From Candidatus Peribacteria bacterium (GTDB taxonomy: Bacteria; Patescibacteriota; Gracilibacteria; Peribacterales; Peribacteraceae): a DNA stretch of 64,000 nt. This document shows positions 1 through 64,000 of this stretch, one piece after another. Location: NCBI GenBank assembly GCA_041691135.1, contig JBEPVF010000001.1:64001-128000 (forward strand), read 5' to 3'. The translations under genes were made by a program, and so were the position numbers. Position 1 is the stretch's first letter, and the number at the start of each line of letters is the position of its first letter. The notes under the pieces are model-generated. The model searched no databases. It saw nothing but the letters and a program-made list of their open reading frames with translations, and was not told where the DNA came from.

Positions 1-1110
1 GCCGGTCATTCGTTCGAATTCATGGAAAAGAAGGATCGGCGCCAGTACGGCGAAGCCGAGCCATGTAAGGCTGTAGCGGTCGTTGTGGAAGATATTGTAT
101 GGCGGCAGTTCCGGCACGTTGATGGTGATCGATCCGGTGTACAGTGCGATGAAGACGAAGATGAGCGGACTGCCGAGTACGAACAGCGTCGCGTACGGTT
201 GGAGGCGACGGTGCTGTACTGCCAATAATCCCAAGAAACTCGCGCCGGAAATCACCACCAGCGGTTGACCGATGATGTAATAGGATGCGGCCATCGCATC
301 ACGAAACGTGTTGAGCAGATTGAAGCGTGCCGGGCGCAGACTGGCCGCCGGATCGCGCAACCAATCGCCGCCGGTAAAGGCCAACGGGTTATGGCCGTAG
401 ACCCAGCTGTAGAGCATCACGAGGAAGACGCCGATGACGGCCAGTACGCCGAACAGAATGAGCAGCGCTTCCATTTCGGCATACTTCTTCCGGCGGCGCA
501 CGAGCTCGATCAGGACGATGCTGCCCACGATCGGCAGCAGCAAAAATCCTTCGAAGCGCGACAGGCATGCCAGCGTGATGAACAGGCCGGTCAGGAGCAA
601 CGTATGGAGCTTGCCGGTATCCAGCCACCCCAGCAGAAAGTACGCCACGGCAAACAGGTTGGTCATGAACAGGATCTCCATCATCGGAGTGACCGAGTAG
701 TAGAGAATGTACGGATTGAGAACAAAGAGCACGCCGGCCACAAGTCCCATCGTCTCGCTTTTGGTCAGCCGCAGCGTGATTCTATAGAGGAGGAAAACGC
801 ATATCATCAGGCAGGGCACCAGCACGAATGCGCCGGCCAGGCCCGTGCTGTACAGCAGCGGAACGGCGACGAACGGGATCATCAGAATATGCAGAAGCGG
901 CGGCCAGAATCCGAGCTGGCTGACACCGGGTGTCAGGCTGTCAAAGGTGAGTCGCGAGAAATTCAAATGTGAACTCTGATCGGTGAGAGCTTTGGTGAGA
1001 CCGCTCTGGTACACGTACCAGGCCATCACGATGCCCATGAGGAAAACGAAGACAAGCAGCGGGAACTCGACAGTCGAGAACCGCTTAAGACGCAACGGGG
1101 ATAGTCGCAT
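1..1110 (-). CDS. Polytopic membrane glycosyltransferase (GT-C/ArnT/GT39-like), truncated by the window edge
   Basis: Not in the ORF track. Read manually from ATG at 1110: MRLSPLRLKRFSTVEFPLLVFVFLMG...DQSSHLNFSR...QLGFWPPLLHILM. Many TM segments; start overlaps the GT2 gene end. Confidence 0.75.
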   Translation of the reverse strand, partial: MRLSPLRLKRFSTVEFPLLVFVFLMGIVMAWYVYQSGLTKALTDQSSHLNFSRLTFDSLTPGVSQLGFWPPLLHILMIPFVAVPLLYSTGLAGAFVLVPCLMICVFLLYRITLRLTKSETMGLVAGVLFVLNPYILYYSVTPMMEILFMTNLFAVAYFLLGWLDTGKLHTLLLTGLFITLACLSRFEGFLLLPIVGSIVLIELVRRRKKYAEMEALLILFGVLAVIGVFLVMLYSWVYGHNPLAFTGGDWLRDPAASLRPARFNLLNTFRDAMAASYYIIGQPLVVISGASFLGLLAVQHRRLQPYATLFVLGSPLIFVFIALYTGSITINVPELPPYNIFHNDRYSLTWLGFAVLAPILLFHEFERMTG

Positions 1111-3397
1111 AAACGGGAGTGAGTAAGTGTTTGCCATGCTTGGTCTTTTCCCACTGATGTGGTTTGAAAATCAAATGCACACAGCCTCGCAGTGAGGCAT
1201 AGGCGAGCATGAGCCAGTAGAAAAATGAGAGCAGACTGTATTTCACCAGACTGTAGCGCTCACGCTTGTATGACCCGAGAAGATTTAGGAACATGAACGT
1301 GAAGTTTCCAAAGGCGAACGAGAAGATGGAGATGTACAAAACGGGGCCTGGAAAAAGTTGCTGGATCGCAGTCGATTGTGTCACGAACCACGCGCCGAGC
1401 AGCACCCAGAAGAACAGGTTGATGATATTCATGACTACGCTGCCCGGGACGAGTACCAGAAAAGCCAGTAACTTCGACCAGCCGCCCAGTTCGTTCTTCA
1501 ATCGCAACGGATGTCGCAAATGTACGATGCTCGTTTGCACGAATCCTTCCATCCATCGCGACCGCTGCGCGACCCATGCGCCGATGCTGCACGTCGCTTC
1601 TTCCTGGCTGCGCGAATCCATCATCTCGGTTTTGTAACCTTTGCGGAACAGACGAATGCCCATGTCGCAATCTTCGGTAAGATTGTACGGATCCCATGCG
1701 CCGATATCTTCCAGGACATCGCGTCGGAAATGCGTACTATGGCCGGACAGCGGAACCACGTATCCGAGTTTTTGAATGCCCGGCAGAAACAAGTCGTAGT
1801 GGAACGAGAATTCGGCGTTGAAAAGTTTGGTAATCCAATTCTGCTCGGCATTGTAATGGTCGAGTTGTGTTTGGAAGCAGGCGATATCGGGATGCTTTTT
1901 GAAGGCCAAGTATGCTTTTTTCAGCTGATCGGGATCGGGAATAATCTCGGCATCGTAGATGACGAGGAACTCGCCGCTCGTCTGTAAGAAAGCCACGTTA
2001 AGTGCTTTGGGCTTCGTCTTCGGCTTTACGTCCGGCAGGATCAGCGTGCGGAAATGCGCCGGCATACCGGCCTGAGCGATCGCATCGATCGTCTCGTGGT
2101 CGTACTCTTCCAGGGTGATGATGATATCGAGCTTGTCGACCGGGTAATCGATACGGGACATGGCCGTGACAATCTGAGGAATCACTTCCGCCTCCTTATA
2201 AAGGGGGATCAAAATGGTGTAGATCGGCAATTCTTCGTCGGTGATCGCCGCTATGTCATCCGGTTTAAAACTGACCGGTTTGCGCTGCATGCCGGCGCGT
2301 ACGATTCGGAGCTTGAACACGATGAGTCCCAAGTAAACCAATGCGAGCATGCCCGACAGAATGAGCAGCGGCGAGTAGCCGGTAACCGCACTCAGTAAAC
2401 CAATACCCGCGCCAATCACGAGCAACGAAACAACGAGCAGGACGACGGTTTCGCGGAAAAAATGTTTTCGCGTGCTCACAATGTCCGGCAAGAACAAGAA
2501 GTCATCGGTGTTGGTGAATCCGCGCGTGTGATATTCCGAGATGTGTGGATAGAACAAGAAAGGAAGAATGTCTTTCGGCAGATAACTCAGGCGGAGTGTG
2601 ACGGATCCGACGATGAGTTCGAAAGCGGTGAGAATGGTATTCACGTGGCTTTGTCCGTATTTTCGATCTTCAAACACGATATCCGTCTGACCGATACGGT
2701 AACCAAGCCGCTTGGCATGATACAAAAATTGGTAGTCGAATCCCCAGGCTGACGGGTGCATTTTTACATGGTGCAAAATATCGGCGCGGAATACTTTCAA
2801 ACCCGATTGCACATCCGTTTTCAGTCCCAGGACAAAATGTCCGAAGATGCGTTGATAGGTGCGACTGAGAAAAGTGCGCAGCCCGGAAGTGCGTCGAATG
2901 CGGCGATTGCCGACCACGATGTCGTACTCCTGCATCAGTTCCACCATGTCGGGGATTTTCTCGGGCGGGTACTGCAGATCGGCATCGATCATTGCTATCA
3001 CTTCGCCTTTGGCCTGTTGAAATCCTTCTATCAATGAGTACGCTTTGCCGCGCTCTCCTTTTTTGGTCAGCACACGGATTGGCGATGATGCCGAGAATGA
3101 TCGGATCATTTCGGCTGAACGGTCGTTGGAACGGTCGTCGACGAAGATGAGTTCATAGCCGTATTCAGCACCTTGCATGCTCTTCATGATTCTCTGAATC
3201 AACGGACGCAGATTGGGACGTTCGTTATAAACGGGAACGATGATGCTCAGAAACACGGCATCCTTCTGTTTGCGTTTCGCATGCTGCTGCCCAATTCCAC
3301 GTTCGTATCGTTTTTTGACCGACTCGCGAAACGAGGCGACGGGTGTGCTGGTTACAGCAGGCGACTCTACAAGAGTCCGGAGCGGATTCATGATCAA
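1085..3397 (-). CDS. Double GT2 glycosyltransferase: DPM1-like domain fused to a processive cellulose-synthase-like domain
   Basis: SIIVPVYNE, DDRSND, DADLQ in the N-domain; ILIPLYKE, YDAE, TEDCD, QRSRW (QxxRW) in the C-domain; C-terminal TMs and WEKTKH. Confidence 0.9.
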   Translation of the reverse strand: MIMNPLRTLVESPAVTSTPVASFRESVKKRYERGIGQQHAKRKQKDAVFLSIIVPVYNERPNLRPLIQRIMKSMQGAEYGYELIFVDDRSNDRSAEMIRSFSASSPIRVLTKKGERGKAYSLIEGFQQAKGEVIAMIDADLQYPPEKIPDMVELMQEYDIVVGNRRIRRTSGLRTFLSRTYQRIFGHFVLGLKTDVQSGLKVFRADILHHVKMHPSAWGFDYQFLYHAKRLGYRIGQTDIVFEDRKYGQSHVNTILTAFELIVGSVTLRLSYLPKDILPFLFYPHISEYHTRGFTNTDDFLFLPDIVSTRKHFFRETVVLLVVSLLVIGAGIGLLSAVTGYSPLLILSGMLALVYLGLIVFKLRIVRAGMQRKPVSFKPDDIAAITDEELPIYTILIPLYKEAEVIPQIVTAMSRIDYPVDKLDIIITLEEYDHETIDAIAQAGMPAHFRTLILPDVKPKTKPKALNVAFLQTSGEFLVIYDAEIIPDPDQLKKAYLAFKKHPDIACFQTQLDHYNAEQNWITKLFNAEFSFHYDLFLPGIQKLGYVVPLSGHSTHFRRDVLEDIGAWDPYNLTEDCDMGIRLFRKGYKTEMMDSRSQEEATCSIGAWVAQRSRWMEGFVQTSIVHLRHPLRLKNELGGWSKLLAFLVLVPGSVVMNIINLFFWVLLGAWFVTQSTAIQQLFPGPVLYISIFSFAFGNFTFMFLNLLGSYKRERYSLVKYSLLSFFYWLMLAYASLRGCVHLIFKPHQWEKTKHGKHLLTPVYATIPVAS

Positions 3398-3431
3398 GCG
3401 GGTGAAGAGTGTGCCAAAGGTTCACAGTTGT

Positions 3432-3456
3432 GACGCGGTACGTTGACAGCTCTTAC
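3432..3456 (-). promoter_or_regulatory. Putative ECF-type promoter GTAAG-N16-CGTC upstream of the GT2 operon
   Basis: Minus strand TGGTAAG agctgtcaacgtaccg CGTCACAA; the same motif occurs at three other gene starts. Confidence 0.55.
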
Positions 3457-3629
3457 CAGAAACGAGTCGGCGTTGATTTTTTTCAATTTCGTCGAAACGC
3501 ATGTGAAATAAAAACGACAATTTTGTTGTCGTAACGGTGCAGAAAGACAAGAATGACCGGTTGATGTTACTCATCATGACAGACATCGTGTGCATCATTG
3601 TTGCATCTTTGACGTTGCAGAAAATTTAA

Positions 3630-4328
3630 TTACATGGTGTCGATAGCCTGAGCGTAGACGACAAGTCGTTTGTCGTAATGTCCAAGCGAACGGTCCCAAT
3701 TGCCGGCACACGTGATGATGTTCAGCAGATGATCGTCGCTCTCGCCGAAGATAGTCTGCATCGGCGCCGTACGTACGTCGTACACTTGCATATCCCGCAC
3801 GCGGAAATCGCGCTTAGCGCCATTTTCATCAGTCACACTGATGATGTCATCGATTTTCACATTATGGAGATTCCAGAAAATGCCGGATCCCTTGGATGAA
3901 TCAAGATGTCCGTCCAAAATTGCTTTTCCTTTCTCTCCCGGTTTCGGACCCAGCGTGTACCAACCGACTTTCGTCGGATCCGGCACATCCAACTTGCCAT
4001 CGGGCAGCAGACCGACGTCTGTGACGGTCGCAGTCAGCTTGATGCTGGGAATAGAGAGAACACGCGGTTCGCCCGCTTTTTGTACCGGTTGTGCGACTGC
4101 CACTGTGGTAGTGGCTATCGCTGTTTGAGCAGGTGGATGACGTTGAACAACGGTCTTTCGTCTGATTCTTCCGGCCTCCGGCAGTTGCGTGGGTTCGGCT
4201 TCTGCCGCTTCCGAACGATGAGCGATGGCATGTAGCGCCCACGTCAGCTGTAATCCGCTGACGACAAGGAAGAGGATCGTGGACGCGAGGAAAGCGCGCG
4301 CAAAAGGGTGGGAGCGGGACATACTCAA
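3630..4328 (-). CDS. Class F sortase
   Basis: N-terminal TM; GWY..GPKPGE.G.A..DGH and LNIITCAG...YDKR catalytic motifs. Confidence 0.9.
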   Translation of the reverse strand: MSMSRSHPFARAFLASTILFLVVSGLQLTWALHAIAHRSEAAEAEPTQLPEAGRIRRKTVVQRHPPAQTAIATTTVAVAQPVQKAGEPRVLSIPSIKLTATVTDVGLLPDGKLDVPDPTKVGWYTLGPKPGEKGKAILDGHLDSSKGSGIFWNLHNVKIDDIISVTDENGAKRDFRVRDMQVYDVRTAPMQTIFGESDDHLLNIITCAGNWDRSLGHYDKRLVVYAQAIDTM

Positions 4329-4505
4329 GTGTTATAACTGGCTTGTGCAAGCCTACCAAGAAAAATCAGGAGTTTTTTGGTAAGAAAAAGGTGAGTTGCC
4401 GTCTCATTACCCAATTTTTGCGCTACAAGGAGCGCTGCACTTCGAACGTGGCTCTTTGGCCAGAGGGCGGGCATAATTCATGTACGTGCTCATTGTTTTA
4501 CATAT

Positions 4506-4593
4506 GCCGCTGTGGTGGAAAGGTAGACACGGGGGACTTAAAATCCCCTGCTCGTTACAGAGCGTCTCGGTTCAAGTCCGAGCGGCGGCACCA
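4506..4593 (+). tRNA. tRNA-Leu(TAA)
   Basis: GCCGCTG/CGGCGGC acceptor stem, anticodon arm GGGGA-CTTAAAA-TCCCC, long variable arm, GTTCAA T-loop, encoded CCA. Confidence 0.95.
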
Positions 4594-4614
4594 CGTAAAA
4601 GATGAAGAGAGCCT

Positions 4615-5187
4615 CTATGTGGCCACCTGGTCGCTCTCATGTGGCGCAGTTAACACTCTTATAATCTCCCCACACGTTTCCTCTGGAGTTTTTCCTTCGG
4701 TATAGATGATGAATTTTGCGATGTCCCAAAATGTTTTGTCTTTGAAATAGAGCACGTTGAAATCCTCCTCGTCATCAGCAAGCTCATTACGTTTACGCAA
4801 AATATCGAGCGATTCTTTTACGTTGCCCGTAGGCAGTAAAAGAAAAATATTGGCATAAGGCGTCAAAGCCTCAAGTATTCGTTTTTGCTTCTTTTGGTCT
4901 GGAACTATCGGATGGCCACCACCCAAATCAAAAATGCCATTTTGATGCGCAGCCAAAAAACGTATGACAGTCTCATCAAAAAAGCTACGTGCATACTCAT
5001 AGGCAGCAAAGGGTCCTTGCTTTTGCTTGAGTAGGTCATAGTGATTGATGTCGTATCCCAGTGGAGCTGTGTACTTTTGCTCTTCTTCATCAAGAGAATA
5101 GAAGGGCACCGAAAATTTTTGAGCGAGCAATTGCCCGACGGTTGTTTTTCCAGCTCCGATAGGCCCTATAAGTATGACTGGCTGCAT
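4615..5187 (-). CDS. Shikimate-kinase-like P-loop kinase
   Basis: GPIGAGKTT Walker A, DLGGG motif. Confidence 0.75.
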   Translation of the reverse strand: MQPVILIGPIGAGKTTVGQLLAQKFSVPFYSLDEEEQKYTAPLGYDINHYDLLKQKQGPFAAYEYARSFFDETVIRFLAAHQNGIFDLGGGHPIVPDQKKQKRILEALTPYANIFLLLPTGNVKESLDILRKRNELADDEEDFNVLYFKDKTFWDIAKFIIYTEGKTPEETCGEIIRVLTAPHESDQVAT

Positions 5188-5206
5188 GTTTGTGACTATA
5201 TCATCC

Positions 5207-6352
5207 TCAAATCGGTAACGCCTCCAATTGCGGCGACTTCGGCAATTCCTGTCCCTTCTCGCCCACTTTCAGCGGCTGAGCCGTGATGGGATCGACTTCC
5301 TGTGCCACGATAATGAGGCGACGCAGAGTGGTGCCGACCGGCGTGCAGGTCATCAGCGTGGAAATGCGACGATCGCTTGGTTGGTCGAGAACCGAAATGT
5401 CCGACGGCTTCACCTCCTTCTTCGTTTCGATGATGTACCGATGCTTGTCGCCGTTGAAGTACACCACATACTCATCACCGACGTTCAATTCGCTCAGGCG
5501 CGCGAAGACGGTTTTAAATTGTCCTGAGTCCCACGGGTAGTACGAACTGTGTCCGGTGATGAAAAAGTTGCCGGCCTGACCCGGACGAGCCGTACCGGGA
5601 TAGTGAACGACGCCGCGTTGCAGCGCGCTCTGAATATCTTTCTCCACTTGTGACCAGTCTTCTTTGAGTAGTGCCGCATACGAGGGCTCGACGAGCGGCA
5701 CGTTCAATCCGAGCTTGGGAATGATCATGCGATTATCGGGCGGGCCGGCCGGCGGCAAAAAACTCAGCAGGTTTCCCACCGAACGCGCGTCGCTGTTCGG
5801 CGAATTTAAAAAGTCGGATGTCAATATTTGCTGGGTCACATCCACGGTCGGTCCGTGGAGGAAGGGTCGCACGTACGACTGACCGATTTCCCAGTAGCTC
5901 TGAAAGTTGAGGGTCAGGAACAGGATGCCAAAGATGACGGTGAATGTGCCGCCGAAGCGAAAGATATCCAGGAAGAACAAGGTCATCCGGCTGTATTGCT
6001 TCACGCGTTTTTTGCCGGATCGAATCACCACTGGCCGCGTGAGAAAACGCCACAGGCGCGTGAACATGCCTTCTGATTCTTCCTCAATATCATCCAGCAT
6101 CGATCGCGCGGACGAGATGCTCACCGAATACTGCTGAATTCCTTCGTGTACGGCGCGACGTGTGAGCACCGACAGTTCGGCGAGTTGTTCGTGAATGCGT
6201 ACGCTGTGGGACGACTGATCTTCGCGGACTGGAATGCGCTGCTCAGGGTGTACGGTTTCCTGCACATCGCTGGTCAGCATATGCGGTTCGATCGGCAGGA
6301 CGATATTGCCGTCCTGGTCGTACGTGGCCCGATGTGGAAAGGGAGTATCCAA
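5207..6352 (-). CDS. Sortase (peptidase C60) with long N-terminal extension
   Basis: HYPGTARPGQAGNFFITGHSS and TLMTCTPVGTTLRR. Confidence 0.9.
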   Translation of the reverse strand: MDTPFPHRATYDQDGNIVLPIEPHMLTSDVQETVHPEQRIPVREDQSSHSVRIHEQLAELSVLTRRAVHEGIQQYSVSISSARSMLDDIEEESEGMFTRLWRFLTRPVVIRSGKKRVKQYSRMTLFFLDIFRFGGTFTVIFGILFLTLNFQSYWEIGQSYVRPFLHGPTVDVTQQILTSDFLNSPNSDARSVGNLLSFLPPAGPPDNRMIIPKLGLNVPLVEPSYAALLKEDWSQVEKDIQSALQRGVVHYPGTARPGQAGNFFITGHSSYYPWDSGQFKTVFARLSELNVGDEYVVYFNGDKHRYIIETKKEVKPSDISVLDQPSDRRISTLMTCTPVGTTLRRLIIVAQEVDPITAQPLKVGEKGQELPKSPQLEALPI

Positions 6353-6454
6353 AATCCTTATATTATAGCAGAAAAGTCGTTATTTGACGAACGATGATTT
6401 AGTGAGTTATGCGTGATTTCTTTCACTCTATTGACGATCTGCACAGTCTCTGCC

Positions 6455-7549
6455 TCACGCAGTCATGACTCCCCCGCCCACGATTTCTTCGCCGCGGTAC
6501 AAGACGAGTGACTGTCCATAGGCTTGCGGATGTTCCGGACCACCAAATGTGAACGTGCCTTCCGTGCCTTCGTACTTCAGTGTGCCGTGTTTTCGTTGTG
6601 ATAACGAGCGCGTGCGATACTCAAACGATGTCTGTATCGACGGCTCGGGATTCCACGATACCCAATGCAAATCCGTGAGCGAAACAGATGAGAGAGTTTC
6701 ACTTTCTTTCTCGGCGACAATCAGCCGGTTGTGTTGCGTATCTTTGCTTACCACTTCGAGCGGCACTTTCAATCCGCCAATCCCCAATCCGCGACGCTGT
6801 CCGACTGTATACAGCGGCAATCCGTCATGATGCCCCACCACTGTGCCGTCACGCCGGACAATTTCGCCCGCTTGCAGATCGGTTCCCAGATGACGCTTCA
6901 GAAATTCCTGCGGCGACTTTTCGGGGAAGAAACACAGGTCCTGACTCTCGCGATAATAGTCATCGAACGGAACGCCGTAGTGTTTGGCCAGTGCGAACAC
7001 TTCTTCTTTTCGCATTGTTCCGAGTGGGAACAAAACTTTGGCCAACGCCCCCTGTGTCAGACCATACAGATAGTAACTCTGATCTTTTTCCGCATCGATG
7101 GCTTCCAAGAGCAGATGACGCTCGGTCCCGTCATTCAATCGTTCGCGTGCGACGCGTGTGTAATGACCGGTGGCCAGTTTTTCGCAGCCGAATTCCTGCG
7201 CCAACTGCAGAAGTTTCCCAAACTTGATCGTTCGGTTGCATCCGATGCACGGATTCGGTGTGAGGCCTTTTCGGTGTCCATCCAAGTACGGATCAACCAC
7301 GTTTTGCTTGAACTCCTGTTCCAGATCGATGACATGAAACGGAATACTCAGCGAATCGGCAACGTACTTCGTACGCGCGGCTGTCTGTGCATTGCAGCAC
7401 TTGCTCGGCAGAATTTGCGCCATCGCCGGAGCGAGAGGATCGCTCCATAGAGTGAAACGCACGCCGATCAGTTCATGTCCTTGCTCATGCAACAAATGCG
7501 CGACGACACTGGAATCGATACCGCCGGAGAGGGCGACAAGAATCTTCAT
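6455..7549 (-). CDS. mnmA: tRNA 2-thiouridine synthase MnmA
   Basis: SGGIDS, TPNPCIGCN, ATGHY, KDQSY, ESQDLCF, YTVGQRRGL. Confidence 0.97.
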   Translation of the reverse strand: MKILVALSGGIDSSVVAHLLHEQGHELIGVRFTLWSDPLAPAMAQILPSKCCNAQTAARTKYVADSLSIPFHVIDLEQEFKQNVVDPYLDGHRKGLTPNPCIGCNRTIKFGKLLQLAQEFGCEKLATGHYTRVARERLNDGTERHLLLEAIDAEKDQSYYLYGLTQGALAKVLFPLGTMRKEEVFALAKHYGVPFDDYYRESQDLCFFPEKSPQEFLKRHLGTDLQAGEIVRRDGTVVGHHDGLPLYTVGQRRGLGIGGLKVPLEVVSKDTQHNRLIVAEKESETLSSVSLTDLHWVSWNPEPSIQTSFEYRTRSLSQRKHGTLKYEGTEGTFTFGGPEHPQAYGQSLVLYRGEEIVGGGVMTA

Positions 7550-7730
7550 GGCGGGAGTATACAGAAAGTTAGACTATGGTGAGGTGAATTTAGCCATCAA
7601 AAATCAGTGACAGCGGCCACAAAGATAAAAACCGATAACTGACCACTTGTCCCTGATCACTCTCAAACAGACATTTTTCCTAAAACAAGCAACTACCCTC
7701 TTGGATTAATTTCAGTACAATCCAAAATAC

Positions 7731-8975
7731 ATGATGACGATCGAACAGGCACTGGCATATTGGGTGGATAAGAAGAAAATCACACCCAAAAAAGCGTTGG
7801 AGTTAGTGGATTGTCTGCCGGCAAAACTTCGTGAACACGATCAGAAAGAAGAAATGTCCCATCGGGCAATCGGTATCTTTTCGTCTGTCGGTGCGATTTT
7901 ACTGGGACTCGGCGTTATTTTGTTTGTCAGTAGCAATTGGTCGGCAATGACGGCGATGGCGAAGGTGTCGATTCTTCTGGCAGGCATGATCGCAACTGCC
8001 GGAGCCGGTTACTACCTGGCGTATGAAAAACATACATACGAAAAGACAGGATTGGCGCTGCTCTTCGTGAACATCCTCATCTTCGGTGCAAGTATTTTTC
8101 TGGTAGCACAGATTTATCAGCTGCCGCTCAATTTCTGGCTCGGCGCATTGCTTTGGTTCATCGTCACGCTCGGCTTTGCCGCTATTTTGCAATCACGATT
8201 ACATCTATGGACATCGGTACCGCTTCTCCTTCTGTTCTTGGGATGGCTGCGCGTGTCGCTGTACGGCGGCAGCGGCCAACTGGACTTCCTGTTTGATGAT
8301 CGTCACAGCCTCCTCAATATGTTGCCCATTATCGGTGTCGGTCTGGTCAGTGGCGGAATTTTGTTACGCCGTTCGTCTTTTCTTTCATTCGGCACCAAAA
8401 CGCTCTTTCACTGGGGTATTTTTCTGCTTGTCTTCATCGTTGTCTTGGGAACCGTTGATAAAGAAGTATTCTTTCCGGTTCTGCAGGCGACCTTCGATAC
8501 GGTGAACGTCGTCACGGCGATTGTTGCTTTCGCTTTACTTGGCATAGCCTTTTTCCGCGCACCGTTCGAAACTCCTCAGGGAAGATGGGGACTTTTAGCG
8601 CTCGGTCTGTATACGGTGTTCCTGTATGTACTGGCCTGGTTACCTTCTATATGGGTCGGCCCTATGGGAAGCGGTTTTGCCTTCTATCAATACTCTGATG
8701 TGCCGGCATTCCAGATGCTCTTTATATTGCACGTGGTTCTCGCTTTCATTTTCCTGTTCGTACTCGTGTGGTACGGCACTCTGCTCCGTATGTCGGTTCT
8801 GATCAATATCGGCATGATCGGCATTGGCTTCATCATCTTCATTCAGTACTTCTCGTGGGCATTCCAAATGCTCGATCGCTCGTTGGCATTCATTCTTGGC
8901 GGCTTTCTGATCCTGGGACTCAGTGCGATTCTGGAGCGTCAGCGCCGTAAAATTCTCACCTCCATTGGCAAATGA
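7731..8975 (+). CDS. DUF2157-like membrane protein
   Basis: GAILLGLGVILFVSSNW and GASIFLVAQIY; paired with a GDYXXLXY gene. Confidence 0.8.
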   Translation: MMTIEQALAYWVDKKKITPKKALELVDCLPAKLREHDQKEEMSHRAIGIFSSVGAILLGLGVILFVSSNWSAMTAMAKVSILLAGMIATAGAGYYLAYEKHTYEKTGLALLFVNILIFGASIFLVAQIYQLPLNFWLGALLWFIVTLGFAAILQSRLHLWTSVPLLLLFLGWLRVSLYGGSGQLDFLFDDRHSLLNMLPIIGVGLVSGGILLRRSSFLSFGTKTLFHWGIFLLVFIVVLGTVDKEVFFPVLQATFDTVNVVTAIVAFALLGIAFFRAPFETPQGRWGLLALGLYTVFLYVLAWLPSIWVGPMGSGFAFYQYSDVPAFQMLFILHVVLAFIFLFVLVWYGTLLRMSVLINIGMIGIGFIIFIQYFSWAFQMLDRSLAFILGGFLILGLSAILERQRRKILTSIGK

Positions 8976-9535
8976 CACGTCGCATCGCCTTCCTCATCGG
9001 CCTGCTCATCGAAGTCATTGCGATCTTCACCTTGTTCATTCCGTCGGAAATATTGCTGGCGAACGGCACACTCATTACATTGAAAACGGTACCCGTCGAT
9101 CCGCGCGATATTTTCCGTGGCGATTACGTGGCATTGGATTACGAGGTTGGCCAAGGGCTTACGGACATCACCGATACCAAGCCGGTCTATGTGGTTCTGG
9201 AAAAAAAGGACGATACATACGAGCGCGTAAGTTACAGCAGCAATAAGCCAATCTTGCAGCCGGGTCAGGTGTGTCTTATCGGCCGGCCTCAATACCAGCG
9301 AGTCGAATTTCCGGATATTTCGCAGTACTTCGTTTCGGAAGGAACGGGGCACGAGCTGGAGCAGGCGCGCAATGGCCATCGTTTGCTCATTGATGCGCGT
9401 GTGAACAGTAATTGTCGGGCAGTCATTCAGGGACTGCGCATTGGTCCTGAAGTGCCATTACCTGCCATTCAGCCGTTCGAAAACATGCCGGTTCCGCCGC
9501 CGATAGAGCAACCGAAGCCGGTTCCTGTGAAGTAA
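8972..9535 (+). CDS. GDYXXLXY domain protein
   Basis: PVDPRDIFRGDYVALDY. Confidence 0.9.
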   Translation: MTRRIAFLIGLLIEVIAIFTLFIPSEILLANGTLITLKTVPVDPRDIFRGDYVALDYEVGQGLTDITDTKPVYVVLEKKDDTYERVSYSSNKPILQPGQVCLIGRPQYQRVEFPDISQYFVSEGTGHELEQARNGHRLLIDARVNSNCRAVIQGLRIGPEVPLPAIQPFENMPVPPPIEQPKPVPVK

Positions 9536-9635
9536 AGAAGTCGGGGCATGAATATCGATATTCGAAAAGTATGGTGATTTTTCGAATTTCTGGCTTCGAA
9601 TTTAGAATTTGGCCCTTCCCTGCTATTCTCTTCCC

Positions 9636-10703
<1,068 letters not shown>

Positions 10704-10705
10704 TC

Positions 10706-12037
10706 TTATCTCAACTGCTTCATCATCTCGATTCGCTGATCGATCAATTGTTGAGTGCCGATATCCGACCGGAATCGCACCGGTCCTTCCACTTGCTCAC
10801 ACACTGCCTGTGCGATCTGTTCGGCTTCGCCAATTGTATCGGCAATGCCGACGATACCGGCTGTGCGCGAACCGCCAAGATGCAATGATCCATCATCTGC
10901 TTCGGTGATATCGCCATAATAGAGACGCGCAGAGCTTGGAATGACTGGGAAAGAAACTGGCTGTCCTTTCTCGTCTTTACGATCGGGATAACTCTTTGGT
11001 GTGATGTACTTGCAGACCGTGGCTTTGTGCTCGAATTGCACCATTTCTTCGGTAAGCGTTCCGTCGATGATAGCCTGACAAATATCCACGAAGTCACTCG
11101 ACAGGATCGGGAGAACGTTTAGCGCTTCGGGATCACCAAAGCGCGCGTTATATTCGATCACGCGGATGCCGTCTTTTACAGCGATAAACCCGCCATACAA
11201 AATTCCCTTGTACGGCTCGCCGCATTCCTTGAGTAGTGCTGCAGCCACCTGGCGATTGATTTCTTTGGCCTGTTTCAAATCAGATTCAGTCAGAAAGGGG
11301 AGTGAGTGTGTGGCATCGGAGTATGTGCCCATGCCACCCGTATTCGGTCCCGTATCACCTTCGAAAGCGCGCTTATGATCTTGGACTGCAGGCATGTCGG
11401 CAACACTTGTGCCCGAGACGAACGATAACAGGCTGAATTCCACGCCGATCAATTTTTCCTCGAGCACGACGCGACCACATTCATTCAGACATTCGATAGC
11501 GTAAGCAACGCCTTCGTCGATTGAATGCAGATGATCACCGCTCACTTTGACGCCTTTGCCTCCTTTGAGTGCATCGTATTTCACCACATAGTTTCCTTGT
11601 AATTCGTCATTAATATAATTATGAATTATTTGTTTTGTATTGGCGTCGTGTTTGGTGATGATTTTAAATTTTGGCGATACGTCAATACCATACTTTTCCA
11701 TCAGTTTTCGTGTGAATGATTTACTACTTTCGATCTGTGCTAGTTTGCGCATCGGCGCGATACTTGGTATTCCTTCTGCAGCGAATTCATCAGCCAACCC
11801 CTGTCCGATCGGATCATCGGGAGCAATGAAGGCGAAGTCGGGCTTCACGCGTTTTGCCAATTCAAGTATGGGTGGGAAATCGAGAATATCCATCACATGA
11901 TGTTCGCTTGATAAGCGACGCGTGCCAGGATCACGTACGCTGCTGACGGTAACGATGTCCGGGTTGTGCCGGCTGCGTGCCAAAGCTTCGGCGACAGCAT
12001 GGCCACGGGCGGAATTGGTGATCAGGAGTATGCGCAT
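10706..12037 (-). CDS. purD: Phosphoribosylamine-glycine ligase
   Basis: QDHKRAFEGDTGPNTGGMG, EYNARFGDPE. Confidence 0.96.
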   Translation of the reverse strand: MRILLITNSARGHAVAEALARSRHNPDIVTVSSVRDPGTRRLSSEHHVMDILDFPPILELAKRVKPDFAFIAPDDPIGQGLADEFAAEGIPSIAPMRKLAQIESSKSFTRKLMEKYGIDVSPKFKIITKHDANTKQIIHNYINDELQGNYVVKYDALKGGKGVKVSGDHLHSIDEGVAYAIECLNECGRVVLEEKLIGVEFSLLSFVSGTSVADMPAVQDHKRAFEGDTGPNTGGMGTYSDATHSLPFLTESDLKQAKEINRQVAAALLKECGEPYKGILYGGFIAVKDGIRVIEYNARFGDPEALNVLPILSSDFVDICQAIIDGTLTEEMVQFEHKATVCKYITPKSYPDRKDEKGQPVSFPVIPSSARLYYGDITEADDGSLHLGGSRTAGIVGIADTIGEAEQIAQAVCEQVEGPVRFRSDIGTQQLIDQRIEMMKQLR

Positions 12038-12052
12038 AAGAGTGTTGCTACC

Positions 12053-12445
12053 TTAGCTTTCCCATTCGAACTCCACAAATCCCGGATCATACGGGTCAAA
12101 GTCAGGCAGAGGCAATTGAAGATCTCTCAGCAAATCAAAGGAATGCCGAGTGGCATGACGCTGGATGAATTCGCCGATCGGTCTTTTGCAATTATTGAAG
12201 GCTTCTTTAAAACCACGTTCCACAATCGTCAAAGTAGTGGCGAACGCCGTTGTCCCAACTATGATGCCCATTTGTGCGTTATCTTCTTTTACCATGCACG
12301 CCATCGTGGAGCAGCCACCTATGCAAAGAGCCAGAAGGTGGCAGACTCTTGAGCTCAGACGCAGTATATGAATATCTTCAGCTGCATGCTTCAGGGCACT
12401 TACATCCGCCTGTGAAAATTTATAGTACTCAGTATCTTCTAACAT
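12053..12445 (-). CDS. Hypothetical membrane-associated protein between purF and purD
   Basis: 130-aa ORF tightly packed and co-oriented; two hydrophobic segments. Confidence 0.6.
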   Translation of the reverse strand: MLEDTEYYKFSQADVSALKHAAEDIHILRLSSRVCHLLALCIGGCSTMACMVKEDNAQMGIIVGTTAFATTLTIVERGFKEAFNNCKRPIGEFIQRHATRHSFDLLRDLQLPLPDFDPYDPGFVEFEWES

Positions 12446-12455
12446 AATTCGGTGA

Positions 12456-13967
12456 TTACATCAGTGTCATACCTTTCGATCCCTCCGCGTCATCACCATC
12501 CACCATCAAGCTGCTCATCGTGTCGCGGGTGTTGTTACGTGCGGAACCCATTTCGAGCAGCAATTTGGGCGTTACTTCGGGCGTTGGATAGCGACCGTTG
12601 AAGCAGCCAGTACAGAGTTTCTGCAGTTTGCGGTTGCCGACTTTGATCGCGCGAACCATGTCTTCGGCTGTTGCGTAAAAGAGTCCGTCAGCTCCGATGA
12701 ATTCGCAGACTTCCTCTATCGATTTGTTGGCACCGATCAGTTCATCCGTCGTGGGAATATCCACACCGTACGGACACGGGCCGGTGACAGGCGGCGATGC
12801 GGAGGCGAAATACACTTTGCGCGCACCGGCTTCGCGGGCCATCTCCACGATTTTGCGGCTTGTATTGCCACGCACGATCGAGTCATCGACCAGAAGGACG
12901 TCGTTGCCTTTGAATTCCAAGTCGATGGGATGGATTTTGAAGTGCAGGCTCCGTTGACGGAGCGCCTGGCCCGGCATGATGAACGTGCGACCGATATAAC
13001 GGTTCTTCACGAATCCTTCGCGGTAACGAATTTTTAATTTATCCGCCAAACCGGCAGCAGCTGCGCGCGACGAGTCGGGAATGGGAATGATCGAATCGAT
13101 CTTGAGTCCGGACTTCTTGATCTGCGACGCAAGGGATTCGCCCATACGGACGCGGGCTTTGTAGACCGACACATTATCGATCACCGAGTCCGGCGCGGCC
13201 AAATACACCCATTCGAAGGCGCACGGATTCAGATGGCCTTTGGCACACACACGTGAGTGGAAATTATTGTGTTTGTCGATGTACACCGCTTCGCCGGGAA
13301 GAACGTCGCGCACGAACTCGTAGCCGAGCGGCTTCATCAATGTGTTCTCGGAACACAGAATGTATTCCTCTTTCATGCCATGCTTGCGCTTGCCGATCTG
13401 GAGCGGTCGGATGCCGTGCGGATCACGGAACGCCAGGATGCCATTGCCGCCAATGAGCACGACGGCCGAATAACTGCCGGTACAACGGCGATGCACGGTG
13501 CGGACTGCCCGGAAAATATGATCCGGCGTGAGCTGGATGGGGCGCTGTTTCTGGAGTGCCAATGCGAAGACGTTCAATAACACCTCGGAGTCCGATGATG
13601 TATTGAGATGACGGAAATCGGTGTGCAGTAATTCCGTGGCAAGTTTCTGCGAATTAGTGAGGTTGCCGTTGTGCGCCAGTGCGATACCGAACGGTGAATT
13701 GACGAAGAACGGCTGCGCTTCGAACTCGCTGTTGCAGCCGGCTGTTGGGTAGCGCACATGCCCGATACCCATCGGGCCGCGCAAGCGCTGAAGTGATTGC
13801 TGATGAAACACATCGCGCACCATGCCGTTGGCTTTCTTTAAATGGAATTGATTGTCGAAGGTGACGATACCGGCTGCATCTTGCCCGCGGTGTTGGAGCA
13901 CGATCAGTCCGTCGTACAGGTCTTGTATCGCGTTCTGGAAGCCGGAAACGGCAATAATTCCACACAT
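12456..13967 (-). CDS. purF: Amidophosphoribosyltransferase
   Basis: MCGI, QHRGQDAAG, GHVRY, LVDDSIVRG. Confidence 0.97.
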   Translation of the reverse strand: MCGIIAVSGFQNAIQDLYDGLIVLQHRGQDAAGIVTFDNQFHLKKANGMVRDVFHQQSLQRLRGPMGIGHVRYPTAGCNSEFEAQPFFVNSPFGIALAHNGNLTNSQKLATELLHTDFRHLNTSSDSEVLLNVFALALQKQRPIQLTPDHIFRAVRTVHRRCTGSYSAVVLIGGNGILAFRDPHGIRPLQIGKRKHGMKEEYILCSENTLMKPLGYEFVRDVLPGEAVYIDKHNNFHSRVCAKGHLNPCAFEWVYLAAPDSVIDNVSVYKARVRMGESLASQIKKSGLKIDSIIPIPDSSRAAAAGLADKLKIRYREGFVKNRYIGRTFIMPGQALRQRSLHFKIHPIDLEFKGNDVLLVDDSIVRGNTSRKIVEMAREAGARKVYFASASPPVTGPCPYGVDIPTTDELIGANKSIEEVCEFIGADGLFYATAEDMVRAIKVGNRKLQKLCTGCFNGRYPTPEVTPKLLLEMGSARNNTRDTMSSLMVDGDDAEGSKGMTLM

Positions 13968-14107
13968 ATTACGCTTGCTGGAACACGCTCAAGCACGCCT
14001 CGCCGGAGATCCGGGAGGCCGAAAAATGCGTGAAGGCGATATCCACGGAGACATTCTAATGACAATTTTCCTGAACGCAAGAAGCATCCATCGGCTTTAT
14101 GCGGCTA

Positions 14108-14965
14108 TTACACCTCGAGCATCTGCCTCTGTCGTTCCTTTGCACGCACGCAATTGCGAATGAGGCTCGCCACGGTCATCGGTCCGACACCGCCAGGCAC
14201 GGGTGTGATGGCCGATGCCACCTCTTTGACTGCGTCAAAATCCACATCGCCTTTCAGCCCCTCTTCATCGCGTGTAACGCCGATGTCGATGACGACTGCT
14301 CCGGGCTTGACCATATCGGCCGTGATTATTTTTGCTTTGCCGACGGCCGAACAGAGAATATCGGCTTGCCGTGTGATGGCGCCAAGATCAGGAGTTTTGC
14401 TGTGACAAATTGTAACGGTGGCACCGCGGTTGAGAAGCATGATGGCGAGCGGCTTGCCCACAATATTGCTGCGACCGACGATGACGGCGTGCTTGCCCTC
14501 AATCGGCAATTTGTAATAGTCGAGGATGCGGATCACGCCCGACGGCGTGGCTGGCGGCAGATCTTCGAACTCGGTGGAGAGAAACATTTTTCCCAAGTTG
14601 TACGCGCCGAATCCATCGATATCTTTGTTCGGTGCGATGGCCCGGATGATTTGCGGAACATTCTTGTCCAAATGCGGCGGCAATGGTAACTGAATAATGA
14701 ATCCGCTCACATCAGCGTCGCGATTCAAATCATCGATAAGCGCCATGAGCTGACTCAATTTCGTATCGTCTTTCAGTCGGAGCAGTTCATGCCGTAACCC
14801 CAATGCATCGGCGCTCTTCAATTTCTGTTTGATGTAACTCGCGCTGGCAGCATTCTCGCCTACCTGCACGATCACCAGCTGTGGGTCATATTCTTTTATC
14901 AGGGGCTTCAGTTCCTCGAACAGATGATCGGCAACTTCGCGGCCGGAGAGGATTTGGGCGGACAT
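14108..14965 (-). CDS. folD: Bifunctional methylenetetrahydrofolate dehydrogenase/cyclohydrolase
   Basis: KDIDGF, GRSNIVGKP, TPVPGGVGPMT. Confidence 0.97.
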   Translation of the reverse strand: MSAQILSGREVADHLFEELKPLIKEYDPQLVIVQVGENAASASYIKQKLKSADALGLRHELLRLKDDTKLSQLMALIDDLNRDADVSGFIIQLPLPPHLDKNVPQIIRAIAPNKDIDGFGAYNLGKMFLSTEFEDLPPATPSGVIRILDYYKLPIEGKHAVIVGRSNIVGKPLAIMLLNRGATVTICHSKTPDLGAITRQADILCSAVGKAKIITADMVKPGAVVIDIGVTRDEEGLKGDVDFDAVKEVASAITPVPGGVGPMTVASLIRNCVRAKERQRQMLEV

Positions 14966-15065
14966 GAGGATATGATAGTGGGAGGGAGAGAGAATCCAAA
15001 GAGACAATTAGGCTAAACACGAAGCACGAATATTGAAATTCGAAAAACGCGGTTTATTTACGAAT

Positions 15066-15659
15066 TTAGTGCTTCGAATTTCGGATTTTTTCAAAGATTT
15101 CATCAGCGACCGCCGCTTTTTCTCCCGACGTATCCACCACGATCACTGCCTGATCTTCGGCAACATATTTCTCGTAGGCTTCGTAGATGCGGCGTTGGAA
15201 ATCCGTTCCTTCGAACAGGTCGCGCTCATCCCGGCGACTCAGTCGCTCCTGACAAACTTCGAAAGGTGGCAGCGTGAAGAGTGTCACATCAGGTTGAACG
15301 AATTGGGCGTTTATATCTTCGAGCCAATCGACGTCGAGGCCCAGTACGTCACCATAGATGAGAGTTGAGGGGGCATAGCGGTCACAAATGACAGTTTTGC
15401 CGGCGGCAATGGCCGGCTTGATGACGGTTGCAATGTGATCGGCGCGGTCGGCACAAAAAAGCAGCTGCAGTGCGGCAGGGTCCATCGTCGTTTTTTCCTT
15501 CAAGAGTGTACGAATCCATATGCCGATTGCACTGTCGCTCGGTTCCGTTGTAAGAAGAACGTCATGCCCTTCCCTTTGCAAACGCTCGGCTAAAAGCCGG
15601 CTGTGCAATGATGTACCGGAACCGTCGGGGCCCTCGAGGACGATGAAGGAAGGGGTCAT
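15066..15659 (-). CDS. tmk: Thymidylate kinase
   Basis: EGPDGSGT P-loop, EP, LLFCADR, CDRY. Confidence 0.93.
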   Translation of the reverse strand: MTPSFIVLEGPDGSGTSLHSRLLAERLQREGHDVLLTTEPSDSAIGIWIRTLLKEKTTMDPAALQLLFCADRADHIATVIKPAIAAGKTVICDRYAPSTLIYGDVLGLDVDWLEDINAQFVQPDVTLFTLPPFEVCQERLSRRDERDLFEGTDFQRRIYEAYEKYVAEDQAVIVVDTSGEKAAVADEIFEKIRNSKH

Positions 15660-15715
15660 GAGCTTTCGTGTGAAGATTTGACAAATTGATTAGATACTAC
15701 CTTATAATTGGGAGG

Positions 15716-16594
15716 ATGGGAATTTTACAAGGTGTTAAGGATTGGCTCGATGAAAGGAAAAGGTACCAAACTTTCTTTCCGAGAGATATTAGGTCTAGTC
15801 TTAAAGACCATGGGGAGCTTTTCGCTGAGCCGGGAGAAAAATCGTACGACAGAGTCTTAGCCTATGTTCCGCAGGTGCATTATAATGCTAGTTCGATACT
15901 AGATTTGATCCAAAATCCGGATAAATTTCGTAGTTTTGTTTCGCATCATGATTCAATTAAGTCTGCGATAGTGAAATTATTGAGGTTTTATGGGGCTGAC
16001 AAATCAATTTTTATTGATGAAAGTATAAATGCTTCGCAAAGTGCATGGGATGAAAAAAGAAAAAGTATGGCAATTATAAGAGGACTTGCTGATGAGGGAC
16101 TAATGGAGAGAAGCCCTGCCCAGAGGGTCCAGGAATACTATGAAAGTACGGTTCAAATGTATGAGGCAGGCGGTCCCCAAGCCGCAGCAAATTTTATTCA
16201 CACGCGAATTAATGGTGGTCGACGCGCAGTCTCGTGGTGTTTTTTGAACAAATACAAAGCAATCGGAGAGAGTGAACAAAATACAAGTAAAGTACGGGAT
16301 GACGTGAGAGAAAGCATACGTCGACGTCACGAATCGATTCGTTCTATATTTGAATCAGAAGTTCCTTCTGGAGGCATCGGCATTGTTGATCTAGGCGTAG
16401 GACATTCCAAGAGAAATCCAGATCAAACTTGGAAAATGATCGAATTGATTACGACGCCGTTGGTAACTCGAGGAAATTTCCTTGAAGATTATTTGAGCAA
16501 GGTGACTCATGCTAAAGTCGTTACCCTTGTTCCTCATGAAACAAACCGCTTAACAAATAATTGGGGTACGTTGGCATCGTTTGTTACAAAATAA
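15716..16594 (+). CDS. Hypothetical protein, AT-rich relative to neighbours
   Basis: Long ORF ending at a bidirectional hairpin; start is uncertain (15686 or 15716). Confidence 0.7.
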   Translation: MGILQGVKDWLDERKRYQTFFPRDIRSSLKDHGELFAEPGEKSYDRVLAYVPQVHYNASSILDLIQNPDKFRSFVSHHDSIKSAIVKLLRFYGADKSIFIDESINASQSAWDEKRKSMAIIRGLADEGLMERSPAQRVQEYYESTVQMYEAGGPQAAANFIHTRINGGRRAVSWCFLNKYKAIGESEQNTSKVRDDVRESIRRRHESIRSIFESEVPSGGIGIVDLGVGHSKRNPDQTWKMIELITTPLVTRGNFLEDYLSKVTHAKVVTLVPHETNRLTNNWGTLASFVTK

Positions 16595-16596
16595 AA

Positions 16597-16623
16597 ACAG
16601 TGGCGAGAACGACTCGCCACTGT
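16597..16623. terminator. Bidirectional hairpin between convergent genes
   Basis: ACAGTGGCGAG-aacga-CTCGCCACTGT, 11-bp stem. Confidence 0.8.
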
Positions 16624-16639
16624 GACTATTGAATTGGTA

Positions 16640-19168
16640 TTAATACATGATCGGACCCCGGGCGTCCGTTGCCGGGAAGTCCACTTTGTTCTCGAATTTC
16701 ACGTCACTCAAGCTGTGGCTCTGCAGCCCCCCTTGCGACAGAGTAACCAATGATTCACTCAGACGTAGAATGCGCGTGATGTCTTTGCCCCACAGATAGC
16801 TGCCTGATTTTTGCTTGTCCTCATCCGTGTAGTGAGTAATTTGGCCGCGAAGCGTCAGACCTTTGTCGAGCGAAATATTGTAGACGTACGCGCCTTGGAA
16901 AGTTTGCGTCGCCATGGCTTCGTCGGGCTTCTTGTCTTTTTCGGCGCCGAGGAATTCCATGACGTTCACAGGGAAGGCCAGCAAGTTGCGTGACTTGTCG
17001 AATAGCAATGCATGGTGATCGTAGAGGAGGGGACTGTCGGTGCCGCGATCGCCGATCACGGTCTTGTACATCTCCTTAGGATTGTTCACGTCCGACACAT
17101 CGAAGATGGCTACCTTCAGGCCTTGGACTGCCGTGTAATAAACTGCATTGTCACTGTGGACCTTGTCGGCATCGATGGATTCGTCGACTTCTTTGCCAAA
17201 GCCGATCAAGTGTGTTTCGTCGTAAGGATGAAGGTAGCTGCTGTATCCCGGAATCTTCAGTTTGCCGAGGATTTTCGGGTTGTGCACATCGCTCAAGTCG
17301 ATCACAAAGAGGGGATCGACTGTCTTGAACGTAACGACGTACGCACGGTTGCCGATGAAGCGCACTGCGTAGATGCTCTCGCCCGGCGCGATGCCGTCGA
17401 CTTTGCCGATTGTTTTGAGATCCATGTCAGTTACAAACAGACTGTTCGACATCGATGCGGCGGGATCCCAGTTGTTCCCGATGCTCGTCGCCACGCGGAA
17501 GGTGTCGCCGCTTTCATCCATGGCAAATTGGTTGAGTAAGTGTCCGGGAACCGATCCCTGTGCCTTGAGTTCAATGCCGTCGGATGTGAAGGCGAAGCGG
17601 AAAAAATTCGTTTTTTCGTTCTGCTGTGGATGCGCGGAATCCCATACATAGTTTTGCTGCAGCGATGCGACGTACAAGTTATCAAGGGAGGCGTAGACAT
17701 TCTGCGCATCACCCACGATCGTTTTCGTCTTCACATCCGCGTTCAAGTTTGTCGTCGGGATCACGGCAACGGTCAGGTAGGCCGGTGACAGTATGTGCGG
17801 CAGGATGGCGATCTTGGCACAGGTTGTTACAGGCATTTCGGCCGTTCCCTTGGTTGAGTCGCTGAACTTGGGAAGGATTTGATCCTCCTTTACGTTGTCG
17901 AGCGGGATTGGCTGATTCCACTGCATCGACTCGTTCAGGACCATGTACAACTGATCATTGATCATGCGCGTCGACACGCTGTTTCCGTCAAAGCGTACCG
18001 TGCGTTCCAGCTTCGGATTGGCCGGATCAGTCACGTTGTAGACGCGAATGTCTTCTTTCTGGGCCATGAAATACGGGCGCATGATCATCATGTCTCCCCG
18101 GATCTTGCTCATCGGCATCACCGGGCCGTTATTCCATGCGTTGCCGACAACGATCAGGTGATCACCGTTCAAATACAATTCCTGAGGCGTCACATTGTCT
18201 TTGGAGAAATCAATCGTCGCCACTTGCTTCATGGCGCTCGCCGGCTGCGACTTCACAATGTACACGTTCTGGTTCTGAACCGTGTATACGTAGGTTCCGT
18301 CGGTCTTTACCGTATCGCCTTCATCCACTCCTTCGACCTGCACATTCGTCGTCGAGTGATCGGCCATTACAGCCGTTGAATTGGCGGACTTCATCTCGGC
18401 GCCGGGAGCGGCTTGGGGTGCCACCGCATCGCGCATCATGAGCGGACCGCCACCGTAACCTATGCTTTGAGTCGATAGTGTTGCACCAAACGCGCTGATA
18501 TCTGCACAGGTCTTCGCTGTCTGCACCGCATCGGATGCGGTGTTGATGCTCAGCTTCGGATTCTGAATATTCAGTACGCCCTTGGTCGGCTGATCGGTTT
18601 TCTTCTCGCTGATGCGCCACATCATTTCGGCCATTTCGCCGCGAGTGAGGAGGGCATCGAGTTTGCCGATCGTCGGTGGAATGGCTTTAGCCGATTCGAG
18701 TGCGCTCGTGTATGGCGTGTACCACTCGCCGCCTGAACTTTCTACTTTTTGCTTGTAGGCAAGCGATAGGACTTTTGATGCTTCCACAAACGTGATGTTC
18801 TGCCCCGGCTTGGCGGTACCGTCGGCGTAGCCCGACACGATGCCTTCGGCCTTGGCGGTGCAGAAATATTTGGCGAACCATTCGTCTTTCACGTCCGGGA
18901 AACAGTTGCTTCCCGTAAGATCGGCGGTGCCGCGCGCTTCCAAAATGATCTTCAAAAATTCACCACGCGTGATGGATTGACCGGATTTGAATGTGCCATC
19001 GGCATAGCCCTTGAGCACGCCTTTGGCTGCCAGCGCATCGATGGCAGTACTGTATTGGGTGCCTGCTTTTACATCACTGAATGCGAAAGTGCTCACTGGA
19101 AAAAACGTCGCAGCCATGCCAATCAGTGTGGCAGCCGCTGCGGCGCGGGGAGTCGAGAAACGTATCAT
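16640..19168 (-). CDS. Secreted SLH-domain protein with C-terminal beta-propeller domain
   Basis: Signal peptide; GYADGTFK..ITRGEF SLH repeats; TNVQVEGVDEGD.VKTDG and VTFKTVDPLFVIDL...GKLKIPGYSSYLHP. Confidence 0.9.
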   Translation of the reverse strand: MIRFSTPRAAAAATLIGMAATFFPVSTFAFSDVKAGTQYSTAIDALAAKGVLKGYADGTFKSGQSITRGEFLKIILEARGTADLTGSNCFPDVKDEWFAKYFCTAKAEGIVSGYADGTAKPGQNITFVEASKVLSLAYKQKVESSGGEWYTPYTSALESAKAIPPTIGKLDALLTRGEMAEMMWRISEKKTDQPTKGVLNIQNPKLSINTASDAVQTAKTCADISAFGATLSTQSIGYGGGPLMMRDAVAPQAAPGAEMKSANSTAVMADHSTTNVQVEGVDEGDTVKTDGTYVYTVQNQNVYIVKSQPASAMKQVATIDFSKDNVTPQELYLNGDHLIVVGNAWNNGPVMPMSKIRGDMMIMRPYFMAQKEDIRVYNVTDPANPKLERTVRFDGNSVSTRMINDQLYMVLNESMQWNQPIPLDNVKEDQILPKFSDSTKGTAEMPVTTCAKIAILPHILSPAYLTVAVIPTTNLNADVKTKTIVGDAQNVYASLDNLYVASLQQNYVWDSAHPQQNEKTNFFRFAFTSDGIELKAQGSVPGHLLNQFAMDESGDTFRVATSIGNNWDPAASMSNSLFVTDMDLKTIGKVDGIAPGESIYAVRFIGNRAYVVTFKTVDPLFVIDLSDVHNPKILGKLKIPGYSSYLHPYDETHLIGFGKEVDESIDADKVHSDNAVYYTAVQGLKVAIFDVSDVNNPKEMYKTVIGDRGTDSPLLYDHHALLFDKSRNLLAFPVNVMEFLGAEKDKKPDEAMATQTFQGAYVYNISLDKGLTLRGQITHYTDEDKQKSGSYLWGKDITRILRLSESLVTLSQGGLQSHSLSDVKFENKVDFPATDARGPIMY

Positions 19169-19360
19169 AAGAAGAGAGGGGAAGATGTCTACACTGACAT
19201 AACGTTGAGGGTACCAAAAAGGTTACAGTACATCGGGAGGTTCTGTGGTGTGCGTCAAATCATTTCTGTATATCTAAAAGCGGCCGGTATGTCGGCCGCG
19301 AGGTTGATCGATGGGCCGGCCATCCCATGTGGAAGGCCGTAAATTCTCGTTCGCAATTCA

Positions 19361-19522
19361 TTACGTCTGTTCATCCATTTTTGGCGGGTTGAGTCGGTCC
19401 GCTATCATCATAAGGATGGCTCCGATGATTGGAATAGACCAGAGATCGTGCAGTTGAAACATATACACGTAGGCCCCGCCAACCGCGAAAATCAGTCCGA
19501 CTACAAGAACCAGTCGTTTCAT
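19361..19522 (-). CDS. 53-aa two-TM small protein (cassette 1)
   Basis: MKRLVLVVGLIFAVGGAYVYMFQLHDLWSIPIIGAILMMIADRLNPPKMDEQT; AGGTG SD-like sequence upstream. Confidence 0.75.
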   Translation of the reverse strand: MKRLVLVVGLIFAVGGAYVYMFQLHDLWSIPIIGAILMMIADRLNPPKMDEQT

Positions 19523-19666
19523 GGTCTCACCTGTAACGAGAGGCGAAATGATCAACTGAAGCTAACCTACAATAAAAATGAAAATTACAAAATTTTTCTT
19601 GGCCTTGGTTCACAGCAAATAAAAGGCGGCCGGATGAACCGGCCGCAGGGGTTGATCGGAGCCTGT

Positions 19667-19846
19667 CTAGATGACAGGTGTGTGATACTTGGTTCGGCGC
19701 CATGGCCGCAGCCTCCAGAATATCAGTGCGCCGATGAGTGGCACCGGGCATGCCCAGAGGTATTTGCCGCTGAGGGCGATGTACATTCCAAAGGCCACGA
19801 ATGCCACGCCGAGGATATGGAGAATGACCAGCCGAAATGTTCCCAC
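19667..19846 (-). CDS. 59-aa two-TM small protein (cassette 2)
   Basis: GTG start after AGGAG; MGTFRLVILHILGVAFVAFGMYIALSGKYLWACPVPLIGALIFWRLRPWRRTKYHTPVI; shares LW..(.)P.IGA with cassette 1. Confidence 0.75.
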   Translation of the reverse strand: MGTFRLVILHILGVAFVAFGMYIALSGKYLWACPVPLIGALIFWRLRPWRRTKYHTPVI

Positions 19847-19985
19847 GATGCTCTCCTGTGCATGAGACATGGAGGATTTGATCAACTCAAACCAATCTAT
19901 AACAAAAATAAAAATTACAAAGTTTTTCTTGTGCCTTGACCTATGTCATGTAGAAGCGGCCGGTATGAACCGGCCGCAGAGTTGA

Positions 19986-20132
19986 TCACTCTCGTGTGGC
20001 GTACAAGCACAAGGACATGAACGCCGCCACTACCCACAGGATGATAGCTACCGACATGGGCCCTTGGACCCAAAAGTTGAAGCCGGTTCCTACGGTGACA
20101 GCCACCGCAAGCAACCCAATGAAGCGGAGCAC
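19986..20132 (-). CDS. 48-aa two-TM small protein (cassette 3)
   Basis: Not in the ORF track. GGGAGGTG SD then GTG; MLRFIGLLAVAVTVGTGFNFWVQGPMSVAIILWVVAAFMSLCLYATRE; the TGA stop overlaps GATCAAC. Confidence 0.75.
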   Translation of the reverse strand: MLRFIGLLAVAVTVGTGFNFWVQGPMSVAIILWVVAAFMSLCLYATRE

Positions 20133-20361
20133 TGTCACCTCCCTCTTTTAAAGAATTAAGGACATGCGATCAACAAGTACTAAATTACAATAAAAAATTT
20201 AAAAGGCAAATAATTCTTCGTACTCCATAGTCTGGTAGAAGGCCGGGGTGACGGGCAACAATCAGCGATGAATCGGACTAACTCCATTGGCCGCGAAGAA
20301 AGCGGCACCGCCATGCTGAAAAATCTGCTAAATGTTTGTCGAGCCATCTGACTTTTCAATT

Positions 20362-20392
20362 GAAAAAGCCCGGCTCATCACCAGGCTTTTTC
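20362..20392 (-). terminator. groEL terminator
   Basis: GAAAAAGCCCGG...CCAGGCTTTTTC hairpin with A/T tails. Confidence 0.8.
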
Positions 20393-20410
20393 TTAATTCC
20401 ACAGTTCCTT

Positions 20411-22048
20411 TTAGTATTCCATATCTCCCATGCCTCCTCCCGGCATTGCGGGCATCGGCTTCTCTTTCTCCGGAATGTCAGTAACAGCCACTTCCAACGT
20501 GAGGAACATTGAGGCTACTGATGCGGCGTTCTGCAGTGCGCTGCGCGTGACTTTCTTTGGGTCGATGACCATTGCTTTGACGAGGTCCTCGTACTCGCCG
20601 GTCATCGCGTTGTAGCCGACGTTGCCCTTGTAGTTGCTCATCACTTTTTCGACGACTACTTTGCCTTCGACGCCGGCATTGTCGGCGATGTGGCGGGCCG
20701 GAGCTGACAAAGCGCCGCGGATGATTTCCACGCCGATTTGCTCGTCTTCATTCTTGAGCTTCAACTTATCAAGCGCTTCGATGGCGCGGATGTAGGCCGT
20801 GCCGCCACCCGGGACGATACCTTCCTCAGCTGCGGCGCGCGTTGCGGACAGAGCATCTTCCACGCGGTGCTGCTTCTCTTTCTGTTCGATTTCCGTCGCG
20901 GCTCCCACTTTGACGACAGCGACACCACCGCTCAACTTTGCGAGTCGCTCCTGGAGCTTTTCGCGATCGAAGTCGGACTTCGTGTTGTCGACAGCGGCCT
21001 TGATTTCGTTCTTGCGGGCTTCGATGTCTTTCTTGCTGCCAGCACCGTCGATGATGAGGCAGTTGTCCTTCGTCGCGACGACGCGGCGAGCCTGACCCAA
21101 GTCATCAGCCGTAGCATTTTCGAGCTTCAAGCCGACTTCCTCCGAGATCACGCGACCACCGGTGAGGACGGCGATGTCTCTGAGGATCTCTTTGCGGCGA
21201 TCGCCGAAGGCCGGAGCTTTGATGGCGAGTGTGCTGAATGTGCCGCGCAGTTTATTGAGTACGAGGGTGGTGAGCGCTTCTCCTTCCACCGTCTCGGCAA
21301 TGATGACCAGCTCCTTGCGACCCTTCTGGGCAAGTGACTCGAGCAACGGCAGGATTTCCTGGATGGAGGCGATTTTTTTGTCGGTGATGAGAATGTACGG
21401 GCGTTCGAATGTCGCTTTCATCGTCGCCGGATCGGTGACGAAGTACGGCGAAATATAACCCTGATCGAACTGCATGCCTTCGACGAATTCTTTTTCGAGG
21501 CCCAGCGTCTGTCCGGCCTCGACCGTGACGACGCCATCCTTGCCCACTTCGTCGATCACTTCGGCAATCACTTCGCCGATCTCCGGATCTTGTGCCGAAA
21601 TCGTGGCAACAGCGGCGTATTCCTCACGCTTGTTCACCGTCTTCTTCTGTGTATCCAAATGATCAACGACGGCATCGACGGCCTTCATGATGCCGTTCTT
21701 GATGCTGATCGCATTCTTGCCGCTGCCGAGGTGCTTAAGTCCCTCCTGCATAATGGCATGCGCGAGCACGGTAGCAGTTGTTGTTCCATCTCCGGCGGCG
21801 TCATTGGTCTTGGTGGCGGCCTGCTTCACCAATTCGGCACCCATATTTTCGTACGGATCCGGCAGTTCGATTTCTTTGGCGACGGTTACGCCGTCTTTGG
21901 TGACAGTCGGTCCGCCGTACTTTTTGTCGATGCATACGTTGCGGCCGAGCGGGCCCATCGTGGCGGATACGGCATTGGCGAGTTTGGTCACTCCCTTGAG
22001 GAGTTTTTCGCGCGCTTCGTTACTGAAGAGGAGTTGCTTGGCTGGCAT
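20411..22048 (-). CDS. groL: Chaperonin GroEL
   Basis: [24 protein letters not shown]-like tail. Confidence 0.99.
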
Positions 22049-22093
22049 GAGAGAGGAATGAAGAATGTAAAATGGACAATGAGAAGAATCAGA

Positions 22094-22441
22094 TTATTTA
22101 CCCTCGACGAGTCCGAGGATCGAATCAAGGTGGAGAATTTTTACTTCGATATCTTTGCCATCGACGCTCTTGAGCTTCACATCGTCGCCGGCGTACTTGC
22201 CGAACAGGACCGTATCGCCGACTTTTACGAATTCGGATGGATTCACACTGTCTTTACCAATACCACCTTTGCCAACCGCGATCACGATTCCTTCCTGTGG
22301 CTTTTCGCCGGAAGCGGTATCGGGGATCACGATGCCCGAGGCGGTCACGCTTTCCTTTTCGAGCGGACGGACAACGACGCGGTCACCGATGGGTCGGATA
22401 TTGACGGCGAGTTTGGGAGTTTTCGATGTGGAGGTTGCCAT
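22094..22441 (-). CDS. groS: Co-chaperonin GroES
   Basis: IRPIGDRVVV, TASGIVIPDTA, VKVGDTVLFGKYAG. Confidence 0.98.
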   Translation of the reverse strand: MATSTSKTPKLAVNIRPIGDRVVVRPLEKESVTASGIVIPDTASGEKPQEGIVIAVGKGGIGKDSVNPSEFVKVGDTVLFGKYAGDDVKLKSVDGKDIEVKILHLDSILGLVEGK

Positions 22442-22510
22442 AGAAATGAAAGGGGAGTTGATAAGGAGAATAGATAAGTATGATGACGTTGAAGGGTAGT
22501 GAGTTGTGAT

Positions 22511-22550
22511 TTATCAGTCGGAATTCTAGAGTGATAACACTTGAAGTCAA
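22511..22550 (-). promoter_or_regulatory. groES promoter (TTGACT-N16-TAGAAT) overlapped by a CIRCE-like operator
   Basis: Minus strand TTATCACTC-N9-GACTGATAA at 22511-22537 versus CIRCE consensus TTAGCACTC-N9-GAGTGCTAA. Confidence 0.75.
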
Positions 22551-22707
22551 GGTTTGTTAATACATATACTGCCGGAAATTCCTGAAGATTACATTGATGA
22601 CTTATCCGGAATCACGATGCCAGGTGCATTGAGCACAAATCATCCGATGCTGGATTTGCAAATGAGCAATAGATCTTCGCGAGAAGAGTTCGTACACTTC
22701 ACTTGCA

Positions 22708-23256
22708 ATGAACTTCCTCCGCGTAATGATCAGAAAATTGTCGCACCGGCTCCGGGGCTTCACGCTCATCGAAATTATGATGGCGATTGCGATCATTTCG
22801 ATTCTCGCGACGATCGTCTACGGTTCTATCGGAAATGCCTTGGAAAAAGCGCGTTTTGCACGAGCGAAGGCGGAGTTGTCGGAAATCGCAAAGGCTGCCG
22901 AACAAATGGCGCTCAACAATGGCGGTATATGGCCGCCTGATGCCAGCCGTTCCTTGCCCTCCGGTATCGAAACATATCTTGGACCGGGTACGTGGCCCGA
23001 TGCCCCCTGGGATGGATCCGTGTTTGATTGGGACAACTTCGAAACAGACTTGGGCGAGCAGACGTATCAAATCTCCATACGCTTCTGCCCGCTTGGACTG
23101 CCCGATCAATGTAAATTCCCCGATGAGCCATGGGCCAAAGACTTCGATTACTACAGCAGCGTCTATTATTGCATCTATGGCCATTGCCGCGCACATATCA
23201 ATATGCCGGCGGATCATCCGGGTTTGTGTGTAAATTGCGGGGATAACGTTCAGTAA
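22708..23256 (+). CDS. Type IV pilin / pseudopilin-like protein
   Basis: RGFTLIEIMMAIAIISILATI prepilin cleavage motif; Cys-containing C-terminus. Confidence 0.9.
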   Translation: MNFLRVMIRKLSHRLRGFTLIEIMMAIAIISILATIVYGSIGNALEKARFARAKAELSEIAKAAEQMALNNGGIWPPDASRSLPSGIETYLGPGTWPDAPWDGSVFDWDNFETDLGEQTYQISIRFCPLGLPDQCKFPDEPWAKDFDYYSSVYYCIYGHCRAHINMPADHPGLCVNCGDNVQ

Positions 23257-23278
23257 CCAGATCAGAATTATTTTTTGC

Positions 23279-24529
23279 TCATGATCGTATTTGTCCATTG
23301 CCCCTGACGATCCATTTATAACTGGTCAGTTCTCGCAACCCCATCGGACCGCGTGCATGAAGTTTTTGCGTTGATATGCCGATCTCGGCGCCCATGCCGA
23401 ATTGTGCGCCGTCACTGAAGCCGGTGGAAGCGTTGGCGTACACGGCCGCAGCATCAACTTTTTTGAGGAATGTATCGATCGACTCCTGGCTCTGTGACAC
23501 GATCGCTTCGCTGTGCTTGGAACCATAGGCAGCGATGTGTGCCAGAGCTTCGTCGAGGTTTCCGACGGTCTTGATCGACATTTTCAGCGACAGGAATTCG
23601 GTACCGAAGTCTTCGGGCTTGGCACGCTGTAGAAGCGATTCATCATACTTACCATCGAGGATCGCATACGATTCGCCGTCGGCAAAAATTTCCACGCCAT
23701 GGTCACGCAATGGCGCCACAAGCATCGGCAAATCGGCCCGTCTGTCGCGATGGATGAGCAGCGTATCGAGTGCATTGCACACGCTCGGCCGACGTGTTTT
23801 GGCATTGAGAACGATGGCCGTGGCCATCGCGATATCGGCTGAGGTATCGACGAATGTATGGACAATGCCGGCACCCGTTTCGATCACCGGCACGCGCGCA
23901 TGCTCGCGAACATACTGGATCAAACTTGCGCTGCCGCGAGGAATGATAACATCAACGAATGCAGTTGCTTGCAACATCTCCAGTGTCTCTTCGCGCTCGG
24001 TGCCGAGCAGATGTAAGGCATACGGATCTACCTCATGCTTCTTCAATACTTTCTGAATTACGCTCACCAGTGCCTGATTGGAATGAATGGCGTCGCTGCC
24101 GCCTTTGAGGACGCAAGCGTTTCCAGATTTGAAACACAGAGCGAATGCATCGACCGTCACGTTCGGCCGGGCTTCGTAGATGATGCCGATCACGCCGAGA
24201 GGCACGCTGATTTTCGATAAATGTAATTTATTGGGACGCGTGCATTCTTCCAGGATCAATCCAAGCGGCGAGGGCAGCGCGGCCACGGTCTTCACATCTT
24301 CGGCAATGCTCTTGATACGCTCTTCGGTCAGTTGCAGCCGATCATATTTCGGGTCACCGGCGTCCATCGCATCCAAATCTTTTTGGTTCGCTTTCAAAAT
24401 GCTTTTGACCTGCTTCGTAAGCGCATCGGCAAGATCCTGCAGGATGGCAGTGCGCAGCTCGTCGGTGAGGTCGCTCAGTTGCAAACTTACGGCACGGGTC
24501 TTAGCCAGTGCTGCGGCAAGGGCACTCAT
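23279..24529 (-). CDS. proA: Gamma-glutamyl phosphate reductase
   Basis: [44 protein letters not shown]. Confidence 0.97.
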
Positions 24530-25314
24530 GACTCGAGCGACAGGGAACGCTGCTCGGCGGCATCCATAGCCGATGCAAAAATGGAAGCAAAATGTTCCTG
24601 CTCAAGCGACTGCAGTGCCGCTTCGGTCGTTCCGCCTTTCGAAGCCACGGCGTTCTTCAATTCCTCCGGCGACAACTCGCTTTTCTCCATCAGGAGGCCG
24701 CTGGCTGCCAATACTTCCCGACCGATCGAGCGGGCCGCCTCATCCGAAAAACCTTTGCGCTTGGCATTCTGTTCCAACTGTTCGGCAAGCAGAAAAAAGT
24801 ATGCCGGTCCCGAACCGGCAAGCGCAGTGAAGGCATCGATCATAGTCTCCACAGTCACTTCCGTCTGACTGCCCGTCGCCGCGAAAATCTGACGCGCGCA
24901 TTCTTTTTGCTCCTCCGTCACTTCCGGTCCCGCCATCCACGCCGTCATGCCGTGATGCACCTGCACGCCGAGGTTGGGCATGCAGCGGATCACATCGTTG
25001 GTATCGAGTGACTTCGTGAGTGTGCGCAGCGATACGCCGGCCATGATCGAAATGACTAATTTTCCATGGAGCGATCCGGCCAACTGCTTGGCGAGAGCGG
25101 AAAAAGATTGTGGCTTTACGGCAATCAAGACAACCTGCGCATCGCGAACTGCTTCCACCGGATTGTCGCTTTGTTTTGCGCTATGAAACTTCGACAACTG
25201 CTGGGCATCGCTTTCGCATAGTGACAACTGGTACTCCGGCATCGCAGCATGCAGGCTTTTTGCATACGCGCCGCCCATTTTTCCGATGCCGATGATGGCG
25301 ATTGAATGTGTCAT
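24526..25314 (-). CDS. proC: Pyrroline-5-carboxylate reductase
   Basis: GIGKMG, AVKPQ, RCMPN, GSGPAY, SKGGTT. Confidence 0.96.
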
Positions 25315-26396
25315 GCGTACAGGAAAAGATAATCGTAGTGTACCAGCGGCTTCTGATCTTTTTTACCCATGGCGTTTCGCGCTTCGTCAGCCGAGTAACG
25401 CGCGATGCCGAGGCCGATGCCATGGCCATCGGGGCCGCAAAGCTTTATCAGATCGCCTTTGTCGAAATTACCTTCAACTTTTGAAATTCCCACTGGTAGC
25501 AAGCTGACTGCCTGCTCCTTGGAGCCTAGGATGTCGACTGCGCCTTGATTCAAAACTACGCGACCTCGTGTGCGACCTTCGTTGCCGGCTACCCAGCGCT
25601 TGACGCTTGACGATGAACGCTTGGCCGGAAAAAGCGTTCCCACTTTTTCGCCATGCACAATACTGAGTAAGTTTCCGTCGATTCTTCCGGACGCGATATG
25701 AGCGGTGATGCCGAGCGCCGATGCACGCAGAGCAGTCTCACATTTGGTATGCATGCCGCCACGACCGAAGCTCGACTTTTCGGCCTTCAGATATTTTTTC
25801 CATTCCTGAGAACCGTTGTCGATTTGCGGCAGCAGCGTACAGGTCGGGTCGTTCGGATCGCCGGTATAGACGCCCTGTACATTCGTCAGGATGATCAGGC
25901 CGTTCGCATCGACCATTGCCGCAATCAGTCCGGCGAGTTCGTCGTTGTCGGTGAACATCAATTCGTTGATCGACACCGAATCGTTTTCGTTGACGATGGG
26001 AATGATGCCTTCACTCACCAGACTCGTCAGACATTTGCGCATGTTCAGGTAATGTTCGCGATCGCGAAAATCTTCCTTGGTCGCCAGCACTTGAGCTGCG
26101 ATGAAGTTTTCCTTCGAAAACAGATCGTCGTATGTCTGGACTAGTTTGATCTGTCCGACTGCCGCCAACACCTGCCTGGCGGCGATCCGGCTCATATCCA
26201 TCGACGGTTTCACGGCAGCACGCCCGGCTGCCATCGCGCCCGACGAAACGAAAATCACTTCCACTCCTTCGCGCTTCAGCTGAGCGATCTGTCCGGTGAG
26301 CGAGCGCAACACCTGCTGATCGAGCAATCCATCGTCACGTGTGATCACGTTCGTGCCGACCTTCACGACGATGCGCTGATACACGGGTTTTGTCAT
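25311..26396 (-). CDS. proB: Glutamate 5-kinase with PUA domain
   Basis: VVKVGT, SSGA, NENDSV, DND, GRGGMHTK; start placed at MTKPV. Confidence 0.96.
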   Translation of the reverse strand: MTKPVYQRIVVKVGTNVITRDDGLLDQQVLRSLTGQIAQLKREGVEVIFVSSGAMAAGRAAVKPSMDMSRIAARQVLAAVGQIKLVQTYDDLFSKENFIAAQVLATKEDFRDREHYLNMRKCLTSLVSEGIIPIVNENDSVSINELMFTDNDELAGLIAAMVDANGLIILTNVQGVYTGDPNDPTCTLLPQIDNGSQEWKKYLKAEKSSFGRGGMHTKCETALRASALGITAHIASGRIDGNLLSIVHGEKVGTLFPAKRSSSSVKRWVAGNEGRTRGRVVLNQGAVDILGSKEQAVSLLPVGISKVEGNFDKGDLIKLCGPDGHGIGLGIARYSADEARNAMGKKDQKPLVHYDYLFLYA

Positions 26397-26487
26397 GGTG
26401 CAGCCATTATGAGGCCGTTTTGGTATTTGTCGACTGATTCGGAAGCCTGAGATGTAATCGGTCACTCGCTCGGCTACACTTCCCGCC

Positions 26488-27633
26488 ATGGTCACATTCC
26501 ATCCTCCTGCTCTGCGGAGAAACAGCGGCGACAACGAACGTCGCGCCACGTGGCTCGAGCTCTTTTACGATTTGGTATTCGTCATCGCCGTCGCCCAGGT
26601 GAGCAGTCGCTTCGACCATGATCAGACGTTCCGCAGCATGCTGCACGACATCTTTATTTTCCTGCCGGTGTGGTGGGGCTGGGTCGGTTTCGTCATCTAT
26701 TCCAACCGTTTCGATACCGACGATCTGACGTACCGCGTGCTCACGTTGCTCCAGATGTTCGGCGCGCTCGCCATGGCGCTCACGTTGCACGGCGCACTCG
26801 AAGGCAGCGCACACGCCTTCGCATTGTCGTATATTTTCGTGCGTGTAATCCTCCTGATTTCGTATGCGCGTGCCTGGTGGTACGTACCGGAAGCGCGAAA
26901 GGTGACCTCCTTCTATTTACTCGGTTTCGGTACCGGCGTGGCTCTGTGGATTGCGTCGGAATTTCTGTCGGCGCCAGCCGAATTCTGGCTGTGGTTCGCA
27001 GGTCTCGGGCTCGACTTCGTTCTGCCCTGGATCGCCGTGCGATTGCTTTCCAAGACGCCGATCGATTCCAAACATCTGCCCGAGCGTTTCGGTCTCTTCA
27101 CCATTATCTTGCTCGGCGAACAAATGCTCGCCATCGCGCGATCCATTGTCGGCGAGCATTGGACGGAGCCGATCATCGTTGCGGGGATTGCCGCTTTCGT
27201 CATCGCTGCCTGCACGTGGTGGATTTACTTCGTGTATCTGGAATTCTGGCAACAGAGCTTATGCATGAACGGCGGCCAGCCGTTCATCTACGGACACTTG
27301 CCGCTGGCCGTCGGCCTCCTTATTTGCAGTGTGGCTGTTGAGCATGCGATACCCGAGGCCGCTGAACACCTTTCATCTTTTACCACCTATTTCATGGTGG
27401 GCGGTATGGCTCTCTGGCTCTCGGCCATTGCGCTCCTCGATGTAACCACCACGCATAGTCGTCAGTCCAACCTTTTCCCGTGGCCGCCTCTTGTAGCTGC
27501 TCTGTTGATGATTGTTCTGGCTTTGGTCGGTCATCTAACTTCCTCTATGACCCTCGCTGCCATCGCCGTGATCCTTCTGGCTTCCATTGTGATGGAAGAA
27601 TGGCGACTGCATGCGGTGGGATCGCATAGTTAA
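26488..27633 (+). CDS. Low temperature requirement protein A (LtrA) family
   Basis: ATWLELFYDLVFV and HLPERFGLFTIILLGE. Confidence 0.9.
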   Translation: MVTFHPPALRRNSGDNERRATWLELFYDLVFVIAVAQVSSRFDHDQTFRSMLHDIFIFLPVWWGWVGFVIYSNRFDTDDLTYRVLTLLQMFGALAMALTLHGALEGSAHAFALSYIFVRVILLISYARAWWYVPEARKVTSFYLLGFGTGVALWIASEFLSAPAEFWLWFAGLGLDFVLPWIAVRLLSKTPIDSKHLPERFGLFTIILLGEQMLAIARSIVGEHWTEPIIVAGIAAFVIAACTWWIYFVYLEFWQQSLCMNGGQPFIYGHLPLAVGLLICSVAVEHAIPEAAEHLSSFTTYFMVGGMALWLSAIALLDVTTTHSRQSNLFPWPPLVAALLMIVLALVGHLTSSMTLAAIAVILLASIVMEEWRLHAVGSHS

Positions 27634-27808
27634 CCGCCGTCAAAATCGCTTAGCATCGCGAGGAAATCTGCTACCATAACGCGGCCTTAGGGCGATCTGT
27701 TCATTCTGTACAAAGTTGCCGACCAGCCTACGCTCTCTGGAGCTCTGGCCCGGCAGGCGTGGCTCATCCAAAAGGGCCATTCAGTATTTGTTCTTTCTTT
27801 ACAAAGTT

Positions 27809-27895
27809 GCCGACGTGGCGGAATTGGTAGACGCGCACGCTTCAGGAGCGTGTATCTTTACGGATGTGAGAGTTCGAGTCTCTCCGTCGGCACCA
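27809..27895 (+). tRNA. tRNA-Leu(CAG)
   Basis: GCCGACG/CGTCGGC acceptor stem, CACGC-TTCAGGA-GCGTG anticodon arm, encoded CCA. Confidence 0.96.
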
Positions 27896-28012
27896 TTCGA
27901 CTCGCAGCCAGCAAGCTGGCGAGCTCGCTCATGGTAAACCACGATCTTTTCTTTCGAGCGAGTCGAATGACCCTGAGTGAGGAGCACCGCAGTGCGACGA
28001 ATCGAAGGGCCC
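27894..28012. repeat. REP-like palindromic cluster between the tRNA and the GIY-YIG gene
   Basis: 12-bp inverted repeat CATTCGACTCGC (27894) / GCGAGTCGAATG (27958), plus a CCCTGAG...TCGAAGGG element. Confidence 0.6.
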
Positions 28013-28055
28013 AACAAAACACTTACCAAACATTCATACTCACCAATTTTTAAAT

Positions 28056-28319
28056 ATGAACAAAGTCGAATGGTTTGTTTACATTGGACAAGTGCCAACT
28101 GGTAGATACTACACAGGTATCACTACTGATCTCAAACGACGCATTAAAGAACATAACTCTAATGAAGGGGCTAAATTTGCTCATGATCAAGGGGCATTGA
28201 GACTTGTCTATACTTCGCCGCCCTTTCCGGATCAGTCCTTTGCCCGCTATCGGGAAGCACAAATCAAAGGCTGGTCTCGAGCCAAGAAAGAAAAACTGAT
28301 TAGAGGTGAGTGGCAATAA
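28056..28319 (+). CDS. Small GIY-YIG nuclease (UPF0213-like)
   Basis: WFVYI, YYTGITTDLKRRIKEHN, REAQIKGWSRAKKEKLI. Confidence 0.92.
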   Translation: MNKVEWFVYIGQVPTGRYYTGITTDLKRRIKEHNSNEGAKFAHDQGALRLVYTSPPFPDQSFARYREAQIKGWSRAKKEKLIRGEWQ

Positions 28320-28489
28320 CTGCTAAATTTGTTTATCGGGTTAGCCTGTTTGGCTTTGGCAAGCTGGGAAGGGTGGAGTGTATGGCGTTCCTTCCGCAAG
28401 CTAAAGCAAAGGTGAGCGAAGTGGAAAGAGATATTTCGTTTGAGGGAAGCCAAAATACAAGCAGGTGAACTATCTGTTATACTTTCGAT

Positions 28490-30166
28490 ATGTCAATGAC
28501 ATGCAAACAATGCAGCAATGCGTTTATGGTGACGTCGGAAGATCTGACTTTGCTCGACAAGATGGCGCCTGTGTTTGAGGGGCAGAAGCAAAGTATCCCT
28601 GCTCCAACACTCTGTCCGCCTTGCCGCGAGCAGAGGCGATTGAGTTTTCGGAATCAGCAGACGTTATATCGCCGGCCGTGTGCGCTATGTGGTCAGAAGA
28701 TTATTGCTATCTACTCAGCCGAAAAGCCCCATGTCGTGTACTGCCCCACTTGTTGGTGGTCCGATAAATGGGACGGGCTCACGTTCGGCGCCGATGTTGA
28801 TCTAGAGGAATCTTTTTTCGATCAGTTTGTACGGCTCATGCAGAAAGTTCCGCACATTAGTGCGCTACAGGTGAATTGTCAGAATAGTGACTACACGAAC
28901 CAGTCATACAACAATCGTGATTCGTATCTGTCATCGGCCATCAAAGATTGCGACGCCGTACTCTACGTTCAAAACGCCAATAAGATTTCGGATTGTCTCG
29001 ATGCATCGTACTGCTTTGATTCCCAGTTGCTCTACGAATGCACTGATGTGTCCAATTCCTATGATTGCTTTTTCTTGCGCAATTGCATCCAGTGCACCGA
29101 GTCGCAATTTCTCTACGACTGCAACAGCTGTACCAATTGCTTCGGCTGCGTAGGGCTGCGCAATAAACAGTATCACTTCTTTAATCAGCCGCTCTCCAAA
29201 GATGAATACACGGCGAAGATTCAGGGGCTTCAGCTGCATACTTTTACGGGTATTCAGAGCGCAAAACGGAGTTTCGCCGAGTTTGCACTCAAGTTTCCAC
29301 ATGTCTATGCGTGGCTCAAAAACTGCGAGAATGTGACCGGAAACAATGTTCGTAACAGCAGCAACTGCGTTCAATGTTTCGATTCCACCGATCTGCAAGA
29401 TTGTCGGTACAGCACGTGGATTTTCGTCTGCAAAGACGCGATGGATTGCTATGGCATGGGTGAGAGCGAATTGGTCTACGACTGTGTCGGCGTCGAAGAG
29501 GTGCAGCATGTCGCTTTCAGTTTCGGTACAAGTTCCTCGCAAGATTGTTTCTATACCGATCTTTGTTTTTCCAGCAAAAATCTGTTCGGTTGCGTGGGTC
29601 TGCGCAATCAAAAATACTGCATTTTGAATAAACAATACTCGCAAGAAGAATACGAAACACTGGTACCGAAGATCATCGAACGCATGAAGCAGCGCGGCGA
29701 GTACGGTGAATTTTTTCCGGCATCCGTATCGGCATTTGCCTACAACGAAACTAAAGCACAGGAGGATTATCCGCTTACCAAAGGCGAGGCGATCGCCAAG
29801 GGCTTTCGTTGGAAAGACGACATCGACGAAATGCCGACGGTCGAGAAAATTATTCCTGCCGCAATGCTGCCGGATTCGATCGACGACATTCCCGAAGATA
29901 TTCTGAACTGGGCGATCCAGTGTGCCGACACACAGCGTCCGTTTCGCATTACAAAGAAGGAGCTGGAATTCTATCGTCAGCGGCGCCTGCCAGTTCCGCG
30001 GCTGCATCCGGATATCCGCCGCCGTCAGCGTACCGAAGCCCGAAACCCGCATCAGCTGCAAACGCGGCAGTGCGATAAGTGCCACAAAGAAATCCAGACG
30101 ACCTACGCCGCTGGTCGACCCGAGATCGTGTTCTGCGAAGAATGCTATTTGAAGGAGATGTACTAA
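28490..30166 (+). CDS. Cysteine-rich conserved hypothetical protein of the kind common in CPR genomes
   Basis: PTLCPPCREQRR, CWWSDKWD, repeated CFGCVGLRNKQY, AYNETKA, FCEECY. Confidence 0.85.
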   Translation: MSMTCKQCSNAFMVTSEDLTLLDKMAPVFEGQKQSIPAPTLCPPCREQRRLSFRNQQTLYRRPCALCGQKIIAIYSAEKPHVVYCPTCWWSDKWDGLTFGADVDLEESFFDQFVRLMQKVPHISALQVNCQNSDYTNQSYNNRDSYLSSAIKDCDAVLYVQNANKISDCLDASYCFDSQLLYECTDVSNSYDCFFLRNCIQCTESQFLYDCNSCTNCFGCVGLRNKQYHFFNQPLSKDEYTAKIQGLQLHTFTGIQSAKRSFAEFALKFPHVYAWLKNCENVTGNNVRNSSNCVQCFDSTDLQDCRYSTWIFVCKDAMDCYGMGESELVYDCVGVEEVQHVAFSFGTSSSQDCFYTDLCFSSKNLFGCVGLRNQKYCILNKQYSQEEYETLVPKIIERMKQRGEYGEFFPASVSAFAYNETKAQEDYPLTKGEAIAKGFRWKDDIDEMPTVEKIIPAAMLPDSIDDIPEDILNWAIQCADTQRPFRITKKELEFYRQRRLPVPRLHPDIRRRQRTEARNPHQLQTRQCDKCHKEIQTTYAAGRPEIVFCEECYLKEMY

Positions 30167-30209
30167 TTGGCCCTTTCCGGTCGTTCGCTTCGTCCTTATA
30201 ATAGTTTAC

Positions 30210-30605
30210 ATGAAAGCCGCCATCGTTCTCGACGAGACACTGCCTCCGGGCCTACTCGCTAATGCCGCTGCCTGTATCACCACAGGAATTTTCCATGGTG
30301 CCGAAGAAGCATTAGGTGAGGAGATTGAAGGAGAGGATTGTACTTTCATATCGATCACCAAAATTGGCATTCCTGTTCTTCGTAAAGGGCACAAAGAGTT
30401 TGGTGAGTTACTTGAGCGCGCGAAAAATAATAATCTCAAGACAATGGTGTTCACACGTGAAGCACAATCAACGAATAGTTACGATGAATATGCTGAGCGC
30501 GTGCGCGGCAAGAAATTAGAAGATCTGACAATCATCGGCATCGGAGTACTTGGAGAAGATGCACTCGTGACAAAATTTGCGGGTGACCTGCCTCTGCTTC
30601 GCTAG
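30210..30605 (+). CDS. DUF2000-like protein
   Basis: KAAIVLDETLPPGLLANAAAC...GDLPLLR. Confidence 0.75.
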   Translation: MKAAIVLDETLPPGLLANAAACITTGIFHGAEEALGEEIEGEDCTFISITKIGIPVLRKGHKEFGELLERAKNNNLKTMVFTREAQSTNSYDEYAERVRGKKLEDLTIIGIGVLGEDALVTKFAGDLPLLR

Positions 30606-30968
30606 CTACTTTGCGGGCACAAATCGCATCGACAAAGAATTCACACAATGACGTGTGTCTTTTTCTGTCATGCGTTCGCCCGTAAATACATGTCCCAAGT
30701 GCCCGCCACAATTCGCACACTCAATTTCGGTGCGCGAACCATCAGCATCAGGCAATTGTTTGACTGCTCCGGGAATCGCATCATCGAAAGCCGGCCATCC
30801 GCAGCCCGCATCAAACTTGTCGGTGGATCGATAGAGCTCCGCACCACAGCGCTTGCAGATGAATGTCCCTTTTTCGTCGAAATTATCGTATTCGCCAGTA
30901 AAAGGCGCTTCGGTTCCCTTATCTTCGATAATTCTCTTTTCCTCGTCAGTGAGCGGATTAATCGACAT
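30606..30968 (-). CDS. msrB: Methionine-R-sulfoxide reductase
   Basis: GTEAPFTG, GCGWPAF, HLGHVF, RHCVNS. Confidence 0.96.
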   Translation of the reverse strand: MSINPLTDEEKRIIEDKGTEAPFTGEYDNFDEKGTFICKRCGAELYRSTDKFDAGCGWPAFDDAIPGAVKQLPDADGSRTEIECANCGGHLGHVFTGERMTEKDTRHCVNSLSMRFVPAK

Positions 30969-31035
30969 ATGTCCATTGTATCACAACACAGTGCGAGATA
31001 GTTGACCCTCTCCTAAGAAAAGGAACAATAGCTGC

Positions 31036-31566
31036 ATGTACCGACGGCAATCCAAAGTATCGAGCGAGATTGAAGACTTTCTCAGTGAACGCAGTCCTGA
31101 ATTTTTTGAACGCAAACGGGAACTCATCAATGCTGTTCACTTGAAAATATATGGACGTCCAAGGCGCCCCGGAGAAGACAAGGCAAATGTGTGTGGCTAC
31201 GTGGCATGTGCCGTACGTCATGGAGTGGCTCAATTAATGCCAGATCTACCTGTGAGGACTGTGTATGGCCAGTATGACAATCGACTTCCTCATTATTGGA
31301 ACGAAGTTGGTTGGCAGCGTGGTATGTATATCGACGGTGCACATGGGTATTTCAATCCGGAGTACGAGAATCAGTTTTTGATACTGCCGCGTGCACAGAT
31401 TGAATCGCTAAATTTGGAAGAGTACGAGGGTGGTGGGACATCGTTGGAAGATGCGATGAGAGAAACACTCCTGTTGCAACGACAGCATCCGTTCAAGGAT
31501 TACATGCGAGGCCAGCCCGAAATCATCGCTGCGTATCGTCGTCTGGTCGCATCCTTGCTTGCATGA
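31036..31566 (+). CDS. Hypothetical protein (possible transglutaminase-like C/H/D residues)
   Basis: 176-aa ORF with NVCG, HYWNEV and YIDG; the fold is inferred only. Confidence 0.6.
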   Translation: MYRRQSKVSSEIEDFLSERSPEFFERKRELINAVHLKIYGRPRRPGEDKANVCGYVACAVRHGVAQLMPDLPVRTVYGQYDNRLPHYWNEVGWQRGMYIDGAHGYFNPEYENQFLILPRAQIESLNLEEYEGGGTSLEDAMRETLLLQRQHPFKDYMRGQPEIIAAYRRLVASLLA

Positions 31567-31581
31567 GGGTATCTTTGAGAT

Positions 31582-32142
31582 ATGAAACTGCGCCAGTACG
31601 TGCCGGCTCTCGTCATTATTGGCATCATCATTCTGCATGCAATGATCCTGCATTGGATGGGACGCATTCCCTGGTGCACCTGTGGTTTTGGGCTTTGGAC
31701 GAACAGCGGATGGAGTAACGAGACATCGCAGATGCTTGGGGATCCATATTCTTTTTCGCATGTGCTCCATGGCATTATTTTCTACGCAGTGCTGCGATTG
31801 ATAGCGCCCAAGCTGCCTGTGCGACAGCGTTTGATTCTCGCGGTGCTTATCGAAGTCGCATGGGAGATTACCGAGAATACACCTTTCATCATTGATCGAT
31901 ATCGCGCCGGAACAGCGTCGCTCGATTACACGGGTGACAGTATTCTCAATTCAGTCGGTGATGTGCTGTCGACGATGATAGGCTTCTGGATTGCAGCGCG
32001 CCTGTCGTGGAAGTGGACGCTGACAATCGCCATTGCTTTGGAACTCGGCATGCTTGCAACGCTTCGTGACAACCTGACGCTTAATGTGCTTATGCTGATC
32101 TACCCGATTAAGGCAGTAAAAGAATGGCAGATGGTGAAGTGA
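31582..32142 (+). CDS. DUF2585 (UPF0314) membrane protein
   Basis: MGRIPWCTCG, SQMLGDPYSFSHVLHG, YTGDSILNS, RDNLTLN. Confidence 0.88.
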   Translation: MKLRQYVPALVIIGIIILHAMILHWMGRIPWCTCGFGLWTNSGWSNETSQMLGDPYSFSHVLHGIIFYAVLRLIAPKLPVRQRLILAVLIEVAWEITENTPFIIDRYRAGTASLDYTGDSILNSVGDVLSTMIGFWIAARLSWKWTLTIAIALELGMLATLRDNLTLNVLMLIYPIKAVKEWQMVK

Positions 32143-32277
32143 ATTCTTTGAATAAGTATCAGGAGATTGCAACGACACAGGCTTTCACAGTAGATCAAAA
32201 GCCCTTAGCAGGGGAGAGAGCGATCTATTTTAGAAACAGAGTACGGCAGACGAACGGCGAAGCATGAACACATTTCC

Positions 32278-34113
32278 TCAGTAATGAACCACGGTGATCG
32301 TCACGCTTTTGCGCGCCACTTCGCGTCCGCTCAGATCGCGAGCGATGAATGTGACGACGTACTGCCCTTCGGTACCGTGCCAGTTCCACAGATCCAGATT
32401 GAGCAAAGTTTCCTTGTGCGGATAATCCTGGTTGCTGTTGCTCATCAGGTTTTCGCCGCCGCCATCCACTGACCAATATAAGTTGTACTGACTGAGGTCG
32501 GCATTGGTTAGAAGCGCCTTGAACGGTTGCAACCCCGATACGTGCTGGCCATCGGCCACCCACCACACATCGATTGACCCTGTGAGCGATGCGGAAGAAC
32601 TCCTGGAGCTGCTCGTCGATGATGTCGAAGAGCTGGATGATGTGGAGCTAGACGAAGTGGAACTGCTTACCGAAGTGCTCGAGCTGGAGGAGCTGGTACC
32701 GGCCATGAACGACGCCGCTTCGTTGCTCCAAACGTACAACGGATTCCAATTGCTTCCGAATACGCCTGCTTTAATGAAATATTTGCCGGCCGTCGTTGGC
32801 GTCCAGTTGAATGAATAGGGGACTGTCTGATGCGATGTGAACGACTGATTGTCGTAGTAGTGCTGCGCCATCTGCTGGCCGCCTTCATTGTAAATCTCGA
32901 CGTCCACCACCACGCCGCTCGCGCCGATGCCGGCATTATTTGTAACGTTCACCGTCGTTGTCATAGACTGTCCGATGGCAACCGAGGTTGGTGCTGCCGT
33001 TGCATTGATCGTAAACGTCGTACTTCCCGCGCTTGATGAACTGTTGCTCGAACTTGATGAAGCGGTTCCGCCGCCGGCGAAGAGCGTACGAACGGTTTGT
33101 TCAGCCGGTTTGTTCTGAATCGTGAAGTCGGTGTTGCCCTGTCCTCCGGCGTTGGGATCGCTCTTCCAATCCCACATTTGCAAACCCTTGAAGTTCGGAT
33201 CGTTTTGGAATGCCTGTACCAGGGCGGTGTAATCATTGGATTGCTCCTGTGAGTCGTAATTGCCGCCACGCCAGTACGCCGCCGGTTCTTTGTGTGCGCC
33301 ATCGACGCTCTTGAAGCCGATCTCGGTAAACACGATCGGTTTGTTGTACTGCTGCTCCAGCGGCTTCAGTTCATTGTTATTCCACTGCGTCCAGACATCC
33401 TGCAGTTGCTGTACCGATGGGTCATCATCGCCGAGTCCGCTCGGGTGATACGCCGATATGCCGATATAATCGAGTGCCCCCCAAAAATTGATGCCGGCCT
33501 TCTCGTTCGGATCGTTGTGCTGGGCGCTGTAGGTCAGCTTGCCGCTGTACACGCCACGCAGCGCACTGATCATCGATTTCCAATTGTCCGTGTTGCTTCC
33601 GTTGGCGCTGGCACTCGCCATCTGAGCCAGTTCGGTACCGATGGTAATTTCCTCAGCTCCGTGCGTCGCGGCAATTTTCCCCAGCGGAAGCAGAATCACA
33701 TTTTGGTAATTGGCAAACCACGTCGTCCGGTCGCCGGGATTGATGTATGCCCGCCATTGTCCGTCATCGGATTCCAGATGCGGCTTGAGGTTTACGGCGA
33801 GGCCCAGACTGTGGGCATAATCGATGGCGGCACCGAGCGTTTGATCATCCGGCGAATTCCATGCCTTGGTGATATCCGTCGCCCACAAGCTTGATTGGCG
33901 GTACGGAAGAATGAGAGTGACGTAATTTGCATTGATGCCCTTTAGCTTCTGCAGAGATTGTTTAAACGAGTCACTGCCGAAATCACCACTCCAGGTCGAT
34001 GCGACCGAGCCGCCTTTCTGCCAATCACTTACCGCCGCGAAAGCCGGACTTGCGAGCGAGAACATAAAGATGGCGATACTGCTGGTGCTGAGGAGTACTC
34101 GTGTGCGTTGCAT
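32278..34113 (-). CDS. Secreted glycoside hydrolase, GH113-like, with Ser-rich linkers and Ig-like C-terminal domains
   Basis: Signal peptide; LKPHL, IGTEL, LTYSA, FWGALDYIGISAY, KPIVFTEIG, FTIQNKPAE. Confidence 0.85.
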   Translation of the reverse strand: MQRTRVLLSTSSIAIFMFSLASPAFAAVSDWQKGGSVASTWSGDFGSDSFKQSLQKLKGINANYVTLILPYRQSSLWATDITKAWNSPDDQTLGAAIDYAHSLGLAVNLKPHLESDDGQWRAYINPGDRTTWFANYQNVILLPLGKIAATHGAEEITIGTELAQMASASANGSNTDNWKSMISALRGVYSGKLTYSAQHNDPNEKAGINFWGALDYIGISAYHPSGLGDDDPSVQQLQDVWTQWNNNELKPLEQQYNKPIVFTEIGFKSVDGAHKEPAAYWRGGNYDSQEQSNDYTALVQAFQNDPNFKGLQMWDWKSDPNAGGQGNTDFTIQNKPAEQTVRTLFAGGGTASSSSSNSSSSAGSTTFTINATAAPTSVAIGQSMTTTVNVTNNAGIGASGVVVDVEIYNEGGQQMAQHYYDNQSFTSHQTVPYSFNWTPTTAGKYFIKAGVFGSNWNPLYVWSNEAASFMAGTSSSSSSTSVSSSTSSSSTSSSSSTSSTSSSRSSSASLTGSIDVWWVADGQHVSGLQPFKALLTNADLSQYNLYWSVDGGGENLMSNSNQDYPHKETLLNLDLWNWHGTEGQYVVTFIARDLSGREVARKSVTITVVHY

Positions 34114-34141
34114 AGGGGGCGGGAAGATTGATGGCTATTTT

Positions 34142-34166
34142 GACGCGTCAACTGGCCGCTCCTTAC
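34142..34166 (-). promoter_or_regulatory. Putative ECF-type promoter GTAAG-N16-CGTC upstream of GH113
   Basis: Minus strand GTAAG gagcggccagttgacg CGTCAAAA. Confidence 0.55.
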
Positions 34167-34259
34167 GCGAGCCGTATGATTTCTCCATACTTTCCAAAAA
34201 CTGTCCCGGTCTTTAAAAAGAGTTTCTCGTGCCGCCGTTATCCGTCATACTGCCTGCCG

Positions 34260-36230
34260 ATGTTCCGATCGCTCTCGCTTATACGTGTCGCTGAGCTTAT
34301 TCTGCTCTGGTTTCTCGCCTTCGCTATTCTGTGGAAAGGCGGGAAAAGTCTGGAGACGACATGGCTGTTGCCATTGGTCAGTTGTTTGTGGGTATATGTT
34401 TCGTGGCGGACGTCGCCTCGTACGGGTGCGTCGGTCCGGCCGTTCCTGTGGAGTTCAGTGCTGTTGTTTCTGCTGTGGTCCGTTCTCAGTTACATCTTTT
34501 CGCTGACACAAAACTACGGACTGGATGAATTGCTGCGCGACATCTCCCTCTTTCTTCTGATGCTGTGCATCAGTCGCATCGAATGGCCGCGCTTTTCTGC
34601 CGAGCGAACGATGCGGTGGCTGGCATGGTGTGCCTTTGTTGCGGCACTTGCCGGATTCGTCGTCTACATTCTGCAACCCGTGAATCGCTTTGTGGGTACA
34701 TTTTTTGATTTCCGTTTTCAAACCGATTACTGGCCCAATGCGTGGGCCGAGTTTGTCCTGCTCGCCTGGCCGAGCGTGTTGTGGCTTGCGGTGACGTCGT
34801 CATCCCAAACGCGCCTTATCCGGTTGGGTATGCTCGGGGTTGTTCTGAGCGGATTACTTCTCAGTTATTCACGCGGCGGAATGCTCGCCTTCGGCGGACA
34901 ACTCGCGCTGCTCTTGCTCTTGCTGGTCATCAGAGGCTGGCCGCTTCATAAGAATCTTGTTCGTGGGTTCAGTCGGTATCCGTGGAAAAAAATTGTTATC
35001 TCTGCCGGTGCGGTGGTGGGGATGGCAGTCGTTTTGTTCGTCATCACGAACCTCATTCGATCCAACTTCTACGAGGTGCAGGATATTGAATCCAAAGTGA
35101 CCTTCAACGCTGCCGAAGGTAACTCGTCCATCACCGAACGTTCGGCATTCTGGCAGCAAGCTGTATTGCTCACCCGCGAGCGGCCGTTGCTCGGTTGGGG
35201 GCCGGAGAGTTTTCGTTTTGTTCAGCCTTTGTTACAGCGAGGCATTCTGGCAACAGCGGATCATCCGCACAACGTGATACTGAAGCTGGCAATGGAACGC
35301 GGCGTGCCGGCGGCATTGCTGTACCTCTGTATTCTGCTCGCCATCTTGGGCGTGTCGCTGCGACGCGAGATTTTCTCAACGGATGAATCGGTGTTGACCG
35401 TTCGAGCAGTGCTTCTTGTTTCTGTCTGTGGTGTGCTGGCGCACAATATGATCGATTACAACCTGCAGTTCGTCGGTATCGTTCTTCCATTCACTCTGTT
35501 TCTGGGATTTCTGGCGCGCGATATACCGACGCATCCTCGCGAATCGATTCCACGCAGCTTTCAAAAAGCAGTCGAGGTCGTCATCGCTATCGTGCTCTTG
35601 ATTCTCACGGTGTGGGAAGGGAGGTATCTGGTTCTTTCGTCCTTTGGCCGGCATGCCGAAGCGGTGCACGACGATGCGGCGGCGTTGCAGTGGTTCGAGG
35701 CGTCCAAGGGCGAACTCTTTTCGCGGGATCTGTTTTTGAGTCACGCACAACTGCTGCTCGATCAAGGCAAGTCTCGGGATGCCGAAATGGTACTGGGACG
35801 ATACTTGGCGGTGAACGGCCAGGATTACCGGGTGTGGAAACTGCTCGGGACGGTGCTCGTTGCCCGCAACCGCCCGGATGACGCGCTGATTGCTTATGAA
35901 CACGCGTACGCGTACGGCTATCAGAATGATCTGAGTATCCTTCGTTCGTTGCTCGAATTGCTCGAAATGACGGGGAACCAGGATGCCCTGCGTGTCTGGA
36001 AGCCAAAGGCCGAGAAGCTCCTCGCGTCCTATGCGAATGCCATTGAACAGAATACGCACTATATTTCTCTGTCGACGAATGTAGAAGAATTCGAAAAAGT
36101 GACCACCTTCCTCTCGAGTCACTTTCCGGATGATAAGCATTCATACGACGTACTTCTGGAGATCGTTAAACAGCATGCAAAAGACGCCAGGAGCAAGATC
36201 AAGGCCCGCCCCCCAGGATTCCTGTGGTAA
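34260..36230 (+). CDS. O-antigen ligase (Wzy_C) family protein with TPR-like C-terminus
   Basis: SYSRGG, ER..FW, PLLGWG, HPHNVILKLAMERG. Confidence 0.85.
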   Translation: MFRSLSLIRVAELILLWFLAFAILWKGGKSLETTWLLPLVSCLWVYVSWRTSPRTGASVRPFLWSSVLLFLLWSVLSYIFSLTQNYGLDELLRDISLFLLMLCISRIEWPRFSAERTMRWLAWCAFVAALAGFVVYILQPVNRFVGTFFDFRFQTDYWPNAWAEFVLLAWPSVLWLAVTSSSQTRLIRLGMLGVVLSGLLLSYSRGGMLAFGGQLALLLLLLVIRGWPLHKNLVRGFSRYPWKKIVISAGAVVGMAVVLFVITNLIRSNFYEVQDIESKVTFNAAEGNSSITERSAFWQQAVLLTRERPLLGWGPESFRFVQPLLQRGILATADHPHNVILKLAMERGVPAALLYLCILLAILGVSLRREIFSTDESVLTVRAVLLVSVCGVLAHNMIDYNLQFVGIVLPFTLFLGFLARDIPTHPRESIPRSFQKAVEVVIAIVLLILTVWEGRYLVLSSFGRHAEAVHDDAAALQWFEASKGELFSRDLFLSHAQLLLDQGKSRDAEMVLGRYLAVNGQDYRVWKLLGTVLVARNRPDDALIAYEHAYAYGYQNDLSILRSLLELLEMTGNQDALRVWKPKAEKLLASYANAIEQNTHYISLSTNVEEFEKVTTFLSSHFPDDKHSYDVLLEIVKQHAKDARSKIKARPPGFLW

Positions 36231-36556
36231 GTGTCTAAACGAGGCAGAATTTCAGCAGTCGATTTTTTGTTTAACAGAAGCCATAAAATTGGCACTCTAG
36301 TGGGGTCTTTTTTGGAAGTACTGATCGGCCAGTACGCACTGCCATATTAGAGTAATAAATATTATTTTAGTCAAATATCCCTATGCCGAATGAATTACTC
36401 AGGCTAAGAGCGAACGGCAGGTCAGTATGTAAACAATACTTTCTTTTCCTACCGTCAAAAATTCCTCCCCCGCAGTACGGGAAGGTTACCGATTTATATA
36501 CCGCGTCCCACGTATCGTTCTTTTGGAGAGCGGTGTCCGTTGTTCACTCCCATCTC

Positions 36557-36670
36557 TCAGCGCATAGCCGGGAGGCTCACCACCTGTATCACGATGAAGG
36601 TGATGATCGCTGCATGCACAAGCACGAGCGGGAGTGAAGCGCGGGTTAGGGATTGCTTCACTGCTTTCAT
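36557..36670 (-). CDS. 37-aa single-TM peptide in its own transcription unit
   Basis: MKAVKQSLTRASLPLVLVHAAIITFIVIQVVSLPAMR; AGGGGG SD; promoter TAGACA-N16-TACAAT at 36697-36724; terminator near 36457-36487. Confidence 0.55.
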   Translation of the reverse strand: MKAVKQSLTRASLPLVLVHAAIITFIVIQVVSLPAMR

Positions 36671-36810
36671 AGTACCCCCTTTGAGAGGGGACGGGCATTG
36701 TAAGGGTTTACTATTTGTTGTCTAGCATTAAGTAAGTAGATTCATTTATGCCTTAAAATTGATAATCTTTGGCCCTTTGGTAGATCGGTGTTCATTGCAG
36801 GAGTTCATTA

Positions 36811-37242
36811 CTATTGTATGCTGCTATGATCTAATGGTTTATTAGAGTTTTTTTCATTAATCTCGTCAATAGCTGCCTGTCCGGCTTCAATCCCAAAACG
36901 GACATAGCCCAAATGCAGATGCTCAAGGATCTCGGGAGCGTCCAGCGGTTGCCGCACGGCGGTTTTTGCCAGCAGTTGGCAAGTAAGAGTGTAATCGTGC
37001 CTGCCAGACTGCCAAAAAGCTTCAGATGGTGTGTCGACGGCAGATAACAGTTTATTGAAGGCTTCGGCGGTAAGGAACGACAGAAAACGTATTCTCTCGA
37101 ATGTTACAGCTTGATCGCTCTCCAGAAGCTCCTGCATTGTCCGTTTTCTTTCCTGGTAAATAGTCTCGAGTTCCTCAAGGGAACAATATTTGTCACGACT
37201 TGCCAGGAATGTGCCGCGCGATTCGGGGGAAGGACTAGACAT
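36811..37242 (-). CDS. Hypothetical protein downstream of the Ile/Thr leader
   Basis: 143-aa ORF starting about 15 nt after the attenuator U-tract. Confidence 0.65.
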   Translation of the reverse strand: MSSPSPESRGTFLASRDKYCSLEELETIYQERKRTMQELLESDQAVTFERIRFLSFLTAEAFNKLLSAVDTPSEAFWQSGRHDYTLTCQLLAKTAVRQPLDAPEILEHLHLGYVRFGIEAGQAAIDEINEKNSNKPLDHSSIQ

Positions 37243-37256
37243 AGGTGGACAGAGAG

Positions 37257-37401
37257 AAAAATCCCGCCATGCGCGGGAAGAGGAAGGAAAGTTCGGATCA
37301 GCTTCACCCTCTCACGCGTAGCGCGAGATAATAATAGTGATGCTGATGGTCGACAACCGCGTCATCGCCGGTGAATCTAGTGTGCTCGGTGGAAAAGTCA
37401 A
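37257..37401 (-). promoter_or_regulatory. Ile/Thr leader-peptide attenuator (leader ORF 37312-37365)
   Basis: TTGACT-N16-TAGATT promoter; leader MTRLSTISITIIISRYA; terminator TCCCGC-gcatg-GCGGGA-TTTTT; overlapping antiterminator CGCGTGAGAGG/CCTCTTCCCGCG. Confidence 0.75.
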
Positions 37402-37468
37402 CAATGTGGATGGTGACCGCTCGATTATCTCTTACGACAGGGGAATACTCACACGATGACGGCAGCCA

Positions 37469-38554
37469 TCAGTACTTCTTGCGCGTCAAAAAAGGTTTCT
37501 CGATGCAGAAATAGGTCGCAGCTGAAAGGCCTAACGTCAATGTGAGTGCGATCAAAAATTTAGAGGACACACCAAATGATAATCGTGTCACTTGTTGGAT
37601 GATGATGAAATGCCAGATGTAGAAGCTGTAACTTATCGTCCCTACTCCCAACAGAACGCGATTGCTGACTGCCGTCTTCACCCAGGAAAAAGTATGAGCG
37701 AGTGAGAAGAGAAACGAAGCGGTGGATAGGCCGACAAGCGAGTGAAGGAACACTTGTGAATAATAATGATCCCTGAATGTCTGTTGCAGTGTTGCGAACA
37801 GATGGATGCTGATGCCGAGCCCGCCCAAACTGATCAATAGCAGAAGCAATGCCGCTAACTTGGCAGTGGCTGACTGCATTGATTGCTTATGCGCGATAAA
37901 AATCGTCGCCCACGATGCCAATATGCCAAAAGCAAAATGATCCAATAGCCCGATAAAATTCTCGGTGTAGATGATCCGTTGTTCCTGATTCCACGCGGGA
38001 TAGAAGTCGGCAATGTACACGCGGAACCAGTAGGTGATGCTGACCATCAGCAGGCATCCCAGAAGAATCAACAGAGTGTTTCTCCTGGTAAAGAGGAAGA
38101 AGATCGGCAGGAAAGCATAGAAGATCATCTCGACTGATAAGCTCCACAGCACCGGATTGATGCCGTAATACGTGCTGGCACTCATACTCTGCAAAAAAAG
38201 CAAATGACTGGCGATGTTCATCAAGCCGGATCGTGTGAGCATCATCTGAGGCACGACGAAAATAAGAAATATGAAAAGAGAGAAATAATAAATAGGTGCG
38301 ATGCGCAAAAACCGCCGCTGCAGGTACTTCATGTTCGCGCCGTGAAAATAGATGGAACGGTAAATGAGGAAGCCGCTGAGCACGAAGAACATATCCAGTC
38401 CGATGTGACCGGCTTGAAACACGGGTGCAAGATTCATTCCCAAGAAATGGACATGCGATAGTTGATTAATGCCGTAGAAATGAAAGATGAACACCAGAAG
38501 AGCGGCCACGCCCCTGATGGAATCGAACCCAATCAATTTTTGTTGCTGTAGCAT
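37469..38554 (-). CDS. Acyltransferase family 3 (OafA-like)
   Basis: DSIRGVAALLV, DMFFVLSGFLI, RRFLRI, WSLSVEMIFY, ISYSFYIWH, IEKP. Confidence 0.93.
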   Translation of the reverse strand: MLQQQKLIGFDSIRGVAALLVFIFHFYGINQLSHVHFLGMNLAPVFQAGHIGLDMFFVLSGFLIYRSIYFHGANMKYLQRRFLRIAPIYYFSLFIFLIFVVPQMMLTRSGLMNIASHLLFLQSMSASTYYGINPVLWSLSVEMIFYAFLPIFFLFTRRNTLLILLGCLLMVSITYWFRVYIADFYPAWNQEQRIIYTENFIGLLDHFAFGILASWATIFIAHKQSMQSATAKLAALLLLLISLGGLGISIHLFATLQQTFRDHYYSQVFLHSLVGLSTASFLFSLAHTFSWVKTAVSNRVLLGVGTISYSFYIWHFIIIQQVTRLSFGVSSKFLIALTLTLGLSAATYFCIEKPFLTRKKY

Positions 38555-38650
38555 GATGTACCAGAGATGTAATAAATGTAGCTCTGCTCCTGTTCACTTT
38601 TTACATCTGCTTACGTTGTATTTACATCACATAATCCTCAGAGCGAAGGT

Positions 38651-38727
38651 TGGTCGGGACGACAGGACTTGAACCTGCGACCTCGTGCTCCCGAAGCACG
38701 CGCTCTAGCCAACTGAGCTACGTCCCG
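38651..38727 (-). tRNA. tRNA-Pro(CGG)
   Basis: CGGGACG/CGTCCCG acceptor stem, CGTGC-TTCGGGA-GCACG anticodon arm, encoded CCA. Confidence 0.96.
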
Positions 38728-38789
38728 AACTCCTGGATAGTACCAAAGAGGCCGGGTATCGGAAACAAATTATCATCGCTCGGGAGGCA

Positions 38790-38960
38790 TTATTTGCCGT
38801 TTCCGACGCCTACCGCGTCTTTCGATCCCATGTCGGAGAATGTACCGCCGAATTTTTTATCGGCCGGTTTCTCTTCCATGCCTTCGGCATGCTTGGATCC
38901 CATGTCGGTAAACGTGCCGCCGAAGCCGGTGCCTTTTTTGGTGATAGTGCGTTTGGCCAT
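38790..38960 (-). CDS. 56-aa hydrophilic peptide with an internal FGGTF(T/S)DMGSK duplication
   Basis: Not in the ORF track. MAKRTITKKGTGFGGTFTDMGSKHAEGMEEKPADKKFGGTFSDMGSKDAVGVGNGK; repeat copies differ mainly at synonymous sites; C/T-rich start region. Confidence 0.75.
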   Translation of the reverse strand: MAKRTITKKGTGFGGTFTDMGSKHAEGMEEKPADKKFGGTFSDMGSKDAVGVGNGK

Positions 38961-38996
38961 ACAAAGAGGGGGAAAGTATGTAGAGACTACTTTTGT

Positions 38997-39021
38997 GACG
39001 GTGAGCGGGGATTCTTCTTAC
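38997..39021 (-). promoter_or_regulatory. Putative ECF-type promoter GTAAG-N16-CGTC upstream of the 56-aa peptide
   Basis: Minus strand TGGTAAG aagaatccccgctcac CGTCACAA. Confidence 0.55.
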
Positions 39022-39116
39022 CACAGAGTGACGATCGATTCATCGGTGTTGCAAAGACACGCAGCTATGGCCCGCTGCCTTGCGTATCACTTCCATCGAC
39101 GCGTATCATTCGCTTC

Positions 39117-40064
39117 ATGTCGAAACAAGAGTCTGCAATTGTCGCCGCTGGATTTCTGGCCTTGTTCGGCATCATCTTTTACACCACGCAGTGCGGCACC
39201 AACGGTTGCAACACCGGTGTCGGTCATTTGCCGACAAATTTTGCCGAATGCGTCGCAGCCGGTTACCGTGTTCGACAAACGATGCCGCGTCAGTGCCAAT
39301 CTCCTGACGGCACATTGTTTACAGAGGATGCGCAGGGGACGACGGGAAAGCCGAAGAAGCCCGTTGTCGATGTAGTGAAAGTGACGGAGCCGGTGGCGAA
39401 AGCGTCCATTGGCGTACCGGTGAGTATCAAAGGCACAGCCAATGTATTTGAGGACCAGGTGAACTACCGGGTAGTCGATATCGACGGGACGGTACTGGCC
39501 GAAGGGCATGTAAAAACGGAAAGCGGTGCGTTGGATGTCTTCAAAGCATTCCAGATTAAAGCGTCGTATACTGAACCCTACGGCGATCATGGGACGGTCG
39601 ACGTATTCGAACGGACAGCTGATGGACAGGAAGACGGCTTGGTATCGGTGCCGGTATCTTTTACGAAGGTCGATCGCATTCCCGTGCAGCTGTTCTTCAT
39701 GAATGCAAAGAAGGACCCGCAGCGCTTGCACTGTGATGTGACCTACGCGGTGACACACAAGATTCCTCCCACCGACTCACCCGAAAAATCCGCGCTGCTT
39801 GCATTGCTTGATGGCACTCTGGCTGTAGATAAAAAGAATGGCTACGAAACGGCGGTGCCGGTCAGTGCATTGTTGAAGGATTTTCAATTGGACAAGGGGA
39901 CTGCAACTGTCGATTTCAGCAAAGAATTGTCTGACCAAGTCGCCGGCTCGTGTCGCACGGCGGCCGTTCGCAGTCAGATTACGCAAACATTGCTCCAGTT
40001 TCCGACGGTGAAAAAAGTCGTCATCACGGTGGAAGGCAGCAGTAAGGGAGTGCTCGGCAAATGA
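39117..40064 (+). CDS. Gmad2 Ig-like + GerMN domain protein
   Basis: NFAECVAAGY, GTANVFE, GSCRTAAVRSQITQTLLQFPTV. Confidence 0.85.
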   Translation: MSKQESAIVAAGFLALFGIIFYTTQCGTNGCNTGVGHLPTNFAECVAAGYRVRQTMPRQCQSPDGTLFTEDAQGTTGKPKKPVVDVVKVTEPVAKASIGVPVSIKGTANVFEDQVNYRVVDIDGTVLAEGHVKTESGALDVFKAFQIKASYTEPYGDHGTVDVFERTADGQEDGLVSVPVSFTKVDRIPVQLFFMNAKKDPQRLHCDVTYAVTHKIPPTDSPEKSALLALLDGTLAVDKKNGYETAVPVSALLKDFQLDKGTATVDFSKELSDQVAGSCRTAAVRSQITQTLLQFPTVKKVVITVEGSSKGVLGK

Positions 40065-40148
40065 AAGTTACGTCCGCGAAAAGGTGGGTAATAGGTGCGT
40101 ATACTCCATTTGGTGTATACTCGGGATGTTTCTTTCCTCTCTTCTTCC

Positions 40149-40739
40149 ATGGATACTCTTGCTCCCCCCGCTCCACGGCGTTCAAAACTCCTGTGGATCG
40201 TCATTGGTGTTATCGTTCTTCTTGGCTTGTGGGTAATTGCCAGTTATAACGGCCTGGTAAGTTCAAAAACAGGGGTTGAATCGTCCTGGGCACAGGTGGA
40301 GACGCAGTATCAGCGTCGCTTCGACTTGGTTCCAAATCTGGTGAGTACGGTAAAAGGAGCCGCCAATTTTGAGGAGAATACGTATGTTGCAGTGACACAG
40401 GCGCGTTCACAATTTGCTGCCGCTCCCTCACGTGACGATAAAATCGCCGTGGCACAGAATTTTGAATCGTCCCTGTCCCGTTTGCTCGTAACGGTCGAGG
40501 CCTATCCTCAGCTGAAGGCGACACAGGCGTTCCAAGATCTTATGACTCAACTGGAAGGCACGGAAAATCGCATCGGTGTTGCCCGCAAGGATTACAACGA
40601 TGCCGTCGCCAGTTTCAATGTGAAGGTACGGATGTTCCCAGGCAGTATTTTCGCGTCGATGTTCGGATTCGCTCCCGAGAAATTCTTTGAGTCCGCTCAG
40701 GGTGCTAATACGGCCCCGTCGGTGGACTTTAGCAGTTAA
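40149..40739 (+). CDS. lemA: LemA family protein
   Basis: YNGLV, WAQVETQYQRRFDLVPNLV, EAYPQLKA, LEGTENRI. Confidence 0.95.
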   Translation: MDTLAPPAPRRSKLLWIVIGVIVLLGLWVIASYNGLVSSKTGVESSWAQVETQYQRRFDLVPNLVSTVKGAANFEENTYVAVTQARSQFAAAPSRDDKIAVAQNFESSLSRLLVTVEAYPQLKATQAFQDLMTQLEGTENRIGVARKDYNDAVASFNVKVRMFPGSIFASMFGFAPEKFFESAQGANTAPSVDFSS

Positions 40740-40749
40740 TACTTTGTCC

Positions 40750-41604
40750 ATGCGACGCATCTCCTTTTCCTTTCTGGCTTTTGCTTTTGTCTGGTGCCTA
40801 TACGGCGTTGCCGCCCATCCGGTTGCGTATGCGTTCGATGTGCCGCCCAACGACGGATTTGTCACGGATCTGACGGGAAAATTAACGCCACAGCAGGAGC
40901 AGGATCTGGAGCAGAAGCTGACGGCGTATCGTCAGAAGACGAGCAATGAAATTGCCATTCTGTTCGTGAATAATTTGGGCGGCGAACCGATTGAGGATGT
41001 CGCTCTGCAAGTCGGTCGCAAATGGCAAGTGGGAACAAAGGAGAACAATAACGGCATCCTCATCGTGGTGTCATACGAAGATCGCAGCGTGTACATCGCG
41101 ACAGGTTACGGTTTGGAAGGCGCTGTGCCGGATATTGTGGCCAAGGGCGTGATCGATACGGATATGCTGCCGGCGTTTCGCGATGGAAAGTATTACGAAG
41201 GATTGGCGGCGGGGACTGATTCGCTCGAAAAACACATCGGCGGCGAATACACGGCGGATCGGTATGCGACGCAAGATGGACCGGGTTTGTGGGGCGTAGG
41301 CGTCGTTTTCTTTTTCATCTTCTTCAATTTCTTCACTGCGTACCTCGGCCGTTCCAAGTCGTGGTGGCTCGGCGGCGTGATGGGTGGAATTTTCGGTGTT
41401 TTTATCACGGCGCTCTATACCTGGTGGCTTGCGATTCCGCTTTTCATAGCTCTCGGTTTGATCTTCGATTTCATCGTCTCGAAAAATCCACGCGGGCCGG
41501 GTGGTCGCGGCGGTCGGGGCGGATGGGGTGGCGGCTTTGGCGGGGGATTCGGTGGCTTTAGCGGCGGGTCGTTCGGGGGTGGCGGGGCCGGTGGACGCTG
41601 GTGA
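40750..41604 (+). CDS. TPM domain protein (YgcG-like)
   Basis: NNGILIVV, TGYGLEG, Gly-rich GGSFGGGGAGGRW tail; follows lemA. Confidence 0.92.
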   Translation: MRRISFSFLAFAFVWCLYGVAAHPVAYAFDVPPNDGFVTDLTGKLTPQQEQDLEQKLTAYRQKTSNEIAILFVNNLGGEPIEDVALQVGRKWQVGTKENNNGILIVVSYEDRSVYIATGYGLEGAVPDIVAKGVIDTDMLPAFRDGKYYEGLAAGTDSLEKHIGGEYTADRYATQDGPGLWGVGVVFFFIFFNFFTAYLGRSKSWWLGGVMGGIFGVFITALYTWWLAIPLFIALGLIFDFIVSKNPRGPGGRGGRGGWGGGFGGGFGGFSGGSFGGGGAGGRW

Positions 41605-41701
41605 GCTTTCGGTGTGTGATTCCTCAGAAAACGGCTGAATTCACAAGACAGTTCCATTGGCTCAGCGAGCGATTTGGGGCACGATAATGAACGAATTGCC
41701 C

Positions 41702-42652
41702 ATGCGATACCCTCTTCTTCTTGTCGGCGCCTCCGTTCTGGTTCTTACGGCCTGCGTCTCGCATCAGGGTTTGCCGGCGGATCAGGTTCTAAAAAAAGCT
41801 GCCGGCGTGGGACAGAATCTTGAGTCAGCCGATTTTGATGGCGTCGTTGATTTTAACTGGAAACAAGGAGCGGCCTCGTACATGTTCCATCTTATTCTCA
41901 ATGGCACGCTCAATAATGCGGGACGTGATACGCAACTTGGCGTCGCGGCAACCGGCACCATTCGCGATGCAACGCAGTCGTACGACATAGATGCGAACGT
42001 ACAAACCATTTCGCTCGACAACGGAGAAAACGTCTACCTTAAGCTCGACAAACTGGATACATCACCGGCGTATCCGCCCCTCAGTGGCAAGCAACTGCTT
42101 TCGTTTATGAACCGCTGGTGGAAACTGCCATCGGATAAAAAACCGGCCGACGCGCAGGCCATCACCCCCGATCCGCGCTTGCTCCGTGCTCAAACCGAAA
42201 TAGTATCGGTGACTAGCGATCATGGGATCCGTTCGGTCGACGGCCACAACGTGTACATGTATGACGTGACAATCGATCATGCGAAGCTGGCGGCTTTCCT
42301 GCGCACGTTGGCCACGCAGAATGCACAGGCTTTCGACGAGAGCCAAACCGAAGCTTTCTGGCAAATGTTCGACGCCAAGGGTTCACTCGAAATCAATGCC
42401 GACACGTTTGCCATCGAGCAATTGACATGGAAGCTCGAACCAACCAAGGGCTCCGAAGTACCGGCCATTACCTTCACCATTCATTTCTCCAATCAGAATC
42501 ATGCGGCCAACATCGCAGCGCCGCCTGATTACACGGTCTATACCAGTACGTTGCTTCCTCAAACCGAGGCTTCTCAATCGGAAGCATCCGCATCGTCGTC
42601 AATCTCCTCAGGAGCATCTTCACGTGTAACAAGTTCGTTTTCTTCCCGTTGA
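41702..42652 (+). CDS. Putative lipoprotein
   Basis: Lipobox LTAC after a hydrophobic signal; Ser-rich tail. Confidence 0.75.
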   Translation: MRYPLLLVGASVLVLTACVSHQGLPADQVLKKAAGVGQNLESADFDGVVDFNWKQGAASYMFHLILNGTLNNAGRDTQLGVAATGTIRDATQSYDIDANVQTISLDNGENVYLKLDKLDTSPAYPPLSGKQLLSFMNRWWKLPSDKKPADAQAITPDPRLLRAQTEIVSVTSDHGIRSVDGHNVYMYDVTIDHAKLAAFLRTLATQNAQAFDESQTEAFWQMFDAKGSLEINADTFAIEQLTWKLEPTKGSEVPAITFTIHFSNQNHAANIAAPPDYTVYTSTLLPQTEASQSEASASSSISSGASSRVTSSFSSR

Positions 42653-42654
42653 CC

Positions 42655-44742
42655 ATGGCTGACGAAAAACTTGTGCCGGCTGCAGATGCCAATCCTTCTC
42701 AGGGCGGCCCGGTGCTCGACGGACTGACGGCCGAAAAGAAAGTATCTACCGCGCCATCGTTGCCATCGTCTGATGTTTCCGGAAAAGAGGTATCGCGCGC
42801 CAAGCATTTTTTACTGATGGTCGGCGGCGGTATCTACACGCTGTACGTACTGTGGTGCATGTTCCTTTTGTCGGTGTTGCCGACGAGCGGCCCGTTGCGA
42901 TCACTCGTGGGAGCAGGCCTCTTGTCAGCCATTGTGGCGGCAGCCGTGTTGCTCGGTGTCGGGTTCGTTGCCATGCAACGCATTGCGAAGTCCGATGTGT
43001 CGAATGCGACCCGCACGCGCAGCCTCATCAAAACGGTAGCGGTGGTGGCCCCGGGTTTATTGCTCAGTGCAGCTGTTCCACTGCTCATCTCTCGCGCACC
43101 GCCGCTGTGGATCGATATCGTGGATCCTGCCAATGCCCAGGACTTTGTGGCGCCGTTGGCCGTGACATTCTCGGCCGAAAGTGCGGTGAAGGAGTTGCAG
43201 CAGGAAGGACTGAAGCCGATCCATTTTGCGTGGGATTTTGACGCAGATGGAAAACCGAATGACGATACGGTCGTTCCGACATCGACAGGAATTTTCAATA
43301 AACAGGGAATATACGTCGTATCGGTACATATTGATTTGGCTGGCGGCAGCAGCCGAACGATCAGCACTCGTTTCACTATTCCCAGTGCGGTCTTTTCGGT
43401 ATCGCCCATCAAACCTATTGTGGAGCGGCCGGTAAAATTCAGCGTCAGTGATCTACTGTCCGCTCCGGAGTCACTCAAACAGATTCAGTGGGATTTTGAC
43501 GGCGATGGAACAGTGGACGAAACATCGACGAAACCCGAGACGGTCCATACCTATTACGCCGTGGGTCAGTACGCCGTGACGGCCACCTTGCAATTGGCGA
43601 ATCAGAGTCAGACGACATTCAAGCGACAAATTGATGTCGAAGTTGCTCCGCCGTTGCCCTTTCCTATAACGTTGACCAGTGACCCGGCAACGCTCGTCGG
43701 TCCGGCACCGTTCGGTGCCAGCTTCCGCATCACAACGGATGAACCGCTGCGCGAGATCGAATGGTCGTATGGCGACAATAAAGATGAACGGGGTGCCAAT
43801 CTTAAACGTGTGCTCCACTCGTGGGGAGTGACGGGCATTTATCCGGTGACGGTGAAGGCACGATCGGCCAGCGGATCGCTTGCCGAACTGTCGACGCTTG
43901 TGCGTGTCACCGACACATTGCAATTGTCGGACTTGAATTTTGAGGGAACGCCGGCGATGGATAACAGCGATACGATTCAGGGCGAAGCCCCGCTCACACT
44001 GCAACTGACACCGTCGACGAATACGCCACTCGTCCAATTTTCGTGGGAAGCGCCGGATGCCAGTGTGTTCAGTGCGACGGGCGCGGCATTGCACGCGATC
44101 TATCGCAAAGAGGGAAATTACAAACTCACGCTGGTGGCGCAGGATCCCGAAGGCAGCGCTATGCGAAAGGTCATCACCGTCAAAGTCCTACCGCCGGCTG
44201 CGCTGCCGGTTATCGATATCCGGCCGGAGTCCGGTGAAGCGCCACTCAAGATCACCTTCGACGGTTCGAATTCGTTCGTCCCTCAAGGAGAGAAGATCGC
44301 CGGTTTCGAATGGACGTTTGGTGACGAGGATCAGGGGACGAAGCCGGAACTTGGCGTGGCACGTACCGAACACCTCTACGTGAAGCCCGGTGAGTATCAG
44401 GTGCAATTGCGCATTGTGATGGCTTCGGGAGCTGATGCAAAGGCCACTCGCACGATCGTCATTCGTCGACCGGCGCTTACCGCCTGTATTACGGCCAGTC
44501 GCTTACAATTGCAGGTAGGCCAGGGCGTGGAGTTCAATTCCTCATGTTCCACCGGTATTCCCACCAGTTACCTGTGGGATGTACGATCCGACACGCAACC
44601 CGATGTCGTGTTGGCGCAAAGTCCTTCCGCCAAATATGTCTACGCCTTCGATAGTCCCGGTTCGTACAAGGTTAACCTCACCATCAAGGATGACTGGGGC
44701 AACCAGGATACGAAATCTCTTTCCATTACCGTCACACCATGA
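42655..44742 (+). CDS. Membrane-anchored multi-PKD domain protein
   Basis: Three N-terminal TMs; repeated WDFDGDG / WTFGD / PG.Y.V.L PKD signatures. Confidence 0.88.
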   Translation: MADEKLVPAADANPSQGGPVLDGLTAEKKVSTAPSLPSSDVSGKEVSRAKHFLLMVGGGIYTLYVLWCMFLLSVLPTSGPLRSLVGAGLLSAIVAAAVLLGVGFVAMQRIAKSDVSNATRTRSLIKTVAVVAPGLLLSAAVPLLISRAPPLWIDIVDPANAQDFVAPLAVTFSAESAVKELQQEGLKPIHFAWDFDADGKPNDDTVVPTSTGIFNKQGIYVVSVHIDLAGGSSRTISTRFTIPSAVFSVSPIKPIVERPVKFSVSDLLSAPESLKQIQWDFDGDGTVDETSTKPETVHTYYAVGQYAVTATLQLANQSQTTFKRQIDVEVAPPLPFPITLTSDPATLVGPAPFGASFRITTDEPLREIEWSYGDNKDERGANLKRVLHSWGVTGIYPVTVKARSASGSLAELSTLVRVTDTLQLSDLNFEGTPAMDNSDTIQGEAPLTLQLTPSTNTPLVQFSWEAPDASVFSATGAALHAIYRKEGNYKLTLVAQDPEGSAMRKVITVKVLPPAALPVIDIRPESGEAPLKITFDGSNSFVPQGEKIAGFEWTFGDEDQGTKPELGVARTEHLYVKPGEYQVQLRIVMASGADAKATRTIVIRRPALTACITASRLQLQVGQGVEFNSSCSTGIPTSYLWDVRSDTQPDVVLAQSPSAKYVYAFDSPGSYKVNLTIKDDWGNQDTKSLSITVTP

Positions 44743-44831
44743 AGCGCAAGAATCTCATTCGCATAGCTGCCGTCGCCGGTATCGTCGCTATTGTAGCCGG
44801 TGCGTTGCTGCCGACACTCATGAATTTGTAA
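44739..44831 (+). CDS. 30-aa single-TM peptide coupled to the PKD gene
   Basis: ATGA overlap; MKRKNLIRIAAVAGIVAIVAGALLPTLMNL. Confidence 0.55.
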   Translation: MKRKNLIRIAAVAGIVAIVAGALLPTLMNL

Positions 44832-44855
44832 GACAAGCCGTGGGGGCGGCTTGGG

Positions 44856-45128
44856 TTAGGGGGTAATGCAGTCTGACAGTTTTACGGCGGGAACCTCGGC
44901 TTCCCCGATCGTTTCGGAAAGGGAAACAGTCAAGATGTGCCGGTCCACGACAACTTTGAGCTCTGACACATAAATCGTGCCAAGATCGAACGATGTCGTC
45001 TTTCCTTCTGGCAACATCGCTGTCAGGACGTTGTGTTCCTCGACTTCGTGGATCGTGAGATCGATCAAGGTCCTATCCTCACCCCGATTGTAGCCATTGA
45101 TCCAAATACCGACTGCCTTTTTCTTCAT
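44856..45128 (-). CDS. 90-aa hypothetical protein enclosed by a 9-bp inverted repeat
   Basis: MKKKAVGIWING...; AAAGGA SD; GCCGTGGGG (44837) / CCCCACGGC (45146). Confidence 0.65.
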   Translation of the reverse strand: MKKKAVGIWINGYNRGEDRTLIDLTIHEVEEHNVLTAMLPEGKTTSFDLGTIYVSELKVVVDRHILTVSLSETIGEAEVPAVKLSDCITP

Positions 45129-45251
45129 CGTACTATTCCTTTCTGCCCCCACGGCATCCTCCCTCCAAAAAGAGAGGATGGATAGAGACATAAATGCTGC
45201 CGCACGCTCCGGAGTGGAGCGTGCGGCGAACCCTGGAACAGTAGGAAAATA

Positions 45252-45494
45252 TCATGAGACGACGAGCATCCGACGGGTCCATTCGTTGATTGTTTCGAAA
45301 CGAATGTACGCTTCCGGATGGATCTGTCGTGGAAGGCGGAAACGCGGCGGAAAATCGGACCGCCGGTCCGAGAGGACATGGTTGGCCCAGTTCCTCAGAA
45401 GCCAGAAGTGATCGACCTCCAGCTGTCTGCAGACAGCATTAATCGAGTCACCGTCGACAACGATACCGCTTCGATGATTACTTCGGACTGTCAT
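45252..45494 (-). CDS. 80-aa hypothetical protein enclosed by a 10-bp inverted repeat
   Basis: AAGGAG SD; ACCCTGGAAC (45230) / GTTCCAGGGT (45513); followed by a 12-bp GC hairpin at about 45199-45227. Confidence 0.65.
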   Translation of the reverse strand: MTVRSNHRSGIVVDGDSINAVCRQLEVDHFWLLRNWANHVLSDRRSDFPPRFRLPRQIHPEAYIRFETINEWTRRMLVVS

Positions 45495-45591
45495 AAATTT
45501 GCTCCTTGGATAGTTCCAGGGTAATTGGGGTGGAATGCTGACTCGTTTGAATCAGCATCTTTCCCCGCATCGGTGATGACAAAGAACTACG

Positions 45592-45748
45592 AAAAATCTC
45601 CCGCGGGGAAGGGAGGCGATTCGCAGTTCAGAGTCGTTGCGAGTTTACAGCCCCCCTTCCGCCGTAAGGCAGAGTGCGAGGAGGCCGAGAGTGTTGATAC
45701 GAGAATGCATGTCTGGGCAAATTCTATTTATGATTTATAGGATGTCAA
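45592..45748 (-). promoter_or_regulatory. Leu leader-peptide attenuator (leader ORF 45645-45710)
   Basis: TTGACA-N16-TAGAAT promoter; leader MHSRINTLGLLALCLTAEGGL; terminator CTCCC...GGGAG-aTTTTT; antiterminator GCGGAAGGGGGGC/GCCTCCCTTCCCCGC. Confidence 0.72.
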
Positions 45749-45792
45749 ATTGCCCAAAGCTGCATGTAGATATTTTAGCTTCCAGAAGCCAT

Positions 45793-46800
45793 TTATATGA
45801 CTACTGTTTCCAATGGAATCGAAGCGGATGTTTCGAAAGAATCATACGCAGCATCCCCTTGTAGAAAAAATCCTGCCGCTGCGATCATGGCTGCGTTATC
45901 AGTACAGTAGGCGAGAGCGGTGGGTGTTCTGACTACGAGAGTTGGATCAACAATTTCGCGAAGCATCGTTCTGAGTCGTTGATTCGCCGACACACCGCCG
46001 ACGATATGGACTTCGCGCACGTTGGGATATGTAGTGAGTGCATGAACCAAGCGGTCAGTCAGATGATTACAAATGGCGAGCTCATACGAAGCTGCGACAT
46101 CTTGTTTGTTCAGTGTATCGCCCAGGCCACGAAGCAAATATCGCAGTGACGTTTTGAGACCCGAAAAACTGAAATCAAAAGAATCATCTGCTTTGAGCGG
46201 CAATGGAAAATCGTGAGCATGCGTATTCCCGTCCTGTGCCAAGCGGGCCAAATGCGGCCCGCCGGGGTAGGGGAGTCCGAGCATGCTTGCACCTTTGTCG
46301 AACGCTTCACCTGCGGCGTCATCACGCGTGCGCCCCAAAAGTTTTCCATTCAGATGGCTCGTTCGATACCACAGATCCGTGTGACCACCGGAAACAGAGA
46401 GCGTGAGAATGGGAAATACAGGAGTCGATTCACTCGCCAACCAGGTTGAACTTAGATGACCGAATGTGTGGTGTACGCCGATGAGCGGCTGGTTCCACGC
46501 GGAAGCGAGGACTCGAGCGGTGGTTGTACCGACGAGCAATGAACCAAGCAAACCTGGTCCGCGGGTTACAGCAATCGCATCTAGATCGGATGGTTTGATG
46601 TCAGCTTCTTTCAGCGCCTGATTGACGATCGGAATCATGCACTCGATCATCATGCGTGCGGCTTGTTCGGGGATCACGCCCGCCAGCTCAGCGAATGTTT
46701 TCTGTGAACTGGCGATCACCGAACTGAGCACAATCTGACCGTCTTCGACGACCGAGGCCGCCGTTTCGTCGCACGATGTTTCGATGCCTAAGATACGCAT
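45793..46800 (-). CDS. tsaD: tRNA threonylcarbamoyltransferase TsaD
   Basis: GIETSCDET, GPGL, SGGHT, DDAAGEAFDK, FSFSGLKT, TDNAAMI. Confidence 0.96.
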   Translation of the reverse strand: MRILGIETSCDETAASVVEDGQIVLSSVIASSQKTFAELAGVIPEQAARMMIECMIPIVNQALKEADIKPSDLDAIAVTRGPGLLGSLLVGTTTARVLASAWNQPLIGVHHTFGHLSSTWLASESTPVFPILTLSVSGGHTDLWYRTSHLNGKLLGRTRDDAAGEAFDKGASMLGLPYPGGPHLARLAQDGNTHAHDFPLPLKADDSFDFSFSGLKTSLRYLLRGLGDTLNKQDVAASYELAICNHLTDRLVHALTTYPNVREVHIVGGVSANQRLRTMLREIVDPTLVVRTPTALAYCTDNAAMIAAAGFFLQGDAAYDSFETSASIPLETVVI

Positions 46801-46886
46801 AGGGGCGAATCATAACATTCTTTATTGGCTGGATATTCATATTTTTTGAGAATTGCCAAGTTAAGAGAATCGGTTACCATAGATAT

Positions 46887-47279
46887 ATGGACATAAAATT
46901 AGAGACAGCTCCTGGACAAGAAGAAGTAGAATGTATTGAATTTTACTGCGTTTCAGATAAGCCTTTTGGCTTGCATTTGAGTACAGCGGGTCGATTGGCA
47001 AGAGGTGTGGCTGACATATTATTGAAGGGAGCAGAAGCTGAAATAAAAGTCTCTGAACACACAGCAAACGCATCGAGTATTCTGGGAGTCATGAGTCTTC
47101 GTATTGCTGAAGATATGCCATTTACCATCACGCTTAAAGGACCAGCAATACTTGTTCATCAAAACCGCCTAAGCGTGGAACGGCTTTTGCGAGGTATGGA
47201 TTTGCTTAGGCGCCATACCCCTCGAGTAGTAGTTCTTTGTACGCTTCGCATACGCTATGCTGTGGCACAGTTCGCATGA
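46887..47279 (+). CDS. HPr-family phosphocarrier-like protein (divergent)
   Basis: GLH (His15-like) and NASSILGVMSL (Ser46 region); lacks the ARP of GLHARP. Confidence 0.6.
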   Translation: MDIKLETAPGQEEVECIEFYCVSDKPFGLHLSTAGRLARGVADILLKGAEAEIKVSEHTANASSILGVMSLRIAEDMPFTITLKGPAILVHQNRLSVERLLRGMDLLRRHTPRVVVLCTLRIRYAVAQFA

Positions 47280-48088
47280 TTGCCTTCTTTCCTTCCCGCA
47301 TCGTCGCGCTCCAGATCGGCAGTTTTCAAGTGCACTGGTACGGCATCATGTATCTGCTGTCGTTCATTCTCGCTTATGTGCTGCTTCCGATTTTGCAAAG
47401 ATACAGAAAGCTGATTCTGACCCGGGATCAGTGGTCGACCATTTTGTCATGGGGAATCATCGGCGTCATCGTCGGCGGACGGCTCGGCTACATTCTTTTT
47501 TACGAGCCGGTGTATTATTTTCAACATCCGGAAAAAATTCTGGCCGTCTGGGAGGGCGGCATGGCATCGCATGGCGGCTTTATCGGTGTGTCGCTGGCGA
47601 TGTGGTACGTGATGCGGAAGATAAAAATTCCAGCCGGGTCACTGGCTGATACGATTGTCGTGCCCGTTGCCATCGGTTTGGCATTCGGACGTTTGGGGAA
47701 TTTCATCAATCAGGAACTCTATGGCTATGTAACGACATTGCCATGGGGCATCAGTATTCCCGGTGTCGAAGGCTTGCGGCATCCGACACAGATTTACGAG
47801 ATGATCGGTGATCTTGCGACTGCAGCCCTCTGCTTTGTGCATCTCCGAATATCTCAGCAACCGCCGTACGGCAAAACGTGCGCACTGTTTCTGATGTCGT
47901 ATGGTGTCGTACGGTACCTGGTCGAAATGGTACGCGTCCCGGATCACTCGGTTGTGCATATTGGATCAATGATGCTCACTCGCGGGCAACTCTATACGAT
48001 TCCGATCTTCCTCGTCGGCCTGGGTCTGTGGCTTTGGTTATCACGCACCAAAAACATCACGCCATCAAAAGCGACAATTGCTCGTTGA
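47276..48088 (+). CDS. lgt: Prolipoprotein diacylglyceryl transferase
   Basis: HWYGIMY, GGRLGY, GGMASHGG, GRLGNFINQELYG, HPTQIYE. Confidence 0.97.
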   Translation: MIAFFPSRIVALQIGSFQVHWYGIMYLLSFILAYVLLPILQRYRKLILTRDQWSTILSWGIIGVIVGGRLGYILFYEPVYYFQHPEKILAVWEGGMASHGGFIGVSLAMWYVMRKIKIPAGSLADTIVVPVAIGLAFGRLGNFINQELYGYVTTLPWGISIPGVEGLRHPTQIYEMIGDLATAALCFVHLRISQQPPYGKTCALFLMSYGVVRYLVEMVRVPDHSVVHIGSMMLTRGQLYTIPIFLVGLGLWLWLSRTKNITPSKATIAR

Positions 48089-48719
48089 GAATATTTCTGA
48101 GGAATGACCTGCGATGCAAAGGGCATGGCCCGTGTTTCATGATGCGTAACCGATGCACTTCAGCACCGTATCCTTTATGCTCGTGAAAGAGATAATCAGG
48201 ATAGGTGTGATGCCATTCTTTCATCAAACGGTCGCGCGTCACTTTGGCGATAATGGATCCGGCGGCAATGCACGGGTGTATGGAATCTCCGCGAATGACA
48301 GACGTATGCGGGCAATCAAAATGAAACGCATCGCGGCCATCGATGAGCAATGAGGTGGGTTGTATGTTCGTACGCAGTTCATCGAGTGCCAATTGCATTG
48401 CCTGTTCCGTTGCGCGCAGTATGCCATGCGTATCAATCGCAACATTATCGACAATGCCCACCCCGAATGCACAGTGTTCCACAATCCATGTGTACGCCAC
48501 ATCTCGTTGCTCAGGGCTCAGCATTTTGCTGTCGGCAATCAAACAGTCGGCATCTGCAGGGCGCCGGACATAAGGTGACCAGCAGGGGATATGACTACGT
48601 CTCTTGGTAAGTATATTCGGGAGAATGACGGCACCGGCGACTACCGGGCCGGCCAACGCTCCGCGTCCGGCTTCATCGATGCCGGCAATCCGCTCACTCG
48701 TAACAACCGTACTGTCCAT
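48057..48719 (-). CDS. rnhB: Ribonuclease HII
   Basis: GIDEAGRGALAGPV, DSK, IIAKVTRD, HKGYG, HRRSF. Confidence 0.97.
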   Translation of the reverse strand: MDSTVVTSERIAGIDEAGRGALAGPVVAGAVILPNILTKRRSHIPCWSPYVRRPADADCLIADSKMLSPEQRDVAYTWIVEHCAFGVGIVDNVAIDTHGILRATEQAMQLALDELRTNIQPTSLLIDGRDAFHFDCPHTSVIRGDSIHPCIAAGSIIAKVTRDRLMKEWHHTYPDYLFHEHKGYGAEVHRLRIMKHGPCPLHRRSFLRNILNEQLSLLMA

Positions 48720-48807
48720 GGTTGTGCATGCTAGCAGGATTCATTGTGCCAAAAAGGTATTTTACAATTAATTAAAAATGTTGTATAATACAATAACAAT
48801 GATAGTG

Positions 48808-49032
48808 ATGGATCAAACAACGGTTTCGACTCAAAAAACGAAGAAGAAGTTTTCTATCGTACGCAAACATCATGCGACAGTAGAAGAGTTTAATGTGTGG
48901 TACTTGAGAACCGGCGGGTGGGTCGTGCCGGTGATCGCCATCATGACCTTCACCAGGGTTTTTGAAACATTGCAAAAATCAGACTCGCCGGCGGCCCAAA
49001 AAATATTACGCTTTGCCAAGCGTTCGCAGTAA
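48808..49032 (+). CDS. Small hypothetical protein
   Basis: ORF preceded by TTTACA-N17-TATAAT; 3' end overlaps murE. Confidence 0.5.
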   Translation: MDQTTVSTQKTKKKFSIVRKHHATVEEFNVWYLRTGGWVVPVIAIMTFTRVFETLQKSDSPAAQKILRFAKRSQ

Positions 49033-50283
49033 GTCCCGAGTGATGGCCCGCTCATCCCACGGGATGCGGCCTTCCAATTTTGTCATAGTCGAGAACGGAC
49101 CCATACCGCAGATTGCGACCGCGTCGCCCGGCTTGGCAGCGCGCAGCAGAAAGTCGATCGCCTGGCGACGGTCGAAGATTTTGTGTGCATCACATTTTCG
49201 CTGATCGATACCGGCCCATACTTCTTCCAGGACTGTATGGGGATTCTCACCGTAGGTTTCGTCTTCGGTGGCAACTACTACATCGGCAAGCTCGCTGCAC
49301 ACATGTCCGATCTCCGGACGTTTCTCGCGCATACGGTTGCCACAGCTGCTGCAGAGAACCAGCACACGTCCGGCTTCGCCGACGATCTGACGCAGAGTTT
49401 GGAGGGTCTTGTAATACGCCTGCGGTGATACGGCGAAGTCGACATACACGCTGAATGGCTGGTCTTCGTCGATGCGTTCCAGACGGCCGGGCAATCCCGT
49501 GAAGGTAGAGAGAGCCGCGATCGATTGTTCGATGGGAATGTTGAGGGCAAAGCAACAGGAAACAGCGCACTGCGCATTCTCGATGTTGAATACGCCGGGC
49601 AGATGTAAACTCAAATGGAATTCGTGGTCACGATAATGCAGCGTCGCCTCGGAACCGCCGACAGTGGTCTGCACGTCCGTTGCCCACAGATCCGCATTTT
49701 CGTCATTGTAGACGAGCGTCTTCACGGTCGGAATTTTTGCGTACAGTCTGTAGCTCGGGTCCCCGCCGTTGAGTATTTTTGCCCCGGCGCTGCGCAACAT
49801 GGCAAAAATGAGTCCCTTGTCGGCGCGGTACTGATCCATAGTCCGGTGATAATCCAAATGTTCCATGCTTGTGTTGGTGATGGCCGATACCTGCGGCCAT
49901 GTGTAAGAAACGCGTCCCTGTACCAGACCGTGCGATGACATTTCAATCACGGCGTGCGTACAACCCTCGCGGACCATTCGGCGCAATAACTCCTGCAGCC
50001 GAAACGGACTGAGTGATGTCAGATGCGTATCATTCGGCACGATCACATCCTTGATGCGCAAAAATGCGGTGGAAGCGGCACCTACTTTCACGCCGAGTGC
50101 ATGCAGAATATGTGCAGTCATACCCACCGTCGTGGTTTTACCATCCGTACCGGTAATGCCGATCACCGTCAGGTTACGTGCCGGAAATCCATAGCGCGCC
50201 GCGGCCACAAATGCTTTGGTACGATGCCAACCGAGGCGAAGCGGATGCCGTTGGGGAATCAATTTCTGAAGCGAATTGAGCAT
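49006..50283 (-). CDS. murE: UDP-MurNAc-tripeptide ligase (MurE-like)
   Basis: GITGTDGKTTT, EMSSHG, EHLDYH, GRLE, VDFA. Confidence 0.85.
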   Translation of the reverse strand: MLNSLQKLIPQRHPLRLGWHRTKAFVAAARYGFPARNLTVIGITGTDGKTTTVGMTAHILHALGVKVGAASTAFLRIKDVIVPNDTHLTSLSPFRLQELLRRMVREGCTHAVIEMSSHGLVQGRVSYTWPQVSAITNTSMEHLDYHRTMDQYRADKGLIFAMLRSAGAKILNGGDPSYRLYAKIPTVKTLVYNDENADLWATDVQTTVGGSEATLHYRDHEFHLSLHLPGVFNIENAQCAVSCCFALNIPIEQSIAALSTFTGLPGRLERIDEDQPFSVYVDFAVSPQAYYKTLQTLRQIVGEAGRVLVLCSSCGNRMREKRPEIGHVCSELADVVVATEDETYGENPHTVLEEVWAGIDQRKCDAHKIFDRRQAIDFLLRAAKPGDAVAICGMGPFSTMTKLEGRIPWDERAITRDLLRTLGKA

Positions 50284-50285
50284 AC

Positions 50286-50675
50286 TCAGACAGCTAGGAT
50301 AGCACGTGCCTGTTCCACATCCGCATGAATCTGTTCGATGAGCAATTCTTTGGTGGCGAAGTCCCGTACCTCGCGCAGGTAGGCAATCATTTCCAGATGG
50401 ACGACGGAGGGTGCATCGGCAATTTCTCGGTCGAGTACATGGATTTCGAACGCAGCGGTATCGTTGAAGACAGGTCGGGGGCCGTAATGCACCGCGGCCT
50501 GGTAGTACGCCGTGTGTCCCTCAAATTGCACGAGGCACGCATAAATTCCTTCCTTCAGTGAAGGAGGGACCGATGTCAGGTCAAGGTTCAATGTGGGAGT
50601 GCCCATGGTCCTTCCGCGTCCGGCTCCGGAAATAACGGGCGCCGAAAAGAGGACAGGCGTGGGAAGCATTTGCAT
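50286..50675 (-). CDS. Monofunctional riboflavin kinase
   Basis: GRGRTMGTPTLN, GIYA, GPRPVF, EIHVLD, LIEQIHADV. Confidence 0.88.
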   Translation of the reverse strand: MQMLPTPVLFSAPVISGAGRGRTMGTPTLNLDLTSVPPSLKEGIYACLVQFEGHTAYYQAAVHYGPRPVFNDTAAFEIHVLDREIADAPSVVHLEMIAYLREVRDFATKELLIEQIHADVEQARAILAV

Positions 50676-50712
50676 GCGAGTACCTTAAATGACTCAGTCG
50701 AAATTGCCAATA

Positions 50713-51027
50713 CTAGGCGGCCTTCGCCATCGGAATAAACGGGACCGCTGCCAGTCCGGTCAGTGCTGCCTTGCCGCCGAATGTAAGGACTTCGTAGACG
50801 GAGTTGGCGGTAGTTGCAGCTATCTCTGATGCAATTGTAAAACCCGCTTGCGCCAACACTTCTGTAGTGCGCACAGCCGTATCACTCGCGGCATCGGCAA
50901 AGGTGCTTAGTTGAAATACGCTGTCCGGTCCTCCCTTCACAATTTTTTCCGGCAAGGGCGCCGCGATATACTTCACGCTCTCGAATGCGCTTTGGACGAT
51001 CCGTTCCGGAAGTCGCTCGAGGCTCAT
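50713..51027 (-). CDS. Hypothetical protein
   Basis: Ala-rich ORF co-oriented with its neighbours. Confidence 0.55.
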   Translation of the reverse strand: MSLERLPERIVQSAFESVKYIAAPLPEKIVKGGPDSVFQLSTFADAASDTAVRTTEVLAQAGFTIASEIAATTANSVYEVLTFGGKAALTGLAAVPFIPMAKAA

Positions 51028-51063
51028 GTATAATATTATAAAACAAATATTATAAATAAGCAA

Positions 51064-52095
51064 TTATTTGCCGGCTTTCCTTGCACGGGCGCTATCAGCC
51101 AATGATTGTGCATATCCTTGTAACTGCGTGGCGGAGTGCGGAAGTTCGGGTGACAATTTTTTGGCCTGCGATCCCAAGTACCAGGCATCGCCAGATAACT
51201 TGATCACATCATCAAATTTATTATCGAGGCCGGCGCGATAGGCACGCACAAGTGCGCGGAATCCTTCGGCCAGTTTGACGGTCGATTTTACGCCTCCTTC
51301 GTCGGGAGCGCTGGTGAGTGCACCGCGTGCGCCAATCAATGCCCGCGCCGATGCATACTCGGCTTCTTTGATATCGCTTTTCTCCAGCGCATTCAGCACG
51401 TTCACGATGTCCGCTTGCGCATTGTTCACCAATTGCTGTGCCGTCTTGCCCTCTCTATAAAGGAAGAAGCGGTACATCAATGCGGCGACATCAATGCGAG
51501 TCAGTTCCCGAGCTGCTCCGTACGTTCCGTTGGCCGCCGGCGTCGTGACAGCCGTCGAGACGGCATACCGGAAGAAGGGATAATACCAGGCAGTGGTATC
51601 CGTCACATCCGAGGCGAGGGGCAATTGGATTTCGCTGTACGAATTAGGGTCCACATCGTAGGCCAGGAACATTAATTTCAGGAACTCAGCTTTCGTCACC
51701 GGACGCGTGCCGTGGAACAACGTTGTCTTGGGCGGGCCGTCCAGAATGCGCAGCTGTTGCCGTGCCCACTCGACGTATGGCACGTACCAGTCGCCGTCAT
51801 TCACGTCCGTGTACACGCTCTTGCCGATTTTTTTCTGTTCGGTATCGGTCATGAACGGCTCGGCAATAATTTTGATGGCCTCGGCCCGATTTACTTTTTT
51901 AGCCGGCTGGAACGTTCCATCATCGTAGCCGTTTAGAATGCCTTTCTCCTTTAGGTATTCTACCGCTTCGAATCCGAAGTCTCCCGGCTTCACATCGCTG
52001 AACGAACCCGATGTGGCAGCCACAACTGTCCCTGTTGAGGTGGTGAACAAAACGACTGCTAGGGCGGCACTGCAGAGTTTCTGGGCACGAAGCAT
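51064..52095 (-). CDS. S-layer homology domain protein
   Basis: Signal peptide; FSDV, GYDDGTFQP..VNRAEA SLH motifs. Confidence 0.88.
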   Translation of the reverse strand: MLRAQKLCSAALAVVLFTTSTGTVVAATSGSFSDVKPGDFGFEAVEYLKEKGILNGYDDGTFQPAKKVNRAEAIKIIAEPFMTDTEQKKIGKSVYTDVNDGDWYVPYVEWARQQLRILDGPPKTTLFHGTRPVTKAEFLKLMFLAYDVDPNSYSEIQLPLASDVTDTTAWYYPFFRYAVSTAVTTPAANGTYGAARELTRIDVAALMYRFFLYREGKTAQQLVNNAQADIVNVLNALEKSDIKEAEYASARALIGARGALTSAPDEGGVKSTVKLAEGFRALVRAYRAGLDNKFDDVIKLSGDAWYLGSQAKKLSPELPHSATQLQGYAQSLADSARARKAGK

Positions 52096-52217
52096 ACGTA
52101 AAACGGGAGGAAGTACGGATGAGGGTATCAGAAGAACCGGAATTTTTGTCGGGAAAAAAAGGAAAATTATTGTATGAAAAAAAGCACAGTTCATCAAACA
52201 CTGCGAGGCTTGAATCT

Positions 52218-53075
52218 CTACTTCTTTTGATAGATTCCGTAAAAAGCCGATACAACACGGTTTGCCAGTTTATTGTGCCTGAAAAGGATGTCGGTGTACT
52301 TGATCCAGAACGTCAGCCAACCCCAACCGATCAGACCGATTTCGTACAATTTGTAATTGCCGAACGATGTAAGGATGGCCAGATACTCGCGGAGCATCCA
52401 CGACAGCATTGATGCCGGCCCAACGGAAATGCCGAAGGCAAGTTCCTTATATTCTTTCAATAATTCCTTCATGCCGCTCTGGGTGTATCGCTGATAATCG
52501 TCCGGCACCGCATGGAAGGGCTGCAGAAAAGGCAACTTGATGTACAGATAACCGCCCGGCTTTAACACACGTTCGATCTCGGCCATCACTTTGGTCGGAT
52601 TGCGGATATGCTCCAGGACATTCTTGAACAGAATCACTTCGATGCTTCCATCTTTGAAGGGCAACTCATGCGCATCGGCGACGATGTCCACCGATGTGTA
52701 ATAACTGATGTCGAGGTTGATGATATGCGGATGCAGTTCGCTCAGATTTCCGGATAATGATCCGATGTTCAGTACTTTCAAATCCTTATGCTGCTGCAGG
52801 AACGTTTTGAGTTCCTTCCCCTCGCCATAGGATGGCGTGAGCGTATTGAAATAGACCGAGTGGTGTGGAGCGCGAAAAACTTTGAGTACTTTTCGAAGAG
52901 TCGATTTTTTGTGTTGATGCGATGCTACTGCATGTGTCTGTACATCGGGGACAAAGATCGGAACATCGCCATGCAGCGGATATTCCTTGTTGCAGCTCGT
53001 GCATCGGATTATTGATTCCTCAAAATCAAGTGAGCCGCGGCAGGCAGGACATAACAAAGTATCGCGATCAATCAT
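52218..53075 (-). CDS. SAM-dependent methyltransferase with N-terminal Trm112-like zinc ribbon
   Basis: CPAC...CTSC; VLNIGS, ADAHELPF, VLEH, VLKPGG, PDDYQRYT. Confidence 0.88.
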   Translation of the reverse strand: MIDRDTLLCPACRGSLDFEESIIRCTSCNKEYPLHGDVPIFVPDVQTHAVASHQHKKSTLRKVLKVFRAPHHSVYFNTLTPSYGEGKELKTFLQQHKDLKVLNIGSLSGNLSELHPHIINLDISYYTSVDIVADAHELPFKDGSIEVILFKNVLEHIRNPTKVMAEIERVLKPGGYLYIKLPFLQPFHAVPDDYQRYTQSGMKELLKEYKELAFGISVGPASMLSWMLREYLAILTSFGNYKLYEIGLIGWGWLTFWIKYTDILFRHNKLANRVVSAFYGIYQKK

Positions 53076-53146
53076 GGCCGGAGTGTACCCGAGCAGTCAG
53101 ACGATGCTAAGGAATTTAAACTTGCCGGGTAGGTCATACAACTAGC

Positions 53147-53175
53147 GTCCACCTTCGCCAAGACTACGGTGGACA
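53147..53175. repeat. REP-like palindrome next to the tRNA-Ser 3' end
   Basis: GTCCACC-ttcgccaagactac-GGTGGAC. Confidence 0.5.
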
Positions 53176-53182
53176 CGAAGGT

Positions 53183-53272
53183 TGGCGGAAGGGGAGAGAT
53201 TCGAACTCTCGAGACCCTTGCGGATCTAACGGTTTTCAAGACCGTCGCCATAGACCACTCGGCCACCCTTCC
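53183..53272 (-). tRNA. tRNA-Ser(TGA)
   Basis: GGAAGGG/CCTTCC acceptor stem, ACGGT-CTTGAAA-ACCGT anticodon arm, long variable arm, encoded CCA. Confidence 0.95.
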
Positions 53273-53325
53273 GTTGGAGGCATTGTTGCATAGAGACAGA
53301 TATATTTCACTCTTTCCCGTTGGGC

Positions 53326-55614
53326 TTAGTCGTTACTGAGCATTTCGCGCAGTTTGTTGTTATCCGGAAGCTCATTCACTGGGCACGTACGCCGGCGCCA
53401 TTCTTCACGAAGCGCTTCCAGATAGCCTTTTTCGATGCCTATTCGCTGCACATACGCTTTAGCCGAGTCAAAGAAACGGCTGGTTCTGGAGTTCTGGAGC
53501 ATGGCGAATACCGATGTGACGAACGCATCCTCGCCGCCGCTTACCTCTTTATGCATTTCGTCTTGTACGGCGTCCATAATACTGTCGACGTCCAAACCGG
53601 CCAGGAACTTCAAGTCTTTATCAGTTCCTGACGGGAAATAGTGATTCACTCCCAGGCGGCGCAAACTACAGGGCAATTGGAAGTCGGCGATCACATCGGC
53701 CACTTGGGTGGCAAGTCCGCCTTCACTGTGGTGATCTTCGACGACGACGAGATGGCGTGTTTCTAATCCAGCTTGAATAATGGCGCTCGAGTCGAGCGGG
53801 CGAATGCAGCCGACGTTCAGAACGCGGATGCGAATTTTTTCTTCCTTCCATAAAATATCAGCAGCTGCGACAGCATCGTGAACAGGAATGCCGGTCGCAA
53901 TGATCGTCACCTGGTCGGTAATATCACCAGCCCCCCGCACAATGTCGGCATGTCCGTCAAAAATATAATCTTGGTTGTAAATGAGTTCGCCGTCGGGAGT
54001 TTTGAGTTGCTCGTGACCCGAACGCGCCGAAAAGACGTACACGCTCTGACGGCCTTCCACCACTAGTTCCAATGCACGTTCCGCCGCGGCCGCCGCCTGG
54101 TTGCTGTCGCCGGGCATCCAGATCTGTGTGTTGTCGAAGGGAATATTCAAGTAATTGCGCTCCTGGTGTGTTTCGCCGTCTTCACCGACGCTCAAGCCGG
54201 AGTGCGTGCAATCATGTAACACCGAACACGGAGTATGGGCTGAATTGATATCGATGAGTCGCGCATTTGCCCGTGCTTCGTTGGTGCCGAACGCGGCGAA
54301 CGTATAGGTGAGGGCGAGCATGCCCGACTGTCGCAAGCCGGCTGCCATCATGTACATATTCGCTTCGGCCGCTCCGCAGTTGACCACACGAGTCGGAAAT
54401 TCATGCTCCACTTTGTCGAACCCGCCGGATCCGGCTAGGTCGCCATGCAGGACAATAATGCGCTCGTCGGTTTTCATCAGATTGCGGATATGCACGGCGC
54501 CGAAATCTTTTCGCACCGCTCCTTTCTCGGTGGTGATTTCACGCGGAGCTTTGAGGAGGGGCGAGAGGGGAGACCGCTTGAATGGAACATTTTTTTTACC
54601 GAGTGCCTGACGGTACGGTTCGTAATCTTTGGTCACTTGCTCCAGGGTCGGAAGCTTGGCAAGTTCAACATCGGCCAATTCTTTCTTCATTGGCGAGCCG
54701 TGATATTCGGCCGAGCCTTTATTCGCTGCGTCCATCATCGGCTGAATGTCGTAGCCCATCGTCGTGTAGTAGCACAGAAAAATGGGGCGTCCCTTGCCCA
54801 CGAGTCCCGCTGCGTACTGCAGAGCGGCTTCCACCTGAGCCGGGTCGTTGCCGTTCTGCACTTCGATCACCGCCCATCCCATCGCCTGGAAAATGGCAGC
54901 CAAGTCACTGGCGGCGACTTTCGACGGGATGTCGCTCAACTGAATGTCATTCACATCCGCATGCAGCATCAAATGATCGAGCTTGTGCTTGGACGCGATG
55001 CGTGCCGCTTCCATGATCTGTCCCTCTTGTGAGTCGCCGTCACCCATCAGCACATCCGTGATGCCGTCCCGTCCTTGTAACTGCCAGCCCAAGGCATGGC
55101 CCACGCCGCTGCTTAGTCCTTTGCCAAGCGGGCCGAAACCAAATGGGATGTCGCCCACACCGGCTTCCACATGACCGGGGAGTCCGTCCGGCACACGGAA
55201 GTAATCGATGATGGCCTGTGGTGACGCGAGCCTCGGATCGTCAACGCCTTTGCCTGATAGATACTGCAAACCATAACCGAGCAGTGACAGGTGCCCGGCA
55301 CTCATGCGCAGCGCCGCATCCTTGTGCGGATCGCGGTGCCGTGCGATGCCGTACGCAAATGTGAAAGCTGACAGCGGCCCGCCGGGATGTCCGGACTGGT
55401 GTTTGAGGGGAGCACTTATGCACAGATGCTTCATGATGGTATGAGCCAACGCATACGCGCGCCGGTCACTTTCGTTCAGAGGAAGCGCTTCATCGGGTCC
55501 GATCCAGACAGTCTCGATTTCGGATTCAACGCCGAGCACTCGCTGTGCAGAAAAGGGAACAACGGAGGAGTCTTGCCCGACAATTGCCGAGCGTGGTGGT
55601 CGTGTTCGTGGCAT
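53326..55614 (-). CDS. tkt: Transketolase (single chain, divergent)
   Basis: SGHPGG, SAGH, GDGDSQEG TPP motif, GEDGETHQ, VVEDH..EGG. Confidence 0.85.
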   Translation of the reverse strand: MPRTRPPRSAIVGQDSSVVPFSAQRVLGVESEIETVWIGPDEALPLNESDRRAYALAHTIMKHLCISAPLKHQSGHPGGPLSAFTFAYGIARHRDPHKDAALRMSAGHLSLLGYGLQYLSGKGVDDPRLASPQAIIDYFRVPDGLPGHVEAGVGDIPFGFGPLGKGLSSGVGHALGWQLQGRDGITDVLMGDGDSQEGQIMEAARIASKHKLDHLMLHADVNDIQLSDIPSKVAASDLAAIFQAMGWAVIEVQNGNDPAQVEAALQYAAGLVGKGRPIFLCYYTTMGYDIQPMMDAANKGSAEYHGSPMKKELADVELAKLPTLEQVTKDYEPYRQALGKKNVPFKRSPLSPLLKAPREITTEKGAVRKDFGAVHIRNLMKTDERIIVLHGDLAGSGGFDKVEHEFPTRVVNCGAAEANMYMMAAGLRQSGMLALTYTFAAFGTNEARANARLIDINSAHTPCSVLHDCTHSGLSVGEDGETHQERNYLNIPFDNTQIWMPGDSNQAAAAAERALELVVEGRQSVYVFSARSGHEQLKTPDGELIYNQDYIFDGHADIVRGAGDITDQVTIIATGIPVHDAVAAADILWKEEKIRIRVLNVGCIRPLDSSAIIQAGLETRHLVVVEDHHSEGGLATQVADVIADFQLPCSLRRLGVNHYFPSGTDKDLKFLAGLDVDSIMDAVQDEMHKEVSGGEDAFVTSVFAMLQNSRTSRFFDSAKAYVQRIGIEKGYLEALREEWRRRTCPVNELPDNNKLREMLSND

Positions 55615-55674
55615 ATCCCGAGTGTAAGTGCCGCTCTTGTCATGGTAAAGACACATTTCTTTCGTTTATATGTA

Positions 55675-55989
55675 ATGAATACCAAAACTGCCCGTCAAAA
55701 TATATACATGCCCACTGATGCGTACTTTGTCGGCAAAATCCGTGACATGATTCAGCAGAAAGAGTCCATCGAACGCAAAATCGAAAGCCTTAGAGGCGAT
55801 TTTAATGGATTGTCGCCCACGAGCAGTGATAGCTCAATCAAATCTCGAAAAGACCAAAAGAAGAAAGAGCTCTATTCGGCCCAACAGGAACTTGTGACCC
55901 ATCTGCGGACGTCTTTGGAACTACTTCGCGATGAACAGAGAACGTTGGACGCTGAAGTGAGAGAGACCCAAACAGCGATGGTTGTCTAA
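55675..55989 (+). CDS. Coiled-coil hypothetical protein
   Basis: Charged heptad-like ORF; start is uncertain. Confidence 0.55.
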   Translation: MNTKTARQNIYMPTDAYFVGKIRDMIQQKESIERKIESLRGDFNGLSPTSSDSSIKSRKDQKKKELYSAQQELVTHLRTSLELLRDEQRTLDAEVRETQTAMVV

Positions 55990-56005
55990 ATGCAGAGCGC
56001 TGTTC

Positions 56006-56839
56006 CTATTCTTTCCTTTTGACGATCATCATCACGCGTCTGCCGCTGTGAATTTCCTGATTCGTGTTGTTCCAGTCGTGGATGGCATCGAACAGAACGT
56101 GGTATGGATATTCGTACCCTTCGCCGACCCGGGTGCCGACGTCGTTGGTGACGAAGTTTTGCGCATCATATCCGGTAATGACGAGCATGTGATACCACGG
56201 TCCCTGTCCCCGGTAGTGTGGATTACCGATATCGCGTCCGGCCAACGGCACGATGATCGGATGACCTGCGGCCAGCAGGCTTTTCATGTCATCAATAGTA
56301 AAGTCGTAAAAGAGTTCGGTGTCGTACCCCAAATACTCTTTCGCCACTTTGCTCAGTTGTTCGATGGTGATGTCCGCACTGTAGCCAAACGTATCATTTT
56401 CAACTTTCACCAGATTGACGATTTCTTTGTCCATCTGATCAGCGGTGATCGATTTTCCTTGCAAATAATGATCGAGCAGAATCAATGACGCTTCCTCGCA
56501 CGCTTCCTGATACGGAAGATCCCAATTGCCTTTGGGTGCCTGTGTCATGAACGGCACTTGAATGCGAATGGAAGGCGGCAGGGACTCGACTACAGCTGGA
56601 GAAGCAGTGTGTCCGGCGGTTGTCCCGCTCTCGGATAAATAATCGCCCACCGTGACGGCCGATCCGATTCCATTTCCCGTCAGGTTGTCGACCGTTCTCT
56701 GCGCCTCTTGTACAAGCGGAAAATCGTACACGACGTTCTTCGCGTACGGATGGCGGTGGAACCAGATGATGGTACTGATGACGATGAGCAGAAGGATAAT
56801 GACAGCGGGCCACAAATGCATGCGTCGACGGAGATTCAT
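56006..56839 (-). CDS. Peptidase C39-like protein
   Basis: VPFMTQAP, QEACEEASL, YHMLVITGYD, TNDVGT. Confidence 0.85.
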   Translation of the reverse strand: MNLRRRMHLWPAVIILLLIVISTIIWFHRHPYAKNVVYDFPLVQEAQRTVDNLTGNGIGSAVTVGDYLSESGTTAGHTASPAVVESLPPSIRIQVPFMTQAPKGNWDLPYQEACEEASLILLDHYLQGKSITADQMDKEIVNLVKVENDTFGYSADITIEQLSKVAKEYLGYDTELFYDFTIDDMKSLLAAGHPIIVPLAGRDIGNPHYRGQGPWYHMLVITGYDAQNFVTNDVGTRVGEGYEYPYHVLFDAIHDWNNTNQEIHSGRRVMMIVKRKE

Positions 56840-56900
56840 AGTAGAAGTGGACGGAGGAAGTGCTGCACTCTTTCGCTTCCAAATGTGCGGGGTATTTGGC

Positions 56901-56925
56901 GTAAGGGAGAGAGCAATTGTACGTC
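56901..56925 (+). promoter_or_regulatory. Putative ECF-type promoter GTAAG-N16-CGTC upstream of the SLH-cupredoxin gene
   Basis: GTAAG ggagagagcaattgta CGTC. Confidence 0.5.
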
Positions 56926-56984
56926 CCATACGACGTGCAAGCGAATGCTTTATCTGTACACCTGTTCCTCTTTCCTCACTTGTT

Positions 56985-58073
56985 ATGAAAACCTCCACCT
57001 CCCTGCTTTTCATACTCAGCTTGGCGCTCGTTGCAGGTGCTCTCCAGCCGGTCGGCACGGCCATAGCGAACGCCATCGCTTTTACGGATGTTCCTGCTGA
57101 TGCCTGGTATCGGAGTGATGTAGAGGCTGCCGTGGAGCTCGGTGTTATTACCGGCTACAAAGATGCTAGTGGCGGCTTCACCGGCTTTTTCAAACCCGCA
57201 GATCCGGTGACTGTCGGTGAGGCACTCAAGATTGCCGTGCTGAGCGCAGGCTATGATACAAGCCGCTACGCCTCTCCCGTCGGCGATTATTGGACTGTTC
57301 CGTATCTGTACGTGGCGAATGACAATCATTTCAGTCTGTATGTGTCAGGCAATCCACCGTCGACGAATGCGCCTGCAACGCGTGCTCAAGTGGCGGCATT
57401 GATTGCCGATGCATTTAGGGTGAATCAGACTATAGCTGCCGATCAGACATTCTATCCCGATGTGGACGCCAGCACTTCGTATGCCCCGGCAATTGCAGCG
57501 CTCACGCGCGATGGAGTGGTGCGCGGCGACGGGAATATGCAGGGGCAAACCGCTGCGCACTTTCGGCCCTACGATCACATTTCGCGCGCCGAGATGGTGA
57601 CGGTCGCCATGCGTGCAAAAGCCAAATATGGCTCGGTAAGTTCCAGTCGAAGTTCCGTTTCAATGTCTTCCATATCCAACTCTTCACGCAGCAGCATCGC
57701 ATCTTCCATGCCCTCTTCGTCTTCCTCTTTGACTATCTCAAATTCCAGTTCGCTGAGCGTAGACCAAGGCAATCCGGCTTCGTCGGCCAGCTCCTCGACG
57801 GCTGCCATTCTCGAACAATCGATCACGTATTCGGACAGCGGGTTTAGTCCTTCCATGGTATCGGTGCCAGCCGGAACCAAGATCACCTTTGTGAACGAAA
57901 GCAGCAGTCAGATAACACTGACGGCTGATAAGAACCAGTCGGCGGCCGGTTTTGCAACTTCCAACCAGCTCTTTTCGGGTGATACGTATTCTTTCACGTT
58001 TACCCAAACGGGTACCTTCGGCTACCATAACGCCGCTAAGCCTTCCGATACGGGTACCGTTATCGTGAAGTAA
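56985..58073 (+). CDS. SLH-domain protein with Ser-rich linker and C-terminal cupredoxin-like domain
   Basis: FTDVPADAWY; SLH repeats; GFSPSMVSVPAGTKITFVN...YSFTF...GTFGYH...GTVIVK. Confidence 0.85.
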   Translation: MKTSTSLLFILSLALVAGALQPVGTAIANAIAFTDVPADAWYRSDVEAAVELGVITGYKDASGGFTGFFKPADPVTVGEALKIAVLSAGYDTSRYASPVGDYWTVPYLYVANDNHFSLYVSGNPPSTNAPATRAQVAALIADAFRVNQTIAADQTFYPDVDASTSYAPAIAALTRDGVVRGDGNMQGQTAAHFRPYDHISRAEMVTVAMRAKAKYGSVSSSRSSVSMSSISNSSRSSIASSMPSSSSSLTISNSSSLSVDQGNPASSASSSTAAILEQSITYSDSGFSPSMVSVPAGTKITFVNESSSQITLTADKNQSAAGFATSNQLFSGDTYSFTFTQTGTFGYHNAAKPSDTGTVIVK

Positions 58074-58138
58074 AGTAGCTGCGATAGAGGATGTTGTCGC
58101 ACTGCCGCAAAGCGTTTTGCTTCATTTCCTCTCTTCGT

Positions 58139-58780
58139 ATGAAACTCTTCATGGACACGGCGAACGTGGCACAGGTTGCCGAAGTAGCCGGATGGGGCGT
58201 CCTGGATGGCGTTACCACCAATCCGTCTCTTGTTCTAAAAGAAGGAAAAGATTTCAAAGCGACGGTACTTGAGATGTGCAAGCACGTGCCGAATGTGAGT
58301 GCGCAGGTAACCGCTACCGATCTCGAAGGTATGAAAAAGCAGGGAGAGGAGTACGCCAGTTGGCACAAGCATGTTGTGGTGAAAGTGCCGATGACCGTCG
58401 AAGGACTGAAGGCCGTGTCGTATTTTTCGTCGAAAGGAATTCGGACCAATGTCACGCTCGTATTCTCAACGGCGCAGGCGATCCTCGCCGCCAAAGCGGG
58501 GGCCAGCATTATCAGCCCTTTCATCGGCCGGCTCGACGACATCAGCGAAGACGGCATGCAGCTCATCGCCGAAATCATGGAAGTCTGGAATCACTCTGCA
58601 TTCGCCACCGAAGTGTTGGTAGCATCCGTTCGCCATCCGCGTCACGTGGTGGATGCCGCGCGTCTGGGTGCTCATATCGCCACTGTTCCCTATGATGTCT
58701 TCCAAAAATTGCCGCAGCACACGCTCACCGATAACGGTTTGAAGAAATTTTTGAGTGATTGGGAAAAGGTGAGTAAATAG
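58139..58780 (+). CDS. Transaldolase / fructose-6-phosphate aldolase
   Basis: LFMDTAN, GVTTNPSL, VVKVP, NVTLVFS, SPFIGRLDD, ASVR. Confidence 0.95.
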   Translation: MKLFMDTANVAQVAEVAGWGVLDGVTTNPSLVLKEGKDFKATVLEMCKHVPNVSAQVTATDLEGMKKQGEEYASWHKHVVVKVPMTVEGLKAVSYFSSKGIRTNVTLVFSTAQAILAAKAGASIISPFIGRLDDISEDGMQLIAEIMEVWNHSAFATEVLVASVRHPRHVVDAARLGAHIATVPYDVFQKLPQHTLTDNGLKKFLSDWEKVSK

Positions 58781-58927
58781 CTGCTCGCCCCCTGATCATT
58801 CAGAAAATTTAGCAGGGCGCTGTCGCTTTCTACGCGGACAAGTGGCAGCAAGTCGATTCATCGTGTGCTTCATCTTTTCTTTGCTGCACTTGTAGCCCCC
58901 TGCCCACACCTTGTACGATCAAGACAT

Positions 58928-60334
58928 ATGCAAACACTCGGAGTCGTTGGCCTCGGTACGATGGGTGCGAATCTTGCGCGCAACGCGGCGCGCAATGGAG
59001 CGACGGTTGCCGTGTATAATCGGACCGCCGAAAAAACAACCGCCTTCATGAAGGCCCATGGCAAAGAGGGGACGTTCATTGCCTGTCATTCTCTCGCCGA
59101 ACTCGAAGAGGCACTGCCAACGCCGCGTGCCATTTTGCTGATGGTGAAAGCCGGAGAGGCGGTTGATGACATTATCAAGGAACTCATGCCCCACTTGGAG
59201 AAGGGTGATATTTTGATCGATGGCGGAAACAGTCATTTTCGTGACACGGAACGACGTCAGGCAATGCTGACGAAGAAAGGAATCCACCTGCTCGGCATGG
59301 GCGTGAGCGGCGGCGAAGAAGGTGCATTGCATGGTCCGAGTTTGATGCCGGGCGGGGACGAAAAATCGTACAAAAAAATCGAGCCATTACTCCGGAAGAT
59401 GGCGGCCAGCGATGGTGATGGCGGCCGATGTGTCAGCTACGTCGGTGGCGGCGGATCGGGGCATTTCGTCAAGATCGTCCATAACGGCATCGAGTATGGC
59501 CTGATGCAGATTATTGCCGAAGTGTACGACTTGCTGCGCTCGGCGGGTCATCTGTATCCGCCGGAACTCGAGCAAATCTTCTCGGATTTCAACGACGGAG
59601 TCCTCGCTTCTTTCTTGCTCGATATTACGGCCAAGATTTTTCGCAAAAAAGACGAATCAGGTTCGGGCTACCTGCTCGATCTCATCCGTGACGCGGCGGG
59701 TCAGAAGGGGACCGGAAAGTGGGCTACCGACGTGGCGATGGATGTGGGAGTAGCTATCCCCACCATCACAGCGGCCGTGGATGCCCGCATTCTTTCGGGC
59801 GACAAGTTACTGCGCATGAGAGGTCAGTGCTTTCTGCCGGCGCCGGCCACAGTTCCGCCTTCGCTCAACGATATTCTGATTCCGATGATCAGTGGAACGC
59901 TGGAGCTGTCGTTTCTGCTCACGTACTGGCAAGGTTTTGAGCTGATCGCGAAAGCAAACGATGAACACAAGTGGGGCATTCAGCGCAGCGAGATTGCCCG
60001 CCTCTGGCGCGGAGGCTGCATCATACGATCAGCGTTACTTCCCGATTTTCAACAGGTATTCGCAGATGAATCCGATAGAAATACGACCGAACAGGAAACG
60101 TTTTTCCATCGCTTCGGCGGCGAGAAGCAAACCGCCTTCCGCACGTTCGTATCGGCATGCATCCAAACCGGCGTTCCGGTCCCCGCTTTGAGTTCGGCTC
60201 TTGCGTATTACGATTCGCTCCGTCGTGTTCAACTGCCGCAGAATCTTATCCAGGCGCAACGCGATTTTTTCGGCGCCCATACCTTCGAGCGTACCGACTG
60301 CGAAGGCAGCTTTCATGCCGATTGGGCTGAGTAA
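58928..60334 (+). CDS. gnd: 6-phosphogluconate dehydrogenase, decarboxylating
   Basis: GLGTMG, DGGNS, VSGGEEGA, KIVHNGIEYG, KGTGKW, QAQRDFFGAH. Confidence 0.97.
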   Translation: MQTLGVVGLGTMGANLARNAARNGATVAVYNRTAEKTTAFMKAHGKEGTFIACHSLAELEEALPTPRAILLMVKAGEAVDDIIKELMPHLEKGDILIDGGNSHFRDTERRQAMLTKKGIHLLGMGVSGGEEGALHGPSLMPGGDEKSYKKIEPLLRKMAASDGDGGRCVSYVGGGGSGHFVKIVHNGIEYGLMQIIAEVYDLLRSAGHLYPPELEQIFSDFNDGVLASFLLDITAKIFRKKDESGSGYLLDLIRDAAGQKGTGKWATDVAMDVGVAIPTITAAVDARILSGDKLLRMRGQCFLPAPATVPPSLNDILIPMISGTLELSFLLTYWQGFELIAKANDEHKWGIQRSEIARLWRGGCIIRSALLPDFQQVFADESDRNTTEQETFFHRFGGEKQTAFRTFVSACIQTGVPVPALSSALAYYDSLRRVQLPQNLIQAQRDFFGAHTFERTDCEGSFHADWAE

Positions 60335-60388
60335 AAGGTAACCGAGGAAACAGAAGGAACTGAGGTGATGGACGAAGGGAACGGCTCT

Positions 60389-61264
60389 TCACAATACCTT
60401 TAATGCCAATAGCGCTGCACCGAGCATATCCGGATGGTCCGCCGCCGCCACGCGTAACAGCGGGACTGGCATGGGAGACAGCACCCACGTAGTTAGTTCT
60501 TTCGCAATGACCGGCAGATGTTTTTCCAACGCCTTGCCTGCGCTCCCGCCGAAGACGATCACCGACGGATCGAGCAAATGTATCAGACTTGCGCAGAGCC
60601 AGGCTACTTCCTTAAACAAATCCGGTCGCAGAAAAGCGCATGCTTCGCCGTTGAAATAATCGGTGGGAGTATCGGCATCCGTGCATCGCGCCCCAATGGC
60701 GGTTCCCGATAAAAATTGCTCCACATCCCCGCGCAGATCTTTTGTTTTGTACGGGGGCTGACCCGGCATCAACAACATGTGGCCGATCTCGCCCGCGAAA
60801 CCGTTGGCGCCGCGAAAAATCCGTCCGTCTATCACGATGCCGCCGCCCACTCCCGTCCCCAGCGTGATCCCCACTACCACCGGCAATCCTTTGCCGGCTC
60901 CGTGTGAAGCTTCGGCAAACGTGAAGCAATTGGCGTCATTCTCGACGACAATCGGAAGCTTCAGTTCCTGTTCAAGGATGTGCAGCAATGGAATATCAAC
61001 TCCATCGGGAATATTAGGCGTGTGCAAAACCACTCCATCGGCCGCACGAACCAAACCCGGAACGCCGACTCCAACTGCCACCGTATCCGGTGTGCGCATT
61101 GTTTGAATGGCATCGATCATTTCCTTCTGTACCGCCAAAAATCCCCGGCTTGCATCCGTCGGATAGCGACGGGATTCCAGTAAAGCGCCCGTCTCCGCAT
61201 CGAAACGGCCGATGCTTGATTTCGTTCCGCCTAAATCGAAGCCGATGACGGATTGTGATGCCAC
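60389..61264 (-). CDS. ROK family sugar kinase (glucokinase-like)
   Basis: GFDLGGTK, ENDAN, TLGTGVGGG, GEIGH. Confidence 0.92.
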   Translation of the reverse strand: MASQSVIGFDLGGTKSSIGRFDAETGALLESRRYPTDASRGFLAVQKEMIDAIQTMRTPDTVAVGVGVPGLVRAADGVVLHTPNIPDGVDIPLLHILEQELKLPIVVENDANCFTFAEASHGAGKGLPVVVGITLGTGVGGGIVIDGRIFRGANGFAGEIGHMLLMPGQPPYKTKDLRGDVEQFLSGTAIGARCTDADTPTDYFNGEACAFLRPDLFKEVAWLCASLIHLLDPSVIVFGGSAGKALEKHLPVIAKELTTWVLSPMPVPLLRVAAADHPDMLGAALLALKVL

Positions 61265-61330
61265 CGCAGTACTGTAGCACAATGCTTCAGTTGGAAAGAA
61301 AGTCTTTTCAGGCCCAATGGAACGGTTTTT

Positions 61331-61355
61331 GAAAGAAACGCCGAATTCATTCGTC
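61331..61355 (+). promoter_or_regulatory. Possible autoregulatory ECF promoter GAAAG-N16-CGTC
   Basis: One-base variant of the GTAAG-N16-CGTC motif, upstream of the ECF sigma gene. Confidence 0.4.
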
Positions 61356-61427
61356 CTAATGCTCGCATAAAAAACACTGCGGACTCCTTCAGTTCTATCC
61401 TGAATGCCGCTACTCTATCTCTGTATT

Positions 61428-61943
61428 ATGGATGAATCCCAGCAAAGCATCGAAGAGATGTTCGAGAACGCGTATCGCGATTACTCGGACGCCATTTTCA
61501 GGCACTGCTATTTTCGCGTATTCGACCGTGAACTGGGGAAGGAACTGATGCAGGAAACATTCATGCGATCGTGGAAGTATCTGACGGATGGAAAGAAAGT
61601 CGATAATATGCGGGCGTTTCTCTATCGCATCGCGAACAATCTCATCATCGACTACGTGCGCAAAAAGAAGGAAGTATCGCTCGATGATCTGCAGGCCAAA
61701 GGGTTGGATCCTTCTTATGATGCGATGCCCGAAATGCAGAGAAAAGTGGATGAGTCGGCTATCGTTGCATCCCTCTCAAATTTGGAACCTGACTACCGTG
61801 AAGTGTTGATCATGCGATATGTGGACGGTCTTAATCCGGCCGATATCGCCGAAATTACGGGTGAGTCAGCCAATACGATTTCAGTCCGCATCCATCGCGG
61901 TCTTAAACAGCTGCGTTCATTTTTGCAAAAGAAAGGCGCCTGA
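61428..61943 (+). CDS. ECF-family RNA polymerase sigma factor
   Basis: QETFMRSW, FLYRIANN..ID..RK region 2; IAEITG...ISVRIHRG region 4. Confidence 0.93.
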   Translation: MDESQQSIEEMFENAYRDYSDAIFRHCYFRVFDRELGKELMQETFMRSWKYLTDGKKVDNMRAFLYRIANNLIIDYVRKKKEVSLDDLQAKGLDPSYDAMPEMQRKVDESAIVASLSNLEPDYREVLIMRYVDGLNPADIAEITGESANTISVRIHRGLKQLRSFLQKKGA

Positions 61944-61963
61944 GGAAGATTTATAAGTAAAAA

Positions 61964-61990
61964 ATGAACCCCGATTCAGTCGGGGTTCAT
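61964..61990. terminator. Bidirectional hairpin
   Basis: ATGAACCCCGA-ttcag-TCGGGGTTCAT between convergent genes. Confidence 0.8.
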
Positions 61991-62006
61991 AACATGCTTA
62001 CCAGAC

Positions 62007-62372
62007 TTACACTCGCATTGCCTTTGGACTTCCGAAGCCGATGACCAACGTCACGATCGAGATGGCCAGATGCAGATAGTTGTCCGCTGTATTGACGGTG
62101 ATAAGGTTCAATACCACACCGTTTGGACTGAGGAATCCGAGAATGGTTACCAGCGCATACACGAGTCCGAAGACCATCAGGTACATGCGTGAGTTTTGAT
62201 AGCTGGTTGCCGCTGCCGCGAGAGCCACGATACCGCTCGCCAGGTGGATGATATTGTGGATATTATCGACGGCAAACAGACCCAATACGGGATTCTGCAT
62301 GTAACCCAGGACTCCGACGATCAACAAGACAACGCCGAAGATCCAAGTGATGGGCTTTACCAATTGAGCCAT
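62007..62372 (-). CDS. DUF4383-like membrane protein
   Basis: GLFAVDNIHNIIHLASG and NTADNYLHL. Confidence 0.8.
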   Translation of the reverse strand: MAQLVKPITWIFGVVLLIVGVLGYMQNPVLGLFAVDNIHNIIHLASGIVALAAAATSYQNSRMYLMVFGLVYALVTILGFLSPNGVVLNLITVNTADNYLHLAISIVTLVIGFGSPKAMRV

Positions 62373-62515
62373 AGAAAATGGGGGAAAGAGAAAGAGTATG
62401 AAAGGAAGTATATCACTCTTAACACCCCTTCAGATGACTTCGTTTTGCTGTGCCGCTTAAAACATGCTGTTTTATGCTATTGGCGCTGGCCTTCTTGGCG
62501 TCGTACCATGCATGT

Positions 62516-63274
62516 ATGAATGAGGAAAATGTACGCACACGCAATATATTTGATCCGGCTGACGGGCAGCATCCGTTTAAGCTCAGTCGCAGCAAACTGG
62601 AGCAATTTTTACAATGCCCGCGCTGTTTTTATTTGGATCGACGACTTGGGATTGAGCGGCCCGATTGGCCGAGCCCGACGCTGAACATCGCCGTCGATCA
62701 ATTGATGAAACGCGAATTCGATTTATCACGCGGAAAAGGCGAAGCGCATCCGCTGATGCAGCTCTACGATGTGGAAGCGTTGCCGTTGCAACATCCGGAT
62801 CTCGCACAATGGCGTGATGCGCAGCGTGGCATTTCTTTTTTACATGAGCCGTCGAACTTTCTTTTCTTCGGTGCGGTGGATGACGTATGGGTGGATACGG
62901 ATGGGCAACTGATGATCGTCGATTACAAAGCGACGAGCACCGTCGCGGGAGCGAGTGTCGACCTTCGCGGCAAAGACAGTTACAAGCGTCAGCTGGAAAT
63001 GTACCAGTGGCTGTTCCGTCAAAATGGATTCGCCGTGTCGCCCGTCGGATATCTGGTGTTTGCCAACGCCGACCGCGGACGCGACACATTCGACGGTCGT
63101 CTGGAATTCACGTTGTCGGTTCTTCCGTATCAAGGGGACACCGACTGGGTGGCTGATGCGCTCGTCGAAGCAAAAACGGCTCTGATGAAAGAAGAGCTAC
63201 CCATGCCTCATCCAACGTGCGAGTGGTGCGGATACAGAAGAATCGCGAGGAACGTTGAACAGCCAATGAACTGA
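62516..63274 (+). CDS. PD-(D/E)XK nuclease family protein (RecB/Cas4-like)
   Basis: LSRSKLE..CPRCFY, GAVDD, IVDYK, QLEMY, CEWC. Confidence 0.88.
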   Translation: MNEENVRTRNIFDPADGQHPFKLSRSKLEQFLQCPRCFYLDRRLGIERPDWPSPTLNIAVDQLMKREFDLSRGKGEAHPLMQLYDVEALPLQHPDLAQWRDAQRGISFLHEPSNFLFFGAVDDVWVDTDGQLMIVDYKATSTVAGASVDLRGKDSYKRQLEMYQWLFRQNGFAVSPVGYLVFANADRGRDTFDGRLEFTLSVLPYQGDTDWVADALVEAKTALMKEELPMPHPTCEWCGYRRIARNVEQPMN

Positions 63275-63281
63275 TTCATGT

Positions 63282-63647
63282 ATGTACGGCGCATTTCGCA
63301 ACTCCATCGGCTTCCTCAATGACATCCCCGATCATCTCTACCTTGATCTCGATCTGTCTGAATTTCATCTTCCTCACGGACGGATTGCCGCATTGCGAGA
63401 GGCACTCGAGATACTCTTGGGTCACTATGTCATGAGCTATGACTGCCATGTATCCCGGCGCGATCTTCCTCCTGCAAAACACCTCTGTGCTCATTACAAG
63501 GGCGCTGATCTGACACGCGACCAACGGGAAATTCTGAAAAAATTTGAGGCGGTCAGTCAGCCATTGGGCGTTAGCTTTGTCGTCTATCAAAAACCACTTC
63601 GTCTATTTTCCGATGCTCCAATTGCATGCAGAGGCTATAAGTTTTGA
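63282..63647 (+). CDS. Hypothetical protein
   Basis: 121-aa ORF directly after the nuclease gene. Confidence 0.55.
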   Translation: MYGAFRNSIGFLNDIPDHLYLDLDLSEFHLPHGRIAALREALEILLGHYVMSYDCHVSRRDLPPAKHLCAHYKGADLTRDQREILKKFEAVSQPLGVSFVVYQKPLRLFSDAPIACRGYKF

Positions 63648-63678
63648 TACTGTGCCACATCGCCGCAGGCGATTTACG

Positions 63679-63772
63679 TGGCGGAGAGGGGGGGATTTGA
63701 ACCCCCGATACGGTTTTAACGCCGTATACCGCATTAGCAGTGCGGCCCTTTCGACCACTCAGGCACCTCTCC
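63679..63772 (-). tRNA. tRNA-Ser(GCT)
   Basis: GGAGAGG/CCTCTCC acceptor stem, CCGCA-CTGCTAA-TGCGG anticodon arm, long variable arm, encoded CCA. Confidence 0.95.
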
Positions 63773-63856
63773 ACGCCGGGCCAGTATAAGCAATCAGCAT
63801 TGTGTATTACTAGGCCTACTTTCTAAGGCGGCTAGGATGCCTCACTCAAACTTTGA

Positions 63857-64000
63857 TCAATTTATGTATTCAAGGTATGCTGCAATTATTCTGGTTCCAG
63901 CATGAAACTTCAACATATTCCCGTTCTCCTCAATGGCGACGAGCAAGCAGGTCATGCTGATGTATTGTCGATTCTCCAACCTCAGTCGCATGAATCCGTG
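63857..64000 (-). CDS. Possible 3' end of a gene entering from beyond the window
   Basis: One frame is open for 47 codons from the edge to a TGA; no recognisable motif. Confidence 0.25.
   Translation of the reverse strand, partial: HGFMRLRLENRQYISMTCLLVAIEENGNMLKFHAGTRIIAAYLEYIN

Follow-up and report, generated by a model that had tools for sequence, protein, structure and literature searches.

Three small units lie behind groEL on the minus strand, each read from the sequence as a promoter, an ORF and a terminator (19276-20215 of the window, the whole stretch of 64,000 nucleotides analysed here). We term the Peribacteria genome that carries them, of 1.74 Mb, G000, and its three cassettes c1, c2 and c3; cassette-to-cassette spacing is 330 and 288 nt. 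The sequence-only reading of this DNA had described one plan for all three, consisting of a T-rich block, a TAnnnT box, 7 nt, GTTGATC, a Shine-Dalgarno sequence, an ORF, GATCAAC and a GCGGCCG hairpin. All of these elements are present, on the minus strand. GTTGATC and GATCAAC are referred to below as the 5' arm and the 3' arm.

The T-rich promoter block of c3 (20175-20219, minus strand, as for all cassette features given here) was placed by eye and is the third copy of a direct-repeat family, D1; its TAATTT (20187-20182) stands 7 nt before the 5' arm (20168-20174). This arm supplies the predicted first bases of the mRNA and is paired in both the MFE and the centroid fold. A GTG start after GGGAGGTGA opens an ORF of 48 aa (19986-20132) with two membrane-like segments. 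The stop codon falls inside the 3' arm (19981-19987), as TGATCAAC, so the overlap that had been claimed for this cassette is indeed seen. The hairpin GCGGCCGGT-tcat-ACCGGCCGC (19956-19977), with the weak tail TTCTAC, begins 3 nt after the arm. The promoter block of c2 (19887-19931) is a D1 copy 85% identical to that of c1, and its TAGATT (19899-19894) is again followed after 7 nt by the 5' arm (19880-19886). Its ORF of 59 aa (19667-19846) has a GTG start after AGGAGAG, two membrane-like segments and a basic and aromatic C-terminus; the 3' arm (19651-19657) lies 9 nt past the stop codon, and the terminator GCGGCCGG-ttcat-CCGGCCGC plus CTTTTATT (19626-19646; 8 G-C pairs) 4 nt after the arm. The promoter block of c1 (19557-19601), also placed by eye, is the reference copy of D1, with TAGGTT (19569-19564) 7 nt from the 5' arm (19550-19556). 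Here an ATG after AGGTGA opens an ORF of 53 aa (19361-19522) with two membrane-like segments. The 3' arm (19303-19309) follows 51 nt past the stop codon, and 3 nt after it comes the terminator GCGGCCG-acatac-CGGCCGC plus TTTTAGAT (19280-19299; 7 G-C pairs).

A consensus promoter scan called a sense promoter in 0 of the 3 cassettes, and the promoters given here were placed by eye; the spacer from TTGTAA to TAnnnT is just 15 nt in c1 and c2. The terminator scan called the hairpins of c1 and c2 and missed that of c3, because its tail (TTCTAC) is poor in T. A plus-strand ORF of 163 aa (19448-19939) was rejected as a gene, having no match to a Pfam family and crossing a terminator and a promoter block.

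The frame of the cassettes is better conserved than their cargo, as the earlier reading had it. In a permissive global alignment of c1 to c3, identity is 68-78% for the promoter block and 82-88% for the 3' end, against 53-61% for the ORFs; the latter value, and the 54-61% of the remaining 5'UTR, are near the level that unrelated sequence gives in such an alignment. The proteins of c1 and c2 are 30% identical (E 0.002), and the motif LW..P.IGA said to be common to them lies inside this alignment. No alignment was obtained between the c2 and c3 proteins.

The combination GATCAAC-N3-4-GCGGCCG occurs three times in the window, compared to 0 of 100 shuffles, and the 1.74-Mb genome holds no copies beyond the three in the cassettes. 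Since the bare 7-mer is at chance frequency (14 matches, 13.07 expected), it is the arrangement, not the 7-mer, that carries significance. Only in the three cassettes does the G000 genome bring GAYCRAC and a hairpin together with a 5' partner, at 187-247 nt. A single GACCAAC site with a partner at 403 nt was set aside as chance; its hairpin is a 6-bp, AT-rich one that has no T-tail. Among 192 terminator-like hairpins in G000, an upstream complement of the adjacent 7-mer was found for 33, compared to 28 for a reversed control. There is thus no genome-wide excess of end pairing at these 192 hairpins, which argues that the end pairing of the cassettes is not a by-product of composition.

Covariation of the predicted transcript ends in related genomes

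A single cassette is found downstream of groEL in three related Peribacteria genomes (G150, G151 and G152) and on a related metagenome contig (L071). The unit is conserved at one syntenic site in five genomes, and the G000 locus is a triplication of what is single in the relatives. Cassette number and cargo had been singled out earlier as worth comparing between strains: the number is three in G000 versus one in each of the four relatives, and the cargo is unalignable. Four arm haplotypes occur, GTTGATC/GATCAAC in G000 (three times) and G150, GTCGATC/GATCGAC in G151, GTCGGTC/GACCGAC in G152 and ACCGATC/GATCGGT in L071.

MAFFT misaligned the ends of the seven transcripts, and a table of the arms in register was therefore computed by script. 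All 49 cells of this table (seven cassettes, five genomes, four haplotypes) are Watson-Crick pairs. The sequence-only reading had proposed a covariation test of the 7-bp ends, and its outcome is positive, in that the perfect complement is kept while helix positions 1, 2, 3 and 5 (4 of 7) have changed on both sides. Each of the four double changes consists of two transitions and could have passed through a G-U intermediate. A constraint on the DNA would likewise preserve matching changes in an inverted repeat, and a G-U pair, which would set RNA apart from DNA, is absent inside the 7-bp helix; the single one belongs to a 2-bp extension in c3, for which a 9-bp end helix is predicted. Of the positions that border the helix, the outer one is paired in 0 of 7 cassettes and the first interior one in 2 of 7. 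The observed arm pairing was reached in 66 of 20000 column shuffles, a count that is not a probability, and the four haplotypes are not independent, because the five genomes come from one small clade.

The position of the arms is held as closely as their pairing. In 7/7 cassettes the 5' arm begins 6-7 nt after a -10-like hexamer, which is TAnnnT in five of the seven, TACTAA in G152 and AAGAAT in L071, and in 7/7 the 3' arm ends 1-4 nt before the terminator stem. The distance from stop codon to 3' arm varies between -2 and 92 nt; in five of the seven the stop codon is in the arm or no more than 13 nt from it. The 5'UTR measures 34-42 nt. From these distances the arms appear to be anchored to the transcript ends and not to the ORF. 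Across species, promoters, 5'UTRs, ORFs and terminator stems have themselves diverged too far to be aligned.

Three explanations that dispense with an RNA function can be weighed at this point. The plainest is an old triplication whose matching ends are an inherited accident. The three G000 copies do share their 7-mers by descent, the bare 7-mer is no more frequent than expected, and about 17% of the terminator-like hairpins (the 33 of 192 above) have an upstream complement by chance. But the arms have stayed perfectly complementary across species, with four double substitutions and sharp helix borders, while the rest diverged beyond alignment. Gene conversion needs longer homology, and we infer that it cannot act on 7-bp repeats 190-370 nt apart. 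We consider such an accident improbable.

A second explanation takes the 7-bp inverted repeats as DNA crossover sites, at which a recombinase flips the ORF on or off or swaps the cargo. Inverted repeats around a variable ORF, between a conserved promoter and a conserved terminator, would look much like this, the cargo is unalignable between species, and compensatory changes are also expected if two sites must match each other or one protein. Against this, the ORF is in sense orientation in all seven cassettes of the five assemblies, and tests of 10 ORFs between 10.7 and 26.5 kb detected no recombinase or invertase family; the genes nearby are housekeeping genes. Seven bp is also very short for an inversion site, and a DNA site would not need the spacing to the -10 box (6-7 nt) and to the terminator stem that is kept while all else drifts. 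One DNA run, which may be the source sample and was compared as contigs, gave a single identical contig with no joints, which counts only weakly because contigs drop rare variants. Recombination or inversion fits the anatomy less well than pairing in the RNA does, and we regard it as very improbable.

The third explanation shifts attention from the ORF to the spacer between terminator and promoter, so that the stretch bounded by GATCAAC...GTTGATC would be a MITE-like insert or resemble an integron attC site, and the locus would be a cassette array. A perfect 10-nt inverted repeat, TGATCAACTC/GAGTTGATCA, does span the c3-c2 spacer, with 90 nt between its arms, and the 7-mer resembles the attC core, GTTRRRY. 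The four single-cassette genomes contradict this explanation, because the arms there flank an ORF and the loci lack any spacer module. In addition, the spacer does not fold as a single imperfect palindrome, its hairpin being off-centre, there is no integrase among the 10 neighbouring ORFs tested, and the element is found nowhere else in the genome. This explanation is hardly credible.

We searched for further loci of this kind with several patterns. The pattern GATCAAC-N2-6-GCGGCCG gave 21 matches in 20 other genomes among 200 genomes of the family; these were discarded as chance, most of them being located in coding-like sequence and all of them lacking a GTTGATC in the 330 nt upstream. A strict scan of the region downstream of groEL in 29 of 30 loci (L068 left out) recovered only G000, G150 and G151, and reported for L052 one A/T-rich pair 609 nt apart. 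The strict scan of 157 loci returned 31 rows, of which only L071, L149 and L160 fit; L149 is the same contig as G151, and L160 the same as G150. A looser scan that allowed G-U pairs returned 34 rows. The rows examined, at L049, L127 (= L223), L096 and L087 (= L088/L089), were rejected, as they lie inside or antisense to larger genes. The cassette DNA of L071 had no relative in the 200 family genomes. In G153, of the same genus, a different small-ORF unit with no visible clamp follows groEL on a contig that ends 727 nt further on, and G150 has a second small membrane gene with the same 18-nt terminator and no clamp.

Predicted folds and encoded proteins

The sequence-only reading proposed that each message begins with 7 nt able to pair with the 7 nt in front of the terminator, a claim supported by the covariation described above and by the folds, since a 5'-3' helix beside the terminator is part of the MFE structure of all seven predicted transcripts. 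In the three G000 transcripts the helix is also present in the centroid, with z-scores of -4.12, -4.16 and -2.48. Keeping the 5' arm unpaired costs between 0.8 and 9.7 kcal/mol in the seven transcripts; the helix, at 7 bp, is short, and the lowest value is that of G151, where it is marginal (pair probabilities 0.36-0.78). The Shine-Dalgarno window is not consistently hidden, its probability of being unpaired being 0.24-0.67 compared to whole-transcript means of 0.32-0.42.

Each of the seven units combines a Shine-Dalgarno sequence and a start codon with an open frame in which two or more segments are hydrophobic. The ORF of G151 encodes 56 aa and those of G150, G152 and L071 encode 76, 84 and 90 aa; as in c2, the C-terminus in G152 is basic and aromatic. 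None of the seven proteins reaches the cut-off of any Pfam family, PADLOC gave no match for the cassette proteins, a search for homologues in 5.8 billion clusters and 1.84 billion representatives returned self matches only, and scores in the protein atlas were below 0.9. A profile built from the three G000 proteins gave five weak matches in the 200 family genomes (E 2e-4 to 0.01). These were not accepted as homologues; three fall in frames of 419-685 aa, one in a short frame of 76 aa and one in a short frame of 59 aa that contains a TGA. By sequence comparison the cassette proteins appear to be orphans, unalignable between species.

Small hydrophobic proteins on compact messages raise the possibility of a true type I toxin-antitoxin system, in which the cassette proteins would be toxins, the clamped mRNA would be stable but inactive, as with hok or aapA1, and translation of the active form would be blocked by an antisense or trans-acting RNA that escaped detection. 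This explanation presupposes the RNA clamp and requires toxicity and an antitoxin as well. Type I toxins are described as small hydrophobic membrane proteins, generally of 70 aa or less (PMC2887945), and the three G000 proteins, which have 48, 59 and 53 aa and two or more membrane-like segments, lie within this size. Tandem repetition with similarity that extends past the ORF is a search criterion of Fozo et al. (PMC2887945), and the G000 units are tandem repeats in one intergenic region whose similarity runs beyond the ORFs. Each unit is set apart from its neighbours by its own promoter and terminator. The basic and aromatic C-termini of c2 and G152, the patchy presence, the orphan, fast-changing cargo and the precedent of 5'-3' end pairing in aapA1, with hok cited in the same paper (PMC5416894), all point in the same direction.

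Other observations speak against a toxin-antitoxin system. Three of the seven proteins, with 76-90 aa and two or three membrane segments, exceed the typical type I size. The absence of Pfam and PADLOC matches also means that none of the type I toxin families included there is represented; by these searches and those of the large protein databases, the cassette proteins are not members of the known families (Hok, Ldr, Fst, TisB, Ibs, ShoB, Zor, AapA and others). An antisense RNA to the cassettes was not found by promoter and terminator, Rfam or complement scans, which are insensitive. No antisense promoter or terminator is conserved across the cassettes in a scan weak enough to have also missed the sense promoters; a plus-strand promoter-like site was seen in c1 only, and the region as a whole gave 2 compared to 1.6 expected. 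No Rfam antitoxin family was detected within the cassettes, the matches being sub-threshold and all over the groEL terminator (20309-20418). No complement longer than 15 nt was found elsewhere in the genome, with four such matches compared to about 2.5 estimated by chance. The Shine-Dalgarno sequence is not clearly sequestered, and with a strong hairpin downstream of the 3' arm, simple trimming from the 3' side would not release the 5' end in the way known from hok. We therefore view a full type I system as rather unlikely, yet the least unlikely of the rival explanations.

The proposed end clamp and known RNA systems

An RNA end clamp on the mRNAs of small membrane proteins is in our judgement the best explanation of this locus, and probably, though far from certainly, the right one. 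Each cassette would be transcribed as a separate unit and encode a small membrane protein that evolves fast and has two to three membrane segments. Its mRNA probably starts at the 5' 7-mer or at most one base from it, as placed by the -10-like box 6-7 nt upstream. The first seven bases would then pair with a stretch of seven that ends 1-4 nt short of the terminator hairpin, closing the message end to end, with the 5'-3' helix adjoining the terminator stem. We infer that this pairing takes place in vivo and that it would affect decay or translation. The clamp would likely shield the 5' end from decay that depends on that end, and the terminator hairpin would protect the 3' end, giving a long-lived message. 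Where the stop codon is in or near the 3' arm, a terminating ribosome would open the clamp, and stability could thereby be coupled to translation. The decay machinery predicted for G000 includes RNase J (TIGR00649, 517.7 bits, cut-off 400) and RNase Y (TIGR03319, 578.4 bits, cut-off 454); RNase E/G (PF10150) was not found in this genome, which is 92% complete.

To our knowledge, end-to-end pairing of bacterial mRNA has been studied in only a few cases, such as hbs, icaR, hilD, hok and aapA1. By analogy, the closest known counterparts of the cassettes are the 5'/3'-UTR interaction of Bacillus subtilis hbs and the hok and aapA1 toxin mRNAs. In hbs, the 5'UTR pairs with a complement just upstream of the terminator, which slows decay (Braun, Durand and Condon 2017, PMC5737220). 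That report also describes RNase J1 as blocked by structure near the 5' end, the pairing as tying stability to translation, and the duplex as 14 nt long, A/U-rich and placed within the leader behind two 5' hairpins (PMC5737220). The cassettes are similar in that the leader is complementary to the sequence just upstream of the terminator, in 7/7 cassettes and with covariation, and G000, like the host of hbs, has RNase Y and RNase J. In contrast to hbs, the cassette duplex is 7 bp long and is predicted to form at the extreme 5' end of the message, and the proteins encoded are orphan membrane proteins instead of an abundant DNA-binding protein. Support for the pairing comes from covariation and folding here and from experiment in hbs.

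The ends of the aapA1 mRNA are reported to pair in an 11-bp helix that doubles as the terminator and masks the ribosome-binding site, and the locus also has a cis-antisense RNA (PMC5416894). The cassettes share with hok/Sok (where we draw in part on general background) and aapA1/IsoA1 a small membrane protein and a compact, highly structured message with paired ends; tandem repetition, too, is a tendency of type I loci (PMC2887945). Unlike aapA1, the cassettes have a hairpin distinct from the end helix and downstream of it, and their ribosome-binding site is not clearly sequestered. A further difference is that their proteins contain two or more membrane segments and show no resemblance to known toxins.

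The ompA and ermC leaders are 5'-terminal stem-loops that stabilise mRNA. As in those stabilisers, pairing of the first nucleotides would block 5'-end-dependent decay, following the principle set out for hbs (PMC5737220); unlike these local hairpins, the cassette arm has its partner strand 190-370 nt away, at the 3' end.

A more far-reaching possibility, which we advance tentatively and think doubtful, is that hypervariable small membrane proteins of this Peribacteria lineage share an RNA frame, kept at a fixed position behind groESL and made up of a promoter, a 7-nt 5' end, its 7-nt complement ahead of the terminator, and a hairpin. The clamped message would lie dormant and long-lived until ribosomes or a nuclease open it, and the unit would be either a hok-like type I module or a closed-loop mRNA with its stop codon in the helix that holds the 5' end, in either case the first in CPR. 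Type I systems are described as found so far only in Proteobacteria, Firmicutes and Tenericutes (PMC12390103). Among the literature matches listed for Peregrinibacteria combined with toxin terms (10 of 651), none named that phylum.

The clamp is indicated here by natural compensatory mutations, not by experiment, in an uncultured CPR lineage, and it is placed on orphan small membrane proteins at a conserved site by the chaperonin operon. If this is true, 14 nt plus a hairpin would make up a compact, testable RNA element. It would also provide a handle on post-transcriptional control in tiny genomes with decay of the RNase J/Y type, and a recipe for searching CPR for type I-like toxins or hidden small genes.

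Three cassettes between groEL and a surface-protein gene

Three units of 288-346 nt occupy the minus strand at 19276-20215, between the end of their upstream neighbour groEL (20411-22048, with groES beside it at 22094-22441) and a gene for an SLH/beta-propeller surface protein at 16640-19168, which matches Pfam SLH and Beta_propel (5.7e-161). Each unit begins with a T-rich block containing a TAnnnT box (TAATTT, TAGATT and TAGGTT), followed after exactly 7 nt by GTTGATC and then by a leader of 34-42 nt that includes a Shine-Dalgarno sequence. The ORFs of cassettes 3, 2 and 1 encode 48, 59 and 53 amino acids, and each unit ends in GATCAAC, 3-4 nt, a GCGGCCG(G)...CCGGCCGC hairpin and a T-containing tail, that of cassette 3 being weak in a terminator scan. 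We term the 7-mer at the predicted mRNA 5' end the 5' arm, and its complement before the terminator the 3' arm. The cassette promoters were assigned by eye, all of them having been missed by a consensus promoter scan. Every detail of the three-unit anatomy described in the sequence-only reading is borne out.

Three copies of the combined 3' pattern are present in the window, 100 shuffles yielded none, and no further copy was found in the whole 1.74-Mb, 35-contig genome; the 7-mer alone is present at chance frequency (14 found, 13.07 expected). Identity among the three copies is 68-78% in the promoter block and 82-88% at the 3' end, compared with 53-61% in the ORFs and 54-61% in the remaining leader. 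The proteins of cassettes 1 and 2 share 30% identity (E 0.002), and an attempt to align those of cassettes 2 and 3 gave no alignment.

Several other features of the region were observed. A stretch upstream of the cassette 3 promoter (CCGGCCTTCTACCAGACTATGG, within 20215-20360, minus strand) resembles the terminator 3' half and spacer that follow cassettes 3 and 2; repeat D6 joins 19329-19339 to 20235-20245, and an alignment shows conserved columns in 20215-20360, from the groEL terminator to cassette 3. This region may once have contained a fourth cassette that has since decayed. Part of the cassette 3 ORF (20082-20095) is complementary to the 5' strand of the stem plus the loop in its own terminator (19963-19974; I5, 12 nt, 92%) and in the cassette 2 terminator (19630-19643; I1, 14 nt, 86%). 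These matches may represent an alternative fold or may have arisen by chance, the sequence being rich in G+C. Sub-threshold Rfam matches cover the groEL terminator at 20309-20392 (plus) and 20349-20418 (minus), scoring 27.4 bits for OrzO-P antitoxin (gathering score 60), 27.3 for cyano_het_sRNA (35.7) and 20.9 for BSnc120 (114); the hairpin itself is the likeliest cause of these matches. A 163-aa plus-strand ORF (19448-19939) spanning cassettes 1 and 2 was judged spurious, as no Pfam family matches it and its frame reads across both a promoter block and a terminator. The surrounding genes are of housekeeping type (thymidylate kinase, FolD, PurF, PurD, proline synthesis), along with an ordinary prepilin-type protein of 182 aa (22708-23256, plus strand, divergent from groES) that carries the N-terminal methylation motif PF07963 (5.8e-09).

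Covariation and placement of the arms

The region after groEL was compared in four other species of the genus and in metagenome contigs. Species G150 has a single unit consisting of TATAGT, 6 nt, GTTGATC, a 76-aa membrane ORF and GATCAAC, and 1-2 nt after the 3' arm a CCGGGAG...CTCCCGG hairpin with a T-run, which differs from the hairpin in the window and is one pair longer in the predicted fold. The single unit of G151 reads TATATT, 6 nt, GTCGATC, a 56-aa ORF, GATCGAC, 1 nt and a GGAGGGAGCGC hairpin; that of G152 reads TACTAA, 6 nt, GTCGGTC, an 84-aa ORF, GACCGAC and a hairpin identical to the GGAGGGAGCGC of G151. A metagenome contig scan also revealed L071 (groEL identity 81%), whose unit reads AAGAAT, 7 nt, ACCGATC, a 90-aa ORF, GATCGGT, 2 nt and a GGGCGAAGC hairpin. 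No such arms are visible in the fourth species, G153, within the 727 nt between groEL and the contig end; the same site (L027/L041) instead holds a TTGACA-17-TACATT promoter and two overlapping small ORFs, one of 32 aa and membrane-like, the other of 91 aa, whose tail is polar and coiled. The words GAGTCTTGA and GAGTCCTGA recur just past the groEL terminator in G151 (L025) and G152 (L030).

These loci bring the total to seven cassettes from five genomes, with four arm haplotypes. All helix positions are paired in every cassette (49 of 49 cells Watson-Crick in the register table), and the helix has sharp borders: the position just outside pairs in 0/7 and the next position inward in 2/7. At helix positions 1, 2, 3 and 5 both arms have changed, in every case by transitions. 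Full pairing was reached in 66 of 20,000 column shuffles of the four haplotypes, a figure that serves as a guide rather than a probability because the sequences, from five related genomes, are not independent. The central proposal of the sequence-only reading, that the first 7 nt of each mRNA pair with the 7 nt before the terminator, is thus supported by conservation and covariation of the ends in homologous loci, the test it had named beforehand. It is improbable that the array is a functionless triplication, a reading that leaves the four double substitutions and the helix borders unexplained.

Leaders, ORFs, promoters and terminator stems could not be aligned between species. In all seven cassettes a -10-like hexamer lies 6-7 nt from the 5' arm and 1-4 nt separate the 3' arm from the terminator stem; leader length stays within 34-42 nt. 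The position of the stop codon varies, from inside the 3' arm (cassette 3, G152 and L071) to 92 nt before it. The arms are therefore tied to the predicted transcript ends and not to the reading frame, and it is mainly for this reason that we prefer a reading at the RNA level. DNA inversion or cargo swapping at the 7-mers is very improbable: the sites are only 7 bp long, a single orientation is found in 7/7 cassettes, a test of 10 ORFs from 10.7 to 26.5 kb revealed no recombinase family, and the arms keep their positions relative to landmarks of the transcript. It is scarcely credible that the stretch between cassettes is an attC- or MITE-like spacer, given the contrary arrangement of the single-cassette loci, in which the ORF lies between the arms.

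All seven predicted proteins have at least two hydrophobic segments. Pfam and PADLOC gave no significant family for them, and a protein atlas gave no match of at least 0.9. A profile of the three proteins from the window found only self matches in 5.8 billion clusters and 1.84 billion representatives, and nothing credible in 200 genomes of the family. As far as sequence comparison goes, the cassette proteins are orphans, changing faster than their frame.

Distribution of the end pairing

In 33 of the 192 terminator-like hairpins in the genome carrying the window, the adjacent 7-mer has a complement farther upstream; a reversed control gave 28. A scan of 29 groEL-downstream loci found the arrangement only in this genome, G150 and G151; among a further 157 loci, fits were limited to L071 and contigs of G150 and G151. 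The matches from a looser scan that were inspected were rejected, as they sit within other genes. The triplicated cassette is found only in the genome carrying the window. The end pairing is therefore not general in the genome or family, and is restricted, within a small clade, to this single syntenic cassette.

G150 has another small membrane gene (L235, G150:C12, about 838-1240; TTGACA-17-TAATAT promoter, about 94 aa), which ends in an 18-nt hairpin, CCGGGAGTTCGCTCCCGG, identical to that of the groEL-downstream cassette and in which no 5'-3' complement was found; unrelated small genes thus have this hairpin in common. Three loci of another genus, g61 (L016, L017 and L019, from G130, G131 and G134), show GATCAAC, 2-3 nt, a GCGGCCG-loop-GGCCGC hairpin and a T-run, with no GTTGATC within 330 nt upstream of GATCAAC.

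Predicted folding and a putative end clamp

The folded transcripts begin at base 1 of the 5' arm and run through the terminator tail. All seven contain the 5'-3' helix in their minimum-free-energy structure, and for the three from the window it also appears in the centroid (z-scores -4.12, -4.16 and -2.48). Keeping the 5' arm unpaired carries a penalty of 3.2, 6.5, 5.7, 7.8, 0.8, 9.7 and 6.3 kcal/mol in the seven transcripts; G151 is the weak case, with helix pair probabilities of 0.36-0.78. Pairing in the Shine-Dalgarno window does not exceed that of the message as a whole (probability unpaired 0.24-0.67, against 0.32-0.42 transcript-wide).

Small membrane proteins, compact messages, predicted paired ends and tandem copies give the cassettes a real outline likeness to the toxin mRNAs of type I toxin-antitoxin modules such as hok and aapA1 (PMC5416894 for end pairing, PMC2887945 for tandem repetition). 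It nevertheless seems unlikely that they are such modules. No antisense promoter common to the cassettes was detected by the consensus scan, which missed the sense promoters too; no Rfam antitoxin was found within the cassettes, a genome-wide search revealed no long complement outside them, and the ribosome-binding site is not clearly hidden in the predicted folds.

The element is probably an end clamp on the mRNA, a reading based on the arms, the modelled folds and analogy, and favoured because of the RNase J/Y content of the host and the precedent of hbs. RNase J and RNase Y are both encoded in the genome, above curated cut-offs, and RNase E/G was not found in this assembly, which is 92% complete. 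According to PMC5737220, RNase J1 is blocked by base pairing of the first nucleotides of an mRNA, and the leader of Bacillus subtilis hbs pairs with a complement just upstream of the terminator, resulting in slower decay. On this reading the element belongs to the 5'/3' end pairing of bacterial mRNA, a kind already known. With its 5' end buried in a 7-bp helix against the terminator hairpin, the message would be stable. The stop codon lies inside the 3' arm or within 13 nt of it in five of the seven cassettes, and a terminating ribosome should therefore melt the helix there. This suggests to us that in these cassettes the stability of the message is coupled to its translation.

Follow-up and report, generated by a model that had tools for sequence, protein, structure and literature searches.

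Layout of the leader element

The window considered here is the whole 64,000-nt stretch of DNA that was analysed; it comes from a Candidatus Peribacteria genome (G000) of 1.74 Mb that is 92% complete. On its minus strand, a promoter and a short Ile-rich open reading frame are followed by a set of alternative helices, an intrinsic terminator and the gene of a 143-aa orphan protein. The features of this locus are as follows.

37396..37401, minus strand: -35 box of the leader promoter (TTGACT), kept in two congeners (G001 and G004)
37374..37379, minus strand: -10 box of the leader promoter (TAGATT)
37312..37365, minus strand: 17-codon Ile-rich leader ORF, MTRLSTISITIIISRYA, with frame, length and Ile block kept in the family
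37327..37335, minus strand: tandem Ile11-13, the predicted main control codons, from the modelled ribosome position
37297..37347, minus strand: outer 1:2 helix, arms 37347-37337 and 37307-37297, in both the MFE and centroid folds, -12.0 kcal/mol
37310..37328, minus strand: inner hairpin sequestering segment 2 (anti-antiterminator), -10.7 kcal/mol
37272..37318, minus strand: antiterminator 2:3, 37318-37308 with 37283-37272, seen on masking the 5′ part up to Ile11
37257..37278, minus strand: intrinsic terminator 3:4 (37278-37262) plus T5 to 37257, -11.8 kcal/mol, with covariation
36811..37242, minus strand: 143-aa orphan target gene, about 15 nt past the terminator, with a disordered S/T/P/E-rich N-terminus
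36557..36670, minus strand: 37-aa hydrophobic small-protein gene (3′ slot marker), promoter 36724-36697, terminator 36485-36464
37469..38554, minus strand: Acyl_transf_3 membrane acyltransferase gene, between tRNA-Pro and the leader
38651..38727, minus strand: tRNA-Pro(CGG), the 5′ slot marker

An earlier note on this DNA had named the promoter boxes, the ORF, the 1:2, 2:3 and 3:4 helices, the T5 tract and the 143-aa ORF, and each was found on the minus strand at its position. The attenuator layout that it proposed is borne out by the combination of a short Ile-rich ORF, alternative helices and a terminator.

Taken by itself the promoter is weak (9/12 matches; 6 sites found versus 2.7 expected), but it is nonetheless conserved in two congeners, and a TTGAC-like box lies 32-41 nt 5′ of the start in 43 of 53 family leaders. 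The leader ATG at 37365 is positioned 8 nt past the -10 box and 36 nt from the first base of the -35 box, and an SD-like word occurs 5′ of just one of the 55 Ile-rich family leaders described below. The rarity of SD-like words, together with this spacing of the promoter boxes, suggests that leader translation is likely leaderless; the leader mRNA is predicted to be leaderless or nearly so, in agreement with the near-leaderless start that had been proposed.

The leader ORF contains 5 Ile and 3 Thr codons, and the probability of at least 5 Ile in 16 codons is 0.0017 at the genome's Ile frequency of 5.8%. Its fold is more stable than expected by chance (z = -3.15; 0/200 shuffles as stable). Folding models contain a mutually exclusive antiterminator and terminator that share segment 3, with moderate covariation, and the intrinsic terminator with its U tract precedes the target gene. 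Two details of the earlier structural model had to be amended. The three helices are present, but the inner hairpin at 37328-37310, which holds segment 2, had been overlooked; and the 1:2 helix, said to cover the Ile codons, does so for Ile7-Thr10 and not for tandem Ile11-13. This outer 1:2 helix varies among relatives. The leader did not match any Rfam model at gathering thresholds, nor did any model, including T-box, riboswitch and Thr_leader models, reach E ≤ 10 over 36300-37500.

The leader belongs to a conserved family

The leader is present in two of four congeners (G001 and G004), both of which retain the promoter boxes, the frame and the Ile codons; in G001, which carries a homolog of the 143-aa protein downstream, the leader DNA is 80% identical, far above the cargo gene. 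The earlier note had staked its reading on the conservation of the Ile codons and the reading frame in relatives, and both have been retained, including the Ile codons upstream of the G001 homolog. A pattern of 28 letters matched 12 of 200 family genomes and none with a reversed control, and a sequence-only profile was built from 11 of these 12 pattern-matched genomes. At E ≤ 0.01 this profile matched 70 of 151 genomes of the family; beyond the family, where the cut-off was E ≤ 1e-4, it matched a single genome in 135, with a Tyr-rich leader. The best 70 of 100 listed matches were taken; 7 were dropped by eye as having no clear leader or terminator and 2 more were left out (one in the wrong frame), leaving 61 leaders, of which 55 have at least three Ile codons.

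Across these 55 leaders Ile makes up 29% of residues, a richness that is partly built into the profile and drawn from related genomes that are not independent. The Ile codons are ATT (141), ATC (129) and ATA (2); because both ATT and ATC are used in the Ile block, the amino acid is what is kept. Ile occupies positions -8 and -7 from the stop in 44 and 41 of the 55 leaders, respectively.

Covariation was assessed with an alignment not fitted to any structure. The three core pairs of the antiterminator are 94.8% paired in 59 sequences, and antiterminator covariation beats 500/500 shuffles, although one slid control (+2) equals it (0.066 versus 0.060). Two-sided changes in the terminator number 16 against 7.2 expected, and a genome's own 2:3 duplex beats cross-genome duplexes in 41 of 61 cases; when 59 leaders were scanned for mutual information without guidance, the helices did not stand out. 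Our literature search, limited for subscription journals, found no link of Patescibacteria or Peribacteria to leader-peptide attenuation. The Peribacteraceae Ile leader represents a very probable attenuator family absent from Rfam.

Several variants of the leader were observed. Other control codons appear on this RNA scaffold in leaders rich in Val/Leu (L085, L125, L136 and L141), Met (L134 and L145) or Tyr (L161). The 275-aa gene that follows the Tyr-rich L161, in another family, presumably encodes a protein resembling an aromatic amino-acid hydroxylase, as judged from a motif. Tandem Ile leaders (L099/L109) precede ilvA in G076, and in G075 (L061) a longer upstream frame ends in a fusion with the leader's 3′ half. 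A metagenome pattern scan returned two loci, both with cargo other than the 143-aa gene. Metagenome contigs L146 and L147 (around positions 1100-1230) share one sequence from the Ile codons up to and including the start of the cargo but differ in the promoter and the 5′ part of the leader, which suggests recombination inside the leader.

Modelled ribosome positions switch the terminator

We modelled the ribosome as a mask extending to 10 nt past the A-site codon and computed equilibrium folds; the results depend on this footprint. In such a walk along the 55 leaders, run without a shuffled control, placing the A site between -12 and -6 relative to the stop gave a median terminator probability of 0.01-0.05; at positions -4 to 0 the median was 0.95-0.97. 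The Ile block coincides with the modelled switching window at -12 to -6, and 49 of the 55 Ile leaders go to read-through with the modelled ribosome on Ile codons. For the leader in the window, the terminator probability was 0.09 at Ile11, 0.0 at Ile12 and 0.98 at the stop; at equilibrium it was approximately 0.55 at Ile7 and Ile9 and 0.87 at Ile13. In a co-transcriptional snapshot, before the 3′ arm of the terminator emerges, the 2:3 helix forms with the ribosome at Ile11-13. In folds with leader codons masked, a check put forward in the earlier note, masking to Ile11 allows 2:3 to form, and the terminator probability drops. In the untranslated state the terminator probability was 0.98 or 0.48, depending on the assumed 5′ end.

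These models suggest a mechanism in which the ribosome would load on the leaderless AUG. When Ile is plentiful, it would reach the stop codon and cover segment 2, so that the terminator forms; when Ile is short, a ribosome stalled at Ile11-13 would open the inner hairpin, allowing 2:3 to form and the gene to be transcribed. Sequence and modelling make a ribosome-mediated attenuator very likely, one that senses Ile and permits read-through when charged tRNA-Ile is scarce. A leader that merely looks like an attenuator, setting a fixed level of read-through with no sensing of Ile, is very improbable. Such a leader would be consistent with the short terminator (6 bp, T5), and in the accessible text of a study of the Streptomyces coelicolor ilvB leader, changes to the candidate codons had no effect (PMC1262725). 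However, this reading is at odds with the use of both ATT and ATC, with the match between the Ile block and the modelled switching window, and with the existence of forms of this scaffold that are rich in Val, Met or Tyr.

Cargo genes and the sensed amino acid

The first gene after the 55 Ile leaders is ilvA-like in 9 cases, cimA-like in 12 and leuA-like in 3, and is an orphan of 60-260 aa in 29; the other 2 are short ORFs. Most of the enzyme assignments score just below NCBIfam cut-offs and several of the proteins are cut at locus ends. Thus 24 of 55 Ile leaders precede ilvA-, cimA- or leuA-like genes, and the window's leader precedes an orphan. Because the profile is biased to Ile, we also ran the test from the protein side: of 19 long ilvA-like loci, 11 had an Ile leader no more than 260 nt away, versus 0 of 9 loci of other PLP enzymes. 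In two genomes (G020 and G191), an orphan sits between the leader and ilvA.

IlvA and CimA are two alternative first steps to 2-ketobutyrate, and since both lead to this intermediate the leader points to Ile alone. It is very likely that the leader senses Ile, not Ile and Thr. The Thr half of the dual sensing proposed in the earlier note did not hold up in the family, in which 13 of 55 Ile leaders lack Thr and 38 of 55 have at most one; both congeners have replaced Thr6 and Thr10, retaining only Thr2. A thrL-like sensor of both amino acids would explain the three Thr codons of the window's leader, where Thr10 adjoins the Ile block, and it fits the few Thr-rich relatives (7 Thr in G018) and the fact that Thr is the substrate of IlvA. 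We nevertheless consider it distinctly unlikely: apart from these Thr counts, antitermination is only partial when the modelled ribosome stalls at codons 6-9, and the cargo is the Ile-specific first step rather than thr genes.

Genes similar to livG-type ABC ATPases lie behind the leader's first gene in three loci, L132 (G135), L133 (G012) and L116 (G199). These neighbours may link some of the cargo to branched-chain amino-acid uptake.

Most of the isoleucine pathway was not found

In this genome we found no IlvA match beyond a 28% identical PLP enzyme, no CimA/LeuA, no IlvD, no TPP-enzyme and no aconitase/LeuC match; a partial KARI_N match scored 33 bits. The genome does contain IleRS, an IlvE-like aminotransferase and a livG-like ATPase. 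As the pathway enzymes were not found, Ile auxotrophy is likely; this supports the probable auxotrophy named in the earlier note, given that IlvA, CimA/LeuA and IlvD were all without a match in a genome that is 92% complete. Peribacteria are described, in the accessible text of PMC4736985, as making few amino acids and are inferred to live on externally derived ones.

Family genomes are 66-100% complete, so that absences mean 'not found'; of 200 such genomes, 3 gave a match to IlvD and 6 to aconitase/LeuC. Among the 25 genomes with a leader plus an enzyme, IlvD occurs in none, an aconitase/LeuC-like protein in one and a strong TPP-enzyme match in one.

The IlvA proteins that follow the leader have an intact catalytic core. 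Their regulatory domain, however, scores at most 27.7 bits in 9 proteins versus 66-108 in 3 free-living controls, being undetected in 4 of the 9 and cut off in 2, and an F-E-Y motif is lost in 7/7 full-length proteins. According to the part of PMC12224302 available, Tyr369 of E. coli IlvA lines the Ile pocket; we infer that the Tyr of the F-E-Y motif corresponds to this residue. As judged from sequence comparison, the feedback domain of these IlvA proteins is eroded.

A separate observation concerns the IleRS frame of this genome (C2:98955-102707; L149 and L150), which is 1461 aa long with about 400 aa between its two matched parts.

A chromosomal slot with interchangeable cargo

The leader and its cargo occupy a recurrent chromosomal slot. 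The leader lies at most 1.5 kb from tRNA-Pro(CGG) in 17 of the 30 best leader matches, and a small hydrophobic gene is found no more than 3 kb past the cargo in 16 of the 21 genomes that have both markers. This linkage is common to ilvA, cimA, leuA-like and orphan cargo; given the shared markers, the 143-aa orphan takes the place that the first enzyme of Ile synthesis has in relatives. The contents of the slot vary even among congeners: the acyltransferase gene is absent from it in G001 and G004, where tRNA-Pro is on the opposite strand, and G004 carries an unrelated 197-aa gene.

The hydrophobic gene that marks the 3′ side (37 aa here, 35-39 aa in the family) occurs in 68 of 200 family genomes and has a long conserved 3′ untranslated part. 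It had no match in Pfam or PHROGs and could encode a small membrane protein or be a type I toxin-like gene. We considered whether the 37-aa ORF might be a second leader and rejected this, as it has its own promoter and its peptide sequence is kept across the family; it lies outside the switch.

The 143-aa orphan protein

A six-frame search identified one homolog of the 143-aa protein, 36% identical, in G001 (1 of 199 other family genomes). Codon-position identities between the two genes are 0.44/0.59/0.32; the homolog and this protein-type pattern argue that the 143-aa ORF is a real protein. The 108-aa start given in the database was rejected, as homology with G001 reaches residue 1. The protein had no match in Pfam, NCBIfam or PHROGs, which supports the earlier description of the target as an orphan without a known family. 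Other homolog searches returned only its own record and found none among longer proteins, which is weak evidence; the ESM Atlas had no usable match for it and gave only sub-0.9 hypothetical clusters for the G001 homolog. It is not a fragment of IlvA or CimA by phmmer (no match at E ≤ 0.05).

The model used in the structure-based search that the earlier note recommended is a five-helix bundle predicted with confidence (pLDDT 85), its N-terminus being disordered, and the search brought up no specific match to its fold. Foldseek found nothing at E ≤ 0.001 among the PDB and viral models, and a VIA search returned generic helical bundles only, the best being a designed protein (Z 9.6, rmsd 3.4, 99 aligned), a Z below the level expected for helical bundles. 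A GlyQ helical domain (Z 7.5) was not trusted as a match. A second orphan family, of the G020 type, gave a model of pLDDT 82 and a best Z of 5.4.

The roughly 30 orphans split into many unrelated mini-families. Profile comparisons join small groups only, and the 143-aa protein joins none, so that a single orphan superfamily was rejected. The orphans do share a compositional feature: residues 2-16 of 28 orphans are 45.5% S/T/P/E versus 27.8% and 28.0% in controls (p ~5e-8), which were 210 large and 242 small soluble ORFs from this genome only, some of them spurious. The N-termini of the slot enzymes show a weak bias (33.9% S/T/P/E, p = 0.03) with no clear extension. The 143-aa protein has no hydrophobic segment or signal peptide.

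What the switched-on gene may do

From the modelling, the Ile leader and terminator likely switch on an uncharacterised gene of an ultra-small bacterium at Ile shortage, and the orphan so induced possibly draws more Ile from a host cell. The whole explanation, in which an Ile attenuator controls an orphan that would raise Ile supply, most likely via the host cell, we regard as probable. The narrower proposal that the target raises Ile supply specifically from a host is tentative, although it is the role we favour. We are led to it because these genomes hold only the feedback-controlled first step of Ile synthesis, or an orphan replacing it. The slot enzymes could push the host's Ile pathway via an exported keto-acid, and the orphans via an exported protein. 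Indirect signs of such a role are the N-terminal bias of the orphans, the shared slot and a VirB4-like ATPase that is present here. Against it speak the weaker bias of the enzymes, the generic fold of the orphan and VirB6, which is reported absent in Gracilibacteria in the accessible text of 10.1101/2025.01.22.634366. We take Peribacteraceae to belong to Gracilibacteria.

An alternative that keeps the same attenuator is that the 143-aa protein acts in its own cell, as an uptake accessory for branched-chain amino acids or peptides or as a brake on translation under Ile shortage. This is a possible but lesser candidate. A livG-like ABC ATPase follows the orphan in G135 and G012 and follows ilvA in G199, and this genome has an ATPase 68-70% identical elsewhere together with an IlvE-like aminotransferase; moreover, a protein with neither hydrophobic segment nor signal peptide would suit an intracellular role, as would the use of externally derived amino acids inferred for Peribacteria in the available part of PMC4736985. 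However, many unrelated orphan mini-families would be odd for the partner of a conserved machine of the cell's own, and lone ilvA and cimA genes with eroded feedback domains in the same slot are left unexplained.

It is also conceivable, though improbable, that the slot beside tRNA-Pro is a hot spot of gene turnover in which the orphan is a passenger unrelated to Ile, the leader being kept for a trans-acting RNA or peptide. Trans-acting attenuator products are known, with rnTrpL and peTrpL of Sinorhizobium described in the consulted portions of PMC6614838 and PMC7298713. Cargo does differ among congeners at the same locus (G000 and G001 versus G004), and the two metagenome contigs noted above combine a common cargo and 3′ leader with different promoters and 5′ leaders. 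Against a passenger, the orphan pair has a protein-type substitution pattern and has preserved its distance from the terminator, unrelated orphans have the N-terminal bias in common, and orphan-linked leaders keep the switch rather than the terminated RNA alone.

The host-directed role can be extended to a more general scheme, which is speculative and rather doubtful. Peribacteraceae attenuators might serve to manage the host rather than to make amino acids, in that Ile shortage would turn on an exchangeable cassette forcing the host to overproduce or release Ile. With equal reserve, such a cassette might be either a feedback-eroded IlvA or CimA that reaches the host itself or through its product, or else an effector that is small and evolves fast, such as the 143-aa protein. 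If this were true, the leader codons would label the host pathway targeted by each orphan effector, and if the lone feedback-eroded enzymes and slot orphans do act on the host, they would make up a demand-driven system of nutrient extraction. In Patescibacteria, the acquisition of building blocks from hosts and its regulation are described as almost unknown in the accessible text of PMC11665869. In an Ile auxotroph, a sensor for Ile that has been conserved points to the unknown genes relevant to Ile supply, and about 30 orphans thereby gain a functional label that can be tested.

Comparison with known systems

In E. coli, thrL and ilvL (the latter preceding ilvGMEDA) are leader-peptide attenuators, with Thr_leader as an Rfam family. 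The Peribacteraceae leader resembles them in its short ORF, where cognate codons cluster, in its alternative 1:2, 2:3 and 3:4 helices and intrinsic terminator and, in relatives, in its linkage to Ile-pathway genes. Unlike them, it would be Ile-only and not multivalent, is predicted to be leaderless, is SD-free and without an Rfam match, and would control one first-step enzyme or an orphan with the rest of the pathway absent. The general mechanism of leader-peptide attenuation has been described (PMC1183508, accessible text). The mechanism itself is textbook knowledge; what makes the case interesting is that an auxotroph has kept it in front of lone enzymes and orphans that replace one another.

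Compared by description, from the available parts of PMC1262725, PMC10272879 and PMC11857589, the actinobacterial ilvB/ilvBNC attenuators are similar in placing a short branched-chain-rich uORF and a terminator before an ilv gene, but those uORFs precede acetolactate synthase in complete operons, whereas the Peribacteraceae targets are ilvA, cimA and orphans in auxotrophs. The mycobacterial poly-Cys sORFs of the 'Cys ribulon', as presented in the portion of 10.1101/834739 consulted, are likewise leaderless short ORFs that sense one amino acid; their control acts on translation through RBS occlusion, whereas the Peribacteraceae terminator points to control of transcription. The many leaders per genome in that system form a ribosome-directed regulon, and the further leaders of this genome suggest likewise. 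Phage SAM lyases compensate for an ilvA deletion in E. coli by relieving repression of the host met regulon, according to the accessible text of PMC7877911. They offer a functional analogy only, that of a small foreign protein raising host Ile synthesis indirectly; the 143-aa protein has no sequence or fold link to them.

Other leaders in the window and genome

A second attenuator-like leader lies in the window at approximately 45590-45750 on the minus strand, with a TTGACA promoter, a Leu-rich ORF of 21 aa (45710-45645) and a terminator; no clear gene lies directly behind this ORF. Elsewhere in the genome, further leader-plus-terminator elements occur at C2:83705, C8:40587/41595/42252, C1:192347 and C16:13959, all on the plus strand. 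These leaders are rich in Leu, Phe, Val/Cys, Met or Tyr; several precede orphans of 81-141 aa, and the three on C8 are in tandem.
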